Below are positions 1 to 64,000 of a stretch of DNA of 64,000 bases, in pieces. The DNA comes from Eledone cirrhosa (Eukaryota), in NCBI GenBank assembly GCA_964016885.1, contig OZ024742.1, forward strand, positions 274,784,001 through 274,848,000. The letters are read 5' to 3'. Both the position numbers and the translations under genes were made by a program. How positions within the stretch are numbered: the first letter of the stretch is position 1; every line of letters starts with the position of its first letter. Below the pieces are notes generated by a model. The model was not told where the DNA came from. It did not search any database and saw only the letters and a program-made list of their open reading frames with translations.

Positions 1-16
1 TTCCCCTTTCTTCTGC

Positions 17-391
17 TGGACATCACCAGAGGGCGTTAGCCACCACTACCCCCACCCCCGTGTTGGCATAGCTACGGCTTCCTAAAACCGTATTTCTTTG
101 GAGATACGAAATATTTATACATATTGTATAAAGCTATGCTTGAAGCGAAATCCTATTTCTTTTCTATTATAAGTTGAGCCAACTTATGCAGCTTCATATG
201 CAAATGAGATTAATCACCTCATTTACACAGACGAGAAAACTATATTCTCGCCTGTCTTCTAGTCTAGCAGTCGCAAGCGGTGGGAGGGACCGTCTTGACG
301 ATGGCCAGTTAAGCCTGAAATGGACATCACCAGAGGGCGGTAGCCCCCCCCCCCTCCTAAAACCGTATTTCTTTGGAGATACGAGATATTT

Positions 392-400
<9 letters not shown>
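17..400. repeat. Diverged direct duplication ending in a (TA)n tract
   Basis: TGGACATCACCAGAGGGCG at 17 and 321; CCTAAAACCGTATTTCTTTGGAGATACGA at 81 and 356. Confidence 0.8.
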
Positions 401-437
<37 letters not shown>

Positions 438-1140
438 AATGTAGAAATGTAACACACGAGTTGATATATATAAACAAATAGTAAAAATGAAAAACATTCA
501 GTAGAAAATCTTGGAGAGATTTATAATATCAAAACATTTATTTAAAAAGTGGGTTTTACCACATTCAATAGTGGTACCGGTTTCAGCATTATATGCTTTT
601 TCAACTACGGTTGTGCATAATGCAGTTATGTTGCATATGTATACAAATAATAAAATGGGGGAAAATTATTAGTTTTCACATACTTATTTAGAGAGGAGAT
701 TTCATATCTCTGTCCGTGGTTTTCCTTCGTTCTCTGTTAGGAATTAAAAATTAAAACTATGAAGTTTACATGAAATTATATTCACTGTGTGTTAAATTTA
801 AGTGAAATAAATTGAGAAAGGCAGTTATTTTTAATTCTTATGTCAGAATTCACGAAAGTGCATTATTGAAAGATAAAGTGGTTGCCAAAGCTATTTCCTA
901 AATCTCTGTAATAGCTTTTGCATTGAGCACTAAATTTGGTGCAGTTTATTTTCGAGTGACCAGGCTGTCTAGAATACCAATGCAAGGTCAAAACAAATAA
1001 GTGACCAAGTATATTCAAAACCTGAAAGGAGGTGAAAATTGATTAACTCAGAGGGTCATACGTGCCGATCAATAGATTAACGCACATTTCAAGCGCTCAC
1101 AATATCGAAGAAATTGATATGATGATAGATAGGTAGTTTA

Positions 1141-1400
1141 TTACATGTTCTAAGTTGTTTCCATGGTGCTATAAAATATGAGAAAGAGGTTATTGAGTAC
1201 ATGTAGTCATACGTAAGTAAAATATGTAAGTGTATAATTGAAGTTAGTCCAGAATTTCAAGTTAAATCCAATTAAATTAAATTACATGTTCTAAGTTGTT
1301 TCCATGGTGCTATAAAATATGAGAAAGAGATTATTGAGTACATGTAGTCATACTTAAGTAAAATATGTAAGTGCATAATTGAAGTTAAATTCAATTAAAT
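1141..1400. repeat. Tandem duplication, period 141 bp
   Basis: TTACATGTTCTAAGTTGTTTCCATGGTGCTATAAAATATGAGAAAGAG...GAAGTTA at 1141 and 1282. Confidence 0.9.
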
Positions 1401-1575
1401 TAAATTAAATCTGTAGCCCTTATTGAATTGAGGGATCGCTGAATGTTATATTATATTATGTATGGGACGTATCATGCGGTGTAATATAATATAAAGAATC
1501 AAATGCTTTTAGGTAAGATATAGAAATGTAAAGAAATAATAAAGTAACAATAAAGTATTAACAAATTAGTATAAT

Positions 1576-1740
1576 AATTGTTTCTTCTTTTGGCACAAGG
1601 CCAGCAATTATCTCAGTGCATTACTGGTACTTTATTTTATCCACTCTGTAAGGATGTGAGGCAAAGTTAACCTCGGCGGGATTTGAACTCAAGGGGCGTA
1701 CCTCTTTGATGCAAAGCATAGTGTCCGTCCTTCTACCGAT
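1576..1740 (-). mobile_element. tRNA-derived SINE (main family in this window)
   Basis: Matches the other copies; B-box-like GAGTTCAAATCCCGCCGAGG on minus strand; shared body ...GATAAAATAAAGTACCAGTAATGCACTG...TGCTGGCCTTGTGCCAAAA. Confidence 0.85.
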
Positions 1741-2719
1741 AATGCCCCCCCCCCCCCAAAAAAAAAGATATATATATGTTTACATACATATATAGATATG
1801 TATGTATATGAGGTGGAATCATCAATATATTGATAACAATATAGGGAACGTATAATATACATATATATATAAAATAAAAAAATACGAAATGAATAAAGAA
1901 ATAATGTGTTGGTCTAGTTAAAACATTAGACAAAATGTTCAATACACAATTTTAAAGTGGAAAGGTGAAATAGAATCACTTAACCGTCAAACAAGAGAGT
2001 GCGTGAAATCACCATCTTGGCCTTTTGTGAGTAAGGAGGCGTGTACGATCGGGTCCATGTTATGAGCAGAACTCAGTTTTGGCACTTCCTTGGTGATAGA
2101 TCCTCTTATAGTGTAGTCATGGCCTATGTTCTTCATTACATTACAAAAGGCTCGACTGTAATAGGAGCTGTATTTTATTTATGTTAGGTTGTTTAACAAA
2201 GGGTAGAACTGCTGTTTCTGGTTGGTAAACGATGCGTCTTCTTCTTCTTTGCCAACTTAATTCTCAGAGGGTTGTTGGGGTAGAAAATCCTTTGAAATTT
2301 ATGAATTAGCAGGCTGTCCCTGAACGAATCAGTCCTCTATCTTTTATTTTATTTTTTCCGTCTTGTATCTTATATGTTCTGTTTGGGTTCAACGTAATCC
2401 TGCTATATACATCTGCAAATAGTACCTGATGAAATCGTCTAGTATTGCATCGTAATCGGATGATAGGACTGGGCCATCGAAATATGTATATTGCTTCCGT
2501 GGAATTTAAATTCTAAATTAAATTTAATTCTAAAATGAATTTTCCACTCCGGCCTTCTTTTCTTGATTTAATGAATACTTAACTCCGTTCTACACCAGCC
2601 ACATCTATGGTGGATGATTTGCATGCATAAAGTTTAGTGATTAATTAATTCATTGCATCATCGTTCCCTATTATGCCTCCCTGTAAATTCTATACTAAGT
2701 GTCAGGCAAAGAGATGCGG

Positions 2720-3085
2720 GAGTTTGTCGAGTCCAAGCTAGCTGATGAACAGTGCTGTTTTCGCCCCGGACGCATAACAACCGACAAAATATTCGCACTG
2801 CAGCAGGTATTCGAGAAAGGGTGGGAGTATTGTCAAGGCATCTGATTGCGTTTCTCGGGACCTGCTGAGGAAGGCTGTGCAGGAATACGGGATTGATAGT
2901 CACCTTCGTGATATCCTGATGTCTCTATCTGTGTTCGGATATATTGCCCTAAATCGGAACCGTTCAATGTGGGAGTCGGATTCCGCCAAGGGTGCATACT
3001 GTCACTTCTGTTCATTATTTACATGAACCAGATTAACATGCGCTGCCGAGTTGGAAGTGGTATCATGACTGAAATTTGCAGACGA
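2720..3085 (+). mobile_element. RTE-clade LINE reverse transcriptase fragment (decayed)
   Basis: Manual translation: DEQCCFRPGRITTDKIFALQQVFEKGWEY ... SEPFNVGVGFRQGCILS-LLFIIYM, typical RTE RT motifs. Confidence 0.8.
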
Positions 3086-3099
3086 CAAGGTGTCACATA

Positions 3100-4700
3100 A
3101 ATCGACAGAAGATGATCTCCGACTTTCATTCCATAATTTATAAAGACTGAATTATAATTAGATGTGATTTGTGATAGATTATCCAAATATTGTATCGCTT
3201 TTCTGTGTGGCCTAGTTGCTCGCATGTTGGTCATAGGTTCTAGGGCTGGTGCGGGTTGTGTGTTGCGTTATTGAGCATAACACTTTATTTAACTATGCTC
3301 CGGTACACTTAGCTGAAAGTGAGCACTACCAGTATCTGGGGGTTTAATTTTACAGGCGTCCTGTCTAGGGGCCAATCTTGTATTGTGACTCACGTAACGC
3401 CAAGAAAACTGGTGAACTTCCAGGCTTGTTATAGTTGTTTTATTTAAAGCTGAGCATTTATACTTTGTGAAATTATTATATTCTATTATTAATCTGGTAA
3501 CAAATTCATGGTATATGCTGTTCGCTGTTTTATTATTCTTGTCGATCAAAGCTGAATCATTTTTAGTGAACTATTAATGTGCTGCTTCTATCACTTTGCG
3601 AGGCGTTTTGTGTTTCTTTATAATGTCTCGTAAAGTAGTTGTCATTTCATAATTTCATCTTCATCCTTTTTACGCTTATTTGTGATTTCGATTCCTTTAT
3701 TTATTTATGTTTATATTGTAATTGACTCTTCACTTTCACCAATCCTGCTTTATCGCCATTGATATGAATAAGAATTTCAATAGCTTATTTTATTTTTCTA
3801 TATTTTGTATATGTAGTTACTACGATTCTTACTTTGGCTTTGGGAATATTATGCGTGTAGACGTGGGGGAAGAACCACTTTATATTGTAATCAATGTGGC
3901 TAATGCATTTATTATTTGATTAGTTCTGATGATACTGAGATGGATGTCTGTTTCCATTAAATTTGCGATGGCCCTGTTTTCTGTGATTTATTTAGTTATA
4001 TATTTATTTTGGGATTGCACTTGTTATTTCATGCTTACCATTTATCTAAGGGAAGTCATTGTAGGAAGAACTGCCAAACCTAAATGTTTTCTCTCCTCAG
4101 GTTTACATATGCTGTATGTATTTACTTCATTCGAATGCTCTATTTTTAAACCGTTCTCATATTCCCTTTAAATTATTCTTTTTTAATATTCTCTAAAGTT
4201 TTTCCCATTCTATAGGTGTTCTAGATTTTGATGTGATTATATGGCATAATTTGTCTTGAGCATATTTATCAATATTAGTGATTTACTTTATTAATCTGTT
4301 TAATAATAATATTAATGTTTCTATTCAGGTCGAAAGCAACATTGTTGTTAATATATGATTTATTTTTGTATTTTCATGATGTACGCATTTTAATTGTTCT
4401 ATTTCCATATCTGATAATTGATTTTTGAACATAGGTCCGGAAACAAGTCATTTTATCGCGTCATACATGATTCATTTTTACGTTTGCATCTAGGTGATTT
4501 TCATGCTAGAAAATCTACGAAGAAGTGGAATTTAAATGCCTTGATTAATGTTTCGGGCTTAATATTCATACAATTCAGAAACGCAATATTCTGGTAACAA
4601 AGTATAATTTCCGTGTTATAGTGATTAAAAAATTAGTATTCAAATTTTATTTATTTGTCAATCCACTGCAGCATGTGGTCAGCCATGTAAAACGATGATT
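3100..4700 (-). mobile_element. Heavily decayed Penelope-like element remnant
   Basis: Minus-strand remnant KHKTPRKVIEAAH near 3580-3620 resembles a GIY-YIG C-terminus; the rest is fragmented. Confidence 0.35.
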
Positions 4701-5365
4701 GATTGAGCGATAATATTTGTACCTCAGTTATTTCTGGTTTTATAGTTTATTATCACAAAGCACAAAAACAATTGATTGAGTAAGCTTGAAATTTTCCGGT
4801 TTTAATGAAGTAAAGTTTACTTAGTTTGTTATTTGTTTAGTCATTGTAAAAGCACACATATATGGAATGGATTTAAAGGAATGTCCTTCACCTGAAATCA
4901 GGAATATACATCTTTCTGACTGAGACGATGGGAGGAGTCGACTCAAAAGACCGCAGATAAATTTAGAATGAACCACAGGACAAAGATGCCTGGCCATCAC
5001 ATCGTGTATTCTGAAAATTAGTCCTCATACCTTAGAATAACAGAAGATAAAAAACAAAAAGTAGGTGGCAATTTTCAGATTTTCTAAGCAAATTATTTTG
5101 TATTTATAATATTTTTTTTAAATATAGAAATGCATATGATTAGGGACTAGCGCTATCTGCTGAATAATTTCCAATGAAAATGTGTAGACCTGGTAACCAT
5201 CAGGGAGAACAGATTTCCATGATACGCCTATTCACTCTAGCCGACTAAAGGTTATTTGATGCATACGTGATGCTCTTTCAAAGAGAAATAGACCTCGATT
5301 AAATATTCTCATAGTAGGTCGGTGGTCCGCGAAAGTACAGGTTTGAAAGTGATAGGTTTTCCTGA

Positions 5366-8165
5366 ATGTTGGCCGTTTATAACGGGATCTTGGATGCATG
5401 CTGGGATTGTGTGGAATTAGTGGATCGGAGAGGAGGGTGTAAAAGCCTCGGAAACCTGCTCAGACGTTTCCAAATGTCTGACAGGTGTCGAATGGATTAT
5501 ACGAATGTGCCAATGAGGACATGGGCAAACTGCATCGAGTCACCCAGTTTGTATATAGATAGGGTATTCTGTAGGGAAACAGATAAGGCTAGCGTAGGTT
5601 TTACACAATATAAAATGGTCGACTACACGCACCACAAATTTGTGATATGTGAAGTCAACATGGATAGACTTCATAGGCAAGTGCTCGATTACTGGAAGCT
5701 GAAGGCGTCCTTCTCGTCGCACAAAGCTTAGAGACCGGATAAGTGAATTAGTTAAGCGTGCGTTGACGGGTGCGATCGTCAACAACAGGTGGTGGTTTAC
5801 CCTGAAAAGGGCAATTAGAGTAGAATCGATAAGGTTTAACAAAGGACTAGAGATAGAGGAAAATATAGTAGAGGGAGAGCTAGTTAGAAAGCTAGAAGAG
5901 GCATTTAGGACAGGCATCGCAACTGACGTGCTTGCGGCGAGATTGGCACTCGACCAATTTTTCAAGGCAAAGCACGAAGGCTGTGTTGTCAGAGCTAGAG
6001 CATGTGCTCTGAGACACGAGGGGACAAAAACCGTCCGAGTCCGATGGGCCCGGGGGTGGAGGCGCGACGTGGCAACAAAGCAACATTTAATCTTTGCCTG
6101 GCCAAAATGGGCGCATTTTACTCGAACCCGAGCAGATGTGTAAGGCTGTTCAGCAGCACTTTCTTCAACTGATTGGGAGCGGCGGCTGGCCGGATCGGAG
6201 TATATACTTCAGTGTACACCTCGAGGGATTGCCGCAGCTATCGACGACCGCAGCGCAGTATTGCGGAAAGCCGGTAACAGCAGGTGAAATACGGGAAGCG
6301 ATGTCTGATAGCACGAAGGGTAAATCGCTAGTTTTGGATGGTCTGCCTTACGAACTTTATGCGTACATGAGAGACTTGTTCGGCGATCAGTTAGCAGATG
6401 TCTACAGCAATTGGCAGCAGAACGGGAGCATTCCACCTGGGAGCGGTGGCGCTGTTGAGAATAGAACTGAACAAGGGGTACGTTATAGACAAATTCAAGC
6501 CCATTACTCTGTTAAACGCAGATTTCAAGATTTTAGCCAAGGTGTTAGCAACGAGATTGGCGCTTGTCGTCAGGGATCTGGGGGGGGGGGAGTGCAGACA
6601 TGCGCCATACCAGACAGATCCATCCACGAAAACCACCACCTCATGCGGTACATCATAGAGTGGGTGGTTAAGAAACCTGGTACGGGTGGGGTCCAGATCA
6701 ACTTGGATCAAACTAAGGCATTTGCTAGGCTCGATTATCGGTATTTGTCTGCGATCCTCGATGCGGCCGGTTTCAGGAGCTGGATGGCCTGCGATGCACA
6801 ACGACATCTGCTCACTATGAGGACAAACACTGTCACAGCCGTTCAGCATGATGCACTCGGCCCGGCTGGGTTTCCCCCTCTCATCGCTCTTCTACGTATT
6901 GGCCATCAAACCGTTACTTCAAAGATTGGAAGTGTCCCACGCAACTGGCATGTAGGAGAGCCGTATCGGCTTGCGCTGACGACTTCACAGTTGTGGTGTC
7001 AAGCACCGGGCATGTCCAGATGCTCGGCACCGCTCTCAATGAATATGAAGCAGTGAGAGGTGCAAAGTTAGACCAGGAATATTCGGTGGCTTGTAGCTCG
7101 GTACCAGTAGAGGCAAGTACCTGCCCTCTAAGAGCGTCGTTGGACGTCTAGTTCGCTCCGGACCTCCAGATGGAGAAAGACTGGAGCGAGGTGACAAGCA
7201 GCGTCGCCTCCCTCATCCAGTCTGACAGCGGTTTAAACGTTGAGGCGAATAACGCTGGCCCTCTTACAAAAAATATGAAAACCAACACGACTTAGATAGT
7301 ATCTCCAACAGTAGCACCAACAATAATGATAACACCAACAACAGCAGCAACAACGACAAGATAAACAACAACAGTGAAAATTCAAATATAAAAAATGAGA
7401 ACACCAATAACAGCAGCACCAACGACAACAACATTCGAAATACAATTATGAAATAAAATGACAACATCAATAACAGCAGCAACAACGACAACAGCAACAA
7501 CACCAACAAGAACAACGACAACAACAACGACAATACCAACAGCACCAACGACAACAATAAAAACAATTTCGCTGCCGCAGCAGCCAAGGAAAGTCCATGC
7601 TTCAACATGGATTTAACAGACTAGGTCCATATGCTGTTAACACCCTTGTGTGGAGGGCTGGCCATGCTGTGGCTGATGATGCGCAGACACGCGCTCAGGA
7701 TACGACATCTCCACCTCTTCCTCGACGGTGATCAGGTGTGGTCGCTGTTTCCTAGACGCGTCTTTCCCCAGCTCGTCTCCTCGAGGGAGCTGCAGTCCTG
7801 TGTCAAGGGAAGACCGAGAGGGGGCGCTTAGAGACGGGAATGTCTTCAGGCACTCACAGCCCTCGACCAGTCGGGCAATGTGATCGGTGGAAACTCCACC
7901 TTGGCCTTCTATAGAGGATTAGTGGAGCGGAAGAGCGACGACGTACTTGGGGAAACTCTAGGCGTCGACGAAAATCAACTAGCCAATCTATTCGGAAAAA
8001 ATTTCGGGCCGGGCCTATGGACAATTTCAAGAAATCAATGGCCAGGCAGTGCCACCGGGGAACTTTGCCAGTTCGGGATAAACTCTACAGGCATAAAAGT
8101 GCCGTCAGCCAGTCCTGTTCGAAATGCGCGCAGGGCGACGAAACAATAATAACAACAGCCACAAT
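5366..8165 (+). mobile_element. L1/Tx1-clade LINE ORF2 copy A (endonuclease tail, RT, C-terminal zinc finger), frameshifted pseudogene, with a CAA-rich insert at about 7262-7610
   Basis: IDRV...THHK, DGLPYELY, FKPITLLNADFKILAKVLA, DQTKAF; HRGTLPVRDKL...CSKC...DET; paralogous to 12290-14160. Confidence 0.88.
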
Positions 8166-9640
8166 AACAGTACAACAGCAACAGTATCAACAAAAACAAC
8201 AACAACAACAACAGTACCAACGAAAACATCAACAGTGACATCAATACTTGTAACAACGATCTCAGCTCCTCTAGCAAGACCAATAGCGGCAGCAATAGTG
8301 GTGCCGCTGAAAAAGGGACTACTGTTTTTCCAGGTGTGGCCCGAAATACCGAAACAGTGTTAGTCACAGAGGAGGAGATGGTGACAAGAAACGCCAATAG
8401 AGTTTCCCTGAAACCTCCACCCGAGTTCTTCAAGGACCAGCAGCTACGGACGGTGAATTACCGCACGGTAAGCAAAATGTCACATCGGGTGGAGAGAGCC
8501 ACGGAGGCTCAAATCCAAAGGGCCTCGGGGTGCGTTAAGTCGCGCAAAACCCACATCACCCGAGACAGAAAGTATGCCACAGTGGACATACTTTTCACCA
8601 AGACGCGAAGTCTCACTCTTTGAAAACCCTAAAGAGCGAGGAAATAGTCTTGGTACCCTGCTACTGCAAGCAGAAAATTGTGAGGGTCAAATTGACCCAG
8701 GGCCCACTCGACGTGCCCATACCTTAACTGGCGGCGTCTGTCCTTGCTGGAATCGAGGACAGGACGACCATGCAGCAAGTAGAGAAAATAGGGAGAGAGA
8801 ACTGGTCAGGTATAAAAATGCAAATGCTTATAAAAACTGACGAGGAGTGTATCGACGCTATCCCCGATATCATAGACCTCGAGGAAGGACTCGACTCCCT
8901 ATAAGCGTGAAGGAAGACGGCCAAAATGTTATCTCTGTGGGTGAAAGGGTCACCTCAGGGCCTTTTTCCCGCAGAAGACAGCGAAGAAGAAGCCCCCCCC
9001 CCCCTCCTTCCAATGCCTGGTCTGCTGATACCAAGAGCAAGGCAGGCAACAAACGCAGAAGACCCTTCCACGGTGAGTAGGAGGGCAACGTCAGTGGCAC
9101 CCGTACCAAGGCCACGGACAACTAAAGCAGCAGCATCAGTGGCGCCAACACCAGTAGCTGTATTTACAGTAGCTGCACCAGCAACAAAATCGCCGGAGAG
9201 GGCTCCACTCCTACCACCAACAGACGTGGAGCACATACCCCTCCCAGATGCCACGGAATCCGACATGGAGTGTGAGGCGGGAGTGAAGGGGCAAACGTTC
9301 TGCCACAAAAAAGAAGAAACCCCTGAGCTTCACCCTACAAAGGCAAAGGCAAACAAAAAGGGGTAAAGGTTGTAAGGCAACTCGCAGCAACGCCACCACC
9401 ATCGCTACCAACAACCACCACACTACCACCTCCGGCATCACTACAAACATCAACATCGCAAACGCAAGACAAACATACCCAACAGCAGCAACAAGACGAC
9501 AGCAACAAATCTAAACCACCCCAAAAGCATTACACAGCCATAAACTTGGCAAATAAAGAACTCTTAGAACATATAAAGCAGCACACAGACATTACGGACA
9601 AATATACTCCACCCCACCAACACCAAAACCCACTTCGTAT
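8165..9640 (+). mobile_element. Tx1-type ORF1 (gag-like) copy, decayed
   Basis: Paralogous to 10270-11680 (NRVSLKPPP(E/D)FFKDQQLR; knuckle-like CYLCG.KGHLR; ANKELL.HIKQHTDI). Confidence 0.8.
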
Positions 9641-9899
9641 CGTCCTGTACTGTTCTGTGCCGTCTCTAATGTTTTTCTTCATGTCAGCCCTTGTGGCCAA
9701 TAAAGAAACCATTATTATTATTATTATCGGTCTGTTCGGACGCTTTTTGCTCGCTGCAGGTAATCGCTTTATTTGCCTGTTAAAATTATTTGTTGTTAAA
9801 TATTTCTTGTTGTGTAAGGGATATATGCCTTTAGACTTTGCCCTGTGATGGGGAAAGTATAAAATTTGTTACTTTTGGCCCAAATATTTGAAAATTTTA

Positions 9900-12800
9900 C
9901 TTAAAAAAAAAATTGTTTTAAAAGGAAAAAAAAACATGGCTGAGCCACGCAAAGCAATACGTCTGCTGTCGTCTGACAATGGCGTAAAAGTTGAGAGGAG
10001 GGTTACAAACATGGCTACAACAGACACCACAACAAACAACGTGAACAAAGACAACACTGAGAACACTAATTTCGAAAAAATTACCACACAAACGACAACA
10101 ATGACAGCGTCAACCAAAATACAGACAACAGAAAAAATTGACAACATATGCAACAACGATATTACCACCACTAACAAGAAAATAAACAACAACACCAACA
10201 GCAACAATACAAATTGCACCGAAAACACCACAACGGTGGCACCAAAAAAAAACCCACTACAACAGGGATAACAGCAACAACACCAACAACACCGTTTGTA
10301 GCAGTAGCAACATCAACAACATCAACAACAAGACCAGTAGCGGCAGCAATAAAGGTGCCGCTGAAAAAGGGGCCACTTCTTTCGCAGGTTTGGCCCGAAA
10401 TATAAAAACAGTGCTAGTCACGGAGGAGTAGATGGCAGTCGAAAGAGCCATGGTGACGAGGAACGACAACAGAGTTTCCCTGAAACCTCCACCCGATTTC
10501 TTCAAAGACCAGCAACTGCGCATGGTGACTTACCGCACCGTAAGCGAAATGTCGCATCGGATGCGGAGAGCCACAGAAGCTCAAATCCAAAAGGCATTGG
10601 TTGCGTCTGGGCGCGCAAAACCCACATCACTCGAAGCAAAAAGTACGCCACATAGACGTACTTTTCCCCACCCCCCAAGAGGCGAAGTCTCACTCTTTGG
10701 AAACCCTAAAGAGTGGGGAAATAGTCTTAGTGCCCTCCTACTCCGGGCAGAAAATTGTGAGGGTCAAAGTGACCCAGGTCCCGCCCGACGTGCCCATACT
10801 TTGGCTGGCCAGGTCTGTACTGGCTGGAATCGAGGAGAAGACCACTATACTGCAAATACAGAGTTTGGGAAGAGAGAACTGGTCAGGAATAGGCATGCAA
10901 ATGCTAATACAAACTGACCAGGAGTGCATCGAAGCCACCCCAGACCTCATAGGCCTCGAAGAAGGGCTCCAACTCCCTATAAGCGTGGAAGAAAGGCTCA
11001 CAAAGTGCTATCTCTGTGGGCAGAAGGGTCACCTCAGGGCCCTTCCCGTAGAAGACACCCAAGAAGAGGGCCCCCTTCCTTCCGACGCTTGATCTGCTGC
11101 TACCAAGAGTAGGCATGAAACAGAGGCAGAAGACCATTCCATGGTGCGTAGGATGTCATACCAAAGCCACGGAAAACTAAAGCAGTGGCGGAAACACCAA
11201 CAGTCGCAGTAGATACACCGGCGGTACAATCGCCGGAGCGGGCTCCACTACCACCATCAACAGCAGTGGAGCTCATGCCCCTCCCGCACGCCGCTGGCTC
11301 CGACATGGAGTGTGAGACGGGAAGGAGTGGCAAACGGTCTGCCACAAAGAAAAAGAAAAAAGAAAAAAACCCTTAAATTCACCCTCCAAAAGCGAAGGCA
11401 GATAAAGATGGGTAAAGGCAGCAACACCACTACCATCAACATCACCACCACAAGCATCACCACCACCAACAACCACACCACCACCAGCATCACCAAAAAC
11501 ACCAACATCGCAAACACAACCAAAACACATACACCTAACAGCAACAACAAGAAAACAGCAACAGAATCGCCCCACCTCACAAAAAATACACAGCCATAAA
11601 CATGGCAAATAAAGAACTCCTACAACACATAAAGCAGCACACAGACATCAGAGAAAAAAACTACTACACCCCAGCAACACCAAGAACGCTCCCGACAAAC
11701 ATAAGCATCATAGAAATCTCAATAGACCATTACAAACTTTTAAAGCAAAAATTCCCCAACGCAGTTGGAGACTTCAGAGGGTCGGTTACCAAGAGGATAT
11801 ACACCGACATCCTTGACCAGCCAAAGGGACGGTAAGTGATCTTTTCTCACTTACCTCGTTTCTCATCCAACATGGCCAAACTTAGAATAGGCAGTATAAA
11901 TGTACGTGGCCTGGGGTCATCTTGGAAGCAGGACCACCTGCTCAACGACCTCAGGTCACTTAACATAGATGTGGTGGCCATCAGCGAGGACAGAATCTCC
12001 GAAGAATGAGCCTTCGCACCGATTTTCGGCGCCTACGATGTATACGCATCTCCCAGCCGTCCGGGATCGGGGGGAGGGGTTGCCGTGCTTTTTCGGAGAG
12101 GCTTGGATCTCGCCATGCGGGCCATCTTCCTGGACTCAGAAGGTAAATCGGTGGTGCTGGACGTGACTGGCAGCGAAGGCAATGCTTTCAGGCTAGTAGC
12201 CGTCTACGCCCCAGCAGGGGCAGGATGGCCAGATTTCTTCAGACGTCTAGAGACCTTTCTTGGAACGTCCCGCTCTTTAGTTTTAGTTGGCGACTGGAAC
12301 GGTACCTTAGATGCACGCTGGGATTATGTGGGACTAGCAGCCAGGGCAGGAGGGTGTAAAAGACTCAACAAACTGCTCAGACCTTTTGAACTGTCTGACA
12401 GGTATAGACTAGTTTATCCTAATGTCATTCAGATCGTATTTAGATAGGGTGTTCTGTAGGGAAAAAGATAAGGCTAGTGTAGGTTGTCCACAATTTAACA
12501 ATTTAACACGGAACGCAAATTTGTGATCTGTGAAGTTGACTTAGATAGACGCCATAGGCAAGGCCTGGCTACTGGAAGCTGAACCCGTCGTTCGCGGCGC
12601 GCAAAGTTTACAGAGACCAGATTAGCGAATTAGTTAAGCATGCGTTGACGGGTGCGATCGTTAACAACAGGTGGGGGTTTACCCTGAAAAGGGCTATTAG
12701 AGTAGAATCGATAAGGTTTAGCAAAGGAGTAGTGATAGAGGAAAATAGAGTAGGAGTGTTAGTTAGAAAGCTAGAAGAGGCGTTTAGGACAGGCATCGCA

Positions 12801-14160
12801 CCGACGTGCTTGCGGCGAGATTGGCACTCGACCAATTCTTCAACGCAAAGCATGAAGGCTACGTTGTCAGAGCTAGAGCGCATGCTCTAAGACACGAGGG
12901 GACGAAAGCCGTTCAATGGGCCCGGGTGGTGGAGGCGCGACGTGGGAACAGGTCCAATATTCGGTCTTTGCCTGATCAAAAGAAGCGCATGCTGCTCGCA
13001 CCCGAAAAGATGTGTGCGGCTCTTCAACAGCACTTTGCTCGATTGTTCGGGAGCGGCCACGCGCCGGATCGGAGTATGGACTTCGGTGCATACCTCAACG
13101 CACTGCCGCGGCTCTCGATGACCGCAGTGCAGTGTTGCGAAAAGCCGATAGCAGCAGGTGAAATACGGGAAGCGATATCATACTGCACGAGGGGTTAAAG
13201 ACCAGGTTTTAATTGTCTGCCCTACGACATTTGTGCGTATATGCCAGACTTGTTCGGCGACCTCTTGGCAGATGTCTACTGCAAGTAGCAGCAGAACGGG
13301 AGCATTCTCAGTTTTGTGAGCCGGCGAGCGGTGGCGCTGCTGGGAAAAGACCAGAACAAAAGGGACGTTATTGACAACTTCAGGCCCATAACTCTTCTTT
13401 AGGCAAAGTTTAACATTTTGGCCAAGGTGTTAGCTAAGAGATTGGCGCTTGTCGTCAGTGACCTGGTGGGAGAGGCGCATACATGCGCCATCCCGGACAG
13501 ATCCATCCATGACAACCTCCATCTCATGCGATACATCATAGATAGGGCGGTTAAGGAACCTGGCACGGGTGGGGCCCTGATCAACTTGGATCAATCTAAA
13601 GCATTTGATAGGGTCGACCATCGGTACATGGCTGCGGACCTCGAGGCGGCCGGTTTCGGGCCTGTTTTTAGGGGATGGATCGCTGCGATGCACAGCGACA
13701 CATGCTCAATTGTGAGGGTGAATGGTCACCTGTCGCAGCCTTTCAGCATCATGCGCTCGGTCCGCGAGGGTTGCCCCCTTTCGTCCCTCTTGTACGTACT
13801 GGCCCTAGAGCCGTTACTGCACAAACTGGAGACCACGAGGGGGGTCCCACGCGAATTGGGATGCGGGAGATCCGTATCAGCTTACTCTGATGACGTGACC
13901 GTGGTGGTGTCGAGCACTAAAACACGTCCAGATGCTGGGCACCGCTCTCAAGGAATACGAAGCGGTGACAGGAGCAAAGATAAACCAGGTAAAGTCGGTG
14001 GGCTTGCAACTCGGCACCTGGAGAGGCAAGTCCATGCCGTTCGACAGCGTCGTTGGACGGACGGACTGGTTAAATTGCTCGGGGTTTGGTTCAGACCGGA
14101 CCTCCAGATGTAGAAAAACTGGAACGAGGTGACGAGCAAGGTGGTTTCCTCCTTTGTTGC
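9900..14160 (+). mobile_element. L1/Tx1-clade LINE copy B: ORF1 (about 9936-11835) and ORF2 APE-RT (from 11872), 3'-truncated pseudogene
   Basis: ORF1 zinc knuckle KCYLCGQKGHLR; ORF2 starts MAKLRIGSINVRGL; LVGDWN; DQSKAFDRVDH; VREGCPLS; SAYSDD; many stops and frameshifts. Confidence 0.92.
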
Positions 14161-14164
14161 AGTC

Positions 14165-14800
14165 ATAGGAATTTTCGTTTCAGGCGTTTCTTCGTGAGAT
14201 TGAGGTGGTTGTGATAACATCGATTTATAGCAACGGTTGTTTTCTGGAGCAGTGACTCTAGGGTTATAATTAATTTTGGAAGACTTTTTGTATGTCTTGG
14301 TGGAGTTGGAAGTGTAGGTGTTGTTTGATTTTCTTGATTCAGAATGTGCGTACATAGACTAGTGGCTGCCTGAGGTTTGGTAAGTGGAAGCATGTTGGTA
14401 TGTGCATGTTCTTGATTGTGTTGGGTATTATATTGTTTTTGCGGCAAAGTTTTAGAAAGTTGATTTGGCAACCGATATTGGCACGTTTCTCTGATAGTTT
14501 GAATAGAAGTTGTAAACTGGGCATGGCTCAAGCATACCGATGATATATATGTATATACAGTGTTTAGAGCGTCGGATTCCCAATCCTGAGTGTGTGATTT
14601 CAATTTCCGGACCGAGCGATGCGTTGTATTTAGGAGAAAGCCATTTATTTCACATTTAGGCTGAAGAAAGCTATTGCGCCCTACTTTATACATGGATGCC
14701 GACTTCTTATCCAGATTCAGGAGGATATTGGATCTATTTTCTTCTTATATCTGCTGTATATTTTGTCTACGTCAGAAATAAGAACGTCGTATTTGCAGAC
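14165..14800 (-). mobile_element. Probable PLE N-terminal fragment truncating the Tx1 LINE
   Basis: ORF 14339-14524 contains INFLKLCRKNNIIP, resembling the PLE N-terminal FL..C...IIP motif; LINE homology stops abruptly at about 14160. Confidence 0.5.
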
Positions 14801-14889
14801 ACTAAAAGGATTTCAACATAAAATAATCCTAATATGCTGTGTCTATATGCAGTAATTCATTTAATCACTTCAATTATAATTAAAGGAAG

Positions 14890-15166
14890 GTCAGTCAAAT
14901 GATCCAGAAGCTTCGTTAGGTTGGTGCTTATCCTTGTTTCATGGCCTGAAGCGACTGAGAGTACAAGACTCCCCCATGGAAATAATGCCAATACATCGCA
15001 GGGTTAAACCTCCAGCTATTGCTGGTACTCATTTTCAGCTGACTATACTGAGAGCAACGCGAAAGATATGTTTTGCTCAAGAACACAATACGCAACCCAA
15101 ACCAGGAATTGAGCCCACGACACTATGATTGTAAGTCCAACACACTTACCACAATCCCACATGCCT
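14890..15166 (-). mobile_element. Older CORE/MIR-like SINE
   Basis: GGTACTCATTTTCAGCTGA...GTTTTGCTCAAGAACACAA...GGAATTGAGCCC (CORE-like block, B-box-like on minus strand). Confidence 0.6.
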
Positions 15167-15643
15167 CTACTCAATTATAATTGCTGTCGGGAAACCGTAA
15201 GGCAGAGACATCTAAAATTGCTTTCAGCATACCAGAGAACTGGAATGTGTTTCACAGATAATGGAAACATGATTACTAAATTCAGTACCAGGCAGATTTT
15301 AAATTAGATTGAATAAAGTGTAGAGATTAAATAATAGAAAAGCTACTATCTACTCTACCATTCAACCGATGTAGAGTAATTTAATAACGGCACGAAAAAA
15401 ATCAATTTGTCATTTTACACGAAATTATAGAAAAAATATATAAAATGAAATTTATATACTTAAAACGTTATTTCAGTGCAATATAATTGAAAATAATATA
15501 AGATATATACAAAAGGCAATATAGGAAAATGTAACATCACCATCTACTGTAAAAAGATATAAATCATCATAAAAAGGAAACTAGGACCATACATCTCATT
15601 CTCTCTAACCCCTGTATGCACATACTTACACACACACAACATA

Positions 15644-15710
<67 letters not shown>

Positions 15711-16286
15711 TGCGGGGTGTAATGGGGGAAATGCGGTTGTCTTATTTTCTCATTTTAAAGAAAATCATTCGGTGTCATACTGATGTCGGTGCGTAGTCCA
15801 CCACCCAATCAAATTGTGTGCTCTAAAACGAGATGGACACAAATCTGACAGTGAGTCAATTTACGTTTTAACGATATAAAATAAAAAAATATACATTTTA
15901 GACTAAACAACCGACAATTTTCGTCAATTAAGAATCTGATGTAGCATCAAAAGTTATATTAGCTGACAGGAAGAGATTTGTTTGGGAGGAGGATATATTT
16001 AGTACATTAGTGTGTCAATTCAAAACAACATAACACAAACACATATACGAACGTCTGTTTATCTATGTATATGTGTGTGTGTGTGCATGTGTGTGTATGT
16101 GTGTGTTTGTATGTGCATGTGTGTGTATGTGTGTGTATGCATGTGCATGTGTGTATGTATGTGTGTGTATATATATATGTATATGTATATGTGTGTGCGT
16201 GTGTGTGGGGGGGTATGTGTGTGGGGGGCGTATGTGTGTGTGTGTGGGGGGGTATGTGTGTGTAAAAGCAAGATTTGTTTTCGCTG

Positions 16287-16701
16287 TTAACTTGGAGGAT
16301 ACATAAATGTATTCGTGAGTGAATAATAATAATATTATAATATTATCACAATACTATTATTAGTCGGTTTGTTTGCAAGCAAACAGGTTCATTAAGACCA
16401 TGTGTTAGATAAGCAATGCCACCCTTTTCTTCCAGCGGTAGCTGAGAGAAAACTATAGACAATTGTTTCGGAGCTTTTGCGCCTTATCGATATTTTGTAT
16501 TCTCGACACTGCTACCCATTGGAACTGCTGATAATTCGTAGTATTCTGAAATGTACACATCGGCTGATTAGCCTCATTTGCATTCCGAGCGATTTTAAGA
16601 CCGGCTTTTCCGAAAATTAACGTGGTGGATGCCTAAATGTATTCGAGGGTGAATAATGATATTATAATATCATAATACTATCAATATTCGGTTTATTTGC
16701 A
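16287..16701 (-). mobile_element. Retrozyme-like element, unit about 330 nt with terminal direct repeat
   Basis: Direct repeats 16287-16377 and 16617-16701 flank one HHR; patches of homology to 33088-33820. Confidence 0.65.
16455..16493 (-). ncRNA. Type I hammerhead ribozyme, variant core UCGAUAA
   Basis: Minus strand: aua-UCGAUAA-ggcgc(aaaa)gcucc-GAAA-c(aauu)g-UC-uau; extended pairing gagaa/uucuc and gguagc/gcuacc. Confidence 0.7.
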
Positions 16702-17559
16702 CTCTCTCTGTAACTGGACAGAAAATGCTGGAAACATGAAATAGTTAATTGTTTACAATGACAGAAATTTACAAAGTTTCAAACCAATTGAATCCAGAGC
16801 ATTCTCACCCCTGTTGGAGGAACCTATCCCTGGTTTACCTCCACTGCTTTCTGTTTGGTTTTGGACATGTCAGGAGTGTAGCCGTGCTCACAAATCTTGG
16901 TCAATAGCGGATTGGATAGTGCTTTATTGTGAGGAGTTCATGTGTCTTTCCACAGCTTCTTGTTTTGTGCTGCTGTGGTTCCACTTACGCCCCTCATCAG
17001 TACTATGTCACGTGGAGGTGCCAGTATTAGTAACCGACTCTTCGACCATCCAGCAGGTTGTATTGGGTTACCTGGCTCCTGTTGCTAGCAGACGTCAGAC
17101 CTATCATATAATGTTTCAGACCAACGAAAATGGCGTAGTCAAGTCCGATGAATTTGATGATTTATGCTATCGAATGTCTGTGTGCACTTAGCCTATATTG
17201 GAATATGATAGGGAGTGTATTGCTTACTTAATATGACCCCATTACTACCCGTTAAAAAATACCATGGTTCTGTTAATTCGACGGAAATATATCCTTTGTA
17301 AATACGTAGCATTAACTTACAAAGAGCCTATTAATTTTATATAAGAAAACAAGCATATATAGTATTAAGGATACTATTTATGGTTATGTATATACTAAAA
17401 CCTTTTATAGTTATATATATTTTAAACCCTAAATAGTGAAAGACAGTGATTCATTACTATCTTATTACCAGTAAGATAAATAGCTCAATGTAACAACATC
17501 AGTTGTTTTACAGAGCAGTTATATAGAAATTACATGAATCAAAGTTCAGTTTAAATCAT

Positions 17560-17613
17560 TAATTGCTTACAATTGTTTCCTCCAAACCGAGGTTTGATTC
17601 TTCGGAGCAATTA
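17560..17613 (-). ncRNA. Type I minimal hammerhead ribozyme (U4C core CCGAAGA)
   Basis: uaauugcu-CCGAAGA-a-ucaaac(cucg)guuugg-ag-GAAA-c(aauu)g-UA-agcaauua. Confidence 0.75.
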
Positions 17614-18748
17614 TTTAGGGATTTTTCACATACTTGACCTCCTTTTCAACACAAGAGACATATAGAAACATATGTATATAATAACCCACAGTGGGTTGAC
17701 ATCCATCATAATAATATAGCATGGCAATTTACATACAAAGATTACAGTCATATTAAAGGACAAAATTAAAGTTAAAATTAAAATTAAAATAAAAATAAAA
17801 CATTGGCAGTTTATGAAGATATAGCAAGAGGAAAGTTTGGAGTAGCCAGTGTATGCAACAGTCCCACGTGTGGCATGCACGCGTGTCCTATTTATACAAG
17901 ATTATAGTGCGGTAGATTGTTACATGTAAAACAAGCAGTCAAAGCAGGCAATCAATAGCATCATGGGGCTGTACTATTAAATCATTTTTTCACACACACC
18001 TGTACAATATAGAAGCCCGTGTGTAGAGAAACACCAACAATATCAAAAATATCAAAAATATTACAAATGAGAAGTAAAACAGCACCACTGTCCCCGCACA
18101 CACCACCACTCACACAATCCAGGAAACGCAATTTATAGACTACATGTCCATCACACAATCCACGATGATTCAACATTGGGTGCCTGGTGAACCATGTTAG
18201 AAATCTTAGCTTGTCGTTCTCTATTCGATTCTATAGAGCAGGTTGTTTTTCTTGTGAGAGTTGACATCGTATTATATTCCGGAAGAATATATTTGTAATA
18301 TTTTTGATACTTTTGATATTTTTGGTGTTTCTCTACACACGGTCTTCTATATCGTACAGGTGTGTGTGAAAAATGCTTTAACAGTACAGCCCCCATGATG
18401 CTATTGATTGCCTGCTTTGACTGCTTGTTTTACATGTAACAATCTACCGCACTATAATATTGTATAAATAGGACACGCGTGCATGCCACACGTGGGACTG
18501 TTGCATACACTGGCTACTCCAAATTTTCCTCTTGCTTTATCTTCATAAACTGCCAATGTTTTATTTTAATTTTAATTTTAATTTTAACTTTAATTTTGTC
18601 CTTTAATATGACTGTAATCTTTGTATGTAAATTGCCATGCTATATTATTATGATGGATGTCAACCCACTGTGGGTTAATATATACATATGTTTCTATATG
18701 TCTCTTGTTTTGAAAAGGAGGTCAAGTATGTAAAAAATCCCTAAATAA

Positions 18749-18796
18749 TTGCTCCGAAGAATCAAACCTCGGTTTGGAGGAAACAATTGTAAGCAA
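18749..18796 (+). ncRNA. Type I minimal hammerhead ribozyme (U4C core CCGAAGA)
   Basis: uugcu-CCGAAGA-a-ucaaac(cucg)guuugg-ag-GAAA-c(aauu)g-UA-agcaa. Confidence 0.75.
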
Positions 18797-18832
18797 ATAA
18801 ATGATTTAAACTGAACTTTAATTCATGTAATT

Positions 18833-18872
<40 letters not shown>

Positions 18873-18893
18873 GGAGCACATTTCATATCGTTT

Positions 18894-18939
<46 letters not shown>

Positions 18940-18961
18940 AAATGTAATAATGTAAAATAAT

Positions 18962-19152
18962 AATTGTTTCTACTTTCAGCACAAGGCCAGCAATTACCCA
19001 GTGCATTGCTGGTACTTTATTTTATCGACCTCGTAAGGAATCAAAGGCAAAGTTAACCTCGGCGGGATTTGAACTCAGAATGGCAAGGGGCGTAACTTTA
19101 TGCGTCAAAGCATGGCGTCAGACCCTTTACCGATACTTCCATTCTACCGCCT
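18962..19152 (-). mobile_element. tRNA-derived SINE, full length with TSD
   Basis: Family sequence; flanked by TAATGT(A/T)AATAATAAT duplication. Confidence 0.9.
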
Positions 19153-19228
19153 TGTAATGTTAATAATAATGTATCTTAATGAATGTTCTATGGACTAGGA
19201 ATGTAAATACTTGTTTAAACATCGTGTA

Positions 19229-19275
19229 TGCTCCGATGATTTCATAAAGTAGTCTGGAAGAAACGATCTTCAGCA
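19229..19275 (+). ncRNA. Decayed hammerhead-like motif
   Basis: ugcu-CCGAUGA-uuuca...uggaa-GAAA-c(gauc)u-UC-agca; closing pair of stem III is broken. Confidence 0.45.
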
Positions 19276-19451
19276 AATAAATGCATTAAGCAAACATTTG
19301 GTATCTTTATATTTTGTGTTTCTGCTGTGTAATACATCTGATAATTTACATTGAGCTATTTTCGTTACTGGTAATCGTGTAGTACAACATACTACTCTTT
19401 CGTATTTATAATTGTATGTAGTTTATATATATAAGTATAAATACTATTATT

Positions 19452-19509
<58 letters not shown>

Positions 19510-20119
19510 TATGCATGTGTGTGCGTGTGTGTGTGTGTTTGAGCGTTACAACGTGTTCGTTTACAAGTCAAATAACTTCACAAACTGTACTGCTGGAACC
19601 TACATTCGTCCATTCAGTGGAATACACAAAATAAAATATCTCATTTCATATCGTTTTTGACAGTTGAATTGCTTTGATGGAGATAAACTACCATCTGTGT
19701 GCTCCTATTTTCTTGCAAAATCCTCCACACGTACATAAATTTGAAAGCAGCATGAGACTTGGTATAACTTACTTTGGCGGAAAACTAATTTAAGGAATGA
19801 TTTAGTTCGGGGAATACTTTCATATATATAGAACACTGTAATTGGTTGTCTCTTTTAAATGTTTTCGTATTTGTTCTTTTGCAAGTTCATGATTATGCGT
19901 AGGTTAGTAATAGTGAATTAATATCTACTGTAAATAAGTGTAGTGATGTATATATGTGTGGATTGCATGGTGAGTCGTTCTGGCGCGTCGGATACTAGGA
20001 TTTGAGCTAATTCATCTCGGCACTCAGTGATATACGTTCAAATTCCAACGAATACTACTTTGCCTTTCAATTGTGGATAAAAACTTTATTACATGGACAG
20101 AAAGTCACGAGGATTATTA

Positions 20120-20273
20120 TATGCTTTGCAACATAGAGGTATGGCCCTTTACGTTATGAGTTCAAATCCCGCCGCGGTTAAATTTGCCTTTCATCATTAC
20201 GGGTTCGATAAAATAAAGCACCAGTAATGCACTTGGGTAATTGCTGGCCTTATGCCAAAATGAGAAACAATTA
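20120..20273 (+). mobile_element. tRNA-derived SINE
   Basis: GAGTTCAAATCCCGCCGCGG...GATAAAATAAAGCACCAGTAATGC...GAAACAATTA. Confidence 0.88.
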
Positions 20274-20683
20274 TATGCATTTTTTCTAGAATACTGTTGT
20301 TTATAACGCAAACACTTGTGAATGCTAAATATCAATATTGAGATGCATGGTAGTGTAAGAAGCCTATATAACAAATTCCTACTATTTTTGGATGATCATG
20401 TCGAGAATCGTGAGGAAAATTGTACTGAATTAGCTCTGAGATCAGGTAAACAAGACCACAATCAACACGTCCCTGAAGAACACTTGAAAGATTAAAAGTT
20501 AAGTGAACCACAGCTGCATACGAACAAACAATAAATTCTCGTAAATATCAAGAAATAGTTCAAGAAATCATTGGAATTGAAATGTTTGCAAATTTTGTCC
20601 ACTTTCGGGAAAAGACATACATATTTTTTAATCTTTGTGATTGATGAGAGAATGCGGGTAATCAATTGTCAGAGAATTTTATC

Positions 20684-20713
20684 TAACCCTAACCCTAACC
20701 CTAACCCTAACCC
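20684..20713 (-). repeat. Interstitial telomere-type repeat (TTAGGG)5
   Basis: Five exact TAACCC units. Confidence 0.9.
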
Positions 20714-22062
20714 GCCAGATCCAAAATGATTTATGCTGATGCATATCAAAATGTTCCATATCCGGCATACGGAGATTCTGGTGAGAGCAAGAAGATATTA
20801 CCTAGAAAATTTGGCTGGATTTGGAAAATTTAGTGTGTAGCTTTCAAGATAGAGAAATTTTATTCCACAACATAGGACAAACACATCATGTATTTTTTTA
20901 TAATAAACCGGGTGAAGCTTCATACATAGTTCCAACTAAGACCATTTAATACATAACGTAATATCATTTTTCTTTTTAAGATGGTAGTGTATGAATTAAG
21001 TGGGATTTGACCGTTGTACGCATTGTACGACGACCTACATTTGAGTGACGGTATATTTAGAAAGTATGTTAGACAAAGATTAGAAGCGCTTCTGTGCAAA
21101 GCGACTTAGCTTCAAACACATTTTTCTTTTCATCTTTTGAACATTTACGCTCTTATTTCACAATTCATACTAACATACAATATATATTACTATATACAAA
21201 CATTTCACAGATTCCACCCTTCTTGTTCCTTATTCATTGCAATTTTGAAAAATGATTTATGGCACGCACACATAATAATAGTTTCAATTTCTTCCGCATA
21301 TATTTCAATAGTCTCGATGTTGATTGAGAATAATTGAAGAAGTACGTCGCCAAAGCCTGTGTAATACAAAGATTAGAAATTATATTATACTACACTATTT
21401 GAGAATTTAGTATTTACCAAAGACTGAGCTCACTATCTTTTCAGCTAAATGATTTTATTGATTTTATTGCTTAATAGTGCTTTAACATAATTGATTTTCT
21501 TTTCTTTTTTCTCATCCTTTCTTCGTCTGTTTCTTTCTCTCTGCTTGGGGAGGTTAGTTTAGAGATAAGCAAAGTAATGCTTGCATTTCCATTCTTGTTA
21601 TCTGATTTCGCCGTTCTTTTGATTATAATGTAAATGGTAAATACAATCAGTGTTAAAAACCACCACTTGAACAATTGATAAGGTAGAGGTGCAATATTTT
21701 ATTCCGATGTTTATTACATTTTCACTTCTTGTATTATGCTAAAAGCGACTATTCTGTAATAAAGTAAATATTACTGGCGGATGTGTGATTATGTGTGAAT
21801 CTATCTAGTGAGGATTGGCACATAGTAGACTCAATATTGAGGACAGAATAAGAATAACAGTCTTGTATTATATACATATATCTAGTTTTGTATATATAAT
21901 TGTTTCAATAAAATGCTTTTCTCTCTCCGTCTCCCTTAGTCTTTCTCCATCACTTTATACAGACACAAATATGTACCATATATATGTACCATATATATAA
22001 ATAATACATATTTGTGTGTTTTTAAAGTGACAGAGAAAATGAATGTATGCGTGTGTGTGTGT

Positions 22063-22169
<107 letters not shown>

Positions 22170-22680
22170 ATTCTCTCCTCTTGCCTTTTCTACGCCTGAA
22201 TATCCTTCATCTTTGTCTGCACATTGGAGTACAGTCATTATTATTATCATTTACTTTACTGTTTCTCTCCTTTCTATATTTTGTTTCTCCTTTCGCTAAG
22301 ACCTTGCGCACCGTTCTCTGCCTTCTTTGTCGGTTGACACATATGATGGTTTTTCTTCTATGTTTGTATAATTTGCCTGGGGGCATGTCTTGTTGTCTCA
22401 CAATACGCATTGGTTTGTGCGTTTTCTGAGCCTTTATGCACCGAAAGGTTAGTGGTTTCCAGAAGGTGGTTGCGGAAATGGAAATGTACATCTTTCCATT
22501 GTTGTTTTTCCATTGATATAGTCTTGTGAGTCCACTGTATTAGATTTATATTCTAAAGATTTAGTCGTGTGGGCTCGTTTTGAAACTACCATATATTAGA
22601 CATCACACCGCCCGATCATTTTCTACTATTCCTCTATTTTCGTTGCCTATTTCCATTGTTTCGTGAGCCCCATGTTTTGT

Positions 22681-22773
<93 letters not shown>

Positions 22774-22859
22774 TATATATGTATATGTATATAGACTTAT
22801 AATATAGTAAACTTCCAGTATATGATATATATTGTAGAATATTCAGCTCCTCAGTTTCT

Positions 22860-23125
22860 GCTTCAGCTGGCACCGAATTGTATGAGAAGCCCTTGGTTCA
22901 ATCAAGTGGTCAAGCTTGCCATCCAACCAAAATAGAGGCATATAAATCTTGGCTTCGACATAGGTCCTGCTTCTTGAACTTGGGTACAAGCAGACACGAA
23001 GAATTGCAGGAGACAATAAAAATGTCCAAAGTTAAGACTTGGGAAGTCTTTGGGTTTAAGCTAGAATCTGGATATAAGCAAATAAAGTTTTCTGGCAGAC
23101 CAAACGCCGACTTCATAAGAAGTCC
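22860..23125 (+). mobile_element. RTE-clade LINE fragment (endonuclease-RT linker)
   Basis: Manual translation across frameshifts: PWFNQVVK..., EAYKSWL, SKVKTWEVFG.KLESGY, NKVFWQTKRRL. Confidence 0.7.
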
Positions 23126-23732
23126 TCTTCAACACCTGCTACTCGGAATGCATCTAGGTTTCTCCTGTCTTCATAGACGTCCATATTCTGTTGTTAATTA
23201 GGTGCATCTGACAGCGGTGAATAATCTGTCTACCACTGAGTACACAAGAGCTAAATATGGCAAGGATCGATGGTCAGCCATTTGCTGCCCAGATAAGTCT
23301 ACACGAACGTGTTCGGATGGATGGGTCTAAAGCGAACCCGTTGAATATATTCACCGTGTAACAAAAACACTTATTTTCTCTGTTCCTGGCTTGTAATCAC
23401 TTTTTTGTGTTGCTTAGGTGCCAAATAAATAAAAAGAAAGTGCTATTAAACAGTTAAAAGTTTGGGTTTGTAAAAATTCTAAGCTATTCACTAGAATTAT
23501 TTGTATGCTGGATTTTACGTTGTATGTAAATTTAATTTGCCTATGTTAAATGATTGTTTATATATGTTTCAGGTTAAATTTAAATTATAAAATAAAGAGT
23601 AATACCTAAAGAAAATTATAAAAGTGCAATAAATTATTAAATTTTTAAAAAGTGGATTAAAGAAATGTATTGATACTGGATTTTCGCACCCTGAATTAAG
23701 GGTAAGTTGTGTTTTAAGCATTTGTCTCCAGG

Positions 23733-24811
23733 GTGAAGCAGGGGAACTTGGTCAAGGAGGAAGTGCAGGTGACAAGTCAAAGAAGTCGACACGAATCTTT
23801 CTCAGACTTTAACACTCTTATGGATGGCCTCTGCTTCTTCCATAACATGCCTGGACTGTTTGACGTTATTGGGGTGCCGTTTGTGCCCATGGAGTGGAGG
23901 CTATTTATAGACAGCTCCATCACAAGTTTGAAGGCTGTCCTCCTCCACAATGGAAACAAGTTACCGACACTGCCCCTAGCTCATTCAGTCTGCTGAACGA
24001 AGATTACTACAGTGTGAAAGTCCTCTTGGAAACTCTGCAATACAACCAGTACCATTGGGAAATCATTGGAGACTTCAAGATGGTGGCTTTCCTGATTTGA
24101 CTCCAAGGAGGCTTTATCAAATTCCAATGCTTCCTCTGCCTTTGGGACAGCAGAGCCACCTCTAACCACTACAAAAGAAAGAACTGGGAGCAGCGAACAG
24201 AATTTGCAGTTGGGACCCAGAACGTCTTGTGGGAGCCACTGGTTGATACCAGGATTGTGCTCATGCCGCCACTGCACATTAAGTTGGGGTGGATGAAGCA
24301 GTTTGTGAAGGCTCTCAACCAAGAATCAGCCGCTTTTAAGTACCTTCTTGAGTTCTTCCCCAAGTTATCTGAGGCCAAAATCAAAGGTGGAATTTTTGTT
24401 GGACCTCAGATAAAGAAGGTGTTTGAGTCTACCGCGTTCTCCAATAAGCTCAATAGGATTGAGAGAACAGCATGGAACTGTTTCAGGGCAGTTATTAAGG
24501 GCTTCCTGGGCAACTACAGAGATGAAAACTACCAGCAACTGGTGCAGGATCTGATAAAGGCTTTTGGCGCCATGGGATGCATGATGTCGCTTAAACTCCA
24601 TATGCTGGACGCTCACCTGGAAAAATTCAAGGACAATATGGGCGCCTATTCAGAAGAACAAGGCGAACGATTCCACCAAGGTGTGAAAGAGATAGAGCGG
24701 AGGTACCAGGTCCACTACAATGAAAAAATGATGGGGGACTATATCTGGGGTCTAGTGCGGGAATGCGACCTGGACTACGAACGCAAATCCAGGAAATCCA
24801 GTGATTTCTGA
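23733..24811 (+). pseudogene. Chapaev3-type transposase C-terminal half (stops and frameshifts)
   Basis: EWRLFIDSS..SLKAVLLHNGN, IGDFKMV, CFLCLWDSRA, PPLHIKLG.MKQFVKAL, SLKLHML, YSEEQGERFHQ, MGDYIW. Confidence 0.85.
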
Positions 24812-25014
24812 CGTGTATAAGTTGCTTTATAAGTGTTATTTGATTTTACTCGTTTGCTTTTGGTAAGCTTGTGTAATAAAATAAATATATACTCTGTTGA
24901 TTTAATTATATGAACTGATAAATTAAAAAAAAATGTGATTTTTCTTGAAAAATATGAACATTTCGAAATATCAAACTCCTGACCACAAACCCAAATTTCT
25001 GATTAAATAATAGT

Positions 25015-25107
25015 TGTTTCTACTATTGGCACAAGGCCAGCAATTAACCAGTACATTACTGGTACTTTATTTTATCGACCCCGTAAGGATGAAAGGTAAA
25101 GTTAACC
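25015..25107 (-). mobile_element. 5'-truncated SINE inserted in the Chapaev3 element
   Basis: TSD TAAATAATAGT at 25004-25014 and 25108-25118. Confidence 0.9.
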
Positions 25108-25429
25108 TAAATAATAGTGTTTTTTCTTTATAATAATGGGATATAACAAACTATGAAATGACACTTAGAACCAGGAAACAAAAAATAAATATGTTACACG
25201 GTAATATGGGAGTCTGGTACCATAATATACCGTTAGGCCAGCAGTAAATATATTTAACCCTGTTAAAACCGTTAAATTACTAGGGCTAAATATGAATATT
25301 GCTTTGTTAAATCTATATATTCAAATTCAAATTTGGAAAACTTTTGATTCAAATGAGACCCTTTATTTAAGTATAAATTAATTATTGGAAACAACTCTGA
25401 ACACAGTTGATTTTTCCTATAGAGTAAGA

Positions 25430-25592
25430 ATCAACCCCAGTACTGGACCGGACCATTTTTTTTTTATCGACCACGAAAGCATGTAAGACAGAGTTGACCA
25501 CAGCGGGATTTGATCACAGTGCACGCAATGAAGTGAGACAAAGACCGTAACGCATTCTAACCGATTTCTTAACGACTCTGCCAATTCACCTT
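25430..25592 (-). mobile_element. Older related tRNA-SINE copy
   Basis: CCCCAGTACTGGACCGGACC...TATCGACC...AGTTGACCACAGCGGGATTTGA. Confidence 0.65.
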
Positions 25593-25606
25593 AAACATAT
25601 ATCCAC

Positions 25607-25637
<31 letters not shown>

Positions 25638-25700
25638 ACTATGTATCTATCTATCTATGTATCTATCTGTAGAAGCCATTCCTATATTAAATATATACTG

Positions 25701-25848
<148 letters not shown>

Positions 25849-25859
25849 CAGCCCACACA

Positions 25860-28813
25860 AATGAGCAAAATCTACAACCTGGACTATCAACAAACCGAAC
25901 CTCAATACGTCCGAAACTTGTATACAAGACCTCACAACAACAGGGGAAATACCATTAGATATAATAATACCATTGAAAAAACATTCGAGAAAAATCATTT
26001 TTTAGACCAAGGTTACAAGAGCCACGACACCCGGTGGCACAAACCGATTTTGAAAAACCGAAAATAATCAACCTTTCAAATACAAACCTCTCAGCCCAAC
26101 AAGTAAACATTCTCTCCAAAGGACTGAAATTCACACCAACACCACAATACTCTAACCCCAATGAGATAAATGACCATATCTCACACTTCTGTAGAAAATT
26201 ACGTCTCACAGAGGAATTCTTTGACAAGGAGAATAACGACGAATCAATTGTACGGAATAAAAGCAGCTACAACCCAACAAAAGGTAGAAACAGAGTTCTG
26301 GACAAATTTTGTGACCACATAGCTACTTTCCCATACCATGAACTACCGCAACCTAAACCCAAACCCAACACGAGTCGAAGGGAATGGGAGATTATCCATG
26401 AACTAAAAACTAATACGGACATTATAATTAAGGAAGCGGACAAGGGAAGTAGTGTCGTCATTATGGCGGCTGAAAAATATAAAAATTCTATGTTCTCTCT
26501 CTTACAAAATACTAATTACTATGAAAGAGTAAAAAACTACCAGCAATCAAAAACAATGACCAGATTAAACACACTGATTTATCGATACCAGAAAGACCTA
26601 ACTAAAAAGGAAGGCGATTATTTAACACATTTTGAATACAAAACCAGCAAACTTTAAGGACTTCCGAAGATCCACAAGTGTAAAATAATTAACGATGCCT
26701 GTAAACAATCCACCTCAGCCTGCGTGAACACACAATACCCCACACACCTTAAATTTAGACCAATTGTAGCGGGCCCACAATGTGAAACACACAGACTGAG
26801 CAACTTTATAGAGATACTATTAAAACCAATTCTCAAACACATACCAAGCCTTGTAAGAGACGATCTGGACCTCTTAAACCACCTCCCCAAACATGTCAAC
26901 AACGACACTATTATTGTGTCTTTCGATGTAGTGAATCTCTACACAACGATCCCACACCAATACGGACTAGAAGCAATAGGATTCTGGCTAGAGAAATATC
27001 CCAATGAGATACCTGGCAGAATAGAAAAAAGCTTCATCACCGAGGGATTAAAATTCATCTTACAGAACAACTTTTTTGATTTCGCTGGCAGTACTTACAA
27101 GCAAATATCGGGGACTGCGATGGGTACAAAAGCCGCTCCAACTTATGCCAACTTAGTCATGGCATACTTAGAAGTCCAGATATATGAACAGTCCAAATCA
27201 AAATACGGATTAAACTTGCACAAATATTTATCAGAGAATTGGAAACGCTACTTGGATGATTGTCTCATTATTTGGTCCCACACACTCGACCAACCGAAGG
27301 ACTTCAAAAACTTAATAAACGGCATCAACAACCACATCCAATTCACAATGGAATAGAGCCAAGATCAACTCCCATTGCTGGATATCTTAATCTTTAAAAA
27401 AAAACAAAAAAAACACAAATATTGAAACTGACATACACTACAAACCAACAGATTCCAAACAATACCAGCTATTCACCTCCAACCATCCAAAGCACACGAA
27501 GACGAACATTCCTTTTAACCTAGTAAGAAGAATTTGCACAATTGTCTCCAATTATGAAACGCGAAATAAAAGACTTCAAGAATTAAAGGAAATTCTACTC
27601 GAAAGAGAGTACCCACTATTACTAATAAATAATTGAATAGAAAGGGCTAAAACAATAGGCATTGATGAATTACGAAAACAGAAACAAATTCAAGGTACGT
27701 CCAATATTCTATCATATATCTCAACACACCAGCCAAGAAATGCGGTAGCTTACAACACTATTCACAAGAACATCCCACTACTAAAACAAAACCCAAGAAT
27801 GAAAAAAGCCCTTGAAACACACAAAATAATCAAGAGCAAAAGACAACCGAAATCACTGAAAACATTACTCACCAATGCCAAATTACCTACCACAAATCCA
27901 CAACCAACTGCCAAAATATGTGGTCGCTCTAATTGTGGAACCTGCACTCACCTCATTGAAGGCAACACGTATACATTTAAATCAGGACAACATTTTGTTG
28001 TAAAAAATCACTTCACTTGCTCATCAAAAAATCTACTTTATGCCATTAAATGTAAAGGATGCAATGAAGATTATATAGGACAAACTAAACTCACACTCAG
28101 AAACAGAATGACAGTTCATCGCCAACAATTACGAGATCCAACCACGAGACAGATACCACTAAGCGCACATCTAGACATATGCACAAGTATTAAGACACCC
28201 AAACTCCAAGTCTTCCCATAATACCTTTGCGCTAACAATACAACAGAACAAATACGAATAAATAAGGAAAATATGTTTAATCAAATATATAGACCAGCAT
28301 TAAATATGGTTTAATATACATTATGTCAACACCATAACATGCTAACCATCCAAACAGACACATACACACACACATAACACCTGCTATTTTAGAAAATAAA
28401 AACCCGAACTAAATAAACCTTAACATACGTTTGCGCTGACAATACAACAGAATAAATACGAATAAGTAAGGAAAATATGTTCATTCAGAAATATTCCTAC
28501 TAAAGGAATCATTTTCCTACACACACACACACACACAATATATATATATATATTCTCTTCATCTTAACATGCTAACCATACTCACACACACATAACACCC
28601 ATACACACACATAACAACCCCCACCCCCACACACACAACTCCCTTCCCCATTTCTACTAATAGAATCACTTTCCTACACACATATGTACACACACACACA
28701 AAATATATATATTCTCTCCATCTTAACATACTCCCACACACACCCACACACATAACACCCATATACACACACACAACTCCCTCCCTCATTTCTACTAATA
28801 GAATCATCTTCCA

Positions 28814-28844
<31 letters not shown>

Positions 28845-29860
28845 AGCACGCAAATAAACATACACATCTTTACTTTCTTTACTTCAATAGAAAATCTGAA
28901 TTCTGACACCCCAGCGAACTAACCATATTCACTGAACCAGAACAATTCTTCCATCCAATTTCTCTTGACCATTATCTTTTGCTTGTCATAAAATTCTCTA
29001 AAAAGGCTACAGAATAGATTTCCAAATAAGGGCACGAAAATTGAATGAAAACTTGTTCACGTGACAACCATAATTTCATTTATAACCAAACAAATTACGT
29101 TTATTAAAAAAAAGCCTTCGTGAGCCCCTTTTTTTAAGTAAAAAGAAATACAAACACACACACAACACACACACACACACACACACAAGCACACAAATAA
29201 ACATACATATCTTTACTTTCTGTATTCAATAGAAAATCTGAATTCTGACACCCAGCAAACTAACCATATTCACTGAACCAGAACAATTCTCCCATCCAAT
29301 TTCTCTTGACCATTATCTTTTGCTTGTCATAAAATTCTCTAAAAAGGCTACAGAATAGATTTCCAAATAAGGGCGCGAAAATTGAATGAAAACTTGTTCA
29401 CGTGACAGCCATAATTTCATTTATAACCAATCAAATTACGTTTATTTAAAAAAAGCCTTCGTGAGCCACTTTCTTCAAGTAAAAAGAAATTCAAACACTC
29501 ATATATGAAAATCAACCTGTGCCCCCCCCCCCCCCCCCTGTTTGAAGAACTTTGTAACGCGAACTGGCGCGAAATTTATTATAATTATTGACCAACCAAT
29601 CAAATTACTTCTCTAAATACCTGGCATTTCGAGCCACTTTTTTCCATATAAAACAAGTAACATTCAGAGACCAACCAGATGTGAGAAAAACCACAGACCC
29701 TCCATCTGAACTCTACTTTTGAAAAGCAGAAGAACTGCGAAACCGGTAAAGGAACCAAATAAATATATATATATTTTTTGAAATAAGACTCCAGTTGCAT
29801 TTTCGATTTCATCTTTTTTTCTTTATACTTTCACTCGTGTAGGACACCTCGGTTATTTTT
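25860..29860 (+). mobile_element. Near full-length Penelope-like element (RT + GIY-YIG) with long 3' pseudo-LTR region
   Basis: NLS...LSKGLKFTP, IIKEADKG, FRPIV, SFDVVNLYT, GTAMG, RYLDD; GIY-YIG LLYAIKC..C..YIGQT...R...H; 3' region with tandem duplication about 28840-29155 / 29185-29495. Confidence 0.95.
29716..29751 (+). ncRNA. Minimal type I hammerhead in PLE pseudo-LTR, U3-A8 core
   Basis: cuu-UUGAAAA-gcag(aagaa)cugc-GAAA-ccgg-UA-aag; palindromic stem III. Confidence 0.7.
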
Positions 29861-29899
29861 CATTTTGTAAAAAAAACCTCACTTTCTAATATATATATA

Positions 29900-31215
29900 T
29901 ATGTATGTAAGTGTGCTTAGTGGAAGATCTATGTGTGTGCGTGAGTATAAGTTAATGTAACGAAAGGCGTGGGCTAATATGTATTTGATAAAAGGGAAAA
30001 ATGTGGGTGATATATGTATGTATGTGACGATGACGTAGATGTAACTTGGCTGATGTATGTATATGTGCAGTAAACTCGAGAGGTTGGATCTCATGGGTAG
30101 TTCAGATAGAGATCCGGATTACATAACGAGAAACAGCAGGCTGCCCAACTTCTACTACCTGATGAAAACCAACAAAGAAGGATCGACCTGAAAATTAGAA
30201 CCATTGTCTCCAGTGTTGAAGAACCATCTTGTAAAATCTCTTGGATTATGTTCAAAATTGTAAAGCTCCTGTTGACAACCTTCCCGGCTCGGATGAAGTC
30301 CATAGCTCGGATGAAGTCATCCAGCTACTGAATCAAGTCGAATTTGACGCACTCAAATCCACCAGGTATGCCTTCAGCTTAGATGTAGTATCCCTCTACA
30401 CGTAGGTACCTGCACTACCCTCTGTGAACATACTCACTGAATGTGTCGGTTCCGGTGGCGTTGACTGTTTCCGGCTTACTCCCACCGATATCCACCAGCT
30501 CCTATCCATCATTGTCAACAAAGCCTTTTTCAACTTACGGGACAAACATACCGACCGACCTCTGGACTAACCATAGGATACAGCCTGTCGGGTTTGCTGG
30601 CCATTTAGTACATGAACAGACTAGAACGCCGTATACTCAGCTCCAAACTCAGTCTAGGCACACTGAGAATTAAGGAAGCCCTCTTAATCAAGAAATTAAA
30701 ACCTGGGATCAATAATCGAATGGAAAGAATTACACTTGAATGGCTAATTTTAAATATCCAACACAGTTACACCATCATTCCAACATCCCAGTTGCCCGTT
30801 TCATTCTTTCTTTCAAATTAAATGCACGTCATCACTAAGCATACACATTTAGACTCACTCACACACATACATATATTACACCCATATGTTCCCCTTTTTA
30901 ACATATACATATTCGCACACGCCTTTGGCTACGTAAACTTACACACACACATACATCTACCACTATGTACACTTGCATTCACGCACGCACGTTCATATAT
31001 CAGACTCTTTTCCCCACATATTTCACAACAGTCATACTCAAAATACTAAGGTATTTTCATTACATTTAACTCAAGTCTACCTTCATATCAACTCAACACC
31101 GATGAAACCATTACGACTTTGACAGGAATATTTTCTTGATAATGGGTTTTAAACCCGAAAATATTTGAGATTATTAAATTTGGTAAGGTAAGATTCTATT
31201 GTTATCTTGGCACAT
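29900..31215 (+). mobile_element. Old internally deleted PLE with inverted pseudo-LTR
   Basis: AFSLDVVSLYT at about 30370; LRIKEALLIKKLKPGIN at about 30665; 29900-30036 is a diverged inverted copy of 30826-30985. Confidence 0.75.
31132..31170 (+). ncRNA. Minimal hammerhead, U3-A8 core, at PLE 3' end
   Basis: uuuc-UUGAUAA-u-gggu(uuuaa)accc-GAAA-auau-UU-gaga. Confidence 0.6.
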
Positions 31216-32006
<791 letters not shown>

Positions 32007-33021
32007 GACTGACCGACGGTCAAAAATACAGATACAATATAGACACAAACACATATATATAGTTTATCAAAGGTAAATATATGTAAGGTAAACCCCCAGA
32101 TAAACTGTAAAACTAGAAACGTAGTCTATAGCATAAGATGTACAGAGGGTACTTGCAGAAACATGACAACATACATAGGCGAGACAGCTCGTAGCATAGG
32201 AGAAAGGATAGACCAACACTGGGGGGAACTAAAAGGACGAAAAAACGGTTCAGTACTATACGAACATGCCAGACAACAACACGACGGTAACATAGACAAC
32301 ATAGAAATTAGAATAATATCTAAACATAGAAATGACCCAGCAGATAGGCATATCAGAGAGGCCAGTGAAATAGAACTTAGAAGGCCAAGGCTAAACAGAA
32401 AAAAATGAATGGAATAACAGCAACACCCAAACAAACAACACTGACCTAAGAGAAGTATAAATAAATAAATAAATAAATAGATAAATAAATAAATACATAC
32501 ACAAGCACAATAACAACAAACACATATAAACACACACTAGTAAAGATTGAATACATTAACCAATACACAGTCTCCCAATCACGAACACACATCAAACAAA
32601 ACACTATACACACACGCAAACGCATGCGCAAAGAAAAAAAAAGAAAAAAGAAAAATAAATATAGAAACAGACTAAATAAAGATGGCGTAGAAAATACAAT
32701 GCAACGGGAGGAAACAATAGCACCACTAGCGATGTTGCAGATGCGCAACGAAAGAACTTTGATAAACTATATATATGTGTTTGTGTCTATATTGTATCTG
32801 TATTTTTGACAGTTGGTCAGTCAATGGCAACATTGAGGACCGAATAAATTAAATTACGGATATAAAAGACACAGAAGCGAAAAGCGAAAACCAACCAAAC
32901 AGTGAGTGTTCTGTTATTAATTCTGGCAATATTACACAAATATGACCCTCCCCAAGTATAAAAATATTTGTTTCGACACACCATTTCATATCAAAAACCT
33001 CGCAAAACGAATTCATCGCCG

Positions 33022-33087
<66 letters not shown>

Positions 33088-33089
<2 letters not shown>

Positions 33090-33130
33090 GATGTACTAGT
33101 TTCAAGCTTATTAGCTATCGTCAGCATCGT
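33088..33130 (-). ncRNA. Type I hammerhead ribozyme (canonical core)
   Basis: Exact inverse of 33553-33595. Confidence 0.85.
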
Positions 33131-33552
33131 ATACCTTCCTGCCAGATGGTTGAACGTCTGAAAGTATATATTTTCCTTACGCATATTAACGGCTGAGCAG
33201 CCTAATTTGCATATCGAGTGAGTTCAGTCGGCCGGGCACACCGAAAACGATAAATGGAATAGAATGAAACGACATTTCATTTCTCACTCTTAGTACGGCA
33301 CTTACTTAAATGTAAGTATGTATGTATACGTACATACATATATGTATACAGACGTACAGTAGTATGTATATATATATATACATACATGCACACATATATA
33401 TATATATATATATGCACGTAACGGTTTACCGAACATTTATTATAATGCTCGGTTTGTTTGTTTGTAAACAAACAAACAGCCCGAATTACGCCGTTAATAT
33501 GCATAAGGAAAGTATATACTTTCAGACGTTCAACCATCTGGCAGGAAGGTAT

Positions 33553-33595
33553 ACGATGCTGACGATAGCTAATAAGCTTGAAACTAGTACATCGT
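33553..33595 (+). ncRNA. Type I hammerhead ribozyme (canonical core) with extended stem I
   Basis: acgaug-CUGACGA-u-agcu(aaua)agcu-u-GAAA-c(ua)g-UA-caucgu; extended cagga/uccug and guucaac/guugaac. Confidence 0.88.
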
Positions 33596-34921
33596 TCCTG
33601 TGTCAGTGTTGAACAAAAAGGTGACGTGGTTGCCTAAACACTGTACGGCGTAGTTAGGGCTGTTTGTTTGTTTACAAACAAACAAACCGATCATTATAAT
33701 AAATGTTCGGTAAACCGATACCTGCATATATATGTGTGCATGTATGTATATATATATATATATATACTACTGTACGTCTGTATACATATATGTATGTACG
33801 TATACATACATACTTACATTATATATATATATATATATATATACATACATACTTACATTATATATATATTTATATATATGGAGAGAGTGAGAGAAAGAGA
33901 GACATATATAGTATGTTAAACTATCAATGCATATCTGTTAGAACACGAAAAGTGTGAAACACAGAATGTTCACTTTTCGTGTTCTAACATATATGCCTAG
34001 CTTCTTTAAAAATTTTTCGGGGATAGCCGTGGTGGTGATCGTATGTCATTGGCTAATTTTCAACCAATCAGAGTACCTCTCTCTATATCTCTTCCACTGT
34101 TACTTACGCCTGTTTCTCTCTATCTGTTCCGTCTCTATTTATATCTCTTACTCTTTCGCTTTGCACTCCTCCCCTTCAATACCATCTCTCCCCCTCTCTA
34201 TATATTTGTTACTCTATCGCTGCACGCTCCTCTCCTTCAATATATCAATTACACACGCTTTACACTCCTTTATCCCCAGCGCCCCTATATATACACCCCC
34301 CTCTCCCGCATCTATATTTTAATGTACCGTTGCACCGTGAATATATGTGTCTATATATATATACATATATATTGTATATACACATTCATGTATGTGTATA
34401 CACATTCATGTATGTATATACACTGGTTTTATGTGTGTATTGTAAATTTGTACTGTTAAAACACGAAACTAACATTCGATTGACACTTTGATTACCTGTA
34501 CAGGCAATAGTTATTAGAATGCTGTTGAAGTGTGTATATATTTTTGGGGGACATCCTGTATATACACACATTATATATAATACAATAAACAGATAAATAC
34601 ACACATATATATATGAGCTTATTTAATTATAAATATTGTGAATTTTTAACTCAGTTCAATTATATATATAAATGGCTTCTACAGGACTAGAACTGTTTCA
34701 TTCGAAAGAAATCATCATAATATTGAGAGGGGGGGACTAGATAAAATATTTCAAATCAAATGTGTATAAGTTATAAGTTAAAATGTATAAATAGAGACGA
34801 TAGTGGAGGTATATCTGTTTAGTGGAACAGTAGACGATAGAATTAAATACAGACGAGAATCTCCCTTTAATGAAACAGCAGACGATAGAATTAAGGCAAT
34901 TTAAATTTTAAGCATTTGCAT

Positions 34922-34975
34922 TTTTGCCTTTCATCGTTACGGGGTCGATAAAATAAAGTACCAGTAATACACTGT
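34922..34975 (+). mobile_element. SINE internal fragment
   Basis: TTTGCCTTTCATCGTTACGGGGTCGATAAAATAAAGTACCAGTAATACACTG. Confidence 0.8.
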
Positions 34976-35330
34976 CACTAGACGACTTTCAAATTGAATT
35001 GTTGGTTCCATTTCTTTAGTATTTTCAATTGTAGTTATCTACTTAAAAAGCGTTACACGGTTAGAGACATAATTCGTAAGTTATATCTTCCCTATTAAAC
35101 CATTGCATTATTTCGCCTACAATAGAACAAAAATGAAATGTTCTTTAAAGAAACAGGAATATAACTTTATAAAAAAAAAAGTTGCATCCGCTTCTTTTAT
35201 CATTGATAATTTTTTCGTTTTAATATTAATTGTTTTTTGTAGTTGTTTATATTAAAAATCTTACTGTAATATTTACTTAAACGAAGGCAAACATCTAAAC
35301 TTATAGATTAATCTTGAGCGAAGGACTAGA

Positions 35331-35392
<62 letters not shown>

Positions 35393-35786
35393 AACGAAGA
35401 ATGATAAAATTTCAAGCAAAGAGTTTAATTAGGTATATTTTGTAATATTATTAACTAATTATTATAATTAACGCGCATATTTTGCTATCCTCAAACACGT
35501 TTACACATGGCATGAAATATAACTAATCCGAGATGGCTAGGTTTCATCTTCTAACTGGATAAACGAAATCCATTATGTCTTGACAACAACATGAGGTAAC
35601 ATTATGTTATTCACAGACACACTTTGTACACTGTTCCATATCAGAATGTATTTCCTTCGTCACATTCACAAACAGTATTGAAAATATGTTCTTCGGCAAA
35701 TAAAAATGTTTTGTTCATAATATTTCAACTAGCGATTGCTCTACTCCACGCACGACCACCATAAATTAATGACCAGCTCAACACAA

Positions 35787-35958
35787 GTATTGGTAGAGCG
35801 TCAGACACCATGCTTTGCAGTATTGTTATGGTCCTTTGCATTCTAAGTTCAAATCCTGCCGAGGTTAACTTCGACTTTCATACTTACTAATTCGATAAAA
35901 TAAAGTACCAGTAATGGACTGCCGTAATGGATTTGTGCCGAAAAATAGAAACACTATT
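35787..35958 (+). mobile_element. tRNA-derived SINE (diverged)
   Basis: GGTAGAGCGTCAGAC...AAGTTCAAATCCTGCCGAGGTTAAC...GATAAAATAAAGTACCAG. Confidence 0.82.
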
Positions 35959-36500
35959 AATGTGCAATAAGAGCAAAATATAACGACATTGCTCAATTAT
36001 TTTATCTAATGTTGTAATAACACAAGGAAATGTTGTTTGTGTATTTTTTTTTATATTTGCTCATAGGCTTTTACAATTTCGCTCAGCCAACAACTATTAA
36101 AAAGTGAGTTGCTTAAGATAACAATTTAATCACAAATTGTTGCTATCTTTTAATACACTCCAACAAGTCATCAAATTATGTACAATAAAAACAAATCTTA
36201 TTAATTTGCTCAGGGAATATAAAGAAAATGTATATACACTGATAATTGCAAATGTATGTAAATATTTTGTTTTTGTATTGTATATTTTGTTTTCTATTAT
36301 GTATAATATATTGATTTAATATTGATTGTTTTTTGTAGTTGTTTATATTAAAAGTCTGAAAATATTTTTATACATCTTACACTAATATTTATAAGATAAT
36401 TTATAATAACAATTACATAATCTAATTACATTACAACGATAATTTATTATTAATATATATCCTGTTTAACTAGAGTTATTACAAGCGTTGCCTTAAAAAA

Positions 36501-37471
36501 ATATTAAACTAGACATGAAAAATGCGCAAGCTCAAAAGTGCCACAGAATGTTATAATAAACCTTCAAAAGTGTGGGACTAGAGTTGTTGCTAAAAAATAT
36601 TGTAATCATTATATATCGTACATTCTGTGGCATCCTTTATAAAAATAGCTTAAACCAACGAAGCCTTTATTTTTACGCTATTTCACTTAGTTAATTCTTA
36701 GAGTGTAACATATAAAAATAAATACATCTATGTTTAATGTAATAACAGCTATAAATAATTACGTAATATTATTATCATATACTCATAGTAACAAAATAAT
36801 TGTGTTGAAACTTAATATGATGCTTATATGAACGATCAAATCTATAATGATAATTTCTTAAATATACTAATAGTAAAATAATTTAGTTATCTATTGTTAC
36901 ATTTTCATAGAACTATAATATTAACAATCGTATTGCATTATCAAATTGTTATCACTACAAACTTTCATATTGGAATTACCTTAAGCCACTTATTATTACT
37001 TCGCTTTCGTACTTTTACAGCTGTAGATATTGCGCTGTATCTTATATCTAATATCAATATCTCGTGGTAATTTGCATGAAGTGTAAAATAGGTTTATTAA
37101 TAACTTTAATATGAAATGTATTATACAGGGCTGCGGAGTCGGTCATAAATTGACTGGCTCCAACTCAGGATCCGATACTCCATTATTTCCTAAATTTCAG
37201 CTCCGCAGCTCTGTTATTATATTAATTAATTTATTTTATAGTTGTAAATCATATTTTTATATGTTACACTCTAAGAATTAACTAAGTGAAATAGCGTAAA
37301 AATAAAGGCTTCGTTGGTTTAAGCTATTTTTATAAAGGATGCCACAGAATGTACGATATATAATGATTACAATATTTTTTAGCAACAACTCTAGTCCCAC
37401 ACTTTTGAAGGTTTATTATAACATTCTGTGGCACTTTTGAGCTTGCGCATTTTTCATGTCTAGTTCAATAT
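36501..37471. repeat. Essentially perfect inverted repeat, arms about 220 bp (36501-36720 / 37252-37471)
   Basis: One mismatch seen, at the outer edge. Confidence 0.92.
37126..37213. mobile_element. hAT-like MITE, 88 bp
   Basis: TIR CAGGGCTGCGGAG / CTCCGCAGCTCTG; 8-bp flanks GTATTATA / TTATTATA (7 of 8). Confidence 0.75.
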
Positions 37472-37495
37472 GCATAGGTTAACTTTGCCTCTCAT

Positions 37496-37542
<47 letters not shown>

Positions 37543-37616
37543 CCTAGTACATTACTGGTACTTTATTTTATCGACCCCGTAAGGATGAGAGGCAAAGTTA
37601 ACCTATGCATATTGAA
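37464..37616. repeat. 37-bp perfect inverted repeat spanning a SINE/flank junction; SINE fragment at 37538-37604 (-)
   Basis: TTCAATATGCATAGGTTAACTTTGCCTCTCATCCTTA and its exact complement at 37580-37616. Confidence 0.88.
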
Positions 37617-37665
37617 TATGTATTGATAGTTTAACATACTATATATGTCTCTCTTTCTCTCTTTC

Positions 37666-37807
<142 letters not shown>

Positions 37808-38269
37808 GAACTTGGAAAGCCACGACGATGCAGGTTTGGACAGATGAAAATAAAGGAACTGTTTGAGTGTCCGATGTGGCTTGCTATACCATGCTGTCCG
37901 GAATTGGTTTTAATATTTATTTATTTGGATTATTTATTTATTTATTAAGCCTCTTCTGTGTTAAAATTAAGGTCTAGACAGGTCAAAGGGGAAAAGAGTT
38001 GTCTCCTTTAAAATTCGATGATACGCATATATAAGAGTACACGCTAATACGCATGTTCATGCCTACCTATGGGTGTGTGAGCAGGCACGCACCACATGGA
38101 AACACGCATGGACGGAGTCATTTGAACACATGTGTGCATTTATAGGATTTCTCCCAGTTTGATAATGTGGTCGTAAGCGAGCCTGTATGTGCTCTATCTA
38201 GTGTCCAGTAGTCTTCTACGTTAGGTATCGTGCGCTTAATTCTCGTCTATTATTGATTTGCGGGTGTAT

Positions 38270-39300
38270 TCTGGCTATGATTAATGCTTCCTTAATACTG
38301 AGATTGCCGAGGCTTTTTTTGCTTCGACCTTAACTGTTATTTTTTAGAAGTGTTTTTACATATCCCTAAGTGTTTCTTGAATGAGGAAGCGTTAGTGTTA
38401 ATGTGTTCCTTAATCGTGATGTGTAAGTGTCTGGATGTGCTACTTATATAGAAGTTGTCACATTTATCACATTAGACTCTGTATACGACATCTGCTTGGA
38501 GGCCTATTTCTATGTTATTGATGAAGCAGTTGGCCACCATGCAGCTGCTGTTGTGTTCTGAAGTTCGTTTCCTAGATAGTTATCCGCGTAAAGAAGGCCC
38601 AGAATGATCTAGTTGTAAGTCTAGTCTTTCCCTTTGGATGGCCCTGCGGATGGCTGTAGTTGTGTCATCACTGAAATGTGGGAACTTCAGGAAGTAGGTG
38701 TTGGTGGAATTCGTACTTCGAATGCGGTGTTTCATCTTTCTAACGCGATTCACGGTGGATGTCGGGTTGCCGTTTAGCTTAAGCACATATAAGAAGAGTG
38801 TGCTGTGCGTGTCACAGTCCCCTGTCGTGCTGCATTTATTCTGGATACGTGTCAGTTAATTTCTTATGTAACCGGACTTGGCACCTAGTGGGTGGCTGGC
38901 CGATCTGAAATGGACGAACAGGTCCCTGCTAATGGCTTTGTTTATAAGCTGGTGTGAATGCCGCCTTCTTCCGTTACCCTGAGTGAGAAGTCTATCAGAG
39001 ATAGGGATCCAGTGTCGGCAGGGTGTTCCATGCTGAACCTTATGTCAATGTCCATGCTGGAGAACGCCGTGTATATTTTGTCTGCTTTTTCATGGGAAGA
39101 TGTAAGGGTAAGTATGTCATCTACATATTGGGTGAAGAAGGCACATGAGTAGGTGTTGAGAGCCAGTTCCAGCTGGTTCAAACGATTGATGGCCTGCAGG
39201 CGGGTTAGGCTGAATCCCATAGGTAGTCCTGTTGTCTGTCTGTATATGTGGGAGTGGAAGGTGAAGTAAGTAACTTAATTCACCTTCAACACCACAGATA
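38270..39300 (-). mobile_element. PLE fragment (RT C-terminal half + GIY-YIG), decayed
   Basis: YVDDI, IRFSMEH, L.LIDF; DVVYRV.CDKCDNFYI.ST.RHL.I.I.EH; IKEALII. Confidence 0.85.
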
Positions 39301-39565
39301 CAGGTTGACAACAGGTCTACATATGGGATTCAGAACACGGCCCTGCTGGCCACTGTTGCATAATAAATGCAGGCATGTAGATGCTGTGCTCTCTATTGCT
39401 GCATTAAAAATGGCAGAAAGTCGAGTACTGGTATAGATTGAAGGTACCCATTTACGTGTGTTGTATTGAAGCAAATAACTATGTGTCTACTTTCATAGTG
39501 ACTACGCTGATATGCAACTGGGGCTGATAGTGAAACCCATGTTAGTCAAGTCAACTTATACATAT

Positions 39566-39679
<114 letters not shown>

Positions 39680-39780
39680 ATGTATGTATGTTATAGTCTT
39701 GATGTTTTCGTCACGTATATGTCTGAATTATTGTTGGTTTTTTGCTTACATTAATTTCTCTATTTTCATATATATATATA

Positions 39781-40239
39781 TAAAAATTAGAATTGGTGCT
39801 CTGAAATAGCGATATATATATGAAAGTATATATAGTGTATTTTGCAATACACTGTATGCTTAATTAAAAGCATTTCGAAGACCTTACGCTATTGTTTTAG
39901 AGTAGTGACAGTCTCACTTACTTTAAATTTTCAGCAAACAGGGGAGATAAAGCTGACAGAGCTCTGTTTCGTACTTTTTGGTACTTATCAAAGCTAACAA
40001 CTCCACCTGTTTGCTGAAAATCATGAATGATTTCTTATAGAATTCTAGTAATAATCAGGAACTGATTATACAGAGCGGTTGCCGGTCAAGCAGAAATTTA
40101 AAATTAGAATTGGTGCTCTGAAATAGCGATATATATATATGAATGTATATAGAGTGTATTTTGCAATACACTGTATGCTTAATTAAAATCATTTCGAAAC
40201 CTTACTTTAATTAAGCATACAGTGTATTGCAAAATACAT
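39781..40239 (-). mobile_element. Retrozyme-like element: 317-nt unit, about 100-bp terminal redundancy and short inverted 5' piece
   Basis: Direct repeats 39781-39886 / 40099-40206; 40207-40238 is an inverted copy of part of the repeat; central HHR; 3' end abuts (TA)n. Confidence 0.75.
39951..39995 (-). ncRNA. Type I hammerhead ribozyme, U3-A8 core, all three stems intact, long extended stem I
   Basis: agcu-UUGAUAA-guac(caaaaa)guac-GAAA-cag(agcu)cug-UC-agcu; outer helix 39928-39942 / 40006-40020 (15 bp perfect). Confidence 0.88.
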
Positions 40240-40578
40240 CAGGACTGAACAAAGTCTGATTCACCGCCTTGGGTCCTAATTCCCTCTTGGAGTCAACTCA
40301 GCTCCCTTATTTCTCTAATACCCCGTCCATTTCACACCCTTAGATTCCTATCGCTTTCTCTTGATATTAGCAGCTTCTCTTACAACTAATAAATGCCGAC
40401 GATATATGCTCACTCCACGTTTCCCTTTACTTCTCTGTATACACACATACACACCCTTATATTAACATAATTTTGCTCATAGCGTCGTACTTACATGCAC
40501 ATACACTCTTTTACTCACATATACACACACTTTTCTTCTTAGCTTCGTACGGACACACACGCACACACACACACAGAC

Positions 40579-40658
<80 letters not shown>

Positions 40659-40965
40659 AAGACATGCTTACGCACGTGCACAAGTATAGCGCTTTTAACA
40701 AAACGTTTTTTTTTCCATTTCAGTTTGACGCGCTCCATCATCCGATTTACTAAAAAATAAATCATACGCAAAACGCCAGCACCAAAGACATTTTTTTTCA
40801 ATTCCATCCCGCCCGTCCCCTCAATCTATCTTATTTCTCATTCTTTCTTCTGATGAAGGACTAGCGTCCGAAACGTTAAGACCCGCTTCCTGCTATATCA
40901 AGCTTTAAACTAATATATCCCTTCCATATACTGTACTGATTGTGTTGTTATTTCTGTTTACCTTT

Positions 40966-40975
<10 letters not shown>
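40240..40975 (+). mobile_element. PLE 3' tail fragment
   Basis: EQSLIHRLGS*FPLGVNS resembles the PLE C-terminal EQ..I..LG...P.G.N motif; HHR near the end; ends at (TA)n. Confidence 0.65.
40846..40881 (+). ncRNA. Minimal type I hammerhead (canonical core)
   Basis: ucuu-CUGAUGA-a-ggac(uagc)gucc-GAAA-cg-UU-aaga; palindromic AACGUU stem III. Confidence 0.8.
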
Positions 40976-41010
<35 letters not shown>

Positions 41011-41472
41011 GGGATAACAGGTTATCGTTATAGGCAGTCCTCTTAGATGTAGTCCAGTTAGAGTGCTCGGTGTAGTGGATGGTATTAATGTATGGCTTAG
41101 TTTGACTCAACAAGACGTTTCCATAGTGAAGCTGCGAGTTCGCGGTGATTTCTATGTAGTTTATACTTGGAGTAATAATAATTCAAGAAAGAAGAATGAC
41201 ATGGTTGGCTATACAATAAGGGCTTTATTCACATTGCTGACAATTGTTTCTTTGATCTGGTAGGTCTAGAGTTCGCTACTCGCTTGATGTTGCGTCAATC
41301 GACATCCAATACTTTGTTTATAACCAGTCGTTTCATTAGAGCACTTTAGCACGCTCTGATGAAACAATATTAGAAACGTACACCCACTTACATCTCTCTC
41401 TCCACCACCGGACCTTGTTACCCGGAGATTTACCCATTTGCATTGTCGAGGCTTCCAAACGACTTAAAGATA

Positions 41473-41504
<32 letters not shown>

Positions 41505-42215
41505 GTGTGTGTTACACGGAATCGTTTATGCTTAAATTCAGGTTCTAATGCCAGAATGTACGAAATGAACTGGGTTTGTACGTGTTGCATGATCTAAATA
41601 ATGTCGATTCATTTTGTATGCAGTCTAATTTGATTACCAAAAACACGAAACAATTTCGGATTAAATCTTCAAAACTATTTTTTCTGTGTGTTTCAAAGAA
41701 ATACGTAGTAATTACAAATGTTAAATATAATTTCCTGTAATTCAGTGTCACATTTTTACGCTGTATTACTGCCCAGGAGCGCCTTTCTGATCTAAAGGGA
41801 TTTGTTCATTTTACTTCGAGGTCATGGCCTTGTTATTTCCGTTGAACTATTTATCAAATCGTTGTTTTTCTTTCGTTTATAATTACTTATCTACATTGAA
41901 TTTAATTTGGAGGTGGATTTTAATCAATTTTTCTAGTTACCGTTTTCTCAAATTTATTACTATATCTTCTTCTTCTTCTTCTTCTTCTTCTTCATTCCCT
42001 AATCAACATACCTTTATAACACATTCATAGCGGAAGGTTTTATAAACACACAGTATCTCGTCAGATACAGAACTTCACGTATTTCATATACAAAGATATG
42101 TTAGAGTTAATATCCTTCTTTTATCTCCAGCTGAGCCAGCTATATCTATATAAGCAACTTTGGCTGATTAACCAATGTAAATAGGCTTCTAAACTATATG
42201 TTTTAGCTTACATTG

Positions 42216-42384
42216 TGGATTGGCAGTATCGGTAGAGAGTCGGACGCCATGCTCTGACGTATAGAGTATGAGTTCAAATCCCGCCGAGGTTAACTTTGCA
42301 TTTCATCCTTACGGGGTTGATAAAATAAAGTACCAGTAATGCACCGGGTAATTGCTGGCCTTGTGCCAAAAGTAGAAACAATTA
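42216..42384 (+). mobile_element. tRNA-derived SINE
   Basis: TGGCAGTATCGGTAGAG (A-box-like) ... GAGTTCAAATCCC (B-box-like), family body. Confidence 0.9.
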
Positions 42385-42410
42385 TGTTCTAACAGTAGGC
42401 GGTCGGCAAT

Positions 42411-42461
42411 ACCAGTTGGATAAAGATCTAAGTCAGAAATGATGACGTAAAAATCACTGGT
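42411..42461 (+). ncRNA. Decayed type I hammerhead (core UGGAUAA)
   Basis: accagu-UGGAUAA-a-gau(cuaa)guc-a-GAAA-[degenerate stem III]-UC-acuggu. Confidence 0.5.
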
Positions 42462-43258
42462 TGTCTGTACTTAGCTTCTGTCAGTTTTCAAATTCATAGC
42501 GGAAGGCTTTTAAAATAATTATTTATAAACATCCCGTATGTCACAAAATATTCAATTTCACGTATTTTACACACACACACACACACACGCACACACACGA
42601 AGGACTACTTTATTCATATGTAACCCATTTGCAACTCCGCAGCACGTTTATTCTCATATTTACACATATTTTTTTCTCCCGCTGTGACCCGTCTATTTCT
42701 TTCTTACTGCTTCCTCTTTCTCTGTATCTTTACCCTCTCTAACAGTCACTCTCTCTGTTAGCCTCTTCCTCACCCTTCACTCACTCACTCTCTGTTACTA
42801 CCTCTCCTCCTCCTCCTTCTTCACGTTTTACCTGTGCGTAATTCTTTTCTTTCGCACGCTTGGCCAGCCCGGTCGACATTTTTTCTCTCTCTCGTCTACG
42901 ATTTCACAGAACTTATGTTTACCGAATTCACAGACTAGACCCCTTCTTCCTCCCGTTAGACCTTTGCGAAATTCCATCCTTGCTCACATTTCAACCAGGT
43001 TTGATGGGCTTTATTCTCTCTCGTTCACGATTTCACCGAACTTATATTCGTGGAAATTTTTGGACTTGACTCACTCTTCCTCATTTTTCGTTGCTTCACC
43101 ATCTTTGTTTGTTTACACTCTCGCTGTTCCCTTTATTTACATGTCCCAACGACTTTCTTTAGCCGTTGCTCGCACCAACCGGAGGTATATGGTCTTTAAA
43201 GCGAAGAAATACCGATGATGGTTGGAAGATCACTGATGAAGGACCACTTTATTCATAC

Positions 43259-43315
<57 letters not shown>

Positions 43316-43755
43316 AGGATTCAATTCAATTCAAGCACTAGATGTCATATTACTTTTTTCAAAATAAGGATGAGGGAATAGATTTAGAATGAGGAAAAAT
43401 GCAAAATTGTAGATGTTAAAGGGTCCTTTATCAATAGAACCGTTATACATATTTCAATGACGATCAATATCGTCTCTCCATTAGACAGCAAATTTGAAAA
43501 AAGATAGTATTTCCGAGGCAATTATGAGTGGAAGAGAGCGAACTGAAACACATTTATGCTTTAGCTTTGCTTCAGAAGGGAGACGACAACCAATGATAAT
43601 ATTTTTTTACTCCGCACCCTTTAACACATAATTGTCTCGGAAACGTTAACGTTTACTCAATATTGCTGTTTGATGAAACTACGATATTGATTGTTATTGA
43701 AATATGTATAGCAGCTTTATTAATAAAGGACTCCTTAACACAAATATATATTTAT

Positions 43756-45141
43756 AGAGTGGCGGACTGGCCAGGTTGCCAGGTTGCCCAATTGCAAGTG
43801 GGCACCAGGGGGCCCACCGTAGCATGTGCAGAATCCCACAATAGCATTGCAGGAGCCCAATGTAATATTTTAGGGGTCAATGTTTTGTTTTCAAAAAATA
43901 CCTGAAATCTAACAGAAAGAATAAATAAAAATGCATGCATGCAAACGTGTGACACACACACAAGCATATATATACATATATACTTACAGATACACACGAA
44001 CTACTGACCAAATAATTTGTTTGTATCAATGGGTTAAAGAGATCTGTCAGATCAATTAGTCGTGAAGTTGGTGTATGTATATAGAAAGCTTTAAGCAATA
44101 CTCCGACCGACTTCCCTCTCACTCAACAAACATTAGGATATACTTTAGTATAATCCCAATTATACGTTTGGGGTGCTAACTATACGTATTTTGCGGATAG
44201 CCAGTTGTATTATTTTATATGAGACATAATTAAATACATCCCTCCTTCCAAAACGATCGCCTTCATTATAAGTGTTCTACAAGTTGGGAAAATAATGTAC
44301 AGGTTATGTAGAAGCCTACACATAGTCTATAGGAATATATGCAGGTGGGCACTTATAAATCATCAGTGGATGCCCAACAATATCGATATAAAAAAAACCC
44401 TACCGATATTAACATTCAGCGATGGTACCCGTCAGTGTTAGAGGGACCGCCAAATTTGAAATTCCAGCAGTCTCACAAAGAGAAATCTCACACCGTCACC
44501 AAGCAGGAAGGGGAGGTCATCGCAAAACATAAAAGGATAAAATAATATGCACGCAGGTCAATTAATTCTGTCAAGAATTTTCACCATGCGTGAAGAACTC
44601 AATTGGATATTAAAAAAATAAATATATACATGTATTATTTATACATGCATATAGGTATTTTCCCAGGCTAAAAACAGAGGCAAGACACCGGAAAAACAAT
44701 CATTATTTCAAGTTCAAAATCCCGCCGAGGTTAACTTTGCTTTCATCCTTACGGGGTCGATAAAATAAAGTACCAGTAATGTACAGGCTAATTGCTGGCC
44801 TTGTGCCTAAAATAGAAACAATTATTTCATACAAAGAATAAATAAAGAAAGTCATACCTAAAAGTATCTGGAAATGTTCATATATATACATATATATACT
44901 GAGTGAGTGTGAAAGACCAAAGGTCATTATCGAAAGTCTCTAGATTTCGCCAAATACATAGTATTTTTTATTGGAGGAGGTAAGATATTTTCTGCAAAAT
45001 TTTTATTGCACTGTTTTGTTTCCACTTATGTATGTTTTGAAAATGTTATTTATTCCTTATAAAAATTAAGTAATAGCATTCACTATGTAGGTGGGCCCTC
45101 TTCATCTCCTGGCAACCAATATATTTAGACCGAGTCCGCTA

Positions 45142-45144
<3 letters not shown>
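43756..45144 (+). mobile_element. Non-autonomous hAT-like element ends (contains a SINE and other inserts)
   Basis: Left AGTGGCGGACTGG...GGTTGCCAGG; right CCTGGCAACC...AGTCCGCTACTG. Confidence 0.6.
44710..44825 (+). mobile_element. 5'-truncated SINE
   Basis: Family body from the T-loop to GAAACAATTATT. Confidence 0.88.
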
Positions 45145-45209
<65 letters not shown>

Positions 45210-45212
<3 letters not shown>

Positions 45213-47047
45213 CTTGAATTTGGTGATAACTGAAACAACAAATCTTTTTGTACCTGCGGTTTCTTTTCATTTGTTCTACTATTTAGCAATGTTTGTGGTA
45301 GCATCATACAAGAGAATACCTGTATGGAAAAGAATATTGGCAAACATCTAGGCAAGAAGAAATGACACGGTGAAAGCCAATTGGTCGAGATCAGATGCTC
45401 AGGAAAATTCAATGCACCAACAGCTATATTTTGACGTTTTGAGGATGCTACTGCCAGCACTTTTTTAAATATATTTGGATGCTTATCAATGATACAAGAG
45501 TCAGACAAGTTTGATGCAAAGACTCACCATGATGCCAATGTTTTACTTCAAAGTCTTCTAAACTTAAAAAAAAACATTTGAAACTAGAGCCACGTTACCA
45601 ATGTTATCTACTGCATAAAGTTTTATCGATTCATCTACAATGAGGTTGAAGGAATGGACAAGACAGGCTGACAACGTTCATTGCTAGGCCTTGGAATTTG
45701 TAAATAAATGTAATGATAAGATGTCACAGATAAATAACAGATGAAAATAAAACATTAGAAATTGATACTTTGAAAAATGCGTTGCTAGTTCAGAGAGATA
45801 TAAAGAGGAAAAGAAGATAAGGTTGTTAATGATGATGGAAATTCCTTAGATTGTCTGGTTGATTTTCGAGTAAATATGTTTAACCTGATAATGGATCGCA
45901 TTGTTCAGCCAATAGAATCACAATTTGTACAGCACTAATACTTTATTAAATATTCATCCTGCTAATAATCCAAACTATTGCAGAGAAGGGCTTCTAATGT
46001 GAAGCATTTGAAGGTTTTATTAAATTGTTTCCACAAATCATCAAAGACCAAGTGAAATGGGAATTGTGTTCTTTTGATTCAAACGTTGAAGTATTAAAGC
46101 TTTTGCTTAATGAAGGTGAGAATATGGTTTCCAGTTACAACAACTCTAAAATTTACAGCACTTGCCCATCGTGTGTACAAAAAATTCCGACATTCAACAA
46201 GGCCTAAGATAAACTTTATGAAATTTATAAAATTATCTTCACACTATCAGTTACACAAGTCCAATGTTCTCACATTGGACTTGTGTAACTTCAAAGCTAA
46301 ATATTATAAAGACAAGTTTATGAAATTTGCTGTCTGGGGAGATGTTGGAATCATACATGTTGCTATCCAATGTCGTTAGATGAACTGGATACAGAAGAAA
46401 TTAGTGAAAGATTTCCATGATCTTCTAGTGAACTCAAATGATTGCTCTTACTATAGTGTACTTTTGAACTATCTGTTAATGTGTAAATTGTGCAGTACAA
46501 GTAAACTAATATATTGTCATTTTGGAAATATAATGTTATATCGAAAAACATATTTAACGGCTTTATAAAAATAAGTAGGTAAAAAATAATAATAGAAGTA
46601 AAATATTTAAAGTAGAAGAAATCAAAACTATGTAAATTTATCTTTTATTTTTAGACAAAATATGTAAAATTCGTTTGAAAGAAACTGAGTTATAGATTTA
46701 TTGGACTTTATTATTCAGTTTGGTTTAAACTTTCAAAATAACAGTATTTATTCGAAACTAACAGTATACTAAACATTCATCCCAAAAGATATTTAACATT
46801 ACATTATAACATTCTGTATTTGCATTTATATACTGCCAGTAAGGCACCTGTACCTGTACACTGTAATTAGGTTTTTAAAAAATACATTGCTTCTCACAAA
46901 GATTTTAATTGCACTTTTTTGTTTCCACGTGAGTAACTTTTGAACATTTTATTTATTCGTCTTGAAAATTAAATGACAGCATTGTAGTTGCGTGTGGGAC
47001 ACATTTGTCTCATGGCAACCAATATTTTTAGACTCAATCGGCCACTG
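45210..47047 (+). mobile_element. Decayed hAT transposase and right terminus
   Basis: TLSVTQVQC...SKLNIIKT.L...LS.EMLES.MLLS (hAT dimerisation domain) at about 46240-46370; terminus 46900-47047 is homologous to 45000-45144. Confidence 0.7.
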
Positions 47048-47589
47048 TATATATCTATAAAAATTATATACTTAGATAAATCTCCTTCATTGAAATTGAA
47101 AATAATGTGGCATCTAAAGGCGGTTACAAAATCAAGGATCGTAGGAGTACTAGGAATGATCAGAATAGGAACAGAAAATAGTATGAGCATGATTACCGTC
47201 CCACCATCTCTGCAAGAAGTGTAGAGATGGTGGGAAGGGGATCATTTTTAACTCTTATGGTAAACGCATTGACAAGATCGCTATGGCTCTGAGAATAGCA
47301 ATGCTAAATACATATTTTTTTAATGATCTTATATAGTAATCACAAGTCCCCAAAGTTGTGTATATGTATGTGCGTGTGTTGGCATGTGGATTGTGCGTGT
47401 ATACAGATTTAATACAGGAATGTAACACTAAAACATAAACAATTTTTATTACTCGATAGGGAAGAGACATCCGAGGTAGAGTAGCAAGGCAACTTTAAAA
47501 CAATAATTATTCCTCAATAGGGATGAGATGTCCGAGGTCTACCCGTTGAAAACCCCATAAAACGACGGTTGAACTGAGCGCTAGTGAAT

Positions 47590-48090
47590 ATACCCTCTCT
47601 TAGTTCTGCTGTCTCGATGTACAGGCATATACTCAATCGTGTCCACCACACAACCTTTTAAGCTATGGCCACCAGGCATATGAAAATAGCGCGGCTAGTT
47701 GATCGTCTTAAAAACCCTGTGTCTCCCGAAAGACATCGTTGAATTTCACCGCCCCCTAAGCCTCTATAGAACGATAAAGTGGAGTTTGTACCGATCAAAG
47801 TACCAGACAGGCAGAGAGCTGTGAGCGGTTGAAGCGCGTTTCAGGGTCCAAGCGCTCCCTCTGTTAAGGAAACGAGCCGTGGAAAATATGTCTGGCGAAA
47901 GGCAACCGCATCTGTTCAGCGTCAATGGAACACTGGAGACGTCATGGCCTCAGCAATTTAACCGATCCGTCCGTCCGGCAATATTCTACTTTGTTGCTCG
48001 GCATGGGCTTGTTACTCCAAGTTATTGTCAGCTCCTGTTACAGCTTCGTTCTTGTTGAGAGACGTGCCTAACCAGTCCGAACACGTGATG
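47590..48090 (-). mobile_element. Tx1-type LINE 3' fragment (older relative of the 5-14 kb family)
   Basis: GTSLNKNEAVTGA versus GTALKEYEAVTGA in copy B; FICLVAIA.KVVWWTRL. Confidence 0.6.
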
Positions 48091-48099
48091 TAGGATTCT

Positions 48100-49700
48100 G
48101 AAAGTTAATAGTTCACTCCAACCACAAAGCCGATATTGTTGTACATTGCAGTGATGCAGAATCTGAAATCGGGCTCGAAGCTGGCTGTATTGAGGATTGC
48201 TATGAGATAGTGTTGGCCCACCCTGAAAAGAAAAGAATCACTGACGGGTTCGTGATAGCAGATGTGGAGGAGGACTTCCTTTTACGAAGTCAGAGGGTGG
48301 TCACCCAGATATTCTTGTTTGCTAAGCTGAGGTCAGATGACAGTTTAAACTCAAATTCCGCTAATGTCCGCCTTTTTGTCTATGCTGTGACTATTCGTGT
48401 CTGTTGGTACCGCGAATGAAAGAACGACTCATTTCCATGCCAAGCTTTGTAAGCTTCATTGTTTGTTCGGATGGCAATTTTCCCTACTTGATATAAAGAT
48501 GGTATCCTCTTGTTACTCGGCACATGAACAGGCAACTTTCCTTAATATCATTAAACAGCTGAAGCAGAACCTGCTGATGTGAGTAATCTCAATTCCGTTT
48601 GAACTGATACCACCAACAGAGTCTATCTTCCAGCATACGGTACAAGGGAGAAATCATCCCTCGAAAAGGGTGTCCAGTTTATGACACTTTCTGACGGCCG
48701 GGACTTTGCGAGTATCCCCACTCTCTCTTTTTTAGTCTTTTCTGGCAGCATATTTTAATATTGTAGTTTCCATCCTCCAACCTAATTTACTGTACTAGAG
48801 CGATGCAACTTTGTTGTGGAAATCCCAAATTTATCTAGCCGGTAGCATCTGAACACTTTGACTCGTTTCTACTCATTTCCTGTAAGGGTTGTATGATTCC
48901 AGTTATAAAGTGTCAAGCTTTGCTCTCTTCCTCACCCTCGATGTGGTCTCGGCATACATATCTGTTGTGGTTCTATCCCACGCGTCCAGGAAAGGTCACA
49001 TGCCGATCGCCTTATCTTGCAGCGTTAAATGGAGACTGCACTACATTTTTCGAGTAGGCCGCTCTACCTACGGCCTAATCACCTCTCTTGTTAGCACAAC
49101 GGAAAAACTATTCGGGTTGACTCTCTTTACCATTTCGCCAGTCACCAATGTGGTACTTTTCTCAGACCTGCGAAGACAAGGTAATTTTAGGGCCAGCCTT
49201 CGCTTACCTCGTCGTATCTATGACACTATTAGCTTTCCTCGGAGCTAATAGTGTCAAACTTTGCTCCATCTCCTTCAGCAATTTACCCTTGTTGATCTGG
49301 GGTGACTCATTCGTTCAACAGAAGCCCGTTTATATTGGAACTATCCGTCATATCTGTTGGCTGTAGCGATAGCCGACATCTGAAACCCTTTCCCTAGTAG
49401 AACTCTGTCGAGATTGTATGACCTCCTTCAAAATGAATTAACGTTGAAGAATATGAAGTATTGTACTATGACATCCACTAACACATTAGTTTGGGAATTT
49501 CATCCACATGGACCTCAATATTAGACATGTAATATAATTAAGGTATTTGCACTATAATGTAGGATACTTTAGAACCCTTATCGCATTCTGAAATCCATTC
49601 TCTTTTAAACGGAATAATCACCGAGGTGATCTAGTATGTCAGTCGATTTCAATGATGAAAATCAAGTTGTACGATCAACTAAACATTCTACTGTTAAAAT
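48100..49700 (-). mobile_element. Decayed APE-type LINE RT (CR1/L2/Jockey-like; clade uncertain)
   Basis: Weak remnants KSPG, KAWH and a degenerate RT motif-4-like stretch on the minus strand. Confidence 0.4.
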
Positions 49701-50174
49701 GTTCGTGTTCTTGGCTGACTAGATATGCAACAAACATTTATAAATATGGCATAAATATAAAAAATAATCCCACTTTCAAAGTAACAATAATCCACCAAAC
49801 CAGGAAATAATCTCGTTAATGACATACCAGTTGATTTCAGATTGAAGACATCATACATATCGAATGTTCGATTGATTTTACATATTCTAGAAGAAATAAA
49901 TATAAAACTAATCACTTTATAATTCTCTCGTTTGAATTTAATCACGACGAGCGGACAATTCAGTCGAATTTCTTTCTTCCTGGAAAAGTTACATACTTAT
50001 TTTAGATTTTCACAGCTCAGTCTGAGTTTGATCAATAAAACTGCGGTAGGGACATTGAGTAAACAGGTACATATAACCTTATCTTATTTATGTTACTCAA
50101 ATTGATTTTTAAAGCTCTGAATAATTGGTTTTGATTAATGACCTCATCCAGACAAATTGTTATTTGTCGGATTT

Positions 50175-50213
<39 letters not shown>

Positions 50214-50373
50214 TATATATATATATGTGTGTGTGTCTATACTTGTGTATACACACAAACACATGTATATATTTATACGTGTATATGTGTGTGCGCGTGT
50301 GCGTATATATATATATACATACAATCAAAATCATTTATATATACATATTTTCTTTATTTATTCGTATTTATTC

Positions 50374-50762
50374 TGTTCATTCAAAAATATAGACCAGCAT
50401 TAAATATAGTTTAATATACATTATGTGAACACCATAACATGCTAACCATCCAAACAGTCACCTACATACCGCACACACGTAACACATTCCATATTCGAAA
50501 ATAAAAACCAGAGCTAAATAAACCTTAACATACGTTAATACTCTAACACTTTAACATGCTAACCACACCCCCTCACACACATAACTCCCTCCCCTATTTC
50601 TACTAATGGAATCATTTTCCTACACACACACACAAAATATATATATTCTCTCCATTTTAACATGCTAACCATACCCCCCCCCCCACACACACATACACAA
50701 ACACAAATAACACCCATACACACACACAACTCCATCCCATTTCTACTAATAGAATCATCTTC

Positions 50763-50799
<37 letters not shown>

Positions 50800-51323
50800 A
50801 GCACACAAATAAACATACAATATCTCTACTTTCTTTATTTCAATAGAAAGTCTGAAATTTGACACCTCAGCGCACCAGACATATTCACTGAACCAGAACA
50901 ATTCTCCCCATCCCGGTTTTCTTGACCATTATCTTTTGTTTGGCACAACATTCTCTAAATGGCTACAAAAAAAATCCAAAGTATGGGCGCGAAATTTAAT
51001 GTACTTGTTCACGTGAAGGTCATAATTTCATTTATAACCAATCAAATTACATTTATAAAAAAAGCCTTTTAAGGTAAAAAGAAATTCAAACACAAACTGG
51101 CGCGAAAGCTGATGCGTTTATTCACGTGACTGCATTAATCAACCAAACTTCACTCATATATGAAAATACAATCTGAGCCCCCCTTTTTTGAAGGCAAATA
51201 TAAGAACTTTGTAACGTTAACTGGCGAGAAATTTATTATACTTATTCACATGACAGTCATCAACCAACCAAATTACTTCTCTAAAAACCTAGCATGTCGA
51301 GCCACTTTTTTTCATATAAAACA
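50374..51323 (+). mobile_element. Solo 3' end / pseudo-LTR of the PLE family found at 25.9-29.9 kb
   Basis: Colinear homology to 28274-29655 (ATATAGACCAGCATTAAATAT ... CGAGCCACTTTTTT). Confidence 0.85.
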
Positions 51324-51379
51324 GACGTTGCCTGGCAATGAACGGAAAAAGCGAAGATAATATGTCATTATGTGGGGCG

Positions 51380-51547
51380 TAAGAGTCGGACACCATGCTT
51401 TGAAGCATAGAGTTACGTCCCTTTATGATCTGAGTTCAAATACCGCCGCGGTTAACTTTGCCATTCGTCCTTACGGGGTCGATAAAATAAAGTACCAGTA
51501 ATGTACTGAGTAATTGCTGGCCTTGTGCCAAAAATAGAAGCAATTAT
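51380..51547 (+). mobile_element. tRNA-derived SINE
   Basis: Family sequence. Confidence 0.88.
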
Positions 51548-51607
51548 GTGGAGCGTGACAAAACCACGTTTATGGTATAAATGAAGTCGTAGGCTAATAT
51601 TCTATTT

Positions 51608-52984
51608 AGGTGGTTCGTGGAGACGTTCCCTGGCAATGAACATAAAAAAGCGAAGATAATACGTCATTATGTGGATCGTTGAGAACAATTACACGCAAAT
51701 ACAAAACCACGTTTATGGTATAAATGAAGTCGTAGACTAATATTAAATTTAGGAAACCGAATGATGGTCGGCTTCAGATTTAAGAATAATGTAAATAAAT
51801 TAGTAGAACGAAAATGACAGAGGTTATTGAAATCAACAATAATTAACTATATACATACACGCATCCATATACGTACATACCCATGCATACGCGAAAACAC
51901 CCGCCATGGCATGCATATACAAGCACATACACATAAGCACGCGCACACATACAAAAACTCGCACGACACATTCTCCAGCACACACACGAGCGTATACACC
52001 AAATACACATACAAATATATATATGTGTATGTATATACATATAATTATATAAACGTATATAAATATACACACATAAATACGTATATAACGCACGCACACA
52101 TTAGTATAGGTACGATTTCTCGCACGTATATTTTCTTGTATTTGTTATAGGTGTATATATTATATTATATATACTGGTAGACGCCATGCTTTGCAGCATA
52201 GAGTTACGGCCCTTTATGGTCTGAGTTCAAATCCCGCCGAGGTTAACTTTGCCTTTCATCCTTACGAGGTCGATAAAATAAAGTACCAGTAATACACTGG
52301 GATAATTGCTGGCCTTTTTGCCTAAAGTAGAAACAATTATATATACTGGTACATGTGTATATGGTTATGTGTATATGTGTATTTTGTGTTTGTGTGTATG
52401 CGGCTTTGCACGTATGCAAGGTGTGTATATGTGTACTTTGTGTCTTGTTTAGCGTACGTTTAGTGAACATAAGTGTATTTACCTGTAGGACTGTGTGTGC
52501 GTGCGTTATATACGTATTTATGTGTGTATATTTATATACGCTTATATAATTATATGTATACACGCATACACATATATTTTTTTATGTGTATTTGGTGTAT
52601 ACGTTCGTATGTGTGCGTGTACAGGTGTCGCGTGGGTTTTTGTATGTATGCGCGTGTTTATGTGTACGTGCTTGTATATGTATACCACAGCAAGTGTTTT
52701 CGCTTATGCATGGTTATGTACGTATATGGATGCGTGTATGTATATATTTAATTATTGTTGAATACAATAACCTCTGTCATGTTCGTTCTACTAATTTATT
52801 TACATTATTCTTAACTTTGAAGCCGAGAATCATTCGGTTTCCTGAATAGAATATTAGTCAACGACTTCATTTATACCATAAACATGGTTTTGTCTTTGCC
52901 TGTAATTGTTCTCATCGATCCATATCATGACGTATTATCTTCGCTTTTTTCCGTTCATTGCCAGCGAACGTCTCCACCAACCAA
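51608..52984. repeat. Inverted repeat, arms about 490 bp (51608-52100 / 52493-52984); partial third copy at 51324-51605
   Basis: Mirror ORFs 51833-52099(-) and 52495-52761(+); moderately diverged. Confidence 0.85.
52174..52340 (+). mobile_element. tRNA-derived SINE in the inverted-repeat spacer
   Basis: Family sequence; TTATATATACTGGTA repeated on both sides. Confidence 0.88.
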
Positions 52985-53280
52985 AGTATCGTCTTCCTGT
53001 TTTCCTTCGGTTGCAACGTTTTTCGCAATATTTACTTCTGCGTTCACAGATTGATCTTTCTAGTTTCAGATGATCCCGTTAAAGGTGAAAGCACCGATTC
53101 TTTGCTTAAACTTTAATCTGTTATTTTAATAAATATTTGCTCCAGGGTTCTTATATATTTGATATATATTTATCCTTATCGAGCTCTCTTTGGATTTTAG
53201 TCTTCAAATTTATTATTATTACTATATATTTATATATATATATATATATTTAATGTATAATAACCAATACAATATAATTA

Positions 53281-53348
53281 CCTCATTACCAGAGGTTTCC
53301 CGAATAAAACGGATACAAGAAACGTCCACATTCGTTCGTCAGACAAGG
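53281..53348 (-). ncRNA. Type I hammerhead in the 3' pseudo-LTR (canonical core, long stem II)
   Basis: ccuugu-CUGACGA-a-cgaau...auucg-g-GAAA-cc(ucu)gg-UA-augagg. Confidence 0.8.
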
Positions 53349-56300
53349 CAATTTAAAACTTAGTGAAATATTTGAAAAATCTCCTCAAGAAAGGTTAAAA
53401 GTTTAACGGGCAAAAAATAAATAAAAGTAATAATACAAGAAATGTATAAAAAATAAAAATAAAGAAATGTAGTAAGGGGATGTCTGTAAATGTAAGTATA
53501 TGCATATACATATGTACATATGTATATGTGTGTGTATGTACAACTGCATGTGTATAGTGAAAAAATATGTGTAAGTACATACATGAGGGCAAACATATTA
53601 GTGTATGTGTGACCACAAATACATATATATATATATATATGTTGAAAATAGAAATTGTAAGATAATGGAGTTAGCGTACATACAGACTCAGGGATTAAGG
53701 GCTTAAATATATACCCATACAAGGATGAAAGGACGCACGCGTATAGACATACACACACGCGCAACCATACATGTATGTGATATATACAGGGAAGGGAGTG
53801 TATAAATTCAACGCAGTGTCATATATAATATGATGAATAAATGAAATAATATATAAGATAAGAATAAAAAACTAAGGCAAAGAGAAAGTAAGTGGGAGGG
53901 GTTGTAATATATAAAGTAACACTAAAAAAATAAATAAAAAGTAGAAAACATGCATATACGCGAACAAGCTCATACACACATACATATAAATATATATACA
54001 AACAGACAAAAACACGTGCACAAAAGCATATATACACAGACACGCATACATACATACATATACATGCATACATACACATACACATACACATACATACATG
54101 CACATCTATTCACACGCACACACGTGACCACATATATATATAAGTATATATATATAAAAGCACACACATACATGCACGCACATACAGGAACATACATGCA
54201 TAAAAGCACACTCATACATGCACACATACAGGCACACACACGAATACGTTCGTCACACATACACACATACGTATACATACATATATAAAAAAACAACCGT
54301 ATGAACAAATGGGTACAGCATATACGCAAGTATACATACATAAAAACGGCTGAGGGACAACGTGATGTGTGTTACTGAAAGAAAAGGGGGAAGTAAAATA
54401 AATGTAAATAATGTATAATTGTTAAGATATAACGTTAATGAATCAAATATCAGGGTGGGGTCCACTAGTGTATGTAAAGTAAAAATAAAAGATAAGTAAA
54501 ACTGAATGGGAAGTCTATAAAGAAGGTAAGTTAAGGAAAGTGAAGAACAAGAGTTTATGCAGGATAAGTGTCTGAAAGTGAGTTAAGTTTATATGAGCCG
54601 GAAAGGAAGTGTGATTTCATGTGTGGGCAACTGGTGAAAATTTCTGTTTTTGCATAAAAAATTTTCACTTATGCAGAGTGCGCATCTTCTTGTTCCTCTT
54701 GCGTATTCTTTAGCTTGGTTCAAAATTGACCGATGTAATTTACATTGGATACCTTGAATCTTCAAATCCCATATTCTGCTAGCCAGAGCTGTTGTAAATC
54801 TTTTGTCGGAAAGATGCGACGTTTGATTAATAACGCGTTTTGAATTTGTCTTGTGTCATACCCACATATCGTTCGCTGGTGGCTGGTGGGTTGTTGCTAG
54901 TGGTTGTCACTTTGGCCTCATATACAATGGCTTTGGTGTTGCATTTACTTTGTAATGGGCATTCCCTTTTGTCTCTACAGGAGCAATTTTGATATTTTCT
55001 GGGTGTTTTGTTATTAATGATATAAGATTAAATAGATGGACCGCAGGAGTTACTTATTTTGACATAGTTTCTATTGAAGATCTTATAGTATCTATGTTTT
55101 CTAGGGAAATGTTTATCTAATAGCTCTAGGAATTTTTTGCGTACATTAGTTTTAATTGCTAAAGAGTAGGAGGGGGGGTGAACCAGATTATTTTTCATTT
55201 CCTATTATTATGTTTAAAGGAGTTAGTATTGTTGCGTATGTACTTAATCGGTTCGCTAAATCCACTATTTTGAAGGGCTTTATTATAGTAGGGGTTGCCT
55301 TATTGAAAATTTCTTCTGAGGAAGAGAGGGTAGACATCCTACTTCTAATATTAGGGATGAGATTTTTAAATACTATAGGAGGATGGCAAGAGCCTTTATT
55401 TATCTATTTTAAATTTTCATTTGGTTTAGGGTACGGTTTATAAGAAGCAGTAGGCAGATCTAGGTTTATATCTAGAAAATTAACATTAGAATGGTTTGTG
55501 TCAATGGTAATTTTAAGATTAAAACTAGCGAAGGTTTTTATTAAGTCTTTCCTGAATCTGTCTAAGTTATGGCCTATATTGGTATGGGAAAGTGTTAGAC
55601 CATCATCACGATAAAGCCCAATGGTATAGTTAGGGAATTTCTCTTTAAGTGTGTCGAGGAGGAATAGGCCGACTAAATCACACACGTCAGCATTGTCAAA
55701 AGAACCCATTGAGACATCGAAGGGTTTCTTTGGGATAGATTTTTTTACCCAAGTATAATTATTAGTAAACAGTAAAGTATTTCTAGCATGCAAAATGACA
55801 TTCTCTTCAATATCAGAAATATTAATAAACTTTTTAGCAAAATTTAATGCTTTCGTTAAAAGAGGGTGAGTAATAGACGGGTAGAAGTCTACAATGTCAA
55901 ATTAGGTGAATCTAGAACTATTTTTATCTTTAATATTTTTAAACCAATGTACTTCAGAAGTGCTATTTATCCATTGGAGTTATTCTGACTTCTAATATGT
56001 TTGTTTATGTTATTTAATATATTTTTGCAAGGCGGATTTCAGTCTTAGCAGGGTTGATTAATCTACAACTGGCACGATTATTAAAATCAGATTTGTGATC
56101 TTTAAGAGTGATATAGGGATTACGTTTTGCAAGTTTTTCTGTTCTATTGTCTATTTTTAAAAAACTAGCTAATTCTTTAGCGTCCTTATTAATAGTATTA
56201 TAGGTGTTTATATTAGCTATTTGGTATTTAGAGGTGATTTTATCTATTAAGAGTTGGTCTTGTAAATTATTATTAACTTCGTATAAGGTTTTAGTTTTAT

Positions 56301-56857
56301 CGGAGAAAATGAACTAATTTTTAGAAGATTTGAATTTTGAAATATCGTTAGAGAGTTTAGATTGAAAACAGTTAAAGTACTTACAGAATTTGATTTGGTT
56401 AATTATATTAACTAAGTCTAGTTCAAAAGCGGTCATGTCTTTTACCCTTTGTGGTATTTATGAGACTTGATATCAAAGTATTCTGTAGAGTCCGTGATAA
56501 CGTGTCCATCGAAAATCAAAGTTTTCTATCTCATTCTTTTTACAACTTTTTCTACTTTGTCGATCAACATTTTAGTGTATGAAGTGTTAGAAGGTGTTGG
56601 TATATTCTTGATGGAGTAATCCAAATAATATCGATCCATGTTAGGTATTGGCTAAAATTCCTTTTAACTGAAGAGTGCTCGACTTTAAAGCGCTGGAAGG
56701 TGCCAATCTCATATATATGTAGAATATGCTACAATCATTCCCTTGGGAGCTGTATAAGTGTTGAAGATTCCGTTGAAAAAGTCAGAGAAATGAAGAGTGC
56801 TCTATGTAAGTTACACAGCTAAATATTTAATGTATAATAAACAATACAATATAATTA

Positions 56858-56925
56858 GCTCATTACCAGAGGTTTCCCGAATAAGACGGATACAAGAAAC
56901 GTCCACATTCGTTCGTCGCACAAGG
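56858..56925 (-). ncRNA. Hammerhead copy in the 5' pseudo-LTR, core mutated (GCGACGA)
   Basis: Paralogue of 53281-53348. Confidence 0.6.
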
Positions 56926-57612
56926 CAATTTAAAAACATAGTGAAATATTTGAAAAATCTCCTCAATAAAGGTTAAAAGTTTAACGGGCAAAAAATAAAT
57001 AAAAGTAATAATACAAGAAATGTATAAAAAATAAAAATAAAGAAATATAGTAAGGGGATGTGTGTATATGCACACACATATGTACATATGTATATGTGTG
57101 TGTATGTACAACTGCATGTGTATAGTGAAAAAATGTGTGCGTAAGTACATACATGAGGGCAAACATATTAGTGTATGTGTGACCGCAAATACATATATAT
57201 ATATGTTGAAAATAGAAATTGTAAGATAATGGAGTTAGCGTACATACTCAGGGACTAATGGTTGAAATATATACACATACAAGGAGGAAAGGACGCGGGC
57301 GTATAAACATACACACACGCCCAACCACATACATGTATGTGATATATACAGGGAAGGGAGTGTATAAAGTCAAAGCAGTGTCAGACGGAAGGTCGATACA
57401 AATATAAAATATGATGAATAAATGAAATACTATATAAGATAAGAATAAAAAATTAATGCAAAGAGAAAGTAAGGACGTTTCTTGTATCCGTCATATTCGG
57501 GAAACCTCTGGTAATTATACTGTATTGTTTATTATACATTAAATATTTAGCTCAGTAACTTACATAGAGCACTCTTCATTCTTCTGACTTTTTCAACGGA
57601 AACCTCAACACT

Positions 57613-57781
<169 letters not shown>

Positions 57782-57817
57782 ATACATAAATACATACAAA
57801 GAGAGAGAGTGAGTGAG

Positions 57818-57869
<52 letters not shown>

Positions 57870-58592
57870 GTGTATATATACATATGTACATATATATATT
57901 AACATATAAATATATATATATATGTGTGTGGGGGCGTATAAGAGAAAGAAACAAAATAAATGGAAGGGGAAAAAACCGACCATCAATTCACTGCCAAATA
58001 ATTTTGTTTGAATCGGATTAGAAAGAGAGGAAAAAAAAAAAAAAAAAAAACAACACGTGTTGCTTCCCACACGGATATACATATATATATATGTGTGTGT
58101 GTATGACCTACCAACACACATACGTACGTGGGCATACATGTATGTGTATGTATGTATGTGGTATGCTAAGAATATACTATTAATTGGAGCAAACATACCC
58201 ATTTACAGACCTTTTCATCCCATTTCAATGTGAGCCGTACAGAGCTGTTATAGTTCGCCATACGTAACCCAACACGCGAAGTCCACAAAGATGTTGAATC
58301 TGACATCGACGAAGGAAATTTGCTTGCATCAGATACCAATCCTCTTGTGATAATGTATGTTTATCTTAAACATTTACCACGCTGCTTCATCAGTTCTAAC
58401 ACATACTTAAATTCATTATACACTATCCATATCTACAGTGATGATTTTACGCTTGGGTTATCTGATAACCCAATAGTCAAACATTCGCCCCAAACATTCG
58501 CGGCATTAATTTACAGTTTAATCCATGATGATGGGAAGCAAAATGTGCTGATTTGATGCAATACATCCTAGAATGGAAATATAACATCAAAT

Positions 58593-59175
58593 AATTCTTT
58601 CTACATTTGGCACAAGGCCAGTAATTATCCCAGTGCATTACTTTCATCCTTACGACCCCGTAAGGATGAAAGTTAACCTCGGCAGGATTTGAACTCAGAA
58701 TGGCAAGGGCCGTAACTCTATGCGTCAAAGCATGGCGTCCGACCCTCTACCGATACTGCCAATCCATGCCTATAACATCAAATCCATATAACATCAAATA
58801 ATTGTTTCTACTTTTTGGCACAAGGCCAGTAATTACCCATTGCATTACTGGTACTTTATTTTATCGACCCCGTAAGGATGAAAGGCAAAGTTAACCTCGG
58901 CGGGATTTGAACTGGCAAGGGCCATAACTTTATGGGTCACAGCATGGTGTCTGACCCTCTACCGGTACTGCCAATCCACCGCCCTTAAATAATTATTTCT
59001 ACATTTGGCACAAGGCCAGCAAATACCCAGTGCATAACTGGTACTTTATTTTATCGACCCCGTAAGGATGAAAGGCAAAGTTAACCTCGACGGGATTTGA
59101 ACTCAGACCGTAAAGAGACATAACTATGCTGGAAAGCATGGCGTCCGACCCTCTACCGATACTGCCAATCCACCG
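58593..59175 (-). mobile_element. Three tandem SINE copies (58593-58768, 58801-58985, 58992-59175)
   Basis: Family sequence three times; ATAACATCAAAT repeated at the junctions. Confidence 0.9.
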
Positions 59176-59734
59176 CATCAAATAATAAATGCTATTCGTC
59201 GATAGGAACCTCACAAATTTAACGCACCGAAACATACGAGAAGGGCGAGAGAAATAAATAAAAACAAATGGAAACATAAAACAAAACAAAACAAAACCGA
59301 CCACCAATTCACTGCCAAATAATTTGAATCGGATTAGACAGAGAAAAAAAAATAGAGAATATAAGTATGCCGAAAGCCACTGACTCGCAACTTCGGTCAA
59401 GAAGGTCATTGGGGCGTCACTCACAGAGGCTGATACAGCAGCCAACTTGACACTCGTTATAGGCAGCACCAACATTTGTCTCTACCATTAAGAAGAGGAA
59501 GGCAGCGACAACAACAGGGCAATAACAACGACCCCACATCTTCTGTAAAAGAAGGCACTCGACCCTCAGCAGTTTCAACTAGCACCACCATTAACAAGAG
59601 GAAGGCAACGACAACAACAGTGACATTAACAACAACAACACATATGTGTATACATCACCATCTTACCAGCAATCACTACCACTACCATTAACAAGGCGAA
59701 GCCAACTCCAGCATCAGGGACAACAACAACGCAT

Positions 59735-62513
59735 ATGTTTTCAGGATTGAATGACTCACCTTCAGTCATCAGGTTCTATGAGAAACAGCTAACATACTGG
59801 CATGTGTGCGTGCTGAACTCTGGGTCTTTCCGCTGGGATACGCCCTGTGTTCTTACCCCTACCCTTTTTTTTAGTACATTCATCCATCCATTCATTCATT
59901 TGTTAACATTCTATCTCCTTGTGTGTCCCCCTCCACGCACCCGCTTCTTTTCTCTCTTGTCTTCTGACGCCTCCATCTCTGATGTAGGTGAGCAATGTGG
60001 CCCTCTTTTCAGCACTTTCCCTTCCACCACACACGCCAGCAACTCACCCCTGATGCCACTCGGTGCCCCAGTCCCTGGCCCCACGCCCCATCCTCCATCC
60101 CCTCAAACCGACACCTGCAGCACTTGCAGCACCACGAACAGGCGGAAGAGGGGCCGCAACTGTTCGGGGTGCGGCTGCTTCCACCACCTCACCTCCGTTG
60201 GCTTGACGCATCGAGCTTCCATTCCTCTCCGATTGTGGAGATGCAGAAACTATATCTTCCCCTCTTCTGCCCAGCCACGGCCGTCTAGCACATCACCAGA
60301 TGAGACAGCGAGCTTGCCTGACGCCCAAGCCTCGCTGGTTAACATCGCTCGGCTGATGTGGCTCCAGAAGATCACACTCAGGATCCCGAGAGCTTCCCGG
60401 GTGCCGGTTGCCGATGCTCTCGCTTCCACAATTGAGAGCGCCCTGGACTCCAAATGAGCCAGCGACTGGGAGCGACTCTTTTATTTCGCCCCACTCGCCC
60501 TCCCCAGCTCTGGCACTGAACGAGGCGGCCGGTCGACAGCAGCCTTCGTCAAGGCCAGTGTTTCGTCCTTTGGGCAAGTGCCCATTCCAACCGTACCTAG
60601 GGACGCCCCACACCCCACCCTCGGGTACTCCCAATCCTCCATCCCTGAGGCCAGCGCCAAGCGTTTGTGTGACCGCGTAAATGCGAAATTAATCATGGGT
60701 GATGTCTCGGCCGCAGCCAGAGTGTTTGCCTCAGAGCACACTGAGCCATCTGCTGATCTCAGACGCATACCCAACCCGATCCCCACTTGCTGCTTTGTGG
60801 CTACTTGTCGTATGGAGAACCGAGCCTCCTTGCTGCTTATATGGTCATACCTTCGGCCACTGGGGTCCAACAGGGCGACCCTTTGGCACCCTTCCTGTTT
60901 GCTCTTGGTAGAGACCACATCGCCCGGAGTTTCACGGCCGCTCTCAATGTTTGGTATCTGGATGATGCTATCTTGGGCGGTCCCGTACAGACTGTCTGCC
61001 ATGACCTACAATCTGTGGTTCCTGCTCTGGCGAAAATCGGACTCCAGGTCAACTCTGCCAAGTCGCTGGTGGTGAATGTCAGCCACGATGCTGAGAGCTT
61101 TGCAGCCTCAGTCTCGGACGTGCGGTTCATTCTGCACCAGGTACAGGTGACCTCCAAAGAGGATGTCCTCATCCTCGGGTCACCAATCCACCCGCCGACC
61201 ATCCGCTCCACCATCAGCTCCAGGCTTCAACAACTCCAGACTCTCACGAGCCGACTGGGCCTGATCGACGGCCACCCAGCACTTTTTCTGTTGAGAAACT
61301 GCTTCGCCATACCGAAGCTCCTCTATACGCTTCGCAGCGCTCCGTTCTACACCCACCCATCTCTCCTCGCTGACCTCGATACTTGTATCCGAGAAGATAC
61401 GCAATGTCAAGTTTGACGACATTGGATGCAACAGGCCACTTTACCTGTCAGGTATGGCGGCCTTGGCTTCCGGTCCCCGATCTCATTGGCTTTGCCTGCG
61501 TTTCTTTCGTCGGTAACCTCATGCCATGTCCTCGTGAACAGGGTTCTCCAGAACACAATATAACCCTCTGTGTTCAGAGAACGTGAGGCCGCCTGTGAGA
61601 CGTGGGACCGACTGGGACTTATCCCAGTAGGTGTCTCTCCTCCTTCTACCCTGCTGATGTCAAGTCCCCCCAAAGAACTTGGGATGCCATCCAGTGCAGC
61701 CTGACTTTAAACAGGCTCATGCGCCAGCTCGACAAGCACCGACTTTCCTGTTTTCGTGCGGCCTACAAGCCACAAATTGGGGCATGGCTCTATGCACTGC
61801 CCTCCTTCTCCACTGGCACGCAGCTAGACAGCAATAGTCTGACCATTGGCGTCTCCTTGAGGCTCGGCCTCCAGATCTGCGGGCCACACCAATGTCGCTG
61901 CGGATCCACCGTAAACTCTTTCGGCCTCCACCCGCTTTTCTTTCGCCACAGTGCCGACCGCCTTCCACGTCATGCTGCCCTCAAAGAGGTCATAAAGCAT
62001 GGCTTGGACGTTGCAGGCTTCCCTTCCCAGCTCGAGCCGGTGGGGCTGGACAGAGGGGAAGGTAAAAGGCCTGATGGCATGACCATCTTCCCGTTCCGCG
62101 GTGGCAAACCCCTCGTCTGGGATGCCACTTGCACCGATACTTTCTGCAGCCGCAGCCTGGTGCAGTCTGCGACTAACCGAGGTTCTGCTGCTTGTCGGGT
62201 TGAGGAGGCCAAACTCCTCAAATATCGGTCGGTCTCCGACAGGTTTGTGGTTGTATCTATGACAGTGGAGACTTCTGGTGTCCTCGGCCCTAGGGCTACC
62301 TCCCTACTCACCACCATAGGCGCTGAGCTGGCCAGCCGCAGGTGTGAGCCCCGCGAGTTGGAGTGGCTTTTCTTGCGCGTCTCTCCTTGCCGTCCTCCGG
62401 GAATACGCCTTCTCCATTCCGTCCGCCGGGGCTGTGGGGAGACAAGCCGATCATATTACGAATTCCGTCGAATAGTCTTAAATACGATTGTTAGAAGTGA
62501 TGAATTAAAATAA
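59735..62513 (+). mobile_element. CRE-clade non-LTR retrotransposon (RT + zinc knuckle + restriction-like endonuclease), pseudogene
   Basis: GVQQGDPLAPFLFAL, WYLDD, LP.R.GGLG; CRCG......LH; KRPDG...VWDATC; VETSG.LG. Confidence 0.85.
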
Positions 62514-63159
62514 AAATGTCTTTTTTTCACCTATCAGATGAAAAAGTTGTTAAATTCTTAATGCTTACAAAATATACTAGATAATTTGCTAAGATATTTT
62601 TTATTAATATGACTATTAAATTAAAAACAGCATATTTGTTGATAAAAAAAAACATACCATGTTCCTTTAGAAATATGAAATCCCAGTAGATACACACACA
62701 TATACATATATGTGTCTACTGTGGCGATTCACTGCTAATTGATTTAACAGATGGTGCCAAAATTTCTTTGGCCACTATAAAATCCTTTAGTTTCCTCTAA
62801 AATATATGAGCGTATGTATATATGAAATTCATATTATGAATGTCTATAAGTATTTGATTGTGAATATGAACCTGTATTTTTTTGTCATTATATTAAATGT
62901 ATATTTCTAAAAATAGTTTTTCAAAGAATCCCAGTAATTTAGAATTCCTCAGCCAATGACTTGTGTCCATCCTTAAAAGCGCAACCTTCACCAATCACCA
63001 GGTAATATTCAAATACCACCGTATAAACACGCAAGTCGATCTACCTGATAATTTCTTTCGAAACAGTTCTAGTATTTTAGAAGCAATTTCAAATTTTACA
63101 TTTTGTGTATGCACTCTATTATTGCTTTGAGTACTTTACTGTGGTTAGCCCCGATATAT

Positions 63160-64000
63160 CCTTAAAAACCTAGCATATAATATCTCACTCAGAATCTCTA
63201 ACCTTTCATCTAACAAGGATGTATTCGATAAAAATGCGCCCTTTTATAACGAAGCTTTAGCTAGAAGCGGCCACAAAAACAAATTAGTCTATATACCTTG
63301 CAGCAATAATTGTTTCTACTTTAGGCACAAGGCCAGCAATTATCCAGTGCATTACTGGTACTTTATTTTATCGACCCCGTAAGGATGAAAGGCAAAGTTA
63401 ACCTCCAATAATACTTCAAACATACAACCCAATATTACCAACAAACACCAAATGGAAAACCCACACCTAAATGCCACTCACACTACACCCCAAAATACCA
63501 ACCTAAAACTTAATTTTTCTACCTCTTCTCACATAAAATATAATAACTTTCAAAAAACCATTCATCCTAATACTCCAGTATATGTTAACAACATTACTAA
63601 CATAATTCCTAATAATCAGACTAAAACACCTAAATCAGTTAATCTAACTAAACCTATATATAATAAATTCACTAATAGTAACTCTCTTAGTAAACATTCT
63701 GATACATCGTATAAATATAAAAAACAATATCGAAACCGTAAAAGACGGGTTACTTGGTATAATGCTCCATTTAATCTACAAATTAAAGATAATATCCCTA
63801 AAAAATGTTTACTATCCTAGAGAAAAACTTCCCGCCAAACCATAAATACCATCAAATTTTAAATAGATCAACTGTCAAATTTTCCTTCTCCACTGCCAAA
63901 AGTATTCAACAAAATATAAGTGCGTACAACGCATATAAATGTAAGAAAAAACACGAATATACCACCAACACATCAAACCAACCATAATACTAAAATAAAC
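63160..64000 (+). mobile_element. PLE fragment (RT C-terminus and linker), runs off the window
   Basis: RISNLSSNKDVFDKNAPFYNEALARSGH; RKRRVTWYNAPF; FPPNHKYHQILNRSTVKFSFS. Confidence 0.85.
63311..63405 (-). mobile_element. 5'-truncated SINE inside the PLE
   Basis: TSD CAATAAT at 63304-63310 and 63406-63412. Confidence 0.9.

What the first reader, a model, noticed from the sequence alone, without database searches (positions are those of the whole stretch)
33088..33820. Two inverted, circularly permuted copies of a hammerhead unit: footprint of a circular RNA template
Seen: the interleaved A-B-A'-B' inverted repeats resolve into two copies. Copy 1 (33088-33494) has order HHR-motif-B. Inverted copy 2 (33490-33820), read in the same orientation, has order B-linker-HHR. 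The two orders agree only if the ~456-nt unit is circular or tandem. The copies join on a 5-nt microhomology (GCCGT). The HHR has a canonical CUGACGA/GAAA/GUA core, palindromic stem III (ACUAGU) and a long extended stem I (cagga/uccug, guucaac/guugaac). Both outer ends abut (TA)n. Inference: PLE-type insertion with a template switch.
Basis: partly seen in the sequence, partly recalled or inferred. Interest (0 to 1): 0.85.

Follow-up and report, generated by a model that had tools for sequence, protein, structure and literature searches.

The report
Two-armed hammerhead repeat, Penelope-type insertion
This is one short copy of an abundant non-coding repeat carrying a predicted self-cutting RNA, lying as two head-to-head arms in a TA tract that were likely pasted by a Penelope-type jumping-gene enzyme; it is a known kind of element and does not show that the RNA template was a circle.

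Summary
A left arm (33088-33494, minus strand, order B-C-A) and a right arm (33490-33820, plus strand, A-D-B) join on a 5-nt overlap and imply a 456-nt unit. The hammerhead is a canonical metazoan type I motif. All 11 listed family-variable positions in it fall in loops or keep pairing. The family is abundant: about 0.2% of reads in two RAD runs lie on a 267-nt piece. The circle is not shown. Neither arm (407 and 331 nt) completes one turn, and a linear uncleaved 632-nt RNA explains both. Inverted 5'-truncated arms in AT tracts are the published Penelope-like element (PLE) footprint. A purified PLE enzyme cuts and extends both strands, starts internally and mostly uses uncleaved RNA. A PLE remnant next door (31649-33022) has the same layout. 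One oddity: the left arm starts 6 nt past the cut site, an end found in only about 1 in 7,000 reads. Earlier notes of this scan describe longer two-armed arrays of similar units elsewhere in this genome; those are better tests. Verdict: new member of a known kind, low to moderate interest.

The parts
33023..33087 (.). (TA)n tract, left target
   Evidence: sequence
33088..33494 (-). Left arm, 407 nt, sense order B-C-A; sense 3' end 6 nt past the predicted cut site
33088..33155 (-). Hammerhead copy 1: core and 6-bp helix I intact, 3' side of extended stem missing
33194..33308 (-). Segment C, present once at this locus, high-copy in the species; holds octamer ATGCAAAT at 33205-33212
33309..33494 (-). 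Segment B, left copy: hairpin core plus microsatellite-rich part
33490..33494 (.). 5-nt overlap GCCGT joining the two arms head to head
33490..33820 (+). Right arm, 331 nt, sense order A-D-B, runs through the predicted cut site
33528..33614 (+). Complete type I hammerhead with extended stem I; predicted cut after 33589
   Evidence: family variation
33596..33644 (+). Segment D (3' side of extended stem I and linker), present once here; follows A in family reads
33645..33820 (+). Segment B, right copy
33821..33880 (.). Right target: AT run, repeat of the arm's last 16 nt (33844-33859), AT run
   Evidence: sequence
31649..33022 (+). Neighbouring PLE remnant: C-terminal GIY-YIG-like frame 32043-32408, 3' region to 33022, inverted arm 31859-32072, short sense copy 31649-31796; a separate element with the same architecture

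Best explanation
This is a dispersed, about 1%-decayed copy of an abundant non-coding type I hammerhead repeat, and its two head-to-head arms were likely written by a borrowed Penelope-like reverse transcriptase/endonuclease that would cut both strands of a TA tract and copy, from each DNA end, an RNA that most likely was a linear uncleaved transcript of more than one unit. Shown: the arms, their order, the TA tracts, the 5-nt overlap, the family's abundance and the family order C-A-D-B. Inferred: each DNA end primed at an internal RNA site (right end at the end of B, left end 6 nt past the cut site); both copies ran through the uncut or rejoined ribozyme site; both stopped early; the two cDNAs annealed on GCCGT. 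The two-ended PLE mechanism I put at about 0.85. Within it a linear multimer is only slightly ahead of a circle, and this locus cannot separate them.
For: Both outer ends are sense 3' ends on (TA)n and the inner join is 5'-to-5'. That is the published PLE layout: partial tandem plus an adjacent inverted 5'-truncated copy, with microsatellite bias (PMC8557442 passages; PMC3846280 passages). Purified anole PLE protein cuts and extends both strands of AT-rich DNA, starts at two internal RNA sites without homology, and uses unprocessed RNA as the dominant substrate (PMC11167929 parts 1-2 of 4). The neighbour 31649-33022 has a GIY-YIG-like frame (atlas score 0.96; BLASTP E 5e-4 to a Pfam-confirmed GIY-YIG frame in the window), an inverted arm and a 56-59-nt tail. 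Other copies are joined head to head at other breakpoints: 13 of 15 listed joints run from left-arm to right-arm sequence. In one search, 10 of 14 listed joints are strand switches, and 6 remain after dropping 4 at restriction ends. In one run 3 contigs carry (AT)n joined at 33250, 59 nt from the right arm's end point in unit coordinates, as a two-start-site tail would give. A 1-bp helix III and a U-U helix II base go with weak monomer cleavage in axolotl (6% and 22% in 1 h; PMC7229834 passages), so uncut transcripts are expected. No arm exceeds one unit.
Against: The left arm's start is not a recurrent family end. About 15,700 reads per RAD run continue from A into D there, and depth on the adjoining AT bin is about 1/7,600 and 1/6,200 of the next bin. 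The two arm starts are 225 nt apart, not 30-60. No sequence link was found between this unit and the neighbouring PLE, so the mobilising partner is unidentified. The joints have only 21-28 letters on the short side, and the 33250 end rests on 3 contigs of one run. The B-to-C link is seen only at this locus; both read-laying runs skipped the microsatellite-rich part. Retrozyme RNAs are often mostly circular in coral, mussel and axolotl (PMC7229834), which favours the circle rival. No target-site duplication can be read inside (TA)n.
Confidence: 0.5

Rival explanations
1. Same two-ended PLE insertion, but the template was a ligated circular monomer of about 456 nt.
For: Both arms cross the cut site (the left one by 6 nt), and the orders agree on a ring. 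The reconstructed ring folds into serial hairpins, z = -8.2 against 100 shuffles, with the hammerhead formed, and a 6-bp hairpin spans the B/C link (p 0.8-0.9). Circles are shown for other animal retrozymes, and this route is proposed in PMC7229834 and PMC4209133.
Against: No arm passes one full turn. No private change is shared by the two arms among listed rows. All 3 listed right-arm private changes fall in its 80-nt B core (p about 0.04, post hoc), a weak hint that the two B copies came from different template units. The fold score is inflated by palindromic microsatellites and would be the same for a tandem. Ribozyme mutants do not change PLE insertion in vitro.
Confidence: 0.32
2. The template was a unit-length linear RNA (a cleaved monomer held together by helix I, or a C-to-B transcript), and the enzyme jumped across its ends.
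For: The left arm has only 6 templated bases before the cut site, exactly the 3' strand of helix I. The right arm ends where C begins in the left arm. The family order C-A-D-B is read-supported but B-to-C is not.
Against: No extra or lost bases at the cut site in either arm. A hairpin straddles the B/C link, suggesting it evolved as continuous RNA. No pile of loose ends at the start of C is among those listed (lists cut, and the junction itself skipped).
Confidence: 0.1
3. DNA-level fold-back or break repair rearranged an existing tandem copy, with no reverse transcription at this locus.
For: The 5-nt overlap fits microhomology repair, and AT tracts are fragile (general knowledge).
Against: Both outer ends are sense 3' ends on bare (TA)n. 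The same layout occurs in the unrelated neighbour and probably in other family copies. No third copy or array remnant lies in the window.
Confidence: 0.06
4. Assembly or read fold-back artefact.
For: No listed contig bridges 33490-33494 with 31 or more letters on each side (only 30 of about 9,300 pieces shown).
Against: The arms differ at 8 substitutions and 2 indels, and each carries changes private against the family. The arms are permuted rather than mirror-symmetric. Run X1 holds 0.76 of the sampled words and has depth 23 on the AT-to-A junction, though it may be the source sample.
Confidence: 0.02

Closest known systems
Metazoan non-LTR retrozymes (Cervera and de la Pena 2020, PMC7229834; Li, Clavereau and Pollet 2026, bioRxiv 10.64898/2026.07.22.740005)
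   Same: Non-coding unit (456 nt; reported ranges 150-450 bp and 51-972 bp), GC 37%, one type I hammerhead per unit, high copy, hammerhead free to fold in the predicted ring, PLEs present in the same DNA.
   Different: This locus holds no two consecutive full units. It is a head-to-head pair of sub-unit arms. Expression, cleavage and circles are untested. No homology to a PLE pLTR was found in the window.
Canonical metazoan type I hammerheads (PMC4209133; axolotl HHR_Amex1 and HHR_Amex2, PMC7229834)
   Same: Helix I 6 bp, helix II 4 bp, helix III one pair with a palindromic tetraloop (as Amex1), U-U at the base of helix II (as Amex2).
   Different: Combines the two weakening features; lacks the G10.1-C11.1 pair; activity untested.
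EN+ Penelope-like element insertions (PMC8557442, PMC3846280; PAc biochemistry PMC11167929)
   Same: Inverted 5'-truncated arm, microhomology join, AT-rich target, internal 3' ends, hammerhead in the repeated part.
   Different: No RT or endonuclease frame. The arm starts are 225 nt apart and the left start is not a recurrent family end, whereas PLE tails are 30-40 nt in print and 56-59 nt in the neighbour.

Membership tests
Type I hammerhead ribozyme | Core CUGANGA, GAAA, UH triplet in type I order with helices I-III | tested here: met
   core rows vary only at position 7 among listed variants
Type I hammerhead ribozyme | Structure kept under variation | tested here: met
   11 of 11 listed variable positions in 33528-33614 lie in loops or keep pairing. 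Pair 33556/33592 is read as A-U, G-U and U-G, with 5' U at 0.34 and 3' G at 0.29-0.30, moving together across read subsets. Frequencies, not phased reads; tables were cut by 22 and 5 rows.
Type I hammerhead ribozyme | Self-cleavage after GUA | not testable with these tools
   needs an in vitro assay
Non-LTR retrozyme | Short non-coding, low-GC unit with type I hammerhead | tested here: met
   456 nt, GC 0.37, longest ATG frame 77 aa across tandem copies
Non-LTR retrozyme | High copy number | tested here: met
   27,136 of 12,467,656 and 24,556 of 12,785,554 RAD reads laid on 267 nt; reduced-representation data, so no copy number
Non-LTR retrozyme | At least two consecutive tandem units with complete hammerheads at the locus (Li et al. 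'active' definition) | tested here: not met
   arms of 407 and 331 nt in opposite orientation; this copy is at most a dispersed derivative
Non-LTR retrozyme | The family occurs as head-to-tail tandem arrays | tested here: inconclusive
   C-A, A-D and D-B links read-supported; B-C link skipped as repeat; arrays of 464-470-nt units appear only in unchecked earlier notes and were not matched by sequence (one search found nothing)
Non-LTR retrozyme | Expressed as linear and circular RNA | not testable with these tools
   no RNA run was laid; needs RNA data or a northern blot
Autonomous Penelope-like element | RT plus GIY-YIG open reading frame | tested here: not met
   no such frame in 33088-33820
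PLE-type insertion footprint | Inverted 5'-truncated arm and AT-microsatellite target | tested here: met
PLE-type insertion footprint | Two fixed RT start sites a short tail apart | tested here: inconclusive
   left start is not recurrent; right end lies 59 nt from an AT-joined end seen in 3 contigs of one run
PLE-type insertion footprint | Homology to the pLTR of an autonomous PLE | tested here: inconclusive
   none within the 64-kb window; no whole genome held

The most novel reading that the evidence does not exclude
Both ends of one cut in a TA tract primed on the same ligated 456-nt RNA circle, one at the family's regular start site and one 6 nt past the ribozyme's religated junction, so this locus records a PLE enzyme reading across the ligation scar of a retrozyme circle from two directions.
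Probability: 0.3. Interest if true: 0.6.

Novelty: new member of a known kind. Interest (0 to 1): 0.3.

Why it matters
That animal retrozymes are moved by PLE enzymes through circular RNA is proposed but not shown in the papers read (PMC7229834, PMC4209133, bioRxiv 10.64898/2026.07.22.740005). This copy supports the PLE half of that idea: a ribozyme repeat with the inverted-arm, AT-target footprint sits beside a PLE remnant with the same footprint. It cannot test the circle half, because no arm passes one turn. Longer, younger arrays noted elsewhere in this genome can. The off-site start 6 nt past the cut site is a small data point on how loosely PLE enzymes choose internal starts.

Tried and rejected
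No whole genome is held, so copy number, family ends and tandem arrays could not be counted directly. Rfam: 0 hits at gathering score; 135 weak matches at E<=10, mostly miRNA models on AT repeats, none a hammerhead. Exact hammerhead patterns: 0 matches in metagenome contigs and 0 in viral contigs. The B-to-C link in other copies stayed untested because both read-laying runs skipped the microsatellite-rich part. Read ends at 33204/33207 and 33276, the loose ends before 33204 and 4 strand-switch joints there were set aside as restriction ends and ligation chimeras: the window has AATT at 33204 and the family's 33273 variant makes a second. MFE cofolding of two hammerhead copies did not give the dimeric helix III form; energy models do not capture the core, so this is uninformative. 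The MFE also mispairs CUG of the core with helix III. A deletion origin for the left arm's end was considered by eye; no fitting microhomology to B was seen. A versus B divergence does not differ (Fisher p 0.71). Look-alike search of earlier notes by sequence and by nearness returned nothing. Pfam found nothing for the neighbour's 121-aa frame at E<=0.1. Literature: 'retrozyme' plus 'head-to-head' gave 0 papers; 'hammerhead ribozyme', 'cephalopod', 'Penelope' gave one work; one search was uninformative; the newt satellite 2 promoter paper was not found. Supplements were not read and could hold inverted retrozyme examples.

Full report
Setting. The window is AT-rich animal-type DNA, rich in microsatellites and broken retroelement frames. 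Two frames score as RT and GIY-YIG in Pfam. No whole genome is held. The label 'cephalopod' comes only from earlier scan notes and was not tested.

Anatomy. In ribozyme sense there are four segments: A (106 nt, ending 6 nt past the cut site), D (49), B (176 or 186; a hairpin core plus a microsatellite-rich part) and C (115). The left arm lies on the minus strand at 33088-33494 and reads B-C-A. The right arm lies on the plus strand at 33490-33820 and reads A-D-B. The unit A-D-B-C is 456 nt. The arms share exactly 5 nt, GCCGT; 1.3% of all possible head-to-head joins of this unit give that much overlap. Both outer ends are sense 3' ends on (TA)n, and the inner join is 5' to 5'. The arms differ at 2 of 106 bases in A and 6 of 174 in B, plus two AT-run indels. 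Against family reads, the left arm has private changes at 33171, 33180 and 33273, and the right arm at 33653, 33656 and probably 33691. None of the listed changes is shared. This argues against a fold-back artefact and puts decay near 1% per arm.

The ribozyme. The motif has a 6-bp helix I, CUGACGA, a 4-bp helix II with U-U at its base, GAAA, a one-pair helix III with the palindromic loop CUAG, and a cut after A33589. It matches the description of canonical metazoan type I hammerheads (PMC4209133 passages). It joins the weak helix III of axolotl Amex1 with the U-U of Amex2; those cleave 6% and 22% in an hour as monomers and better as dimers (PMC7229834 passages). My scan finds only these 2 sites in the window against 0.02 per shuffle. 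Family variation supports the fold: 11 of 11 listed variable positions in 33528-33614 sit in loops or keep pairing, and pair 33556/33592 appears as A-U, G-U and U-G with matching frequencies. The variant tables were cut (22 and 5 rows unseen), and reads were not phased. Cleavage is untested.

The family. Twenty runs hold part of the stretch, three of them half or more. I laid 6 of the 23 listed runs. About 0.2% of reads in two RAD runs lie on a 267-nt piece. Reads and contigs support the order C-A-D-B in other copies (loose ends and pieces). The B-to-C link could not be seen because the tool skips the microsatellite-rich part. It is therefore shown only at this locus, where a 6-bp hairpin straddles it. 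Other copies seem to be inverted at other breakpoints: 13 of 15 listed joints go from left-arm to right-arm sequence, but with only 21-28 letters on the short side. In one search, 6 strand-switch joints remain after dropping 4 at restriction ends; one has 71 letters on the short side and one is seen in 47 reads.

Arm starts. The left start is not a family end. About 15,700 reads per run continue from A into D there, and AT-joined depth is about 1 in 6,200-7,600. The right end lies 59 nt, in unit coordinates, from a site (33250) where 3 contigs of run X4 carry (AT)n. So the right end is plausibly a regular start site and the left is an off-site start. The repeat of the last 16 nt at 33844-33859 may be an abortive first start or plain slippage.

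Mechanism. The inverted 5'-truncated arm, partial tandems and microsatellite bias are standard for PLEs (PMC8557442 and PMC3846280 passages). A purified anole PLE protein cuts and extends both strands of AT-rich DNA, starts internally at two sites without homology, and uses unprocessed RNA; ribozyme mutants insert normally (PMC11167929 parts 1-2 of 4). The remnant at 31649-33022 has a GIY-YIG-like frame and the same layout. It shares no sequence with the unit, so the mobilising partner is unknown. The inferred path is: cut both strands, prime from each end, copy through the uncut or rejoined ribozyme site, stop early, anneal on GCCGT.

Circle or not. The permuted orders require that B precede C on some template, that is, a tandem, a circle or a jump. 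Neither arm completes a turn, and a linear B-C-A-D-B RNA of 632 nt suffices. For a circle: such RNAs are abundant for other animal retrozymes and the route is proposed (PMC7229834 parts 2 and 4 of 6; PMC4209133), and the ring folds well (z -8.2), though a tandem would fold alike and microsatellite palindromes inflate the score. Against it: the in vitro PLE result, the weak ribozyme, and a slight clustering of right-arm changes in B (p about 0.04, post hoc). My split is linear multimer 0.5, circle 0.32, unit-length RNA with a jump 0.1, DNA rearrangement 0.06, artefact 0.02.

What is known. Non-LTR retrozymes are described, and a 2026 preprint (parts 1-3 of 5 read; supplements closed) derives them from PLE pLTRs and counts solo derivatives. 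This locus fails that paper's two-tandem-unit definition, so I file it as a dispersed copy that works like a retrozyme, with family membership likely but not shown. A search for 'retrozyme' with 'head-to-head' found 0 papers, so the two-armed form for retrozymes may be unpublished, though it is the expected PLE footprint. Earlier notes of this scan describe many longer two-armed arrays of 310-470-nt units in this genome. They are unchecked, and I could not match them by sequence.

Verdict. Real, correctly described, a new member of a known kind. The circular-template claim is possible but not shown here. Interest 0.3.

Noticed in passing
window 31649-33022: PLE remnant with a C-terminal GIY-YIG-like frame (32043-32408), an inverted arm (31859-32072), a further short sense copy (31649-31796) forming a 358-nt near-perfect palindrome around an AT run, and a 56-59-nt tail at the sense end. 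No canonical hammerhead was found in it by my scan; a degenerate helix II plus GAAA may lie near 32726-32753.
   Followed up: partly
window 33859-33934 and 37616-37689: 76-nt inverted repeat (92%) with AT runs outside both copies, suggesting a third, 3.8-kb element with inverted ends inserted right next to the finding; the AT tract looks like an insertion hot spot.
   Followed up: partly
window 33205-33212, 33513-33519, 33540-33544, 33244-33247: In sense order the unit has an octamer ATGCAAAT, a TATA-like run, GGCAG, and a T4 run just past the 33250 site. The octamer occurs 10 times in the window, so alone it is weak.
   Followed up: partly
window 25977-28221: Broken PLE with RT (Pfam RVT_1) and C-terminal GIY-YIG (Pfam) and a cysteine-rich linker, Neptune-like by recall; a candidate but untested partner.
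   Followed up: partly
window 34923-34974 and 13 other places: A 52-nt repeat present 14 times in the window at 83-100% identity, probably part of a SINE-like family.
   Followed up: no
window 33916-34009: 94-nt imperfect palindrome (76% self-complementary) overlapping the end of the 76-nt inverted repeat.
   Followed up: no
joint 33137 to 33112: Sixteen reads in two runs show another copy with a 26-nt duplication of the hammerhead core region separated by an AT run, like the re-start pattern at the right end of this locus.
   Followed up: no
window 5540-14113, 24101-24811, 55404-55901, 59630-62513: Further broken mobile-element frames: LINE-like RT and endonuclease pieces, a transposase-like frame, another PLE-like RT piece (no Pfam hit) and a retroelement-like region; labels by eye.
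   Followed up: no
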